NCBI RefSeq assembly: GCF_988242995.1
Contig: NZ_OZ547043.1
Length of the DNA stretch: 64,000 nucleotides
Strand: one strand, 5' to 3'
Both the position numbers and the translations under genes were made by a program. Positions 1 to 64,000 of this stretch are shown piece after piece (within the stretch, counting starts at the first letter, position 1; every line of letters starts with the position of its first letter). Below the pieces are notes generated by a model. It did not search any database and was not told where the DNA came from. It saw only the letters and a program-made list of their open reading frames with translations.

Positions 1-13217: not shown

Positions 13218-13595
13218 ATGAGAAAAGGATGCTATGGGCTGGTGTCTCTGGCGTTGTTACTGCTGGTGGGCTGTCGTTCACATCCGGAAATTCCGGTGAA
13301 TGATGAGCAATCGCTGGTGATGGAGTCATCTTTATTGGCTGCGGGCATCAGTGCAGAAAAGCCCGTCCTTTCGACGTCTGATATTCAACCTTCAGCATCC
13401 TCAACGCTTTATAACGAAAGGCAAGAACCCGTTACCGTTCATTATCGTTTTTACTGGTATGACGCCAGAGGGCTGGAGATGCATCCTCTGGAAAGGCCAC
13501 GCAGCGTTACCATTCCCGCACATTCGGCGGTAACGCTGTACGGCAGCGCCAATTTTCTGGGGGCGCACAAAGTCAGACTTTATCTATATTTGTAA
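13218..13595 (+). CDS. ycfL: lipoprotein YcfL
   Basis: 125 aa; lipobox LLVGC; synteny. Confidence 0.85.
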   Translation: MRKGCYGLVSLALLLLVGCRSHPEIPVNDEQSLVMESSLLAAGISAEKPVLSTSDIQPSASSTLYNERQEPVTVHYRFYWYDARGLEMHPLERPRSVTIPAHSAVTLYGSANFLGAHKVRLYLYL

Positions 13596-13608
13596 GGGGT
13601 GAATCTTG

Positions 13609-14230
13609 ATGACAAAAATGAGTCGCTACGCCTTGATTACCGCGCTGGCGATGTTTCTCGCCGGGTGTGTGGGGCAACGTGAACCTGCACCGGTAGAAGA
13701 AGTGAAACCAGCGCCGGAACAACCAGCCGAGCCGCAACAGCCTGTCCCCACAGTGCCCTCGGTGCCGACAATCCCGCAGCAGCCAGGCCCAATTGAGCAC
13801 GAAGATCAAACTGCACCGCCTGCGCCGCATATTCGCCATTATGACTGGAATGGCGCAATGCAGCCGATGGTCAGTAAGATGCTTGGGGCTGACGGGGTGA
13901 CTGCGGGTAGCGTCCTTCTGGTTGATAGCGTTAACAACCGTACTAACGGTTCGCTGAATGCCGCAGAAGCGACCGAAACGCTGCGAAATGCGCTGGCTAA
14001 TAACGGTAAATTTACCCTGGTTTCCGCCCAGCAGCTGTCGATGGCAAAGCAACAGTTAGGTTTGTCGCCGCAGGACAGTTTAGGCACCCGTAGTAAAGCC
14101 ATAGGTATTGCCCGTAATGTCGGCGCTCATTACGTGCTGTACTCCAGCGCCTCTGGCAACGTTAACGCTCCGACCCTACAAATGCAGCTGATGCTGGTGC
14201 AGACGGGCGAAATTATCTGGTCAGGTAAAG

Positions 14231-14250
<20 letters not shown>
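13609..14250 (+). CDS. lpoB: outer-membrane lipoprotein activator of PBP1B
   Basis: 213 aa; lipobox FLAGC; proline-rich linker; synteny. Confidence 0.88.
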
Positions 14251-16091
<1,841 letters not shown>

Positions 16092-16113
16092 CCCTGGCTT
16101 ATGTGAGGAAGCG

Positions 16114-16656
16114 ATGATTATCTATTTACACGGTTTTGACTCTAACAGTCCGGGTAACCACGAGAAAGTCTTACAATTGCAGTTTATTGACCCGGATGTA
16201 CGCTTGATAAGCTACAGTACGCGGCATCCGAAACATGATATGCAGCATCTGCTCAAAGAAGTGGACAAAATGTTGCAACTGAACGTCGACGAGCGTCCGC
16301 TGATTTGCGGCGTTGGTCTGGGCGGATACTGGGCGGAACGGATTGGTTTTCTTTGCGATATCCGCCAGGTGATCTTCAACCCTAATTTGTTCCCTTATGA
16401 GAACATGGAAGGCAAGATTGATCGCCCGGAAGAGTATGCCGATATTGCCACTAAGTGTGTGACCAACTTCCGTGAGAAGAATCGCGATCGTTGCCTGGTG
16501 ATTTTGTCGCGTAATGATGAAGCGCTTAACAGCCAGCGGACATCTGAAGAGCTGCATCATTATTACGAGATTGTCTGGGACGAAGAGCAGACGCACAAAT
16601 TCAAGAATATCTCCCCGCATTTGCAGCGCATTAAAGCGTTCAAAACCCTCGGGTAA
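16114..16656 (+). CDS. ycfP: UPF0227 alpha/beta-hydrolase-fold protein
   Basis: 180 aa from [11 protein letters not shown] start inside ORF 16057..16656. Confidence 0.85.
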
Positions 16657-16659
16657 ATG

Positions 16660-16785
<126 letters not shown>

Positions 16786-17055
16786 GAACGCCCTCCATAC
16801 ACACCTCACTCTATATCACTCTCACAAATTCGCTCAAATAATAAACAACAAACTCTGTTTTTTGATCTCACCCGGTAAAGTCGCCTATCTTTTCAGCAAC
16901 AAAACTTGATTAACATCAATTTTGGTATGACCAATGCACCATTCATGTTATTCTCATTAGCGAAGAACATTTTCATTGCTGTAACCTGTTGTTAATTAAG
17001 AGCTATGTTAATAACCATTAATTAACAATTGGTTAATAAATTTAAGGGGGTCACG

Positions 17056-18360
17056 TTGACTACGCCATTGAAAAAAATTGTGATTGTCGGCGGCGGTGCT
17101 GGTGGGCTGGAAATGGCAACACAGCTGGGGCATAAGCTGGGACGCAAGAAAAAAGCCAAAATTACGCTGGTCGATCGTAACCACAGCCACCTGTGGAAAC
17201 CGCTGCTGCACGAAGTAGCGACTGGCTCGCTTGATGAAGGCGTCGATGCGTTGAGCTATCTGGCCCATGCGCGCAATCATGGTTTCCAGTTCCAGCTGGG
17301 TTCCGTCATTGATATTGATCGTGAAGCGAAAACAATCACTATTGCAGAACTGCGCGACGAGAAAGGTGAACTGCTGGTTCCGGAACGTAAAATCGCCTAT
17401 GACACTCTGGTAATGGCGCTGGGTAGCACCTCTAACGATTTCAATACACCAGGTGTCAAAGAGAACTGCATTTTCCTCGATAACCCGCACCAGGCGCGTC
17501 GCTTCCACCAGGAGATGCTGAATCTGTTCCTGAAATACTCCGCCAACCTGGGCGCGAATGGCAAAGTGAACATTGCGATTGTCGGTGGCGGCGCGACGGG
17601 TGTAGAACTCTCCGCTGAATTGCACAACGCGGTCAAGCAACTGCACAGCTACGGCTATAAAGGTCTGACCAACGAAGCCCTGAACGTAACGCTGGTAGAA
17701 GCGGGTGAACGTATTTTGCCTGCATTACCGCCACGTATCTCTGCTGCGGCCCATAATGAGTTAACGAAACTTGGCGTTCGCGTGCTGACGCAAACCATGG
17801 TCACCAGTGCTGATGAAGGCGGCCTGCATACTAAAGATGGCGAATATATTGAGGCTGATCTGATGGTGTGGGCAGCCGGGATCAAAGCGCCAGACTTCCT
17901 GAAAGATATCGGTGGTCTTGAAACCAACCGTATCAACCAGCTGGTGGTGGAACCGACGCTGCAAACCACTCGCGATCCAGACATTTACGCTATTGGCGAT
18001 TGCGCGTCATGCCCGCGTCCGGAAGGGGGCTTTGTTCCGCCGCGCGCTCAGGCTGCACACCAGATGGCAACTTGCGCAATGAACAACATTCTGGCGCAGA
18101 TGAATGGTAAGCCGCTGAAAAATTATCAGTATAAAGATCACGGTTCTCTGGTATCGCTGTCGAACTTCTCCACCGTCGGTAGCCTGATGGGTAACCTGAC
18201 GCGCGGCTCAATGATGATTGAAGGACGAATTGCGCGCTTTGTATACATCTCGCTGTACAGAATGCATCAGATTGCGCTGCATGGTTACTTTAAAACCGGA
18301 TTAATGATGCTGGTGGGGAGTATTAACCGCGTTATCCGTCCACGTTTGAAGTTGCATTAA
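17056..18360 (+). CDS. ndh: type II NADH:quinone oxidoreductase (NDH-2)
   Basis: 434 aa from TTG start 5 nt after SD aaggggg; FAD-binding motif [10 protein letters not shown]. Confidence 0.93.
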
Positions 18361-18452
18361 TCGGCTTGTACTGGCGGATGGGGCATAAACGCTTCATCCG
18401 CCCTGGACAAATGGTACGAGCGGTAGGCCTGATAAGACGCGTTATGAACTGC

Positions 18453-19412
<960 letters not shown>

Positions 19413-20021
19413 TCATTCTTCATCTCTTCCGGCGTCATGTTTGCCTCGTTTTCATGGGTATCATCAGAACGGGTCATGCTTTTCTCCTTCCTGCGCCTGA
19501 TAAAGGCCTCATTACCAGATTTGCGGTAGCCTTTTATCCAGTTTTTAACCGTGTTGTGGCTGGGAATGTTAAACCGGGCAGCTACCCGGGGTAGAGACTC
19601 AGAATGCCCGAGAGCATAAAGAACCACGCAAAGTTTATCTTCAGGAGAATAGCTACGCTTGTGTCTGCAATCCAGTGCCCGAGGACCGTGAAGAAGAAAA
19701 AGATTAATCCAGTGTGAGAGGCTGGTGTGAGAAAGTTGAAAGAGTTTTGCCGTAGAAATGATGCCTGCATGACCAGCCAGGTAATGATTTACAGCGGCAA
19801 GTTTTACTTCAAATGAATGTTTCATAAACTGCACCTTCAGATGTCAGATTATGTCCAACATTTGGGGTGCAGTTCATTAAGCGTCGCATCAGGCATTCCT
19901 TCAGACTCCTCCGAATCCCTAAGTATTTCCAGCCATTCCCGCGCTTTTCATCTTCTGTCTGATAGCTGCTTTTCTCCTTCGCTTGCATGATTGGCATAAC
20001 AGCAAAGAAGGAGGTGTTCCC

Positions 20022-20561
20022 GTGAATAAATCAATGTTGGCGGGTATCGGGATTGGTGTCGCAGCTGCGTTGGGCGTAGCGGCAGTGGCCAGTCTGAACG
20101 TGTTTGAACGTGGCCCGCAATACGCTCAGGTTGTTTCTGCAACCCCAATCAAGGAAACGGTTAAAACACCGCGTCAGGAGTGTCGCAACGTCACAGTGAC
20201 CCATCGTCGACCGGTGCAGGATGAAAATCGCATTACCGGGTCGGTGCTCGGCGCTGTTGCTGGCGGCGTGATAGGGCATCAGTTTGGCGGTGGTCGCGGT
20301 AAAGATGTCGCCACTGTTGTGGGGGCGCTGGGAGGTGGCTATGCCGGTAACCAGATCCAGGGCTCTCTCCAGGAAAGCGATACTTACACGACTACGCAAC
20401 AGCGTTGTAAAACGGTGTATGACAAGTCAGAAAAAATGCTCGGTTATGATGTGACCTATAAGATTGGCGATCAGCAGGGCAAAATCCGCATGGACCGCGA
20501 TCCGGGTACGCAGATCCCGCTAGATAGCAACGGGCAACTGATTTTGAATAACAAAGTATAA
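20022..20561 (+). CDS. ycfJ: glycine-zipper outer-membrane lipoprotein family protein
   Basis: 179 aa from GTG after SD aaggagg; GxxxG-rich segment LGAVAGGVIGHQFGGG. Confidence 0.85.
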   Translation: MNKSMLAGIGIGVAAALGVAAVASLNVFERGPQYAQVVSATPIKETVKTPRQECRNVTVTHRRPVQDENRITGSVLGAVAGGVIGHQFGGGRGKDVATVVGALGGGYAGNQIQGSLQESDTYTTTQQRCKTVYDKSEKMLGYDVTYKIGDQQGKIRMDRDPGTQIPLDSNGQLILNNKV

Positions 20562-20622
20562 CAAGGCTGTACTCTGCAATTTAGCCCCTCATTCGCTCAG
20601 GCTGAGGGGCTTTTTTTGCGCC

Positions 20623-21255
20623 TTATTTCACCAGTTCGGGCCATAAACGCAAAGTCGTTCGGACAATCTGCATCAGTTTTTCCAGCGATGCACCTTCGCG
20701 TGCGCTGATCGACATCCCCTGAATAATACAATTAAGGAATTCAGCCAGATGCGTCACGTCACAGTGGGTCGGGATTTCACCGCGCGCTTGTCGTTGACAT
20801 AAAAACTGCTGCAAAGTGCGCTCTTGCATCGCATGGCGTGATTTCAGCGTATTGCCGATATCTCCGGAATCTGGGGAGAGGGTGGTGCAGTTGTTGATCA
20901 TGAAGCAGCCTGCCGGGGTGTCTTTGCTGGTAAAGCAGTTGGCGATGGCAGCAAAATAGTCAGCCAGCGCAGACTCCACGCTTTTCTCTTCACAAAACAG
21001 CTGTGCTTCATGCTTAGCGGCAAAACGATCGATATAGCGGTCGAGAACGGCGCGAAATAACCCCTCTTTGTTGGTAAATTCCGCGTATAGCGTGGGCGCT
21101 TTGGCTCCGGTCGCTTCGACGAGGTCCGCAAGAGAAGTCGCTTCATAACCGTGTTGCCAGAACAATTTCATGGCCTTATCAAGCGCTGCATCCCTGTCGA
21201 ACACTTTTGGGCGGCCACGGCTTTTTTTTACACATTGTGTTGAGTCAGTTGCCAT
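20623..21255 (-). CDS. comR: TetR-family transcriptional repressor ComR
   Basis: 210 aa from internal ATG of ORF 20623..21333; N-terminal HTH; divergent from bhsA. Confidence 0.85.
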   Translation of the reverse strand: MATDSTQCVKKSRGRPKVFDRDAALDKAMKLFWQHGYEATSLADLVEATGAKAPTLYAEFTNKEGLFRAVLDRYIDRFAAKHEAQLFCEEKSVESALADYFAAIANCFTSKDTPAGCFMINNCTTLSPDSGDIGNTLKSRHAMQERTLQQFLCQRQARGEIPTHCDVTHLAEFLNCIIQGMSISAREGASLEKLMQIVRTTLRLWPELVK

Positions 21256-21410
21256 GATGCCGTTGTACCTGGTGACTGTGAATGAAAGGTTATTATAAAA
21301 ATAATCACCTCCGTTCACCAGTCCAGATCCCATAAAAATAATTGCTTTCTATTTAACTGAAATTTAAAGATTTTTAAATTAATTAATGATTGTTATAAAA
21401 AATATCTTGT

Positions 21411-21428
21411 ATGTGATCCAGATCACAT
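21411..21428. promoter_or_regulatory. perfect 8-bp-arm palindrome in the comR-bhsA intergenic region, candidate TetR-type (ComR) operator
   Basis: ATGTGATC-CA-GATCACAT read directly, about 68 bp upstream of the bhsA ATG. Confidence 0.4.
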
Positions 21429-21495
21429 CTATCATTTAGTTATCGATCGTTAAGTAATTGCTTGCGACGTCATTCATCTGCATAAGGCCACTATT

Positions 21496-21753
21496 ATGAA
21501 AAACGTAAAAACCCTCATCGCTGCGGCGATTTTAAGCTCCATGTCATTTGCCAGCTTTGCTGCTGTCGAAGTTCAGTCAACGCCAGAAGGCCAACAAAAA
21601 GTCGGTACTATCAGTGCTAACGCGGGGACAAATCTGGGATCGCTGGAAGAGCAGCTGGCGCAAAAAGCGGATGAGATGGGCGCAAAATCATTCCGTATTA
21701 CTTCTGTAACCGGTCCAAATACCCTCCATGGAACAGCAGTAATTTATAAATAA
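21496..21753 (+). CDS. bhsA: multiple-stress-resistance outer-membrane protein (YhcN/BhsA family)
   Basis: 85 aa; signal peptide; synteny next to comR. Confidence 0.88.
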   Translation: MKNVKTLIAAAILSSMSFASFAAVEVQSTPEGQQKVGTISANAGTNLGSLEEQLAQKADEMGAKSFRITSVTGPNTLHGTAVIYK

Positions 21754-21793
21754 GCATTAACCCTCATTAATGCCTGCTACTGCTGATTTTTTC

Positions 21794-21823
21794 CCCGCGA
21801 CATGCCGTGTCGCGGGGATTTTT
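21794..21823 (+). terminator. rho-independent terminator of bhsA
   Basis: hairpin ccccgcgaca-tgcc-gtgtcgcgggg followed by T-run; the IS200-like left end abuts it. Confidence 0.7.
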
Positions 21824-22535
21824 GTGCACAGAAAACCCCCAGCTAGGCTGGGGGTTCCGGAAAGCTTTCAGCTTTGAGCCAGTTATTAAAACCCCTTTTG
21901 ATTTGTTAAAACACTTTGCGGTCTGGCAACTGCAAGTGTCAAACAAGAAATCAAAAGGGGGTCCCAATGGGGAACGAAAAGAGCTTAGCGCACACCCGAT
22001 GGAACTGTAAATATCACATAGTTTTTGCGCCAAAATACCGAAGACAGGTGTTCTACAGAGAGAAGCGTAGAGCAATAGGCAGTATTTTGAGAAAGCTGTG
22101 TGAGTGGAAAAGCGTACGGATTCTGGAAGCTGAATGCTGTGCAGATTATATCCATATGCTTGTGGAGATCCCGCCCAAAATGAGCGTATCCGGCTTTATG
22201 GGATATCTGAAAGGGAAAAGCAGTCTGATGCTTTACGAGCAGTTTGGTGATTTGAAATTCAAATACAGGAACAGGGAGTTCTGGTGCAGAGGGTACTACG
22301 TCGATACAGTGGGTAAGAACACGGCGAAGATACAGGATTACATAAAGCACCAGCTTGAAGAGGATAAAATGGGAGAGCAGTTATCGATTCCCTATCCGGG
22401 CAGCCCGTTTACGGGCCGTAAGTAACGAAGTTGGATGCAAATGTCAGATCGTGTGCGCCTGTTAGGGCGCGGCTGGTAAGAGAGCCTTATAGGCGCATTT
22501 GAAAAACCTCCGGCTATGCCGGAGGATATTTATTT
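21824..22535 (+). mobile_element. IS200-like element (IS200/IS605 family), copy A, about 712 bp
   Basis: identical to copy B at 50427..51138; left-end hairpin aaacccccagc-taggc-tgggggtt; single Y1 transposase ORF; boundaries from where the two copies diverge (+/- 3 bp). Confidence 0.88.
21967..22425 (+). CDS. tnpA: IS200/IS605-family Y1 (HUH) transposase TnpA
   Basis: 152 aa from ATG; HUH-like motif YHIVFAPKYRR and catalytic-Tyr region YIKHQ. Confidence 0.9.
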   Translation: MGNEKSLAHTRWNCKYHIVFAPKYRRQVFYREKRRAIGSILRKLCEWKSVRILEAECCADYIHMLVEIPPKMSVSGFMGYLKGKSSLMLYEQFGDLKFKYRNREFWCRGYYVDTVGKNTAKIQDYIKHQLEEDKMGEQLSIPYPGSPFTGRK

Positions 22536-22546
22536 TTATCCAGGAT

Positions 22547-23512
22547 TTACAGAGTTTGTGGGCTCACTTGATGACGGCGGACATCCACCGGCATCCCGGA
22601 ACGGACATCCATCACATGTTGCATCACTTCAGCGTCAGTTTGTGCTGCATCTTTAAATGATTGCATTGCGCTATTCAGCGTAATTGGCAGCAGCTGCGGA
22701 TCGTCATCAATCTTCTCTGACAGCGGCTGATGTACTTCAACCAGACGCGCACCGTTTGGTTCGGCAGAGACTTTTATCGGAGTGTTGATGATATTCACTT
22801 TGGTGCCTGGGGTGACCTGGCTAAAGAGTGTTTTGATATCGTCATCACGCAGACGAATACAGCCAGAACTTACCCGCATGCCAATGCCGAAATCGGCGTT
22901 CGTACCGTGAAGCAAATAAACACCGCCATAGGCCGCCAGACGAATCGCATGATGGCCCATTGGGTTATCCGGTCCAGCCGGAACTACCGCAGGCAACTCA
23001 ATTCCCTGTGCTTTATAACGGGCGCGGATGTTTGCCGTTGGCGTCCAGGTTGGGTTTGCACGTTTGTCTGAAACGGTGGTCACCATTGTCGGTGTCAGCG
23101 TGTCACCACCCAACTGACCAATGCCGATGGGATACACGGTTACCGAATTTTTACCCGGCGGGTAGTAATAGAGACGCAGCTCCGCAATGTTGATCACAAT
23201 GCCTTCGCGCGGCGCGTCTGGAAGTAGGGTTTGCAACGGGATCGTTAACACGCTACCCGCGCGCGGTACGTAAGGATCAACACCGGGGTTAGCCTGTAAC
23301 AGAGCGAGAAAGCCGACGTTATATTTTTTGGCGATGGCTTCCAGAGAACCACCGTCATTTTCCACCACATGAAATTTGTTTTCGCCAACCAGACGACTGC
23401 CCGCTGGCGGCAGCGGCCAGGTGTTGGCTTTTGCCGGTAGCGCCAGCGCCACGGCAGCGGCGAACGTAAAAAACGTTAGCCAGCGAGAAAAACGCGTTTT
23501 GATCATCACCAA
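22547..23512 (-). CDS. ldtC: L,D-transpeptidase (YkuD domain) linking Lpp to peptidoglycan
   Basis: about 320 aa; signal peptide; catalytic region GTNADFGIGMRVSSGCIRL; true start may be 1-2 codons inside the ORF. Confidence 0.88.
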   Translation of the reverse strand: MVMIKTRFSRWLTFFTFAAAVALALPAKANTWPLPPAGSRLVGENKFHVVENDGGSLEAIAKKYNVGFLALLQANPGVDPYVPRAGSVLTIPLQTLLPDAPREGIVINIAELRLYYYPPGKNSVTVYPIGIGQLGGDTLTPTMVTTVSDKRANPTWTPTANIRARYKAQGIELPAVVPAGPDNPMGHHAIRLAAYGGVYLLHGTNADFGIGMRVSSGCIRLRDDDIKTLFSQVTPGTKVNIINTPIKVSAEPNGARLVEVHQPLSEKIDDDPQLLPITLNSAMQSFKDAAQTDAEVMQHVMDVRSGMPVDVRRHQVSPQTL

Positions 23513-23653
23513 AAATCCATAATAAATATAAGGTTATTGTAATAAACAGATAAGCCTGAATTATGGATGGTGACAGTGTCGGATAGTGCAGGGAAGTGCA
23601 AAGAATTTGTAAATGTTGCAGATGGGGGCGCAGAAACGCCCCCAATCTAACCA

Positions 23654-26600
23654 TCAAGCGATGGCGTTCTCTTCCAGTTCACGCATAAACTGGCGTACCC
23701 ATTCGATACGCGTTTTCCGCTCACTCAAATCCTGAATAAACTTCAGGCGCGTCGGACCATCAAGGCGGTAATGCTGCGGCTGTTTTTGCAGCAAACCAAT
23801 CAGCCATGCCGGATTAACGTGATTCTTCTCGGCAAATTCGATCACGCCGCCTTTCTCATTACCTTCCAGCTTCCTGATCCCCAGTTTCTGCGCTTGCTGG
23901 CGCAGACGGGCAATATCCAGCAGGGTACGCGCCGGATCCGGCAGCAGGCCGAAGCGATCGATAAGCTCAACTTTGATCTCTTCCAGTTCGTTTTCCGTTT
24001 TGGCGCTGGCAATACGTTTATAGAACGACAAACGCGTATTCACGTCAGGAATGAAATCATCCGGCAACAGCGACGGCATCCGCAGCTCGACTTCTGTTTG
24101 CTGACTGGTGAGATCTTCCAGCGACGGCTCGCGTCCGGCTTTCAGCGCATCGACGGCGTTTTCCAGCAACTCCATATACAGCGAGAAACCGATAGTTTCC
24201 ATTGAGCCACTTTGTTCTTCGCCAAGCAGTTCACCCGCGCCGCGAATCTCCAGATCGTGCGTTGCCAGCGCAAAACCTGCCCCGAGATCTTCCAGCGAGG
24301 CAATCGCTTCAAGACGTTTTTGCGCATCGGTAGTCATCGCTTTTGGATGCGGCGTCAGCAGCCATGCATATGCCTGATGATGCGAACGTCCGACGCGACC
24401 GCGCAACTGGTGCAGCTGCGCCAGACCGAAGTGATCCGCGCGTTCAATGATAATGGTGTTGGCTGTCGGGATGTCGATCCCGGTTTCGATAATGGTGGTA
24501 CAAACCAGCACGTTGAAACGTTGATGATGGAAATCATTCATCACCCGTTCCAGTTCGCGCTCACGCATCTGCCCGTGACCGATGGCAATCCGCGCTTCTG
24601 GCACCAGTTCCGCCAGCCGTTCGGCGGCTTTCTGGATGTTTTCCACATCATTGTAAAGATAATAAACCTGCCCCCCGCGCAAAATTTCACGCAGGATCGC
24701 CTCCCTGACCACCAGACTGTCATACTCGCGGACAAACGTTTTGACCGCCAGACGACGGGCGGGCGGCGTGGCAATAATCGACAGATCGCGCATTCCGCTC
24801 ATCGCCATATTCAGCGTACGTGGGATCGGCGTAGCGGTAAGCGTCAGAATATCCACGTTCGCGCGCATCGCTTTAATGCGCTCTTTATGACGCACCCCGA
24901 AGCGGTGTTCTTCATCGACAATCAGCAGGCCTAAATCTTTAAACTTGACGTCACTTTGCAGCAGTTTGTGCGTACCGATCAGAATATCGATTTTCCCTTC
25001 CGCCACTTCCGCAAGGATTTGCGTCTGCTCTTTGGCGCTGCGGAAACGGGAGATCATTTCGATACGTACCGGCCAGTTGGCGAAACGGTCGCGGAAGTTG
25101 TCGTAATGCTGCTGCGCGAGAAGGGTGGTAGGCACCAGCACCGCCACCTGCTTGTGGTTATCTACTGCCAGGAAAGCGGCGCGCATCGCCACTTCTGTTT
25201 TACCAAAGCCAACATCGCCGCACACCAGACGATCCATTGCCAGCGGCTGACACATGTCGCTAAGTACCGCATTAATGGCCTGTGCCTGATCCGGCGTGGT
25301 TTCAAACGGGAAGCTGTCGCAGAACAACTGATACTGCTCACGATCGTGTTTAAACGCGTAGCCCTCTTTGGCGGCGCGTTGCGCGTAGATATCCAGCAAT
25401 TCTGCCGCCACATCACGCACTTTTTCCGCCGCTTTCTGCCGCGCGCGTGACCACGCATCGCCGCCAAGTTTATGCAGCGGGGCGTTTTCTTCCGCGCCAC
25501 CGGCGTAACGGCTAATCAGATGCAGTGACGACACCGGAACATACAGTTTGGCGTCGTTGGCATAGGTGAGCATCAAATACTCGCCAGTAATGCCGCCCGC
25601 TTCCAGCGTGGTCATTCCGGCATAGCGACCGACGCCGTGCTCCAGATGGACCACCGGCTGGCCAATATGCAGCTCCGCGAGGTTGCGGATCAGTGTATCG
25701 GGGTTGATGGTGCGGCGAGAATCCTGACGACGGCGGGCAACACGTTCACCGAGCAGATCGCTTTCGCAAATCAGCGCCAGGTTACGCACCTTATCGACAA
25801 AACCATGTTCGGCAGCGCCAATCATCAGATAACGCCCACGGTCGCTGGCTTCATCAAGACGCATAATGCGTTGCGGAGCAATTTTAATTCGTGCGAGCAG
25901 TTCACCCAGCGCTTCACGGCGACCTTCACTTTCTACCGAGAACACCACCGGACCGTCGAAAGTCTCGAGGAACTTACGTAGCGCATCCAGCGGCGCTTTT
26001 TGTTGTGCCTGAACGGCCAGGTCTGGCAGTTTCTGGAAACCTAAATTGGCATTCGCGGCTTTTGTCGGTAAATGTTCAGTTTTTAGCTGCACACGCGGCC
26101 AGTTTTTCAGCTCTGAAAAGAGCTCGTCTACCCGCAGCCAGAGCGATTGTGGTGGCAACAGTGGACGCATCGGATCGACGCCGCGATTCTCAAAACGCGC
26201 CAGCGTGTCAGCCTGGAAACGTTCGGCACTGTTTTCCAGATCGCCAGTATTCACCAGCAAGGTATTGGCAGGGAAATAACTGAACAGCGGCGGCAGTGGT
26301 TCGCTGAAGAACAATGGCTGCCAGTACTCGATCCCGGCAGGTAATGTGCCTTTACTCACTTGCTGATAAATATGTTCCGGGTCGCGCTTCACTTCGAAGG
26401 TATCACGCCACTGGCTGCGGAACAGTTCAATTGCCGCTTTATCGGTCGGAAATTCGTGCGCGGGCAGCAGATTGATCTCTTCTACTTCCTCCAGCGTGCG
26501 CTGGCTATCGACGTCAAACACCCGCAGGCTGTCGATTTCATCATCAAAGAAATCAAGACGATAAGGCAGCTCACTCCCCATCGGGAAGAGATCCAGCAAC

Positions 26601-27100
26601 GCGCCGCGCGTGGCGTATTCGCCGTGCTCCATCACCTGGTCAACATGGCGATAACCGGCGCTGTCCAGTTGGGTTCGTAATGCATCTCGTGACAGGCGCT
26701 GACCTTTTTTCATCACCAGCGCATGACCGTGGAGAAAACTGTGCGGGCAAACGCGCTGCATAAGCGTATTCACCGGAACAATCAGTACGCCACGCTGCAT
26801 CGTCGGTAGCTGGTAAAGGGTGGAAAGGCGCGAGGAGATAATGTCCTGATGAGGCGAAAAACTGTCGTAGGGAAGAGTTTCCCAGTCCGCCAGATTCATC
26901 ACCATTTGATCGGTAAACTGGCTGATTTCATCATGCAAACGCAGAGCATTTTGCATATCTGGTGCAATGAGTACCACCGGACCGGCGTGACGTTCGGCAA
27001 TTTCCGCTACCAGCGTCGCGCAGGCAGCGCCGGTTAACTCGCCCAGCAGACGCTGCTCACCCGCTTTGACGGGCAGCGTATAACGATATTGTTCAGGCAT
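23654..27100 (-). CDS. mfd: transcription-repair coupling factor
   Basis: 1148 aa from internal ATG of ORF 23654..27163; superfamily-2 helicase motifs (GDVGFGKTEVA, DEEHRFG). Confidence 0.95.
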   Translation of the reverse strand: MPEQYRYTLPVKAGEQRLLGELTGAACATLVAEIAERHAGPVVLIAPDMQNALRLHDEISQFTDQMVMNLADWETLPYDSFSPHQDIISSRLSTLYQLPTMQRGVLIVPVNTLMQRVCPHSFLHGHALVMKKGQRLSRDALRTQLDSAGYRHVDQVMEHGEYATRGALLDLFPMGSELPYRLDFFDDEIDSLRVFDVDSQRTLEEVEEINLLPAHEFPTDKAAIELFRSQWRDTFEVKRDPEHIYQQVSKGTLPAGIEYWQPLFFSEPLPPLFSYFPANTLLVNTGDLENSAERFQADTLARFENRGVDPMRPLLPPQSLWLRVDELFSELKNWPRVQLKTEHLPTKAANANLGFQKLPDLAVQAQQKAPLDALRKFLETFDGPVVFSVESEGRREALGELLARIKIAPQRIMRLDEASDRGRYLMIGAAEHGFVDKVRNLALICESDLLGERVARRRQDSRRTINPDTLIRNLAELHIGQPVVHLEHGVGRYAGMTTLEAGGITGEYLMLTYANDAKLYVPVSSLHLISRYAGGAEENAPLHKLGGDAWSRARQKAAEKVRDVAAELLDIYAQRAAKEGYAFKHDREQYQLFCDSFPFETTPDQAQAINAVLSDMCQPLAMDRLVCGDVGFGKTEVAMRAAFLAVDNHKQVAVLVPTTLLAQQHYDNFRDRFANWPVRIEMISRFRSAKEQTQILAEVAEGKIDILIGTHKLLQSDVKFKDLGLLIVDEEHRFGVRHKERIKAMRANVDILTLTATPIPRTLNMAMSGMRDLSIIATPPARRLAVKTFVREYDSLVVREAILREILRGGQVYYLYNDVENIQKAAERLAELVPEARIAIGHGQMRERELERVMNDFHHQRFNVLVCTTIIETGIDIPTANTIIIERADHFGLAQLHQLRGRVGRSHHQAYAWLLTPHPKAMTTDAQKRLEAIASLEDLGAGFALATHDLEIRGAGELLGEEQSGSMETIGFSLYMELLENAVDALKAGREPSLEDLTSQQTEVELRMPSLLPDDFIPDVNTRLSFYKRIASAKTENELEEIKVELIDRFGLLPDPARTLLDIARLRQQAQKLGIRKLEGNEKGGVIEFAEKNHVNPAWLIGLLQKQPQHYRLDGPTRLKFIQDLSERKTRIEWVRQFMRELEENAIA

Positions 27101-27227
27101 AACGGTTGTCAGATTCTCGTTAGGATATGCCTCAACATATGGGGGCATATCTCTGATAAGCAATGCTGTTCATTATCCGTAATCGACATGGTTTAGCAAA
27201 TTGAATCGCCCCGGCTGGGGCGATGGC

Positions 27228-28301
27228 TTAGCGGGAGTAACTGACGGCAGCGGGCAGTGAAGGCGGGGAGAACAACAGATCGCTGAATGCACGCTGTGAA
27301 AGTTTTCTTACCAGCAAGCCCGCAACAGTACAGATGAACAAACTGACAAAGGGATAAACCAGCAGGAGTGTCAGTTCGACTTGCGGCGACCAGTGTGCCG
27401 CGTTCATTTGCGGAATCAGGCTTAAGCTGAATATTTCTACCAGAATGCGATGGGTGGTGTAGATAGCAATGGTGTTGGAGCCAATCACATTCAGCAGGCT
27501 GGTGGAGCGCATACCGAAACGTTGCTCGTACTGATAAAACAGTTTCATGATCACCACAATCGATACCAGCGACAACAGCAGCGAGATAGTAAACAACCAG
27601 GCACCGACCGCCAGAACGGTCAGCAAAGAAGCCATCAGCAGATGGCGGCGCAACGGCACCTCTTTAACGTAGGTCATTAATGTTGCGCCAAACCATGCGC
27701 CAAGGCTGTAATAAGGCAAATTGCGGATCACACTGTTCATTCCCCACCACGGCGTGGGAACGAAATTAACCGCCACACTCATCAGTACAAACAAGGCGAA
27801 TAGTGGCAGCGCCAGACGGCTAAAAATTTTACATACCACGAAATAAACAATTAACGCATACAGATACCACAAACTGGTGCTGGCGGTGATCATCCCGTGC
27901 AGGAACTCACCGGTGGAATCGGCATACGCGGCATTGGAGGCATTGCTTAAATCGCGCTCAGGTGCCAGCCACTGGTTCAGCGCACTTAACGCCAGCCACT
28001 GCACCACGCCCCAAAGCGCCAGCACCCAGAAGATGTTCCAGATGCGTTTATCGAGACAATTTCCCCACGGTACGCTGTCGATATAGCGGCGAATCAAATA
28101 GCCGGAAATAAAGAAAAAAACCGGCATACGAAAGGGGGCAAGGTAAAGATTGAAATAGATCCAGCATTTGCTCAGGACTTCCGATAACGGATGCTGAAAA
28201 GTGCTCAGATGCGGATAAAAGGTAATCACCGAGTGATAAATCACCACCAGACAAATACATAACCCTTTGATCTGGTTAATCCATAGCTCTTTTTGTTTCA
28301 T
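27228..28301 (-). CDS. ycfT: inner-membrane acyltransferase-3 family protein
   Basis: 357 aa; polytopic hydrophobic sequence; synteny mfd-ycfT-lolC. Confidence 0.85.
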   Translation of the reverse strand: MKQKELWINQIKGLCICLVVIYHSVITFYPHLSTFQHPLSEVLSKCWIYFNLYLAPFRMPVFFFISGYLIRRYIDSVPWGNCLDKRIWNIFWVLALWGVVQWLALSALNQWLAPERDLSNASNAAYADSTGEFLHGMITASTSLWYLYALIVYFVVCKIFSRLALPLFALFVLMSVAVNFVPTPWWGMNSVIRNLPYYSLGAWFGATLMTYVKEVPLRRHLLMASLLTVLAVGAWLFTISLLLSLVSIVVIMKLFYQYEQRFGMRSTSLLNVIGSNTIAIYTTHRILVEIFSLSLIPQMNAAHWSPQVELTLLLVYPFVSLFICTVAGLLVRKLSQRAFSDLLFSPPSLPAAVSYSR

Positions 28302-28450
28302 CAGGACAACACGCTCTTTTTATTTAATATGCTGTTGATCCTGAGGGGCCAGTCGCGTGGTGTAATGCGTATCTGTCTGTATTTGGTTATTTTTCAGATA
28401 AAGATCAGGCCACAAGGCCAATGAGAAAATGAGGCCCTTTAGTCGATTGA

Positions 28451-31699
<3,249 letters not shown>

Positions 31700-31727
31700 A
31701 GGCAGTACATTAAAACAAGGAGCGGCA

Positions 31728-32639
31728 ATGTATTACGGGTTTGATATTGGTGGAACAAAAATTGCGCTTGGCGTGTTTGATAGCGGTCGGCAGTTGCAGT
31801 GGGAAAAGCGGGTGCCGACACCGCGTGACAGCTATGACGCATTTTTAGATGCAGTGTGCGAGCTGGTGGCTGAAGCCGATAAGCGTTTTGGCTGTAAAGG
31901 TTCTGTCGGCATCGGTATTCCGGGAATGCCGGAAACAGAAGATGGTACGCTGTATGCCGCCAATGTCCCCGCTGCCAGCGGTAAACCGCTGCGTGCCGAC
32001 CTGAGCGCACGTCTTGATCGCGATGTCCGCCTTGATAACGATGCCAACTGTTTTGCCCTTTCAGAAGCCTGGGATGATGAATTTACTCAATATCCACTAG
32101 TGATGGGGTTGATTCTCGGCACCGGCGTTGGCGGCGGGCTGATTTTCAACGGTAAACCAATTACCGGTAAAAGCTATATTACCGGCGAGTTTGGCCATAT
32201 GCGTCTGCCGGTTGATGCGTTAACCATGATGGGGCTGGATTTCCCGTTACGCCGCTGCGGCTGTGGTCAGCATGGCTGCATTGAAAATTATCTGTCTGGT
32301 CGCGGTTTTGCGTGGCTGTATCAACACTATTATCATCAACCGTTGCAGGCTCCCGAAATTATTGCGCTTTATGATCAAGGTGATGAGCAGGCAAGGGCGC
32401 ACGTTGAGCGTTATCTGGATTTATTAGCGGTTTGTCTGGGAAATATCCTGACCATTGTTGACCCTGACCTGGTCGTCATTGGTGGTGGCTTATCGAATTT
32501 CCCGGCAATCACAACGCAACTGGCGGACAGGCTGCCTCGTCATCTCTTACCTGTAGCTCGTGTTCCGCGCATTGAACGCGCGCGCCACGGTGATGCGGGA
32601 GGAATGCGTGGTGCGGCCTTCCTACATCTAACCGATTAA
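31728..32639 (+). CDS. nagK: N-acetyl-D-glucosamine kinase (ROK family)
   Basis: 303 aa from [11 protein letters not shown] start; ROK zinc motif CGCGQHGC. Confidence 0.92.
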
Positions 32640-32654
32640 ACAACAGAGGTTGCT

Positions 32655-33476
32655 ATGCTGTCGCGTCGGGGTCATCGGTTAAGTCGTTTTCGTAAAAATA
32701 AACGCCGTCTGCGCGAGCGTTTGCGTCAGCGTATTTTTTTCAGAGATAAAGTGGTGCCGGAAGCAATGGAAAAACCAAGAGTACTCGTACTGACAGGGGC
32801 AGGGATTTCTGCGGAATCAGGTATTCGTACCTTTCGCGCCGCAGATGGCCTGTGGGAAGAACATCGGGTTGAAGATGTGGCAACGCCGGAAGGTTTCGAT
32901 CGCGATCCTGAACTGGTGCAAGCGTTTTATAACGCCCGTCGTCGACAGCTACAGCAGCCAGAAATTCAGCCTAACGCCGCGCATCTTGCGCTGGCTAAAC
33001 TGCAAGACGCCCTCGGCGATCGCTTTTTGCTGGTGACGCAGAATATCGACAACCTGCATGAACGCGCAGGTAATACCAATGTCATTCATATGCATGGGGA
33101 ACTGCTGAAAGTTCGCTGTTCGCAAAGTGGTCAGGTTCTCGACTGGACCGGAGACGTTACGCCAGAAGATAAATGCCATTGTTGCCAGTTCCCGGCACCC
33201 TTGCGCCCGCACGTCGTTTGGTTTGGCGAAATGCCACTCGGCATGGATGAAATTTATATGGCGTTGTCGATGGCCGATATTTTCATTGCCATTGGTACAT
33301 CAGGGCATGTTTATCCGGCGGCTGGGTTTGTTCACGAAGCGAAACTGCATGGCGCACACACCGTGGAACTGAATCTTGAACCAAGCCAGGTCGGTAATGA
33401 ATTTGCCGAGAAATATTACGGCCCGGCAAGCCAGGTGGTGCCAGAGTTTGTTGAAAAGTTGCTGAAGGGCTTATAA
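32655..33476 (+). CDS. cobB: NAD-dependent protein deacylase (sirtuin), long isoform
   Basis: 273 aa; sirtuin motifs GAGISAESG and zinc-binding cysteines; C-terminus 6 aa shorter than remembered K-12 protein. Confidence 0.9.
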
Positions 33477-33489
33477 AGCAGGAAGCATT

Positions 33490-33586
33490 GCCTGATGTGC
33501 TACGCTTATCAGGCCTACAAGGGGACGCAATTAATTGAATTTGCGGGTTTTGTGGGCCAGATAAGGCGTTCGCGCCGCATCCGGCA
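33490..33586. repeat. REP palindromic units (BIME) downstream of cobB
   Basis: gcctgatgtgctacgcttatcaggcctac and gccagataaggcgttcgcgccgcatccggc. Confidence 0.75.
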
Positions 33587-33613
33587 TAATAAACGCACAC
33601 TTTACTGCCTCTT

Positions 33614-34399
33614 TTACCGTTTACTCGTCAATAACAACGCGGCAATAAACGTACAGACACCAATCAGCCCTGCCCAGAGCGGCGATATTCTGGTAATCGC
33701 CAAGCTATTATCGATGTACAAACATAAAGCCTGATAACCCATATTGGCAATAGTCATCGCCACTGCAAACTTTAATGCATAATTAAGGCGCGTCGTGTAG
33801 TAAAAAAATGCAGTAAAGACGATGAATGCAACTGCCCAGGCAAAAAGACCTAATATCGTGGTACTGCCGGGAGGATCATTCTCCTGCTGTTGTCCGGGAT
33901 GCGGATAATATGTCAGTGGCGGCGTCGGTTGTTTTAATATCTGTGCTTGTAAAACAGCCAATGCATTATTGATTCCCTGATACCAGAGATCTGCATGTAA
34001 ATAAGCCAGAGTGTGATTTTCTACCAGAAGGCCGAGATGTTTATCATCCAGACCGCTTTCAACCTGACCGTTGGTTATCATAATTAACCGTGGCTCGCGG
34101 GTGGTAAAAAGTAACAGGACGCTGCCTTTTACATCACTCAATGAAGATGACGCATGCGCCAGCATCGCTTTGCCATTTTGCCTGAAGCTTGCTTCATTAA
34201 CGCCAGGTACAACCACGATAAACGGCGCAATCCCGGTTTGTTGACGAAAAAGTTCGGCTTTACGCGCGATCTCTTCGGCATCCGGTACAGTACCGGTAAC
34301 ATCCGTAAAAAGAGTCTTCATTATTGGAATCAATGGCTTACTGGTTACCGTCAGAGGCAGGAGTATCAGTAAACTGAGCAATATTATGATTTTTTTCAT
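33614..34399 (-). CDS. ycfZ: inner-membrane protein YcfZ
   Basis: 261 aa; signal/anchor plus C-terminal transmembrane segments; synteny. Confidence 0.8.
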
Positions 34400-34857
34400 G
34401 GGCGGGACTTCCGTTTCCTGCGTGTCTTTTTAGAGTAGGGCATACTGATTAATAAACCGACGGAGATAAAAATAACGCCCATAATGCCGATAAACCCCCA
34501 TTTAAAAAAATTAACCCACGGGTTATTTATCTCAGCCTTTTCAGGATGTCCTGGAGAATAATAAACATTAACTTTATCGCCTTCGCTGTCTTCATAAAAA
34601 TCGCTGCCAATACTCGAATTGAAAATTAGCGTGTAATCAGGCGTCGGTCGAAAGGCAACGACGGGATACCACGAACCATTTTTACCCGTGCGATGAGAAT
34701 GACTGGAGTGCCAGACGGTATCAACAATGACGCCTTCAGTATGAATCGCGTCTTTGCTATAGGTGAACTGGTTATAAAAGATAACAACAGAAATGAGGAT
34801 CAGTACCAGACCGATACCGAGGAATATACGAAAGAAAACTCTACTGTCCTGACTCAT
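34396..34857 (-). CDS. ymfA: inner-membrane protein YmfA
   Basis: 153 aa from internal ATG of ORF 34396..34899; overlaps ycfZ start. Confidence 0.78.
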
Positions 34858-34914
34858 TAGCCACATCCTTGCTAAATAAAAAACGGGCGGTAATACCACC
34901 GCCCGCTTGCTGAA

Positions 34915-35961
34915 TTAACGTCCTGCTTTCAGCTTCTGATAATACTCTTCATAAATGCTGCTGGCTGCGCCAACGTCATTCTGCCATTCACCATTTTTAA
35001 TGGTTTCAGCATCCGGGTAGAGCGTTTTATCGTTCGCCACTTCCGGACTTAACAGCTTACGCGCCGCAAGGTTTGGCGTTGGATAACCGATAGTTTCTGC
35101 AACCTGTTTTGCCACATCCGGGCGCAGCAGGAAGTTGATCAATTTCAGCGCGCCTTCTTTGTTTTTGGCATTTGCCGGGATCGCCAGGCTGTCCATCCAG
35201 AAAATGCCGCCTTCTTTCGGCCACACCACGTCAATAGGCGTACCCGCCTGGCGTGCAACGAAAGCAGAACCGTTCCAGATCATGCCGAGGTTAACTTCGC
35301 CTTCCATATACGGGTTAGCGGGGTTATCGGAGTTAAACGCCGCGACGTTTGGCATCAGTTTTTTCAGCTCGTTGTATGCAGCTTCAATCTCTTTCGGATC
35401 GGTGGTGTTACCGGAGTAGCCCAGCTTACGCAGCGCCATCTGGAACACTTCACGGGCATCGTCGGTCAGCAGCAGGCTGCCTTTGTACTCAGGTTTCCAC
35501 AGATCGGCCCAGCTGGTGACAGATTTCGGATCCACCGCATCACCGTTAACGCCAATCGCCGTTGCACCCCAGATATACGGAATGGAATAGTCGTTATTCG
35601 GGTCAAACGGCTTGTTGAGCATGTCTGGATCGAGGTTGCTGAAATTGCTTAACTTCGACTTGTCGATCTTCTGGATCATCCCTTCTTTACGCATTTTATC
35701 GACGTAATAGGTTGAAGGAACCACCAGGTCATAGGCACCGTCTTTGTACGTTTTCAGCTTCGCGTACATGGTTTCGTTCGACTCGTAAGTCGAATAGATA
35801 ACCTTAATACCGGTTTCTTTGGTGAACTGTTCAAGCAGTCCTGGCGGCACGTACTCGGTCCAGTTGTAGAAATACAGCGTGTTGTTGTCATCGGCGTGAG
35901 CGGCGCTCATGCCCAGTGCCAGAGCACCCGCCGCGAGCAGGTGGCGTGACCATTTTTTCAT
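34915..35961 (-). CDS. potD: spermidine/putrescine ABC transporter periplasmic binding protein
   Basis: 348 aa; signal peptide; potABCD operon order. Confidence 0.95.
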   Translation of the reverse strand: MKKWSRHLLAAGALALGMSAAHADDNNTLYFYNWTEYVPPGLLEQFTKETGIKVIYSTYESNETMYAKLKTYKDGAYDLVVPSTYYVDKMRKEGMIQKIDKSKLSNFSNLDPDMLNKPFDPNNDYSIPYIWGATAIGVNGDAVDPKSVTSWADLWKPEYKGSLLLTDDAREVFQMALRKLGYSGNTTDPKEIEAAYNELKKLMPNVAAFNSDNPANPYMEGEVNLGMIWNGSAFVARQAGTPIDVVWPKEGGIFWMDSLAIPANAKNKEGALKLINFLLRPDVAKQVAETIGYPTPNLAARKLLSPEVANDKTLYPDAETIKNGEWQNDVGAASSIYEEYYQKLKAGR

Positions 35962-36752
35962 TTAACGTCCCCTGTGTTACCTTTCGTTTTATCACGAGCA
36001 ATAAGCTGGCTGGCAATTACCATCACCAGCGACAGCACCAGTAATATGGTTGCCAGCGCGTTAACTTCCGGCGATACGCCGACTTTGACCATCGAATAAA
36101 TTTTTAACGGCAGAATTTCATAGCTTGGTCCGGTGACGAACGAAGAAACTACTACATCGTCCATCGACAGGGTAAAGCTTAACACCCAGCCCGCCGCTAC
36201 CGCTGGCATTGCCAGTGGCAGAATGATTTTTCGCAGAATGGTAAATTCGCTGGCACCGAGATCTTTCGCCGCTTCCAGCATTCGCACGTCAAAACCTTTC
36301 AGGCGCGAATACACTGTCACCACCACAAATGGCAGGCAGAAGGTGATATGCGAGAACAGCAGCGACCAGAAGCCAAGCTGAATACCCAGCAGCATAAACA
36401 GCACCAGCAGCGAAATCGCCATCACAATATCTGGCGACATCATCACCACAAACAGCATTCCGCTAACGAACGGCTTACCACGAAAGCGATAACGGTACAG
36501 CGCAACTGCCGTCAGTGAACCGATAAGCGTAGCAAACGTCGCCGAAAACACCGCCATTGTTAGTGAATGCTGCGCTGCCTGTAACAGGCTGTCGTTGTTC
36601 ATCAGCAGGCTATACCATTTGGTGGTAAAACCCTGCCAGTTGATGCCAAAGCGCGAGCTGTTAAAGGAGTTCACAATCAAAATAATGATTGGGATATACA
36701 GGTACGCGTAGATAGCGGTCATAAAACCGCCGCGAAGCAGTCGACCGATCAT
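35958..36752 (-). CDS. potC: spermidine/putrescine ABC transporter permease
   Basis: 264 aa; overlapping stop/start with potD and potB. Confidence 0.93.
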   Translation of the reverse strand: MIGRLLRGGFMTAIYAYLYIPIIILIVNSFNSSRFGINWQGFTTKWYSLLMNNDSLLQAAQHSLTMAVFSATFATLIGSLTAVALYRYRFRGKPFVSGMLFVVMMSPDIVMAISLLVLFMLLGIQLGFWSLLFSHITFCLPFVVVTVYSRLKGFDVRMLEAAKDLGASEFTILRKIILPLAMPAVAAGWVLSFTLSMDDVVVSSFVTGPSYEILPLKIYSMVKVGVSPEVNALATILLVLSLVMVIASQLIARDKTKGNTGDVK

Positions 36753-37606
36753 TCGAGTTCCACCTTTTTGTTCAGCAGACGAGAAGCGCGCCAGTAAACC
36801 AGCAACATCAGGCCCATTACGATAGTCAGCGTAATGCTGGTGGCTGCACCAAACGGCCAGTCACGAATATTGAGGAACTGTACTTTGATGACGTTACCGA
36901 TCAGCAGGTTTTTCGCACCGCCCATCAGGTCGGACACATAGAACAGGCCCATCGCTGGCAGCATCACCAGCAGACATCCGGCAATAATTCCCGGCATCGT
37001 CAGTGGGATAATGATGCGGATAAAGGTCTGCAACTTGCTGGCACCGAGATCGCGCGCCGCCTCCAGCAACGGCTTATCCAGTTTTTCGATACTCGAGTAC
37101 AGCGGCATCACCATAAATGGCAGCAGAATGTAAACCAGACCGATAATCACCGCACTGGGTGTGAACATGATGCGAATTGGTGTATCAATAACGCCCAGCC
37201 AGAGCAAAAACTCGTTGAGATAGCCTTTGGTGCTGAGGAAAATTTTCAGCCCGTAGATACGAATCAATGAGTTGGTCCAGAACGGAACAATCAGCAGAAA
37301 CAGCAGCAGCGGACGCACCTTGTGTGGCAGCTTCGCCAGAAACCAGGCAAAAGGATAGCCCAGCACCAGGCAGGCGAGGGTGGCGATCAGCGCCATATTC
37401 AGCGAGTGCAATAGCACTTCAAAATAGAGCGGATCGAGCAGACGCGTGTAGTTATCCAGCGTAAAGACCATTTTGACGAAACTGGCGTCGTCGCGGGTCA
37501 AAAAGCTGGTGCCAATGATCATCAGGTTGGGCAGAAAGACAAACAACACAAGCCAACCGACAATAGTGACAATCACTACATTCTGGAACTTACTTGTGTT
37601 CTTCAT
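36749..37606 (-). CDS. potB: spermidine/putrescine ABC transporter permease
   Basis: ORF 285 aa; the annotated start may be an internal GTG giving about 275 aa. Confidence 0.9.
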
Positions 37607-38726
37607 CAGCCAGTACGACCTCCCAGCTTTCTACCCAATTAATGGCCATTTTTTGGTCGAGAGAGTGGTCAAAGTCAGGATCGTCTTCATTGAAGAATTC
37701 GCTGACCATCACCATCTTGCCATTTTCCAGTTCAACAACCGACTCCAGCGTCATGCCTTTGTAGTTACGCTCGCGAACGTAACCAATCAGCCCTTCAGCG
37801 TGGTTGTCGTCGTTAATCTCTTCAACACGTAAGTCTTCCGGGCGCAGCAGAACATGCAGTTTTTGCCCCGGTTCAACGGCGAAGTTAACGTAGATATTAC
37901 ATTCGCGGCCTTCAACGTTGGCGCGTACGCGCTGCTCGTCTAGACGTTCGATGACAGTGGCGTTAAACATATTGATTTCGCCAATAAACCCAGCAACAAA
38001 CAGGTTTTTCGGCTCTTCATAGATTTCACGCGGCGTGCCGTCTTGCTCAATGCGACCATCGCGCATCACCACAATCCTGTCCGACATGGTGAGTGCTTCT
38101 TCCTGGTCGTGAGTCACGAAGACGAATGTAATGCCAAGCTTACGCTGTAACGCTTTCAGCTCGTTCTGCATTTGCTTGCGCAGTTTGTAATCCAGCGCTG
38201 AGAGCGACTCATCCAGCAACAACAGACGAGGCTTGTTAACCACCGCGCGGGCAATGGCGACGCGTTGCTGTTGACCACCAGAGAGCTGATGCGGTTTGCG
38301 TTGAGCGAAGGTTTCCAGCTGCACCATCCGCAGGGCTTCCATCACGCGGGGCGTAATTTCAGCAGCGGGGGTTTTTTGCATGCGTAACCCAAAGGCCACA
38401 TTTTCGAACACGGTCATGTGGGGGAAAAGTGCGTAGCTTTGGAAAACAGTGTTCACATAGCGGTTTTCCGCCGGAACGTGGGTGATGTCCTCGTTATCCA
38501 GCATGATGCGTCCGGAATCAACAGTTTCCAGACCTGCAATCAGGCGAAGAACGGTTGTTTTACCGCAGCCAGAAGGGCCAAGCAGCGTGAGGAACTCGCC
38601 ATTGTTGATAGTCAGATCCAGCTGGGGAATGACCTCTTTACCATCAAAGCATTTGCGAATTCCCGCCAATTGCACCAGCGGTGAAAGCGAACTCGGTTGT
38701 TTATTCAATTTTTTACTCTGTCCCAT
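37590..38726 (-). CDS. potA: spermidine/putrescine ABC transporter ATPase
   Basis: 378 aa; Walker [10 protein letters not shown] and ABC signature LSGGQQQR. Confidence 0.95.
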
Positions 38727-38975
38727 GTAAACGCAACGGATGGCTTACCGATGCGGGGTTTGTGGTTAACCACCTTGGTGACTCTTAATGAGGGCGGTAA
38801 TTCTACGGCAAACCGCTTGAATCGCCAATCTTTGTTGTGAATTACTGGCTTAGCTTTATATTCATTAAGGTAATGCTGATAAATATTCCCGCTTGCAGGG
38901 GTAAAAGTGACCTGACGCAATATTTGTCTTTTCTTGCTTCTTAATAATGTTGTCACAAAAAGTGAGGGTGACTAC

Positions 38976-40202
38976 ATGGATAAACTACTTGAGCGATTTT
39001 TGAACTACGTGTCTCTGGATACCCAATCAAAGGCAGGGGTGAGACAGGTTCCCAGCACGGAAGGCCAATGGAAGTTATTGCATCTGCTGAAAGAGCAGCT
39101 CGAAGAGATGGGGCTTATCAATGTGACCTTAAGTGAGAAGGGCACTTTGATGGCGACGTTACCGGCTAACGTCCCTGGCGATATCCCGGCGATTGGCTTT
39201 ATTTCTCATGTGGATACCTCACCGGATTGCAGCGGCAAAAATGTGAATCCGCAAATTGTTGAAAACTATCGCGGTGGCGATATTGCGCTGGGTATCGGCG
39301 ATGAAGTTTTATCACCGGTTATGTTCCCGGTGCTGCATCAGCTACTGGGTCAGACGCTGATTACCACCGATGGTAAAACCTTGTTAGGTGCCGATGACAA
39401 AGCCGGTATTGCAGAAATCATGACCGCGCTGGCGGTATTGCAACAGAAAAACATTCCGCATGGTGATATTCGCGTCGCCTTTACCCCGGATGAAGAAGTG
39501 GGCAAAGGGGCGAAACATTTTGATGTTGACGCCTTCGATGCCCGCTGGGCTTACACCGTTGATGGTGGTGGCGTAGGCGAACTGGAGTTTGAAAACTTCA
39601 ACGCCGCGTCGGTCAATATCAAAATTGTCGGTAACAATGTTCACCCGGGCACGGCGAAAGGAGTGATGGTAAATGCGCTGTCGCTGGCGGCACGTATTCA
39701 TGCGGAAGTTCCGGCGGATGAAAGCCCGGAAATGACAGAAGGCTATGAAGGTTTCTATCACCTGGCGAGCATGAAAGGCACCGTTGAACGGGCCGATATG
39801 CACTACATCATTCGTGATTTTGATCGTAAGCAGTTTGAAGCGCGTAAACGCAAAATGATGGAGATCGCCAAAAAAGTGGGCAAAGGGTTACACCCTGATT
39901 GCTACATTGAACTGGTGATTGAAGACAGTTACTACAATATGCGCGAGAAAGTGGTTGAGCATCCGCATATTCTCGATATCGCCCAGCAGGCGATGCGTGA
40001 CTGCGATATTGAACCGGAACTGAAACCGATCCGCGGCGGTACCGACGGCGCGCAGTTGTCGTTTATGGGATTACCGTGCCCGAACCTGTTCACTGGCGGT
40101 TACAACTATCATGGTAAGCATGAGTTTGTGACTCTGGAAGGTATGGAAAAAGCGGTGCAGGTGATCGTCCGTATTGCCGAGTTGACGGCGCAACGGAAGT
40201 AA
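38976..40202 (+). CDS. pepT: tripeptide aminopeptidase (peptidase T, M20 family)
   Basis: 408 aa from MDKLLERF start inside ORF 38934..40202. Confidence 0.93.
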
Positions 40203-40210
40203 GCGAAAAG

Positions 40211-40235
40211 GGATGCGGCATGTGATGCCGCATCC
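40211..40235. terminator. 10-bp-stem palindrome between convergent pepT and roxA (REP-like / bidirectional terminator)
   Basis: ggatgcggca-tgtga-tgccgcatcc read directly. Confidence 0.55.
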
Positions 40236-40250
40236 GGCTTAACTTCAAAC

Positions 40251-41372
40251 TTACCCTTCGAAGAACCAATACCCGCTATTGACTAGTGCCGCAAGCATCG
40301 CGAGAAATGACGGATCTTCCAGCGCATCACCAAAATTCTCCGCGGTCAGCGCAATGTTGCTGGCGAGCGCATCCAGTGCCGGACGGTGTGGGGAATCGAT
40401 CTTCTCACCATTGGCATACACGTCGTCGCCAATGCGCAATACGCGCAGACCACCCAGACGCACCAGCACTTCACCTTGTTTCAGCGCATCGTAGATTTCA
40501 TCCGGCTGATAAGGCGGCTCTGGCGGCGCGATATCCAGTTCATGGCGTGACTGGGATATAAACTCCCCAAACCATTGCTTAAAGTGTTCCGGCTGGTTGA
40601 TCAATTCGAGCATCATTTCACGCAGTTTATCCATCTCTTGCGGCAGAACGTCCGCAGGATGAGCGCGAGGTGGAACATCCGGATCGCTGTAGTAGTTGCC
40701 GCCCAGTTCACGTTGCAGCACATAATCGGCAAATCCGCTAATCAGTTCCCGCGTATTTGGCGCGCGAAAACCCACGGAATAGTTCATCGCATTTTCCAGC
40801 GCGTAGCCTTCATGCGGGAATCCTGGCGGAATATAAAGGATATCGCCAGGCTCCAGCTCTTCATCGATGATGGCTTCGAACGGATCGACCTGTAACAGAT
40901 CCGGATGTGGGCAGTGCTGTTTCATTTGCAGCTTTTCGCCCACTCGCCAGCGACGACGTCCGGTACCCTGAATGATAAACACGTCGTACTGATCGAGATG
41001 CGGGCCGACGCCGCCGCCAGGTACAGAAAAAGAGATCATCAGATCATCAATACGCCAGTCCGGTAGTTCACGGAACGGTCGCATCAGCGCGGCGGTCGGC
41101 TCATGCCAGTGGTTCACTGCCTGCACTAACAATGACCAGTTAGTTTCACCGAGATGATCGTAGCTTTCGAACGGGCCGTGGCTGACCTGCCATTTGCCAT
41201 CCTGGTGACTGACCAGTCGACTGTCGACTTCGCTTTCCATCGCCAAACCCGCCAACTCGTCTGGAGAGATCGGGTCAATAAAATTATTAAAGCCGCGTTT
41301 TAACACCACCGGACGTTTCTGCCAGTGACGTTCAAGAAAATCGGGCCAGTTAAGAGTGAGTTGGTATTCCAT
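40251..41372 (-). CDS. roxA: ribosomal protein uL16 arginine hydroxylase (JmjC/cupin 2-oxoglutarate oxygenase)
   Basis: 373 aa from MEYQLTLNWP start; synteny between pepT and phoQ. Confidence 0.88.
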   Translation of the reverse strand: MEYQLTLNWPDFLERHWQKRPVVLKRGFNNFIDPISPDELAGLAMESEVDSRLVSHQDGKWQVSHGPFESYDHLGETNWSLLVQAVNHWHEPTAALMRPFRELPDWRIDDLMISFSVPGGGVGPHLDQYDVFIIQGTGRRRWRVGEKLQMKQHCPHPDLLQVDPFEAIIDEELEPGDILYIPPGFPHEGYALENAMNYSVGFRAPNTRELISGFADYVLQRELGGNYYSDPDVPPRAHPADVLPQEMDKLREMMLELINQPEHFKQWFGEFISQSRHELDIAPPEPPYQPDEIYDALKQGEVLVRLGGLRVLRIGDDVYANGEKIDSPHRPALDALASNIALTAENFGDALEDPSFLAMLAALVNSGYWFFEG

Positions 41373-41447
41373 GTTAAGCATCCACAGGCTGGTATCTGCA
41401 ACCGATTATAACGGATGCTTAACGTAATGCGTGAAGTATGGACATAT

Positions 41448-42908
41448 TTATTCATCTTTCGGCGCAGAATGCTGGCGACCAAAAATCACCTCCATCCGCG
41501 CACCGCCCAGCATGCTCTCTCCGGCGACGATTTTACCCTCATATTGCTCGGTGATTTCGCGGGCTACCGCCAGCCCTACACCTTGCCCAGGGCGTAAAGT
41601 ATCAACCCGTTGACCACGGTCGAAAATGACCTCTCGCTTGCTTAATGGAATACCGGGGCCATCATCCTCGACCACAATATAGAGATGCTCGTCTGTTTGC
41701 CTTGCAGATATTTCGACAAACTCGAGGCAATATTTACAGGCATTATCCAGCACGTTGCCCATCACCTCGACAAAATCGTTCTGCTCACCGACAAAGCTGA
41801 TCTCTGGCGAAATATCGAGAGAGATATTGACCCCTTTGCGTTGATACACTTTGTTCAGCGCCGAGGTGAGATTGTCCAGCAGTGGGGCGACCGGATGCAG
41901 CTCGCGGCTGAGCAATGTCCCGCCGCGCATACTGGCACGATGCAGGTAGTAGCCAATTTGCTGTGAAATGCGGCTGATTTGCTCCAGCATTACCGGTTCA
42001 GCATCACTGACGCTCATCTTCTCACTACGCAGAGAACGCAGCGTACTTTGCAGCACCGCCAGTGGCGTTTTCAGACTATGGGTCAGGTCGGTGAGCGTCG
42101 TACGATATTTGTCGTAACGTTCGCGTTCACTTTTTAACAATCGGTTCAGGTTTCGTACCAGACTGGTCAGTTCTCGCGTTGTGGCTGGATTGAGCAATTC
42201 GCGGTTATGTTCTTCCAGTTCGCGGACTTCTTTTGCCAGGGCTTCGATGGGGCGTAAACTCCACCAGGCGGCGACCCACAGCAGCGGGATCACTAACAGC
42301 AGATTGGCTGAGAGCACATAGATAAACCAGCTCCAGACCATATAGGAACTTTTTAGCTCCACCGGAATGGTATCCACCACCACAATGGTCAACTTTGGCA
42401 TCCGCGATGTTGCCGGGTAGACGTTTACCGCCACCGAGTGGGTCATCTCCGCGTCGTCATCATCTTCCCGCACTTCCTGCAACTGTTGCTGTATCGAATG
42501 ATCTCCACTCAGCAAGAGGCTGGTATCGTTAACATCCGCTTCAATTTCATGAAAACCATTCGATTTCAGCCAGTCAGGCTGGATCATCTTCATCAGCCAG
42601 GGCACGTCACGTTGCGCCCATAAAAGCTGCCCGTTCTCATCATAAATTAGCGTCATAGTGGGGCTTTGCTTGTCGATATTTTCGGGTAACTCGACATGCA
42701 ACTTATTGTTTTCCCACTTCGCAAGGGTATAGAACAGATTGCTCTCGCCACGTAACAGCCGAAACGTGGTTTTATCGAAACTGACGCTATAACCGATCAG
42801 CGCAACCATTCCGTAGGCAAGTGAAAGCACCAATACTACTGCTGCCGTTGCTAACAGAAAACGTACCCGCAGCGAGAGCGGGAAAAAAAGACGCAGTAAT
42901 TTTTTCAT
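41448..42908 (-). CDS. phoQ: sensor histidine kinase PhoQ
   Basis: 486 aa; two transmembrane segments, periplasmic domain, HisKA/HATPase; overlaps phoP stop. Confidence 0.95.
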
Positions 42909-43579
42909 CAGCGCAATTCGAACAGATAGCCCTGGCCGCGAACGGTGGTAATCACTTCTTGCGGATATTGTGCCTGTATTTTTTTGCGCAGACGTCCCAT
43001 CAGTACATCTATGGTATGACTTTCCCGCAGCTCCGCATCCGGGTAGAGTTGTAGCATTAACGAATCTTTGCTGACCACTTTGCCATTATTGCGTATCAAC
43101 GTTTCCATGATGGTGTATTCGAACGCGGTCAGTTTGATCACTTCGTCATTAATAGATAATTCACGGCGGGAGAGATCAACCTGAAACGGGGGTAGCGAAA
43201 TGACCTGTGAAGCCAGACCGCTATTACGCCGCATTAATGCCTGCATTCGCGCCATCACCTCTTCAATATGAAACGGTTTAGTCACGTAATCATCAGCACC
43301 GGCACTTAATACTTCGACTTTGTCCTGCCAGCTTTCACGGGCGGTTAATACCAGAATCGGCAGTGAAACATCATTGCTACGCCAGCGGCGTATCAGTGAC
43401 AGACCGTCCTCGTCAGGCAAACCGAGATCGACAATCGCAATATCCGGTAAATGTTCATTGAGATAATAATCGGCTTCTTTGGCATCTTCTGCGTCATCGA
43501 CCTGATGACCAGCATCCTGAATCTGAACTTTAAGATGGTGACGTAACAACGCATTGTCTTCAACAACCAGTACGCGCAT
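42908..43579 (-). CDS. phoP: response regulator PhoP (OmpR family)
   Basis: 223 aa; MRVLVVEDN receiver N-terminus. Confidence 0.96.
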
Positions 43580-43640
43580 TTTTTATTTCTCCCTGTCTTA
43601 ATTATTAAAATAGTGTAACGCGATTATGTGGTTATGGGGG

Positions 43641-43657
43641 TAAACATTAAATAAACC
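43641..43657 (-). promoter_or_regulatory. PhoP box of the autoregulated phoPQ promoter
   Basis: minus-strand GGTTTATTTAATGTTTA (hexamer direct repeat with 5-nt spacer) about 60 bp upstream of the phoP ATG. Confidence 0.8.
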
Positions 43658-43748
43658 AGCGGGGAGGGGAGGTAAAGTGAAAAAAGAAAAAGTGGATAAT
43701 CTTAATAAGCAGGCCGGACAGCATCGCCATCCGGCACTGTTTTGAGGC

Positions 43749-45122
<1,374 letters not shown>

Positions 45123-45764
45123 TCACAACTCCGGGGTTAAATGAGCAAGAATTTGTTTTGCCTGAGTGGTCAGGCGATTACGAGAAAACATCAGTTGCAG
45201 ACGTCCGCCGCCAACCTGGTGCCAGAGCACGGCGGCGCGAATGCCTGCCAGCAGGGTTGCGCGAACTTTCGCCTGCACTTGTGGGCTTTGCAGTACAGCA
45301 GGGGAACCGGTTACCTGAATGCGCGGGCCAAGCGGGCTAATCACATCAACATAGATAGCAGCCATCGCGCTCATCAGCGTTTCGGACTGTAAATCGAAGT
45401 GTTCGAGCTGGCGTTGCAGGCCGTTGATCCGGTTGCCCAGAGTGTCGAGCGCACCTTTCGCTGAGGAGAGTTTGCGCTCAAGCACCATCAGGCTGAGTGT
45501 GTAGCGGGTTAACTCAGCGTTTAAGCCCTGGCGACTGCTGGCATTGAGCACGCCGAGCAAGGTTTCCAGCCCGACGCGCAGGTTGGCTTCGCTGCCGCCA
45601 AAAACCGCCAGCGTCGAGCTGGGATTCATATCAATAATACTGTTGAGTGAGACGTGTAGCGCATCGGCATCACAATGCCCCTGGTGAGCGAGTTGTTGCA
45701 CCAGGCGTGCCGACTGACAAATACCGGCTAGGGCGAGGGTGATGTCATAGTAATTCTTTGCCAC
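45123..45764 (-). CDS. hflD: high-frequency-lysogenization protein HflD
   Basis: 213 aa from GTG start; synteny mnmA-hflD-purB. Confidence 0.88.
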
Positions 45765-45799
45765 GTTCACTGCTTCCTTGTTTTAAGTAAAGATAATAA

Positions 45800-47421
<1,622 letters not shown>

Positions 47422-47430
47422 TTTGCGTCC

Positions 47431-48084
47431 TTAATCTGTCGCTTCTCGCCATTCGCCGTTGGCAAGATTATCCAAAGAGTAATCACCCATCGCATAGCGA
47501 ATCAGTCGCAGCGTGGGGAAACCAACATGGGCGGTCATGCGGCGCACCTGGCGATTACGTCCTTCATATAAGGTGATCTTCAGCCAGCTGGTGGGAATAC
47601 TTTTGCGTTCACGAATTGGTGGATTCCGCGGCCATAACCACGCGGGTTCGTCAACCAGCTCTACGCCTGCGGGCAGGGTAGGGCCATCATTTAAGGTTAC
47701 GCCATTGCGCAAGGCTTCAAGTGCGTCTTGTGTGGGAATACCTTCCACCTGCACATAATAGATTTTTCCGGTGCGTTTACCCGGCTGGGTTAAACGCGCC
47801 TGCAACGCGCCGTTATTGGTCAGCACCAGTAACCCTTCGCTATCGCGGTCAAGACGACCTGCTGCATAAACGCCCTGAACCGGGATGAATTCTTTTAATG
47901 TTTTGCGTCCGGCTTCATCGGTGAACTGCGGAAGAACATCGTAGGGTTTATTGAACAGGATCACGCGCGTGGGCTGGTTTTCAGGTTTACGCCTGGTAGA
48001 ACGTTGCGAGCTGAATCGCTTAACCTGGTGATTTCTAAAAGAAGTTTTTTGCATGGTATTTTCAGAGATTATGAATTGCCGCAT
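47431..48084 (-). CDS. rluE: 23S rRNA pseudouridine synthase
   Basis: 217 aa; RsuA/RluE family with catalytic [11 protein letters not shown] motif. Confidence 0.9.
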
Positions 48085-48255
48085 TATAGCCTAATAACGC
48101 GCATCTTTCATGACGGCAAACAATAGGGTAGTATTGACAAGCCAATTACAAATCATTAACAAAAAATTGCTCTAATGCATCCGTATCGCAGGACGCAAAC
48201 GCATATGCAACGTGGTGGCAGACGAGCAAACCAGTAGCGCTCGAAGGAGAGGTGA

Positions 48256-49506
48256 ATGGAAAGTAAAGTAGTTGTTCCGGCACAAGGCAAGAAGATCACC
48301 CTGCAAAACGGCAAACTCAACGTTCCTGAAAATCCGATTATCCCTTACATTGAAGGTGATGGAATCGGTGTAGATGTAACCCCAGCCATGCTGAAAGTGG
48401 TCGACGCTGCAGTCGAGAAAGCCTATAAAGGCGAGCGTAAAATCTCCTGGATGGAAATTTACACCGGTGAAAAATCCACACAGGTTTACGGTCAGGATGT
48501 CTGGCTGCCTGCTGAAACCCTTGATCTGATTCGTGAATATCGCGTTGCCATTAAAGGCCCTCTGACCACTCCGGTTGGTGGCGGTATTCGTTCTCTGAAC
48601 GTTGCCCTGCGCCAGGAACTGGATCTCTACATCTGCCTGCGTCCGGTACGTTACTATCAGGGCACCCCAAGCCCGGTTAAACACCCTGAACTGACCGATA
48701 TGGTTATCTTCCGTGAAAACTCGGAAGACATTTATGCGGGTATCGAATGGAAAGCAGACTCTGCCGACGCTGAGAAAGTGATTAAATTCCTGCGTGAAGA
48801 GATGGGCGTGAAGAAAATTCGCTTCCCGGAACATTGCGGCATCGGTATTAAGCCGTGTTCTGAAGAAGGTACCAAACGTCTGGTTCGTGCAGCGATCGAA
48901 TACGCAATTGCTAACGATCGTGACTCTGTGACCCTGGTGCACAAAGGCAACATCATGAAGTTCACCGAAGGCGCGTTTAAAGACTGGGGCTACCAGCTGG
49001 CGCGTGAAGAGTTTGGCGGTGAACTGATCGACGGCGGCCCGTGGCTGAAAGTTAAAAACCCGAATACCGGCAAAGAGATCGTCATTAAAGATGTGATTGC
49101 TGATGCATTCCTGCAACAGATCCTGCTGCGTCCGGCTGAATATGATGTTATCGCCTGTATGAACCTGAACGGTGACTACATTTCTGACGCTCTGGCTGCA
49201 CAGGTCGGCGGTATCGGTATCGCCCCAGGCGCAAACATCGGTGACGAATGCGCCCTGTTTGAAGCCACCCACGGTACTGCGCCGAAATATGCCGGTCAGG
49301 ACAAAGTTAATCCTGGCTCTATTATTCTCTCCGCTGAGATGATGCTGCGCCATATGGGCTGGACTGAAGCCGCAGACCTGATTGTTAAAGGTATGGAAGG
49401 CGCAATCAACGCCAAGACCGTAACCTATGACTTCGAACGTCTGATGGAAGGCGCTAAATTGCTGAAATGTAGCGAGTTTGGTGATGCGATCATCAAGAAC
49501 ATGTAA
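48256..49506 (+). CDS. icd: NADP-dependent isocitrate dehydrogenase
   Basis: 416 aa; uninterrupted; C-terminus ...FGDAIIKNM differs slightly from the remembered K-12 e14-derived end. Confidence 0.96.
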
Positions 49507-49529
49507 TCTCTACATGTGTTAAATATTGA

Positions 49530-49560
49530 AACGGGCGTATAACACGCCCGTTGTTTTATT
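49530..49560 (+). terminator. rho-independent terminator of icd
   Basis: hairpin aacgggcgtat-a-acacgcccgtt followed by gttttattt. Confidence 0.7.
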
Positions 49561-49608
49561 TATGTGGATATTATTAATATCATGTCGAGAATATTTATAT
49601 GAAGACCA

Positions 49609-49932
49609 TTACTTGAGTCCATATGGGCATATTTTTATAATACAACTATTATGTAAACATTTATTTGTTATTTCGCTTTCTCCTGGAGGACACTCTTGAC
49701 TGCTTTTGAGTAAACTCCATAAATCCTTGTTGAATGGTGTGATGTTATAAATAGTAATAGGGTATTCTTTATCCTTAAAGATAATACCAGACTTAACCGG
49801 TGTAAATATACTTCCAGGAGTGAGAAATATAGTAGGTTGATACCAGATGATCATTTTCATATCACCCCATATGGCTGAAAAAGATATACCGCATGTAGGT
49901 TGAATTACCGTGTCAATTACTATCCACTTCAT
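49609..49932 (-). CDS. iraM: anti-adaptor protein IraM (stabilises RpoS by inhibiting RssB)
   Basis: 107 aa beginning [19 protein letters not shown], matching remembered IraM; AT-rich locus. Confidence 0.75.
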
Positions 49933-50377
49933 TTGTTATGTCTTATCCCACGGTATTTAATATGGTTCATTAGGATGTTTATTTCTTGATTTTGCATATG
50001 AGTATATTACCCCCTCAAAAAACAAATTAATTAAAAATTAAAACCATTGTTTATATAAAACAAAATTTAAAGCAAGAAATCTCAATAGATATTAAACAAA
50101 ATGAGATTTAGTGAAAACATTAAATTATTCACTTCGTTTTAGATTTGTTTAGCTAAAATGTTATACATTCAAATGACTGAACATCCTGTAATTAAAACAT
50201 AGCCTTTATACTACTTTGTGCCAATTTGCTAAACATTATGGTTGGCCTTTTTATATAACGATAATGACGAATATAAGCATGACATGAGAATAAGGTTTCA
50301 ATTTTTTAGTTATATAGGAATGGTTTAACCCATTCCTGGCTAAAATACATATAACCGGATGATGACTAAACCAAAAC

Positions 50378-50426
50378 ACATGTGCGTTAAGTATTGAAAC
50401 GGGCGTATGGCACGCCCGTTGTTTTT
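50378..50426 (+). repeat. second, imperfect copy of the icd 3'-end terminator segment (direct repeat of 49512..49557)
   Basis: acatgtgcgttaagtattgaaacgggcgtatggcacgcccgttgttttt versus acatgtgttaaatattgaaacgggcgtataacacgcccgttgtttt after icd. Confidence 0.8.
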
Positions 50427-51138
50427 GTGCACAGAAAACCCCCAGCTAGGCTGGGGGTTCCGGAAAGCTTTCAGCTTTGAGCCAGTTATTAAAACCCCTT
50501 TTGATTTGTTAAAACACTTTGCGGTCTGGCAACTGCAAGTGTCAAACAAGAAATCAAAAGGGGGTCCCAATGGGGAACGAAAAGAGCTTAGCGCACACCC
50601 GATGGAACTGTAAATATCACATAGTTTTTGCGCCAAAATACCGAAGACAGGTGTTCTACAGAGAGAAGCGTAGAGCAATAGGCAGTATTTTGAGAAAGCT
50701 GTGTGAGTGGAAAAGCGTACGGATTCTGGAAGCTGAATGCTGTGCAGATTATATCCATATGCTTGTGGAGATCCCGCCCAAAATGAGCGTATCCGGCTTT
50801 ATGGGATATCTGAAAGGGAAAAGCAGTCTGATGCTTTACGAGCAGTTTGGTGATTTGAAATTCAAATACAGGAACAGGGAGTTCTGGTGCAGAGGGTACT
50901 ACGTCGATACAGTGGGTAAGAACACGGCGAAGATACAGGATTACATAAAGCACCAGCTTGAAGAGGATAAAATGGGAGAGCAGTTATCGATTCCCTATCC
51001 GGGCAGCCCGTTTACGGGCCGTAAGTAACGAAGTTGGATGCAAATGTCAGATCGTGTGCGCCTGTTAGGGCGCGGCTGGTAAGAGAGCCTTATAGGCGCA
51101 TTTGAAAAACCTCCGGCTATGCCGGAGGATATTTATTT
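50427..51138 (+). mobile_element. IS200-like element (IS200/IS605 family), copy B, about 712 bp
   Basis: sequence-identical to copy A at 21824..22535; same orientation. Confidence 0.88.
50570..51028 (+). CDS. tnpA: IS200/IS605-family Y1 (HUH) transposase TnpA
   Basis: 152 aa; identical translation to the copy-A transposase. Confidence 0.9.
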   Translation: MGNEKSLAHTRWNCKYHIVFAPKYRRQVFYREKRRAIGSILRKLCEWKSVRILEAECCADYIHMLVEIPPKMSVSGFMGYLKGKSSLMLYEQFGDLKFKYRNREFWCRGYYVDTVGKNTAKIQDYIKHQLEEDKMGEQLSIPYPGSPFTGRK

Positions 51139-51347
51139 ATAAATATGTTAACCGCTATAAAATAACGTATCAAAAGTCAAGTAATCACATTTCAAATATC
51201 AATTTGATAGTATTGGCCTGGTGATTATTTATGGGTGGCAATAAAAAGATAGTATATATCATCCATAGGGATAGTCTCTGCACTTTTATTTCCATTATGC
51301 TAATGTCTTACTGAATTATGAAGCATTTCTTAAGCTTCCAACTTTAG

Positions 51348-51752
51348 CTAGATTAATGGTTTATTGTTTTCTACATCTTCAATATATAAAAGCGTATTAT
51401 CAATGGCGTAGTAACTGCGTTTGTTATGATTAACATCAGTAACCCACCGGAAAACGCCCGCGTCTGCCAGTGTTGAACAGTATTCCCGAAATGTTGATTT
51501 TCCGCAAATATGAAGCAATGCGGCCTCTTTTATTTTAGCAGGGTTCTTGGTCGTACTAACTTTTAACAGGTTCCTGGTTCCTCTTAATAACAAAACCGTG
51601 TCATCGTGAGTAATAATTCTGATGTTATCCGTAGCCAGATAATAAATGTAATGTGCAATACGGTGATGTTTTAATTCTGAATAAAACCAGGAGAAGTTTT
51701 GCTCTTTTCTCACTTGCTCAAACATCTTTTGAAAAACAACAACCTGATCCAT
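51348..51752 (-). CDS. ycgX: DUF1398-family protein YcgX
   Basis: 134 aa; position between iraM and bluR. Confidence 0.7.
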   Translation of the reverse strand: MDQVVVFQKMFEQVRKEQNFSWFYSELKHHRIAHYIYYLATDNIRIITHDDTVLLLRGTRNLLKVSTTKNPAKIKEAALLHICGKSTFREYCSTLADAGVFRWVTDVNHNKRSYYAIDNTLLYIEDVENNKPLI

Positions 51753-51972
51753 CAGGATAATAACCTCTTGTTAGTTGTGAGACTGCGTAGTGTGCACGAT
51801 CGGTTTTACCACTTCAATCTGGTCTGTCCTTTGGCTGTGATATGTACAAAGTGTGAAAGGGGGATTACCTGAATTCTCCCGGTGAGCATTTTGCAACGGA
51901 CCAGCTCCGGTACAAACGCTGTTGTGGGTTCAGATTATAAGATTCTGTCTAAGGGGCGGGATAAAGGTAAAA

Positions 51973-52704
51973 TTAGGGGGCATGAAAGATGACTTTATAA
52001 CCTTGCTCACCCCAGTGTTGTAAAAGTTCGTTTTGCCTTCTCGTTGGTGCCATGCCTGTCCAGACAATCAATGTTTGCGTTGGGAACAGTTCCGGGCGCG
52101 GCGATTCAATGGGATCAGCAAGAACAGAAATGTGCCATCCTGACAATGATAAACGCCATGCTTCCAGCCACAATCGTGCTCTCTCTTCAACATTCCACGC
52201 CATCAGAATGGCTTCTTTACCGGGCTTACGGCGCATTTCGAAAAGTGAGGCTGCTGCGTATTCAATTAATGCGCCGTCAAACATACTGCTCATAATGCGG
52301 GAGGTGTTGTGATCAAGCACGAGACGCTGACGAACAGGAAGGTAAACATGATTAATCAATTGATCTACCGGGTACTCTCGACCCAGTGAAATAATTCTCG
52401 CGCGTAGTTTGGCAGGATTAGCCATACGAAGAATTGACATCATCTCTTCTTGCAGGCGGCTCCAGTCATCTTCCGTATCCTGGCTGGTGGTTTCCAGTAA
52501 TGCTTTAACTTTGCCTACAGGGACGCCATTACTTATCCAACGCTTGATCTCTTCGATGCGTTGTATGTCTTCTTCATCAAAGAGTCGGTGTCCGCCTTCA
52601 CTGCGCTGTGGTTTTAACAAACCGTAGCGGCGTTGCCAGGCCCGGAGAGTGACAGGATTAATCCCGCAACGTTCAGCAACATCACCAATGCTGTAATAAG
52701 CCAC
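51973..52704 (-). CDS. bluR: MerR-family transcriptional repressor BluR
   Basis: 243 aa; N-terminal Mer[33 protein letters not shown]. Confidence 0.88.
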
Positions 52705-52908
52705 AATTCCTCCTTGCGGTCACAAATCTCCGTCGCCTGTACACGACCCAATAATACTTTGTACAATATACGCTAAAATTGTACAAAGTATAAATAAGAT
52801 TTCAGCTAAATTGAATGAAACATTATTTTTAATGTGGATTAAATTTAAACATAACGTATTCATTTTCACGATGATTTACTGAAATTATGTGAAATAATAT
52901 GCTGAAAA

Positions 52909-54120
52909 TTATTTTTTCTCTGGCCACGCAACTGAAGGGATACCATTCAATTTAGCTTTCGCAAACAGATCTCCCTGAAACATCTCAATTCCTGCAGATT
53001 CAAGCCACATCCACTCTTCTGGTGTTGCCACGCCCATAGCAGAGACTTGAATTTCAAGTGATGTACAGCATTTCATGATCGCCTGAATAATTGCCTGTCG
53101 TGGTCCGCTTTTATGAACATTGGTAATCAATTCCTGACTGATTTTAATTCTGTCAGGCTGGAAGCGTGACAGGAGTAACAAACCAGCAAAACCTGCGCCA
53201 AAATGATCAATTGCTACACTGATACCGGCAGCCTTTAGCGATTTAACCGCTTCGGCAAACTCATCAAACCGAGATATGACTTCACTTTCAGTAAATTCAA
53301 CGATGATTTGTTCAGGCACCAGACCATTGGCCTTTATTTCATCAAGTAAAAAAGAGACTGCGTCAGGCTCGTTAACCAGGGTCATAGGTAATAGATTGAT
53401 TGATATCATTTTATCACCGAGCTCAAGTGCGTGTGCCATCGCGAATGCAAGCGCCTTACTTTTGAGATCCGCTTTGTAGATTTCCCCGTCTTTACGCTGC
53501 CCAACCGCTATAGCTGATGGGCTATCTTCATTTTTTTGCACAATGGCTTCAAAAGCGATTATCCGCCGCGATAAGGGATCGACAATAGGATGAAAGGCAA
53601 AGTGGTCGTTTATAGTTGGTGAAAGGGTACAGGAATCAAGTTCTTTATCAGATCCGTCAGCGATAAAAAGCCAGGAGTCTTCGGCAGGGATCTCGAAATA
53701 GGTTGCTTGTTCGGTTGCAAGGACAAAAGTACGAAAAAATTGTAGCGCTCTGTCATCATAAGTTAGCTGAAATTTTGATGTGCCTTTGTCGAATACGGCC
53801 TGTAAAACGTCATCTCGCTCGTGCAGGCGCAAATCAAATAATTCCATTCCCGCTTTGCCAAAACGGCGAGCAGGCGCGTAATCGCACATCAGCTCAACAA
53901 TATTATAGTGCCGTGGATCCTGGCATATAGCCCGATATATCATTTTAACCTGTTCTTCCGGACCTTCCAGAAGCTGGAAAAAATGAGAACCATTAAACAG
54001 TAAGATCCCTGTTACGTCAGACTGCATGTTCCTGCGATTTGCTATCGAAACCATTTCTTCGATTTTTTTGACAGGTTCGTCGTCACGTATATGGCTACGA
54101 TAAATAAGGGTGGTAAGCAT
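52909..54120 (-). CDS. bluF: blue-light sensor BLUF-EAL protein BluF (anti-repressor of BluR)
   Basis: 403 aa from MLTTLIYRSH start inside ORF 52909..54198; N-terminal BLUF and C-terminal EAL-like domain. Confidence 0.88.
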   Translation of the reverse strand: MLTTLIYRSHIRDDEPVKKIEEMVSIANRRNMQSDVTGILLFNGSHFFQLLEGPEEQVKMIYRAICQDPRHYNIVELMCDYAPARRFGKAGMELFDLRLHERDDVLQAVFDKGTSKFQLTYDDRALQFFRTFVLATEQATYFEIPAEDSWLFIADGSDKELDSCTLSPTINDHFAFHPIVDPLSRRIIAFEAIVQKNEDSPSAIAVGQRKDGEIYKADLKSKALAFAMAHALELGDKMISINLLPMTLVNEPDAVSFLLDEIKANGLVPEQIIVEFTESEVISRFDEFAEAVKSLKAAGISVAIDHFGAGFAGLLLLSRFQPDRIKISQELITNVHKSGPRQAIIQAIMKCCTSLEIQVSAMGVATPEEWMWLESAGIEMFQGDLFAKAKLNGIPSVAWPEKK

Positions 54121-54433
54121 TAACTGTCCAGGGTAATGGGAGAGGCGAGAGTAAGACGGTAACAGACATATCTTCCGGTGTCTTTCTTTTAATACCAAAA
54201 CATAACTGTTTCTTTACATTGATAAAAAATGGAAAAAGTTGAAGATGAGTTAGCGAAAATTCTTGTATAGGTTGTCATTTAAATGATGCAATATTTTTTA
54301 TCATAACCTGTTGTTTTATATGTATTAGCACTAAATGCAAAAAATTAATTTATCATTCTGTACACATATTTCGTACAAGTTTGCTATTGTTACCTCACTT
54401 AACATTGATTAACATTTTTAACAGAGGCGTAGC

Positions 54434-54670
54434 ATGCATCAAAATTCAGTGACTTTAGATTCTGCGGGAGCAATCACTCGTTACTTTGCAAAAGCTAACT
54501 TGCCTACTCAGCAGGAAACTCTCGGGGAAATTGTGACTGAGATTTTGAAAGATGGACGTAATCTGAGTCGAAAGTCGCTTTGTGCCAAACTTCTATGCCG
54601 ACTGGAACAAGCGACAGGGGAAGAGGAACAGAAACATTATAATGCACTAATTGGGTTGCTTTTTGAATAA
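54434..54670 (+). CDS. ycgZ: small regulatory protein YcgZ
   Basis: 78 aa; first gene of ycgZ-ymgA-ariR-ymgC cluster divergent from bluF. Confidence 0.82.
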   Translation: MHQNSVTLDSAGAITRYFAKANLPTQQETLGEIVTEILKDGRNLSRKSLCAKLLCRLEQATGEEEQKHYNALIGLLFE

Positions 54671-54712
54671 TGCAACAGCCTGATTATTTAACAGGTTAGC
54701 TATGAAGTCGTT

Positions 54713-54985
54713 ATGAAGACATCTGATAATGAAAGTACAAAATATGAAATTACTGGCCAGGCGGTGCTCCATATACTGCGCATGAAGATAAATTTTTCGT
54801 TGCAGACTCTTATTAAGCAATTACTCGTAATGAAATCGGCTGAGGAAAATGCTTTCCGACGAGATTTAATTGACAGCATAATTCGTGATTTTAGCAACAG
54901 TGATACAGGAGAGCCAAACAGAAGAACAGCGATAGCTGACAATAAAAGTATGTTCAATGGTAAGAAAATAAACAGAATACATTAA
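54713..54985 (+). CDS. ymgA: small regulatory protein YmgA (Rcs connector)
   Basis: 90 aa; synteny. Confidence 0.8.
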   Translation: MKTSDNESTKYEITGQAVLHILRMKINFSLQTLIKQLLVMKSAEENAFRRDLIDSIIRDFSNSDTGEPNRRTAIADNKSMFNGKKINRIH

Positions 54986-55013
54986 AATTTCATAAGTAAG
55001 ATGAGAGGTTACC

Positions 55014-55280
55014 ATGCTTGAAGATACTACAATTCATAATGCAATAACTGATAAAGCGTTATCAAGCTACTTTCGTAGTTCAGGTAATTTGTTAGAAGAA
55101 GAGTCAGCTGTGTTAGGGCAGGCTGTGACCAATTTAATGCTTTCAGGCGATAATGTTAATAATAAAAATATTATCTTAAGTCTGATACACTCTCTGGAAA
55201 CAACAAGTGATATTCTCAAAGCTGATGTGATTAGAAAAACACTGGAAATCGTGTTGCGATACACAGCTGATGATATGTAA
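55014..55280 (+). CDS. ariR: acid-resistance/biofilm regulator AriR (YmgB)
   Basis: 88 aa; paralogous to ymgA; synteny. Confidence 0.8.
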
Positions 55281-55392
55281 CTTTTAAATATTAAGTATAA
55301 GTTTATAGAAAACTCAGTCATCTTATTTTTGTCTGTCGCTTTAGACTATACACAGCATAATTTTATTGGGTCAATATTCCTACGAGGCTGAC

Positions 55393-55641
55393 ATGAATAA
55401 TTCAATCCCCGAGAGATTTATTTTTCAATGTGCTTTGTTTAAAAATCTCGAGAGGGAGGTGCTCATGACGCACGGGTATGTTGATAGTCATATTATTGAT
55501 CAGGCTTTACGCTTGCGTTTAAAAGATGAAACTAGTGTGATTCTTTCTGATCTCTATCTGCAAATCTTGCAGTACATTGAAATGCATAAGACTACACTAA
55601 CGGATATCATTATTAATGACAGGGAATCAGTGCTCTCTTAG
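55393..55641 (+). CDS. ymgC: small protein YmgC
   Basis: about 82 aa from internal ATG of ORF 55366..55641. Confidence 0.7.
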   Translation: MNNSIPERFIFQCALFKNLEREVLMTHGYVDSHIIDQALRLRLKDETSVILSDLYLQILQYIEMHKTTLTDIIINDRESVLS

Positions 55642-55976
55642 AACTTGAGTAAGGTTATAGAATAAACATCAGCTGTATCATCATGCTGGTGCAAAGTGAG
55701 CATTTCAGGCGTTATGCTTTCTTAATATATCCGCAATATCAGGGGGCAAACAGGAATGGAGAGCGCTCGTTTTCCATTCTTGACGCCTGATATCCCACCT
55801 AATTTGTTTAATTCTGACTACATTGTGCTCAATAATTAATAGGTTAGATGAAGATGGAGAAAATTTTATCTTCGGCGTGGATATTTCTTATGCTCTCTAC
55901 CATGCTCTCTGTAGATGCCAGTGCGAGCGAATGAATGGCATTTTCATGTATTAAACCCTTTGGCCGGGACAAGCAA

Positions 55977-64000: not shown

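Follow-up and report, generated by a model that had tools for sequence, protein, structure and literature searches.

Where cobB ends differs among Escherichia coli strains. In the stretch of DNA analyzed here, 64,000 nucleotides of contig NZ_OZ547043.1 from RefSeq assembly GCF_988242995.1 (hereafter, the window), the gene stops six residues before the end of its K-12 counterpart. The locus thereby raises the question of which of the two forms is the altered one: the window form, which a preliminary description of this DNA had taken for the product of a small insertion, or the K-12 form, which serves as the reference.

The cobB gene and its product in the window

The coding part of the locus comprises the following features:
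Positions 32655 to 33476, plus strand: cobB, long isoform CobB-L, an open reading frame of 273 amino acids (aa) followed by a TAA stop.
Positions 32766 to 33476, plus strand: short isoform CobB-S, from the internal start Met38 (MEKPRVLV...), 236 aa by translation.
Positions 33474 to 33476, plus strand: the TAA stop of cobB; its first base, T33474, is the one that K-12-type genomes lack.

The last codons of the gene are ggc (33468-70), tta (33471-73), and taa (33474-76), and the protein ends in ...EKLLKGL; both the reading frame and the codon positions agree with the stop that had been described beforehand. The product matched the SIR2 domain (PF02146) with 183.6 bits against a cutoff of 24, over residues 48-221 and the full profile (1-180), and the enterobacterial CobB equivalog NF001755 (NCBIfam) with 597.9 bits against a cutoff of 318, over residues 1-272. 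Judged by these sequence matches, it is a Sir2-family NAD+-dependent protein deacylase. Residues 1-273 were identical to those of K-12 CobB (273/273), and the gene order nagK-cobB-ycfZ was the same in the window and in K-12; on the basis of this identity and synteny, the window gene is orthologous to K-12 cobB. Identity to the core of the characterized K-12 enzyme further implies that the window protein presumably has NAD+-dependent deacetylase/deacylase activity.

The short isoform measures 236 aa in the window and 242 aa in K-12. It is annotated in MG1655 as a 729-nt CDS that starts at the equivalent ATG, and the Met38 start is probably used in the window strain as well. The full-length window protein matches the 273-aa E. 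coli CobB WP_000952736.1 without any difference. The same sequence is encoded by the 822-nt cobB genes of PCN033, ETEC6334, 2011C-3911, 806883-9-2019, the O103 strain ML775, and ERL03-1416, and RefSeq/PGAP annotates all six of these products as WP_000952736.1 and the gene as intact cobB.

A single T accounts for the difference in length from K-12 CobB

The K-12 gene spans 840 nt and encodes 279 aa, and MG1655 b1120 is likewise 840 nt long. When the coding 3' ends were aligned, a single T proved to be the sole length difference: the window reads GGCTTATAAAGCAGG where K-12 reads GGATTA-AAAGCGGG or, over a longer aligned stretch, GGCTTATAAAGCAGGAAGCATTGCCTGA where K-12 reads GGATTA-AAAGCGGGAAGCATTGCCTGA. 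In K-12, which lacks T33474, no stop follows KGL, and the protein continues with an extra tail, KAGSIA, before a TGA. Accordingly, removing the T from the window sequence gives tta aaa gca gga agc att gcc tga, that is, LKAGSIA followed by a stop, which is the K-12 C-terminus. The difference is definite and repeatable, set against a single reference strain, and not a matter of statistics.

The preliminary description had given this C-terminus (GLKAGSIA) correctly, and its attribution of the six-residue difference to one T is borne out by the alignment. K-12 cobB was also checked for a stop at the same position as in the window and was found to stop later; the observation therefore survives, and its evolutionary reading alone is reversed, as argued below. 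Overall, K-12 CobB (b1120, NP_415638.3 / WP_000952737.1, 279 aa; PDB 1S5P and the 6RXJ series) and the window form are alike in residues 1-273, in the nagK-cobB-ycfZ synteny, and in a downstream pair of REP elements, and the K-12 form differs in the absence of T33474, in its KAGSIA tail, and in a TGA that falls within a REP.

A REP pair follows the stop codon

The region 3' of cobB contains the following features:
Positions 33477 to 33489, plus strand: a 13-nt spacer, AGCAGGAAGCATT, from the stop codon to the REP hairpin, here part of the 3' UTR.
Positions 33490 to 33518, plus strand: REP element 1 (REP1), GCCTGATGTGCTACGCTTATCAGGCCTAC, recognized by its local fold and by recurrence of its motif.
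Positions 33555 to 33585, minus strand: REP element 2 (REP2), in inverted orientation, GCCGGATGCGGCGCGAACGCCTTATCTGGCC, an exact match to the REP pattern.
Positions 33614 to 34399, minus strand: ycfZ, encoding a TPM-domain protein, the convergent downstream neighbor (an open reading frame, annotated as ycfZ in homologous loci).

Both REPs are extragenic, lying between the cobB stop (33476) and the end of ycfZ (33614), which bounds the intergenic region, and together they form a BIME-like pair between the two convergent genes. Each is an imperfect palindrome of about 25-35 nt with a stable hairpin, the local fold reaching -13.1 kcal/mol for REP1 and -14.7 kcal/mol for REP2. A 16-nt inverted repeat joins positions 33505-33520 to 33550-33565, and the region folds with a z-score of -3.2. 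The MG1655 record has no REP feature annotated at the cobB locus, and the identity of the elements as REPs therefore rests on the recurrence of their motifs: the window holds a second copy of the REP2 type at 16713-16743 and of the REP1 type at 16758-16780, where none is expected by chance. A scan for intrinsic terminators found none downstream of cobB on the plus strand; its one minus-strand match lies inside cobB, at the level expected by chance.

The two additional copies at 16713-16780 constitute another BIME-like pair, made up of an inverted Y-like REP (16713-16743) and a GCCTGATG-type REP (16758-16780). The two-REP segment 3' of cobB (query 835-949) also matched a site outside cobB in another genome, with 82% identity and no annotated feature.

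The same bases have a different role in K-12. There, those homologous to the spacer are coding (KAGSI), and the whole KAGSIA tail is encoded by the 13-nt spacer together with the first three bases of REP1. The K-12 TGA corresponds to positions 33493-33495 of the window, within the 5' arm of REP1, and the first 6 nt of REP1 consequently belong to the cobB CDS in K-12.

Both alleles are widespread in E. coli, on different numbers of haplotypes

We examined annotated cobB loci in 12 complete genomes, spread across the identity range of a search with a 966-nt query. The 822-nt (273-aa) form was present in nine of them, including PCN033, UM146, an O103 strain, and ERL03-1416, and the 840-nt form in three only, namely K-12 CETR1G40, NT1N28, and 510016. 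With MG1655 included, the cobB CDS measured either 822 or 840 nt across the 13 annotated genomes. T33474 was present in all non-K-12-type E. coli representatives, and the T allele occurred on at least six local haplotypes (those of UM146, the O103 strain, ERL03-1416, and PCN033 among them); the three representative genomes with the deletion allele all shared one identical haplotype.

Alleles were then counted in a collection of 5,426 complete E. coli genomes using 38-nt probes, the 28-nt seed of megablast being unable to bridge the indel or a nearby GGC/GGA polymorphism. The probes gave the following counts:
K-12 deletion allele on the GGA background: 1,707 genomes, 1,702 of them exact.
T allele on the GGA background: 2,975 genomes, 1,850 of them exact.
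T allele on the GGC background, which is that of the window: 701 genomes, 474 of them exact.

The deletion allele on the GGC background had no match to its 38-mer probe in the 5,426 complete genomes. Overall, the T allele is the majority state, with 3,676 of 5,426 genomes (about 68%), and the K-12 deletion is found in 1,707 (about 31%), so that the alleles are accounted for in 5,383 genomes. The matches to the T allele include O157:H7, O104:H4, and ST131 strains, as well as the type strain ATCC 11775.

Several side observations emerged from these searches. None of the three allele probes found a match in 43 of the 5,426 genomes, which may have other variants of the 3' end or lack the region; the 966-nt query left one genome without any match. 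Among the 2,975 T/GGA probe matches, five were on plasmid-class records, which points either to chromosomal cobB segments carried on plasmids or to misassigned replicons. For positions 28000-40000 of the window, the best match among the 5,426 complete E. coli genomes was 99.1% identical over 12 kb, and eight records reached 99%. Since even the best match was just 99.1% identical, the lineage of the window is not closely represented among these genomes.

Outgroups share the stop of the window

In a protein search of the Enterobacteriaceae, about 110 of 120 CobB cluster representatives, drawn from genera including Cronobacter, Enterobacter, Klebsiella, Raoultella, Kosakonia, and Trabulsiella, had their C-terminus at the residue corresponding to the end of LLKGL and measured 272-274 aa. 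A KAGSIA ending was seen in only one of the 120, the E. coli cluster P0001, and by this comparison the window protein has the C-terminus that is typical of the family. The cluster of 273-aa proteins has members named Escherichia albertii, Citrobacter portucalensis, and C. amalonaticus; every listed member of the 279-aa cluster is named E. coli. The DNA agrees with the proteins: the E. albertii sequence, GGCTTATAAAGCAGGAAGCATTGCCTGA, matches the window base for base across stop and spacer and into the first part of the REP. The sequence of C. amalonaticus is GGGCTGTGA, with AAAGGGCTGTGA encoding K, G, L, and a stop.

In Salmonella, CobB-L and CobB-S are 273 and 236 aa long (PMC8603916, PMC10965786). 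These are the lengths predicted for the window isoforms from Met1 and Met38, the corresponding values in MG1655 being 279 and 242 aa. The likeness to CobB-L and CobB-S of Salmonella enterica is one of length, of the ...LLKGL C-terminus, and of the Met38 internal start. Our literature search for an explicit mention of the 273/279 difference in E. coli returned the Salmonella isoform lengths only. Both forms are already present in public databases, and neither is new in kind.

Because the outgroups and the majority of E. coli have the stop of the window, the polarity of the change is the reverse of that proposed in the preliminary description. The window very probably retains the ancestral, majority 3' end of cobB, and the K-12 lineage carries a derived 1-bp deletion that lengthened CobB. 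According to this reading, a single T would have been lost in the K-12 lineage (TTATAAAG becoming TTAAAAG), destroying the TAA stop. Translation would then run six codons through the former 3' UTR, adding K-A-G-S-I-A, and the extended frame would terminate at a TGA that belongs to the REP consensus GCCTGATG. The deletion would have arisen once, on one local haplotype, before reaching its present share of about 31% of complete E. coli genomes. It is the identity of the local haplotype that points to this single origin and to confinement to one clade; recombination could have spread the deletion allele or removed it.

Alternative histories of the extra base

The window cobB contains one T more than the K-12 gene and encodes a shorter protein, and it could accordingly be read as coming from a strain that gained a 1-nt insertion, acquiring a premature stop that cut an ancestral 279-aa CobB by six residues. 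We consider this highly improbable. The T, or a stop directly after KGL, is found in E. albertii, in Citrobacter and Salmonella, and in almost every one of the 120 Enterobacteriaceae representatives, a distribution that does not fit a derived truncation, and the T allele is carried by 68% of complete E. coli on many haplotypes, so that independent insertions at the same position would be needed in every such lineage. Both alleles are common in E. coli, as would also be the case if the 273-aa and 279-aa forms interconverted often through a recurrent switch resembling phase variation. Such a switch is extremely improbable, however, given that the deletion is found on one haplotype only (1,702 of 1,707 matches exact, and none on the GGC background) and that TTATAAAG has no repeat tract that would favor slippage. 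Finally, no kind of assembly error is commoner than the single-base indel, and the T had been flagged as possibly spurious; yet an origin in sequencing or assembly is next to inconceivable here, as no homopolymer occurs at the site, 3,676 complete genomes carry the T, and PGAP treats the 822-nt CDS of six genomes as an intact cobB (WP_000952736.1). Because the exact 38-mer of the window is common to 474 complete genomes, its cobB allele is neither truncated nor the product of an error in sequencing. What stands of the earlier reading is thus the single-T difference and the K-12 C-terminus; the proposed direction of change and the suspected error do not, the former contradicted by a stop shared with the outgroups and with 3,676 of 5,426 E. 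coli genomes, the latter by the population counts.

A separate candidate, programmed +1 frameshifting at UUA-UAA by which the T allele itself would yield the K-12 tail, was considered and rejected. From the sequence, the only basis for this judgment, it is very unlikely, because tRNA-Leu would need to form a new pairing with UAU and no prfB-like Shine-Dalgarno stimulator is evident at a suitable spacing.

Possible consequences of the K-12 tail and stop position

The tail of the K-12 form is unlikely to have a role in catalysis, because residue 221 is the last of the SIR2 domain, the two forms score nearly equally against the equivalog (599.8 bits for K-12 CobB and 597.9 for the window form, a 2-bit gap), the chain in PDB 1S5P, which covers residues 40-274, stops at residue 274, and the tail is missing from almost all relatives. 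The end of the 1S5P chain at that residue also indicates that the tail is not needed for the fold. Later crystallization constructs (the 6RXJ series) span residues 39-279, which counts against assuming the tail to be neutral. We nevertheless regard it as most likely neutral, and the earlier opinion that the difference is probably of little functional consequence appears correct.

The deletion might instead be non-neutral, either through the geometry of stop codon and REP, acting by stalling, trans-translation, or mRNA stability on the level of CobB, or through an effect of the KAGSIA tail on CobB stability or interactions. The stop lies 13 nt before the REP hairpin in the window and inside its 5' arm in K-12, and the deletion allele has reached 31% of the sequenced complete genomes. 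In addition, the passages of PMC12306157 that report Liang, Rudd and Deutscher (2015) state that REPs reduce translation of the upstream gene only if they start <16 nt after the stop codon, the effect being reported within 15 nt of the stop. With 13 nt from the cobB stop, REP1 of the window falls within this effective distance, as do the translation-regulating REPs near stop codons described in those passages, the likeness being one of spacing alone; K-12 cobB differs from the arrangement described there, its stop being inside the REP and not upstream of it. However, both alleles lie within the reported 15-nt range, and the difference between them may therefore be small; the frequency of the deletion is explicable by clonal descent together with the many K-12 laboratory derivatives in the collection; and cobB is not mentioned in the text supplements of PMC12306157. 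Taken together, we judge a non-neutral deletion unlikely. A stop inside the REP stem could affect termination or mRNA decay. The specific proposal that the deletion, by shifting the stop, which lies 13 nt before the REP hairpin in the window, into the 5' arm of that hairpin, altered REP-dependent stalling/trans-translation or 3'-end mRNA stability, and hence the amount of CobB, is quite unlikely. If it were true, K-12-type and window-type strains would make different amounts of the main lysine deacetylase, and acetylome work based on K-12 would not be fully representative of most E. coli.

The ycfZ side of the locus

The downstream side of the locus also varies. Three loci, those of the O103 strain ML775, ERL03-1416, and Citrobacter amalonaticus, have potD immediately after cobB and lack both ycfZ and the adjacent 167-aa open reading frame seen in the window (positions 33614-34899, minus strand). 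The alignment of the window to these three breaks immediately after REP1, which suggests a boundary of an insertion or deletion at the REP. In strain 510016, which carries the K-12-type allele, the annotation lists ycfZ as a pseudogene that contains an internal stop.

Implications for CobB in E. coli

For the window strain, the analysis describes an intact and typical cobB, and the difference that makes its product 273 aa long matters little. The practical consequences lie with the reference. Annotation and variant-calling pipelines that refer to K-12 will report a frameshifted or truncated cobB in most E. coli, though it is K-12 that very probably has the derived form. The solved E. coli CobB structures that we found (1S5P and the 6RXJ series) have the K-12 sequence, and about two thirds of E. 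coli, and related genera as well, lack the six-residue tail of K-12, a small caveat on generalizing K-12 results. K-12 cobB would thus illustrate, on a small scale, how a coding region can extend into a former 3' UTR and REP.

Follow-up and report, generated by a model that had tools for sequence, protein, structure and literature searches.

The use of icd as an integration site by e14 and by phage-21-type phages, each with its own substitute icd 3' end, is textbook knowledge. Integration takes place where the last 165 nt of icd begin, and the incoming phage supplies a new 3' end together with a terminator, so that the gene stays functional. The attB of the cryptic prophage e14 was reportedly located in icd of E. 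coli K-12 by Hill, Gray and Brody in 1989, and Wang, Whittam and Selander (1997) are said to have attributed the elevated variation at the 3' end of icd to phage-borne replacement. The e14 attachment site in K-12 icd has been summarised, together with the restoration of icd by means of icdC when e14 excises (PMC6379469), and phage 21 and NC-SV-type lambdoid prophages have also been described as integrating at icd (PMC12803456). The icd attachment site is common to e14 and to the much commoner phage-21-type prophages, and the phage-supplied replacement of the icd 3' end is visible in our comparisons with K-12 and CFT073.

In the window, by which we mean the whole 64-kb stretch of DNA that was analysed, the prophage site at icd is very probably unoccupied, which is the ordinary state, and the source is a non-K-12 E. 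coli (we give this reading a probability of roughly 93%). The gene is intact, its own 3' end and terminator are retained, and the attB is free. The locus is made up of the following features:

48256-49506, plus strand: icd, intact ORF of 416 aa, predicted NADP-dependent isocitrate dehydrogenase
49342-49559, plus strand: unoccupied attB region, comprising the final 165 nt of icd plus the terminator, by alignment with K-12 attL/attR, phage 21, Lambda_2E9, D2 and CFT073 attL
49530-49552, plus strand: intrinsic-terminator-like hairpin of icd, 9 pairs (6 G-C), followed by the T-run GTTTTATTT (terminator scan)
49609-49932, minus strand: iraM, anti-adaptor protein of 107 aa in AT-rich DNA, annotated as iraM in matching genomes
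50192-50236, minus strand: ymgK, small ORF of 14 aa, identical to K-12 YmgK
50378-50425, plus strand: second copy of the icd terminator module, 46/48 positions aligned with one 2-nt gap, itself terminator-like (local alignment, terminator scan)
50427-51135, plus strand: IS200C, 709 bp, with limits taken from the empty site in AST215; also an insertion relative to K-12
50437-50560: 5'-UTR RNA of IS200C (Rfam STnc490, RF01405, 144.6 bits)
50570-51028: tnpA of IS200C (Pfam Y1_Tnp, E=5.2e-37)
51185-51295, minus strand: ymgL, small ORF of 36 aa, with 4 aa differences from K-12 YmgL
51348-51752, minus strand: ycgX, DUF1398 protein of 134 aa (Pfam PF07166, E=1.1e-47)

The product of icd is predicted to be the NADP-dependent isocitrate dehydrogenase. 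Its 416-codon frame is uninterrupted and encodes a full-length Iso_dh domain (Pfam PF00180, E=5.5e-92) spanning residues 29-412, which bears out the original prediction that icd is not interrupted here. The protein is identical to Icd of AST215, BEC1-S17-ESBL-09 and CFT073 (annotated as WP_000444487.1), and two residues, 398 and 414, distinguish it from K-12 Icd. Downstream of the gene, the terminator hairpin is followed by iraM, ymgK, the 709-bp IS200C, ymgL and ycgX; the order that had been proposed after icd was correct for the genes it named, but it left out the small genes ymgK and ymgL.

The junction at the 3' end of icd was then read against the attachment arms of the integrated and phage-borne copies. 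The 11-nt ATGCTGCGCCA at 49342-49352 is the same in K-12 attL and attR, and the bacterial left arm (…GCTGAGATG) runs directly into the bacterial-type right arm ATGCTGCGCCAT… (…CGCCAT…), of which these 11 nt are a part. Because the bacterial left arm is contiguous with a bacterial-type right arm, the configuration is that of attB, and the icd junction, judged by its sequence, is an unrecombined attB. The left arm continues into a single icd 3' end, the terminator and the chromosomal flank represented by iraM. Furthermore, positions 49342-49559 correspond to the segment of which e14 and phage-21-type phages bring their own substitute version, and since icd retains its own 3' end and terminator, the attB for the integrases of both is free. 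The 165-nt icd segment is present in a single copy in the window, and its only further match is the terminator module of 46-48 nt.

The whole window was aligned by BLASTN with positions 1143001-1225000 of K-12 MG1655. The window is collinear with MG1655 1149030-1223564, with 97.2-98.7% identity in long blocks, and the 15 kb of e14 are the single large K-12 block missing from it. Window position 49557 (K-12 1196424) joins directly to K-12 1211413 (icdC) and onward; the K-12 sequence up to 1196424 comprises the icd 3' end and terminator brought by e14, to which the corresponding part of the window is homologous, and K-12 1196425-1211412, which is e14, had no BLASTN match in the window. Additionally, neither the 21 e14 proteins nor Int and Xis of phage 21 matched anything in the whole 64-kb window (TBLASTN, E≤0.01). 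The e14 DNA (intE, xisE, lit, pinE, mcrA and others) that lies between icd and icdC in an occupied site is absent from the window, and so is the duplicated icd 3' end, with an attL copy on icd and a separate icdC pseudogene. Likewise, no tyrosine integrase and excisionase of phage-21 type come right after the icd terminator, where the ORFs are iraM and small ORFs. An Rfam scan of 47500-52500 returned the IS200 5'-UTR RNA STnc490 only, and nothing like the e14 sRNA C0293. The claim that no e14 is found at icd thus holds throughout the 64-kb window by both BLASTN and TBLASTN, and the comparison with MG1655 shows an attB-type junction instead of the e14 junctions.

The empty site is widespread. 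A 701-nt query, reaching from the 3' end of icd across the terminator into the 3' end of iraM, was used to count genomes in which at least 80% of it was covered contiguously; among 5,426 complete genomes of E. coli, 3,025 (~56%) have the same uninterrupted icd-iraM junction. The CFT073-type junction, with a phage-21-type integrase next to icd, was present in 1,660 (~31%), and the K-12 icd/e14 junction (attL) in 283 (~5%), of which 278 reach at least 99% identity; the remaining genomes carry something else at icd. The best 40 genomes by the 701-nt junction (99.1-99.4% identity) all have a prophage-free junction. Over 25 kb, the nearest complete genomes reach 99.0-99.2% identity to the window, and none in the collection exceeds 99.2%.

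These frequencies bear on what can be said about the source. The absence of e14 had been taken to place it outside the e14-carrying K-12 lineages; the source is indeed not K-12, as judged from an identity of 97.2-98.7% with MG1655 across 62 kb, the different icd 3' allele and the insertion sequences in the window, which are missing from the corresponding MG1655 stretch, but the missing prophage is not a sound basis for saying so. With an e14 junction in 283 and an empty site in 3,025 of the 5,426 genomes, its absence is nearly uninformative, and alone it would not exclude K-12 because e14 can excise. Excision of e14 follows SOS induction, and e14-minus derivatives of K-12 are common laboratory strains. 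The absence of e14 is therefore unsuitable as a lineage marker. The observation of an empty icd site is correct and its biology is ordinary and already known; being ordinary in E. coli, it tells little about the strain. For annotation, the region can be labelled as an intact icd with a free attB and an IS200C insertion.

This IS200C insertion is the sole recent mobile-DNA event within the interval. The element encodes a Y1 (HUH) transposase, is ~700 bp long, carries subterminal hairpins and lacks a target-site duplication, features which place it in the IS200 group of the IS200/IS605 family, whose criteria also include the absence of terminal inverted repeats. The hairpins near both ends were found in the sequence and by the scan, the lack of a target duplication was seen against the empty AST215 site, and the element is annotated as IS200C in matching genomes. 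It targeted the second of the two terminator modules (50378-50425), in the ymgK-ymgL interval. A second, identical copy of IS200C is located elsewhere in the window, at 21824-22532, right after a hairpin and T-run downstream of bhsA.

The original prediction also held that no phage genes are present, and this is correct for integrase, excisionase and structural genes; however, IraM and YcgX both have homologues in lambdoid phages. IraM, which has 7 aa differences from K-12 IraM, matches PHROG 4407 (E=6e-49), and 45 phage records, most of them from Stx2-converting phages, contain homologues of 62-64% identity; in Stx2 phages the iraM-like gene lies between stx2B and a nanS-like esterase. YcgX matches PHROG 413 (E=1.3e-41), and its homologues (44-45% identity) are YbcV-like proteins encoded between the lysis genes and the terminase of lambdoid phages. 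In addition, the GC content is 25-39% from 49560 to ~51900 outside the IS, compared with ~50% in icd. From this homology and base composition, we infer that the iraM-ycgX stretch may be old domesticated lambdoid-phage cargo. The arrangement is present in K-12 and in the other E. coli examined and is not strain-specific, and all this suggests that phages have visited this known hotspot before, with signs common to other E. coli, K-12 included.

A further possibility, which we regard as doubtful, is that iraM-ymgK, and possibly ycgX, are what is left, in degraded form, of an ancient lambdoid prophage that used this same site, in which case the second terminator at 50378-50425 would be the leftover ancestral icd 3' end (an old attR). 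The start of the AT-rich island at 49560 coincides exactly with the end of the att homology, and iraM and ymgK lie between two directly repeated copies of the icd terminator module; by pattern search, the module with its upstream flank occurs twice in the window against 0 expected, with no further copies in the window. Real lambdoid phages also carry iraM-like and ycgX-like genes, downstream of stx2B and between lysis and terminase genes, respectively, on the strand opposite the neighbouring late-region genes. On the other hand, a candidate icdC-like pseudogene before the second hairpin (50101-50382) was rejected, as its alignment score of 15 compares with a shuffle mean of 16.5 and leaves no icd coding similarity upstream of the hairpin. 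Moreover, ycgX lies beyond the second hairpin, so that a single relic cannot account for both genes, there is no remaining integrase, att arm or structural pseudogene, and the presence of the same arrangement in K-12 means that the event would be older than the divergence of the strains compared. A literature search on iraM, ycgX and prophage returned nothing relevant to such a remnant.

The 3' end of icd itself was also compared with chromosomal and phage-borne copies. Mismatches to the window in the last 165 coding nt and in the next 53 nt were as follows:

AST215 (empty site): 3 in 165 coding nt, 0 in the next 53 nt
BEC1-S17: 2 in 165 coding nt, 0 in the next 53 nt
Phage 21: 6 in 165 coding nt, 5 in the next 53 nt
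Lambda_2E9: 6 in 165 coding nt, 5 in the next 53 nt
CFT073 attL: 8 in 165 coding nt, 2 in the next 53 nt
Phage D2: 11 in 165 coding nt, 5 in the next 53 nt
K-12 icdC: 13 in 165 coding nt, 1 in the next 53 nt
K-12 e14-borne copy: 18 in 165 coding nt, 17 in the next 53 nt

In nt 1-1086 of icd, 26 positions (2.4%) differ from K-12 icd, while the last 165 nt are 7.9% divergent from K-12 icdC, 3.3-fold above the rest of the gene (Fisher p=0.0008). The attachment segment is thus a local divergence hotspot, and the site may not be pristine. The icd allele of the window, with its C-terminus (…GDAIIKNM), is of the type carried by phage-21-like phages. It could be, although we find it unlikely, that a phage-21-type prophage once occupied the site and was later lost, possibly by homologous recombination between the duplicated 165-nt segments, leaving behind a phage-derived 3' end and making icd a phage-scarred mosaic. 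The excess divergence of the 165-nt segment from K-12 points in this direction, as does its greater closeness to the phage 21 and Lambda_2E9 copies (6 mismatches) than to K-12 icdC (13), and the same C-terminus is encoded by the phage-type copies and by CFT073, in which a prophage has supplied the 3' end. However, the 53 nt past the stop codon are of chromosomal type, with 0-1 mismatch to AST215 and K-12 icdC versus 5 to the phage copies, and the allele is present at 99.1% identity or more in ~155 records, the best 40 of which are prophage-free at the junction. This distribution fits equally well a native lineage allele that was captured by phages; the icd 3' allele may have come from a phage or phages may have copied such an allele, and both directions fit.

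Combined, these elements would depict the empty icd site as an old phage graveyard, in which an ancestral prophage at the icd attachment site left iraM and ycgX behind as domesticated accessory genes of lambdoid origin, the second terminator is the ancestral icd end and the icd 3' allele is perhaps phage-derived, a composite picture that we consider improbable. If it were true, the RpoS anti-adaptor IraM would have entered E. coli via the icd attachment site. These side observations on prophage domestication concern E. coli generally and not the window alone. Lastly, that the window is misassembled, with a prophage at icd collapsed out of it, is extremely improbable: no evidence in support was found, the junction is a clean attB with the same structure as in thousands of complete genomes, and the two 165-nt copies of an occupied site differ from each other (12/165 in K-12, for example), whereas no more than 3 and 2 positions separate the window's copy from those of its prophage-free relatives AST215 and BEC1-S17, respectively.

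The unoccupied attachment site that we favour can be set beside the described systems. It corresponds to the e14 attB of K-12 icd in gene and position, as ATGCTGCGCCA and the 165-nt segment align with window 49342-49506, but in K-12 the 15.2 kb of e14 separate icd from the icdC pseudogene, whereas the site in the window is empty. Phage 21 (OL657228) and NC-SV-type phages carry an attP-borne icd fragment and terminator with 95.4-96.2% identity to window 49343-49559, and in phage 21 a terminator is annotated in the copy homologous to the icd terminator-like hairpin of the window. In CFT073, an integrase starts ~100 nt after icd, and the window has neither integrase nor excisionase at that place. 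Among genomes with an empty site, AST215, Ecol_316 and GN25 share the icd-iraM-ymgK-ymgL-ycgX-bluR order at 99.0-99.4% nucleotide identity, although AST215, unlike the window, has no IS200C between ymgK and ymgL. BEC1-S17-ESBL-09 has a copy of IS200C with only 3 mismatches from that of the window, but placed after the icd terminator. TUM1886 and NMBU_W05E18 carry the element at the same ymgK-ymgL site as the window, and NMBU_W05E18 has copies at both hairpins, whereas in the window it lies between ymgK and ymgL.

The two IS200C copies in the window are 100% identical over 709 bp. Every IS200C insertion that was examined lies directly 3' of a hairpin resembling an intrinsic terminator and its T-run, with the left end of the IS abutting the T-run, and this suggests that IS200C targets the T-tracts of terminators. 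The copies and target sites are as follows:

50427-51135, IS200C copy, window
21824-22532, IS200C copy, window
5562-6270, IS200C copy in L001, a comparison locus
L010, a further comparison locus with IS200C
50398-50420, target hairpin of IS200C, window
hairpin downstream of bhsA, target of IS200C, window; junction …CCCCGCGACATGCCGTGTCGCGGGGATTTTT / GTGCACAG
icd terminator, target of IS200C in BEC1-S17 and NMBU_W05E18

The icd terminator module is itself present as two direct copies (49512-49557 and 50378-50425; 46 of 48 positions align), which bracket iraM and ymgK, and the repeat is also found in K-12 (1212444-1212492). It could be a remnant of an old attR, or it could represent a small mobile terminator module. 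Homologues of both IraM (49609-49932) and YcgX (51348-51752) are found in genuine lambdoid phages; an IraM-like gene adjoins stx2B in Stx2 phages, and a YbcV-like gene is placed between the lysis and terminase genes in lambdoid phages. Both iraM and ycgX lie within an island of 25-39% GC, whose start coincides with the exact end of the phage att homology.

Other differences from K-12 and from related strains were also observed. Between ndh and ycfJ the window carries an insertion of about 1.5 kb relative to K-12 (18405-19880); its two ORFs, of 176 and 240 aa, resemble the orfA/orfB pair of an IS3-family element. Collinearity with K-12 stops at K-12 position 1223564, where the ycgI pseudogene starts; the last 1.8 kb of the window (62229-64000) contains repetitive ORFs, has no match to K-12 1223565-1225000 and may be an intact form of a gene degraded in K-12. 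In some related strains the rluE-icd gap holds a 1.5-kb insertion (1903-2687 in L009, the TUM1886 locus; also in L010), which is absent from the window. The insertion codes for a DUF1493 protein and a member of the STM2901 family.

Lastly, the final 165 nt of icd (49342-49506) diverge by 7.9% from K-12 icdC, and the first 1086 nt diverge by 2.4% from K-12 icd. The final 165 nt are closer to the icd fragment borne by phage-21-type phages (6 mismatches in 165), and CFT073, in which a prophage supplies the icd 3' end, encodes the same C-terminus as the Icd of the window.

Follow-up and report, generated by a model that had tools for sequence, protein, structure and literature searches.

Phage 21 and the e14 element are known to attach at the 3' end of icd. 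Both use the same icd attB, with a 163-bp icd' stub (PMC12803456, PMC6379469). A second described system concerns the RssB anti-adaptors: iraL of uropathogenic E. coli CFT073 and the iraM-like genes of Stx2 and lambdoid phages belong to one family, PF11183, and are AT-rich, mobile and strain-variable (PMC4045071). A third is the loss of grounded prophages and islets, in which short direct repeats surround low-GC cargo and recombination leaves a clean deletion allele.

How does the iraM locus studied here compare with these systems? It lies in a stretch of 64,000 nucleotides (the window; contig NZ_OZ547043.1), in an islet between two copies of the icd terminator, T1 upstream and T2 downstream. 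The islet shares with phage 21 and e14 the locus, repeats derived from the icd 3' end, a phage-borne block ending at the T1 edge and an empty site. In contrast to e14/icdC in K-12, its repeat covers only 46-48 bp past the stop codon, and there is no coding duplication of 163-165 bp. Unlike phage 21 and e14, it has neither an integrase nor phage genes, and the two repeat copies differ by about 7% and an indel, the right copy being in decay. The islet event predates e14.

The same mixture is found with the other two systems. The window iraM shares its family with the CFT073 and phage genes, at 54-67% identity, but the phage copies are found in the late regions of intact prophages, whereas the window gene belongs to a chromosomal clade and has no phage DNA around it. 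As with grounded-prophage loss, a deletion allele is fixed in B2; here, however, the repeated sequence is a terminator that serves a gene, and neither the 3' end of a tRNA nor a target duplication made by a transposon.

The islet and its terminator copies

The order in the window is rluE (minus strand), icd, T1, iraM (minus strand), ymgK, T2, IS200C, the right flank F with ymgL, ycgX, bluR and bluF. The features are as follows.

48256..49506, plus strand: icd, isocitrate dehydrogenase (open reading frame; RefSeq annotation of near-identical loci; phage-borne copies of 49343-49559)
49512..49559, plus strand: T1, predicted Rho-independent icd terminator, repeat copy 1 (hairpin 49530-49552, then a T-run)
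49560..50377, no strand: AT-rich islet, 29% GC, carried by 3933 of 5426 E. coli genomes
49609..49932, minus strand: iraM, predicted RssB anti-adaptor of the PmrD-fold family PF11183 (open reading frame, annotation, homologues and Pfam, family tree)
49962..49966, no strand: scar of a deleted ymgB/ariR-like gene of 84-86 aa, about 437 bp (BLAST breakpoints)
50192..50236, minus strand: ymgK, a 14-codon open reading frame upstream of iraM (homology to RefSeq WP_120795380.1)
50378..50426, plus strand: T2, displaced second copy of the icd terminator (hairpin 50398-50420)
50427..51137, plus strand: IS200C, 711 bp, with tnpA at 50570-51028 (empty-site comparison; ends fixed from three copies)
51138..51295, minus strand: right flank F with ymgL at 51185-51295 (the same sequence follows the single terminator in iraM-less genomes)
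51348..51752, minus strand: ycgX, a prophage-type DUF1398 gene (open reading frame, Pfam; missing in the L035 relative)

The original prediction was that the 46 bp following the icd stop codon (49512..49557) recur at 50378..50426, and alignment confirms this to the nucleotide. In a gapped local alignment of 49512-49557 with 50378-50425, 43 of 46 positions are identical and there is one 2-nt indel; the score is 75, compared with 13.9 +/- 2.9 for 2000 shuffles, none of which scored as high. A repeat search likewise pairs 49515-49557 with 50383-50425 (43 nt, 91% identity). The aligned unit reads ACATGT..GTTGTTTT. T1 extends to 49559 once the 'AT' that both copies have after the T-run is counted, and the final 'TAT' of the T2 unit lies past IS200C, at 51138-51140. 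Local alignment within the window detects no homology between the left flanks of the two copies (p about 0.7-0.8) and no significant similarity between their right flanks.

How far does the resemblance to e14 go? Searched with nhmmer, a profile of the icd 3' end and terminator matches T2 solely from just past the stop codon (E=1e-7), and neither this profile nor the flank alignment reveals an icd coding remnant beside T2 in the window. Thus, the proposed duplication of the icd 3' end, as in e14, holds for the terminator (46-48 bp past the stop) and fails for the coding end. The nhmmer search found no further icd-3'/terminator copy in the window; a weak match at 10676-10776 (E=0.005), which had no protein support, was rejected. 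A 55-nt T2 query found matches in 5389 of 5426 complete E. coli genomes, with a median of two and a maximum of four sites per genome, so the repeat is specific to the locus and does not belong to a dispersed family.

Both copies passed a terminator scan, with a 9-bp stem, a 5-nt loop and a T-run, and their predicted hairpins have similar energies of about -18 kcal/mol each. With a GC-rich stem-loop and T-run placed after a gene end, T1 and T2 can be classed as predicted Rho-independent terminators. The hairpin AACGGGCGTATAACACGCCCGTT does not vary among the T1 copies that were read, nor does the phage-borne copy depart from it. In T2, by contrast, K-12, IAI39, LHM10-1 and MFDS show four different substitutions that break the stem, and the loop has also changed. 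In K-12 one stem base pair of T2 is altered on both sides (G to A, C to G), which yields an A·G mismatch and not a compensation. Constraint acts on T1 and not on T2, which is decaying.

The islet had been described as AT-rich and 0.8 kb long. The composition is as described, with 29.1% GC at 49558-50377 (0.82 kb) against 50.4% for icd; however, low GC is not limited to this interval and runs on from ycgX to bluF (51139-54198), where it is 42% overall with stretches at 30-36%. As predicted, the interval between the copies holds AT-rich DNA with iraM on the opposite strand, the only other open reading frame being ymgK. The list of open reading frames shows no integrase there, as had also been stated, and no excisionase or phage genes between T1 and T2. 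Outside the iraM open reading frame, no homology of the islet DNA to phage loci was found.

The window IraM is 92-93% identical to IraM-named clusters carrying PF11183, and the orthologous gene is annotated iraM in RefSeq; by homology it is assigned to the IraM/IraL/RssC anti-adaptor family, which is PmrD-like. The more distant members of the family (54-67% identical) were found, in every context read, in a lambdoid or Stx prophage, on the opposite strand, between Q or stx2AB and the lysis genes (nanS-p/holin). All of these distant relatives are prophage morons, and the IraM family is thus phage-associated. In the family tree the chromosomal IraMs (the common, MFDS and L035 types) form a deep clade apart from the phage copies; the protein search named no chromosomal-type IraM from other Escherichia species.

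A separate observation concerns the Stx2 phages, in which the IraM-family gene lies directly 3' of stx2AB on the opposite strand (L020 3206-5105; also L014-L019 and L023). The toxin is therefore accompanied in these phages by a putative RpoS-stabilising anti-adaptor.

Haplotypes and empty sites in E. coli

Of the 5426 complete E. coli genomes, 3933 carry the islet, and in most of them it is 93-95% identical to the window sequence. The closest relatives of the window include ST38- and O17-labelled strains, which we take to be phylogroup D; phylogroup labels follow throughout what is known of the strains. About 1037 of the 5426 genomes have an empty site, in which icd (or icdC) is followed by a single terminator, F, ymgL and ycgX, and the breakpoints are the left edge of T1 and the right edge of T2. 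The empty-site strains that were recognised (Nissle 1917, NU14, APEC O18, ATCC 11775 and ATCC 25922) are all, we assume, B2. The absence of iraM from CFT073 (PMC4045071) is in line with this pattern.

Are there iraM-less genomes that retain both repeat copies? Those examined have one copy each, and records with a T2-like copy (3919) track those with the islet (3934); by the agreement of the two counts there is no class of iraM-less genomes with both, in keeping with the original prediction. Among the plasmid records of the E. coli collection there are 8 islet matches and 26 terminator matches.

In some iraM-less genomes (G749; L001 1806-1860) the only terminator is the GTTAAAAACNGTAACGGG variant, with F immediately after it. 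This variant is otherwise seen beside e14-type arms (L038/MFDS and the Citrobacter locus L009), which suggests recombination between element-borne and resident copies.

The order in K-12 is e14–icdC–T1–iraM–T2–ycgX, and iraM thus lies outside the e14 attR. The placement of K-12 iraM 'on e14' (PMC4045071) is imprecise.

Three further haplotypes retain a ymgB/ariR-like gene: LHM10-1 (L040 1798-2052), MFDS (L037 2101-2361) and L035 (642-902). In LHM10-1 (L040) the order is T1–iraM–ymgB/ariR-like gene–T2–F. These are older haplotypes; in the common islet the ymgB/ariR-like gene has been deleted, with the loss of about 437 bp. The product of the gene is 36-40% identical (aa) to ariR at 55044-55277 of the window, and no phage homologue of it was found.

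The MFDS-type haplotype occurs in 19 genomes (MFDS1022581 and 18 others; L038 is NZ_CP169399.1 2938000-2945000). There, icd is followed by an e14-type terminator and attL arm, a 455-aa open reading frame that has no NCBIfam match, an IS remnant and trkG, which in K-12 belongs to the Rac prophage. Then come IraM (69-74% identical), the ymgB-like gene, an F-like segment F', about 150 nt, ATCAAGAATATGTTAA, T2*, F and ycgX. The ATCAAGAATATGTTAA segment beside T2* resembles the last codons of icd over roughly 35 nt (local-alignment p about 0.002).

A relative known from two short contigs, L035 and L036 (SRR13871025, ERR4405726), has bluR–F'–ymgB-like–iraM contiguous, with no T2 hairpin, ymgL or ycgX; on the far side are an IS3 fragment and a LysR-type gene. 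The T2 hairpin may have been deleted there, or T2 may be younger than the islet.

Was the islet lost from B2, or did B2 never have it? Quite probably, its absence goes back to a single T1×T2 deletion on the B2 stem, within the last roughly 15 common bases. The single terminator copy of B2 has the diagnostic bases of T1. The T2 lineage, by contrast, has a derived G (TTAAG) common to three haplotypes. No T1-left/T2-loop (GG loop) hybrids occur in 1036 empty sites, which is consistent with one deletion event. IAI39, which we take to be phylogroup F, the sister of B2, carries sitABCD–hypothetical–icdC–T1–iraM–T2–ycgX. Its left context is 99.2% identical to that of the iraM-less B2 strain N61, which aligns to IAI39 until the T1 end and resumes at the T2 start. 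Its right flank is 98.2% identical to the D-type window and 97.0% to B2, and IAI39 shows signs of mosaicism.

In both IAI39 (L033, 1992456-1997986) and N61 (L004 270-1664), the hypothetical gene immediately upstream of icdC encodes WP_000567449.1. The sitABCD iron/manganese transporter of IAI39 lies just past it, a position that makes the sit genes part of the icd-integrated material.

The opposite polarity, in which one terminator and no islet is the ancestral state kept by B2, and the islet was inserted after the B2 split and spread (including to F) by flank recombination, is somewhat unlikely. The roughly 1037 empty sites with one junction type are consistent with a single state, the lack of a chromosomal-type IraM named from other Escherichia species fits, and the B2-like left and D-like right flanks of IAI39 are compatible with an imported right half. 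However, strains of F, D, E and A all carry the islet, and the T1-like copy of B2 is unlike the T2 lineage with its derived G. The divergence of the islet among lineages, at 5-7%, exceeds that of the flanks, and this points to age and not to recent spread. The MFDS haplotype weighs in the same direction: its right flank differs by about 7.4% from all others, B2 included (under 3.6% among the others), and it has T2 at the same F junction. The expectation that the one-copy state is ancestral is therefore not favoured, since IAI39 and this deeply diverged haplotype both have the islet and T2; secondary deletion is more likely.

In the right-flank tree only the outgroup position of MFDS is clear: distances within the ingroup are star-like and recombinant, and the split uniting LHM and MFDS has a bootstrap of 34/300. 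A hairpin scan outside E. coli recovered one locus of E. albertii and three of Citrobacter. Of these four, three carry a phage 21-like or e14-like prophage at icd and include too little downstream DNA to show the pre-insertion state. The blu/ymg unit of Citrobacter freundii, reached through BluR homologues, lies away from icd.

Origin of the islet

What left a second icd terminator beyond iraM? The reading that we prefer, with a probability of roughly 0.6, is that T1 and T2 are the remains of an old Campbell-type integration at the icd 3' end, since decayed to iraM alone. The incoming element would have carried its own icd 3' end and terminator, like the phage 21/e14-family elements of today. 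After a single crossover the incoming copy would have become T1, still terminating icd, while the resident copy would have become T2, displaced downstream beside its original flank F. The element would then have decayed to iraM and its promoter region, an earlier stage also keeping the ymgB/ariR-like gene, and the displaced icd coding stub would have been lost, leaving T2 to drift. In B2 the islet would have been removed by T1×T2 recombination in the last 15 or so common bases; in the window lineage IS200C would have inserted after T2. In this account the repeat and its exact edges, the presence/absence polymorphism, the phage-borne terminators, the decay of T2 and the independence of IS200C are observations, while the integration, its vehicle and the direction of change in B2 are inferred.

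Present-day icd-integrating phages and elements carry the required terminator. Twenty-eight phage 21-family records match the window from 49343/49348 to 49559, and their host homology ends at 49559, the right edge of T1. In O157:H7 Z1812 the prophage beside icd supplies the 3' end of the gene, along with a terminator that does not differ from T1. Homology of this prophage to the chromosome ends at ...GTTGTTTTAT, just before the integrase gene (junction read in L006). In K-12, e14 has a diverged version of the icd terminator, with homology ending at the T-run. Had a phage-borne terminator once been the neighbour of the DNA to the right of T1, the phage host block would be expected to end at the T1 edge, as it does. 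In O157 and K-12 the layers are nested, as icd–prophage–icdC–T1–iraM–T2.

The footprint of integration is visible in part. Direct repeats derived from the icd 3' end flank the islet, the right edge of the repeat coincides with the end of phage homology, and empty sites exist. On the other side, there is no att-core duplication 163-165 bp before the stop and no icdC stub, so the classic e14-type duplication of 165 bp is lacking in the window, where T2 has no icd coding remnant. Between the repeats, neither an integrase nor DNA recognisable as phage remains, and phage homology stops at the iraM open reading frame. The proposal that the iraM module arrived by integration at the icd hotspot, or is the remnant of a decayed element, thus gains from the repeat, the phage-borne terminator and the empty sites, while the sequence does not distinguish integrase-mediated from homologous integration.

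MFDS bears on the same question. Its iraM is placed between an e14-type attL and a decayed icdC plus terminator, and this directly supports delivery via the icd site. The MFDS structure may, however, be an independent event that is not orthologous to that of the common islet.

A variant of the integration reading holds that iraM islets were repeatedly brought to icd by icd-integrating phages carrying chromosomal DNA of a prior host, in natural specialised transduction. MFDS may be the preserved case, its iraM*–ymgB-like–F' being colinear with the L035 chromosome behind attL and the trkG cargo, and followed by a decayed icdC+T2 and the resident F; the common 0.8-kb islet may be what is left, after complete erosion, of an earlier event of this kind. 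We regard this as unlikely.

Alternatively, iraM may be native to the low-GC bluR–bluF–ycgZ–ymgAB region, with T2 a local terminator copy made by gene conversion or duplication. This is a doubtful explanation, less probable still than repeated transduction. Its main evidence is that in L035/L036, bluR–F'–ymgB-like–iraM are contiguous, without T2 or ycgX, and the islet there abuts F without the T2 hairpin, which also weighs against integration. The ancestral islet contains an ariR paralogue without a phage homologue, a hint of chromosomal cargo, and the chromosomal IraMs form their own deep clade. However, a native origin offers no mechanism for a 46-bp terminator copy exactly at the junction of islet and F, and it leaves unexplained both the coincidence of the T1 right edge with the end of phage 21 homology and the icd-codon remnant by T2* together with the e14-type attL in MFDS. 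Moreover, the L035 hairpin could have been deleted, the locus being otherwise rearranged (IS3 fragment, LysR-type neighbour).

That T2 was owned or brought by the IS200-like element, or resembles T1 by chance, can practically be dismissed: T2 directly adjoins the IS left end (50426/50427), and a megablast match to another IS200C copy (H31) began within the T2 3' arm, but IS-free genomes retain T2, comparison of three IS200C copies places the left end at GTGCACAG, and no shuffle among the 2000 equalled the alignment score.

The preferred reading, old integration followed by decay, thus treats IS200C as a later event unrelated to the islet, and this independence is observed directly. The insertion after T2 is common to 164 genomes, while in the IS-free genomes (ST2747, K-12 and O157 PV15-279; loci L002, L003 and L005) T2 is directly followed by F. 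T2 is therefore flanking DNA, as had been supposed, and not part of IS200C. Each of the three copies that set the left end abuts a different terminator-like hairpin and T-run, the other copies having upstream hairpins unlike that of T2, and this explains why the BLAST match seemed to run into T2. The pattern suggests that IS200C may strongly prefer targets with a hairpin and T-run. Two 100% identical 711-bp copies are present in the window (50427-51137 and 21824-22534), and the third is at L039 417-1127. Further to the right, ycgX has the prophage paralogues ybcV and ydfO (PMC3509220).

What the islet means for E. coli

The islet adds one more case of a known phenomenon, at a hotspot that is itself well known, and does not change how such elements are understood. 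Its interest lies in the strains. B2 includes most extraintestinal pathogens. About 72% of E. coli have this regulator of RpoS stability and B2 lacks it, a difference explained by one 0.87-kb block between terminator repeats, and a PCR across icd–ycgX would score the iraM status of a strain. For the literature, the finding brings a correction, as iraM of K-12 is to be placed outside the e14 attR. The icd attachment site leaves layered terminator fossils, and these are usable for ordering past integrations.

Follow-up and report, generated by a model that had tools for sequence, protein, structure and literature searches.

Introduction

At PhoP-activated promoters, PhoP~P binds a direct repeat that stands in place of the -35 element and recruits RNA polymerase. 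The phoP, mgtA, slyB, borD, hemL, mgrB and mgrR promoters share one layout, in which a 17-bp box is followed, after exactly 12 nt, by a -10-type hexamer; at mgrR the box occupies positions -41 to -25 relative to the annotated start of the RNA. An arrangement with the box reversed over the -35 position also genuinely exists in E. coli: ompT has a perfect box in reverse orientation (TGTTTA-tattt-TGTTTA, 22.5-22.9 bits with the weight matrix used here), located 11 nt from a -10-like TGTAAT. The K-12 rstA promoter carries three tandem half-sites with 11-bp spacing (TGATGA-aaact-TGTTTA-gaaac-GATTGA; L016, -84 to -57 from the ATG), the third of which is of the xATTGA type, like hexamer 2 of mgrR and of the candidate that we call box A below.

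Through iraM, low Mg2+, acid or osmotic upshift sensed by PhoQ/PhoP leads to stabilization of the stress sigma factor RpoS. Salmonella iraP follows the same logic, from PhoP/PhoQ through an anti-adaptor to stabilized RpoS, as far as can be told from PMC5740661 and the title of Tu et al. 2006, although its protein is unrelated to IraM and its promoter is different. Expression of iraM rises ~20-fold after osmotic upshift in wild-type cells, with no induction when PhoQ is inactive (PMC5740661), mgrB mutants up-regulate iraM (PMC10746255), and the gene is described as induced by Mg2+ starvation via PhoP/PhoQ (PMC10948607). For Shigella flexneri, a comparison between the wild type and a phoPQ deletion mutant produced a table of PhoP-regulated genes in which ycgW is listed (ratio 0.09, P < 0.0001; PMC5775216). 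This literature agrees with the preliminary description of the locus analyzed here, which had reported that iraM is induced by PhoP under low magnesium; it does so at the level of the gene, leaving the binding site unspecified. No iraM transcription start, PhoP footprint or ChIP result was found in the accessible papers and supplements (the primary promoter papers were beyond reach), and a full-text search for the literal sequences of the candidate boxes returned no paper that prints any of them.

Control of iraM by PhoP is already known, and relocating its operator is a refinement only. The identity of the DNA site that carries the signal matters for the design of reporters and for the reading of natural variation. 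Judging from sequence, we think that the PhoP-box-like motif nearest to iraM is probably not the PhoP operator of the gene, and that one or both of two sites farther upstream, boxes A and B, are better candidates.

The iraM locus

The DNA analyzed, hereafter the window, is a stretch of 64,000 nt (RefSeq assembly GCF_988242995.1, contig NZ_OZ547043.1). Its closest match is E. coli strain PCN033 (99.1% identity), and it differs from K-12. The genes and elements around iraM are as follows.

48256..49506, + strand: icd (open reading frame and annotation)
49609..49932, - strand: iraM, encoding a 107-aa anti-adaptor of RssB (open reading frame; named iraM in near-identical RefSeq genomes)
50192..50236, - strand: ymgK, a small ORF of 14 aa (MFSKLAQSSIKAMF) 5' of iraM on the same strand (annotation)
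start near 50437, tnpA to 51028, + strand: a copy of IS200C (annotation and Rfam)

The ymgK protein has been detected (PMC6001520), and AZT treatment raises ymgK 96-fold and iraM 39-fold (PMC11228462). Because AZT induces ymgK along with iraM, an additional start upstream of ymgK, reading through into iraM, is suggested under this treatment. Read-through of this kind would parallel that from the small ORFs preceding iraD. An RNA-seq supplement includes iraM and omits ymgK.

The region upstream of iraM (49933..50345) is 413 bp long and poor in GC (26%; 25-29% GC). Low-GC DNA such as this is the kind bound by H-NS, and H-NS reportedly represses iraM (Battesti et al. 2012). A G-tract in the iraM sense, which reads C5 on the + strand (50010-50014), lies between box A and the motif nearest to the gene. 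The IS200C copy is absent from K-12 at this position; relative to K-12 it splits ymgK from ymgL, and it lies upstream of box A by more than 330 bp. Its 5' RNA, STnc490, spans 50437-50560 on the + strand (Rfam, 144.6 bits), and an Rfam scan for RNA-based explanations matched this IS200 RNA alone, outside the iraM upstream region.

The motif nearest to iraM

The preliminary description had tentatively assigned a PhoP box to a sequence close to the iraM start, by comparison with the box at the phoP promoter in the same window. These sites, and the -10-like hexamer that would serve a proximal promoter, are as follows.

49976..49992, + strand: proximal motif, TGTTTA-tttct-TGATTT (TGTTTA 49976-49981, tttct 49982-49986, TGATTT 49987-49992), a weak PhoP-box look-alike in reverse orientation relative to iraM
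49959..49964, - strand: -10-like CATATT, 11 nt downstream of the proximal motif in the iraM sense (hypothetical proximal promoter)
43641..43657, - strand: PhoP box of the phoP promoter (GGTTTATTTAATGTTTA), the positive control, followed after 12 nt by the -10 element CATAAT (43623..43628)

The proximal motif is present exactly as it had been written. It ends 44 nt from the iraM ATG (49932, - strand), in keeping with the distance of "about 45 bp" originally given, and its reverse orientation is borne out, as it reads on the + strand and iraM on the - strand. The phoP box chosen for comparison is perfect, with 0 mismatches. Hexamer 1 of the proximal motif matches at 6/6 positions and hexamer 2 at 4/6, with the correct spacing; taken alone, the match is not above chance. 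Relative to KGTTTA-N5-KGTTTA, the motif has two mismatches, both in hexamer 2 (T>A at position 3 and A>T at position 6).

To score candidate sites, we used a weight matrix built from 11 K-12 promoters (mgtA, phoP, yrbL, slyB, mgrB, borD, ompT, hemL, mgrR, rstA and pmrD), with the training boxes located by consensus, in three training-set variants (8-11 sites) and in one further version without the phoP site. The matrix is small and coarse: once phoP is left out of training, the genuine phoP box comes no higher than eighth in the window. The training sites tolerate 0-3 mismatches. A scan of the iraM upstream region on both strands, which the preliminary description had proposed as a check, went against the proximal motif, which ranked last of five candidates under all three training sets (10-11 bits) and also without phoP, when it scored 8.3 bits and fell outside the top 30 of the window. 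Matches at least as good arose in 46-62% of 2000 dinucleotide shuffles of 49933..50345.

The proximal motif might still be a functional reverse PhoP box over the -35 position, at which PhoP~P would recruit RNA polymerase to a promoter with CATATT as its -10 element, a start near 49952 and a leader of ~20 nt. In K-12 coordinates, the motif falls at about 1212047..1212063 and this start would be at about 1212023. One of its hexamers is perfect, and CATATT follows at 11 nt, as in the reverse arrangement of ompT. A reverse box this good with a -10-like hexamer at 11-13 nt arose in 4.9% of shuffles (9.3% if either orientation was allowed), in a test framed post hoc, with the data already seen. The block from the G-tract to the iraM ATG is identical in the window and K-12, and the reverse boxes upstream of relatives of iraM, described below, raise the prior for reverse sites generally. 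Against this, the score is the lowest of the five and not significant alone, and the pair of changes in TGATTT (A at position 3 together with T at position 6) occurs in 0 of the 22 training half-sites. The core of the motif is also mutated in the majority E. coli allele. The motif would need the arrangement of ompT, a reverse box with an 11-nt gap, but its score is 10-11 bits and it differs from strain to strain. It departs from the canonical promoters in strand, in the length of its gap (11 nt) and in its hexamer 2, which is much weaker, and with mgrR it has the TGTTTA hexamer alone in common. We therefore regard a functional proximal box as improbable. Most likely, the 17-mer at 49976..49992 is a chance or vestigial look-alike in AT-rich DNA that is rich in half-sites, and on sequence grounds the motif nearest to iraM appears the least credible of the candidates.

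Box A

When the iraM upstream region was searched for a box combined with -10 geometry, three candidates emerged: box A, the proximal motif and box B. Box A and its -10-like hexamer are as follows.

50082..50098, - strand: box A, TGTTTA-atatc-TATTGA (TGTTTAATATCTATTGA), direct toward iraM, the best-supported candidate PhoP operator
50064..50069, - strand: -10-like TAAATT, 12 nt downstream of box A, invariant in the 12-sequence alignment

Box A scores 13-14.8 bits, and its hexamer 2 (TATTGA or CATTGA, depending on the allele) has two mismatches to the consensus. With geometry left aside, 6-16% of shuffles contain a match of the quality of box A. When a direct box of that quality had to lie exactly 12 nt from a -10-like hexamer, 0.4% of shuffles had one (P = 0.004); this test, like the one above, was framed after the data had been seen. 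Box A shares with the canonical PhoP promoters (phoP P1, mgtA, slyB, borD, hemL and mgrB) a direct repeat ending 12 nt before the -10 element.

The closest resemblance is to mgrR. In identical register, 17 of 18 bases agree between the mgrR promoter and the K-12 form of box A (GTTTAACATCCATTGAGA): aligned over -40 to -23, mgrR (CGTTTAACATTCATTGA) and K-12 box A (TGTTTAACATCCATTGA) share GTTTAACATxCATTGAGA; the best score among 500 shuffles was about equal to that of this alignment. Both sites have CATTGA as hexamer 2 and a 12-nt gap to the -10 element. They differ in the -10 element itself (TACTGT in mgrR, TAAATT for box A) and in the standing of the start, which is annotated for mgrR and predicted for iraM.

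We favor box A because of its 12-nt geometry, its similarity to mgrR, the conservation of its hexamers and the weakness of the proximal motif, and we give it slightly less than an even chance of being the main PhoP site of iraM. What remains of our belief, after the smaller shares of box B and the proximal motif, goes to several sites acting jointly or to an indirect effect of PhoP. If box A is the main site, PhoP control would be exerted 90-160 bp farther upstream than the proximal motif, through box A and possibly with box B. By analogy with known PhoP-activated promoters, PhoP~P bound to box A would replace the -35 element and recruit RNA polymerase. Transcription would be predicted to start near 50056 and to produce a leader of ~124 nt, inside which the proximal motif would lie as transcribed sequence. 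In K-12, box A occupies 1212150..1212166 and the predicted start is at about 1212125. Folding of this putative 124-nt leader was no better than that of shuffled sequences (z = -0.64).

A 14-nt direct repeat, ATAT(A/T)AAACAAAAT, occurs at 50053-50066 and 50089-50102 with a spacing of 36 nt; it spans hexamer 1 of box A and part of a weaker site, box C.

Box B and the + strand

The highest-scoring PhoP-like match of the region lies farther upstream and faces away from iraM.

50135..50151, + strand: box B, CGTTTT-agatt-TGTTTA (CGTTTTAGATTTGTTTA), reverse relative to iraM and direct on the + strand
50164..50169, + strand: -10-like TACATT, 12 nt downstream of box B, invariant in the alignment

With 13-16.6 bits, box B ranks first or second among the 128,000 positions of the window, and it is invariant in 12/12 aligned sequences. 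These properties raise the alternative that box B is the principal PhoP site, acting in reverse orientation from upstream by class I-type activation or by relief of H-NS silencing, as the boxes of iraL and of the phage-borne homologues may; the "TAATAT/TAACAT" sequence of box A would then belong to the core promoter. The iraL and phage copies have reverse boxes of 18-19 bits located 49 nt upstream of a -10 element, and a region of 25-29% GC suits H-NS. The canonical 12-nt spacing between box B and TACATT points away from iraM, however, the distance from box B to any -10 element in the iraM sense is unlike the iraL arrangement, and the upstream regions of iraM and iraL cannot be aligned. On balance, we consider box B unlikely to be the principal site or one that is required jointly.

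Box B and TACATT together might constitute a hypothetical promoter directed away from iraM, with a predicted start near 50176. On the + strand, ~230 nt downstream of TACATT, lies a terminator-like hairpin that has a T-run (50398-50428; hairpin 50398..50420). The interval from box B to this hairpin could, from its sequence features, encode an unannotated + strand RNA of ~250 nt that is antisense to ymgK. The hairpin near 50398 is also accounted for by a 43-nt repeat that flanks the locus, described below.

Enrichment of PhoP-like sites upstream of iraM

The two remaining candidates are weak.

50057..50073, - strand: box C, GCTTTA-aattt-TGTTTT, a weak PhoP-like match (hexamer 2 is TATTTT in K-12)
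50311..50327, + strand: box D, TATATA-ggaat-GGTTTA, a weak PhoP-like match that varies between strains

Matches with at most two mismatches number 29 in the window versus 16.4 expected. Five of these lie upstream of iraM, beginning at 49976 (+), 50057 (-), 50082 (-), 50135 (+) and 50311 (+); at least one such match is found in 45% of 2000 dinucleotide shuffles of the region. The preliminary description had placed a PhoP site in the interval 49933..50200, and that interval is indeed rich in PhoP-type repeats, but the 17-mer chosen within it is the weakest of the five. A plain sigma-70 scan was uninformative, returning 2 weak sites versus 3.1 expected.

The density of PhoP-like matches speaks for a further alternative, in which PhoP binds weak and strong half-sites additively across 49976..50330, including the proximal motif where it is present. 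Five matrix hits in the region upstream of iraM score at least as high as the proximal motif, versus 0.6-1.0 expected (P <= 0.002), and 49933..50345 contains six perfect (T/G)GTTTA half-sites versus 1.3 expected (P = 0.0015). Composition rich in T-tracts, which dinucleotide shuffles miss, could produce the same enrichment, and boxes C and D as well as the proximal motif differ between strains. We hold additive binding across the cluster to be as improbable as a functional proximal motif.

Variation among strains

To compare alleles, we aligned 12 sequences (those of the window, PCN033 and K-12, one stray contig, and eight additional E. coli genomes selected to span the identity range) and counted exact matches to individual alleles among the 3917 complete genomes that carry the region. 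Four of the 12 sequences have a changed core in the proximal motif and score 2.5-6.9 bits there: TGTTCA-tttct-TGATTT in L006, TGTTCA-tttct-TGACTT in L005 and TGTTCA-tttct-TTATTT in L008 and L012. The motif is intact in K-12-like sequences. Among the 3917 genomes, 1724 have the intact allele (queried as 42 nt) and 2022 (~52%), O157:H7 among them, have the degenerate allele TGTTCA-tttct-TTATTT, so that the majority allele of E. coli is without the proximal motif. In alleles with the degenerate box, CATATT reads TATATT.

Boxes A and B are more stable. In box A, the spacer and the first base of hexamer 2 (T or C) vary and the other hexamer positions are constant among the 12 sequences; the K-12 allele is found exactly in 3199 genomes. 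For box B, which as noted does not vary in the alignment, the K-12 allele is found exactly in 3140 genomes. The conservation of boxes A and B is suggestive; 13.8% of upstream columns vary among the 12 sequences, and (1-0.138)^11 is ~0.2, so it carries modest weight. As conserved sites, A and B would give sharper testable predictions than the proximal motif.

The G-tract is also variable in length, from 3 G to 12 G, including a range from 7 to 12 G inside otherwise near-identical K-12-type alleles. In strain LCP30S3_I3 (L013, 909-1606), all candidate PhoP boxes are displaced by an IS1 copy located 25 bp upstream of the ATG of iraM; this allele is a naturally occurring test case for iraM that is either independent of PhoP or silenced.

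iraL and phage-borne homologues

Homologues of iraM occur on lambdoid and Stx2-converting phages, with similarity limited to the coding region: IraM and IraL share ~59-60% amino-acid identity, and iraM and the phage copies ~71% nucleotide identity. One phage-borne copy follows stx2B at a distance of ~620 bp and is encoded on the other strand. Like iraM, these relatives carry PhoP-type boxes upstream in reverse orientation. A strong box of this kind is located at -112 to -96 from the ATG in E. coli iraL, E. albertii iraL, phage 640R1 and a divergent copy from an Stx2a phage.

L003, 1389-1405: PhoP-type box, reverse
L025, -112..-96 (iraL ATG at 634): PhoP-type box, reverse
L026: PhoP-type box, reverse
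L024, about 1910-1926: PhoP-type box, reverse

The boxes read TGTTTA-ttgtt-TATTTA (19.3 bits) or CGTTTA-ttctt-TGTTTA (18.4 bits), with P <= 0.002 in local shuffles, and both hexamers persist in a lineage in which identity of the upstream DNA is just 62%. The start of the iraL promoter has been mapped by 5' RACE (PMC4045071), and the box lies 49 nt upstream of the -10 element TATACT. The paper that mapped this start makes no mention of PhoP control of iraL (PMC4045071). If real, the strong box of iraL and the Stx2-phage copies would tie prophage-borne anti-adaptors to the Mg2+ sensor of the host.

When the iraM upstream region was compared with those of iraL and the phage copies, shuffled sequences scored higher on average in local alignment, and MAFFT gave 44-46% identity. 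Because these regions cannot be aligned, no iraM box can be called a homologue of the iraL and phage boxes. PhoP control through an upstream box may be an ancestral, phage-borne trait of the IraM/IraL family. The iraL and phage copies would have kept a strong reverse box ~70 bp upstream of the transcription start, and the chromosomal iraM promoter would have been rebuilt as a cluster made up of a direct site (box A), a reverse or divergent one (box B) and the weak proximal motif. K-12-type alleles would retain the proximal box and O157-type alleles would have lost it, such that PhoP control of RpoS stabilization would differ by lineage in strength or mode, and box B might in addition drive a + strand transcript that runs antisense to ymgK as far as the hairpin at 50398..50420. 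We find this scenario as a whole doubtful.

A single scan of representative genomes for cross-species footprinting returned an iraL-type gene of E. albertii and a stray 558-bp contig and nothing else, and iraM appears to be confined to E. coli.

Flanking repeat and neighboring genes

The iraM-ymgK segment is flanked by a 43-nt direct repeat (49515-49557 and 50383-50425, 91% identical), each copy of which carries a hairpin of the icd-terminator type and a T-run. The repeat looks like a duplicated attachment or terminator region of an element integrated at the 3' end of icd; the K-12 counterpart at this position is prophage e14.

The DUF1398 gene ycgX (51348-51752 of the window) lies near iraM, and ybcV, also DUF1398, lies beside borD, whose PhoP box is perfect and canonically spaced, in the K-12 DLP12 prophage (L022, 1601-2595). 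Both pairs, borD/ybcV and iraM/ycgX, appear to represent one type of lambdoid prophage module under PhoP control.
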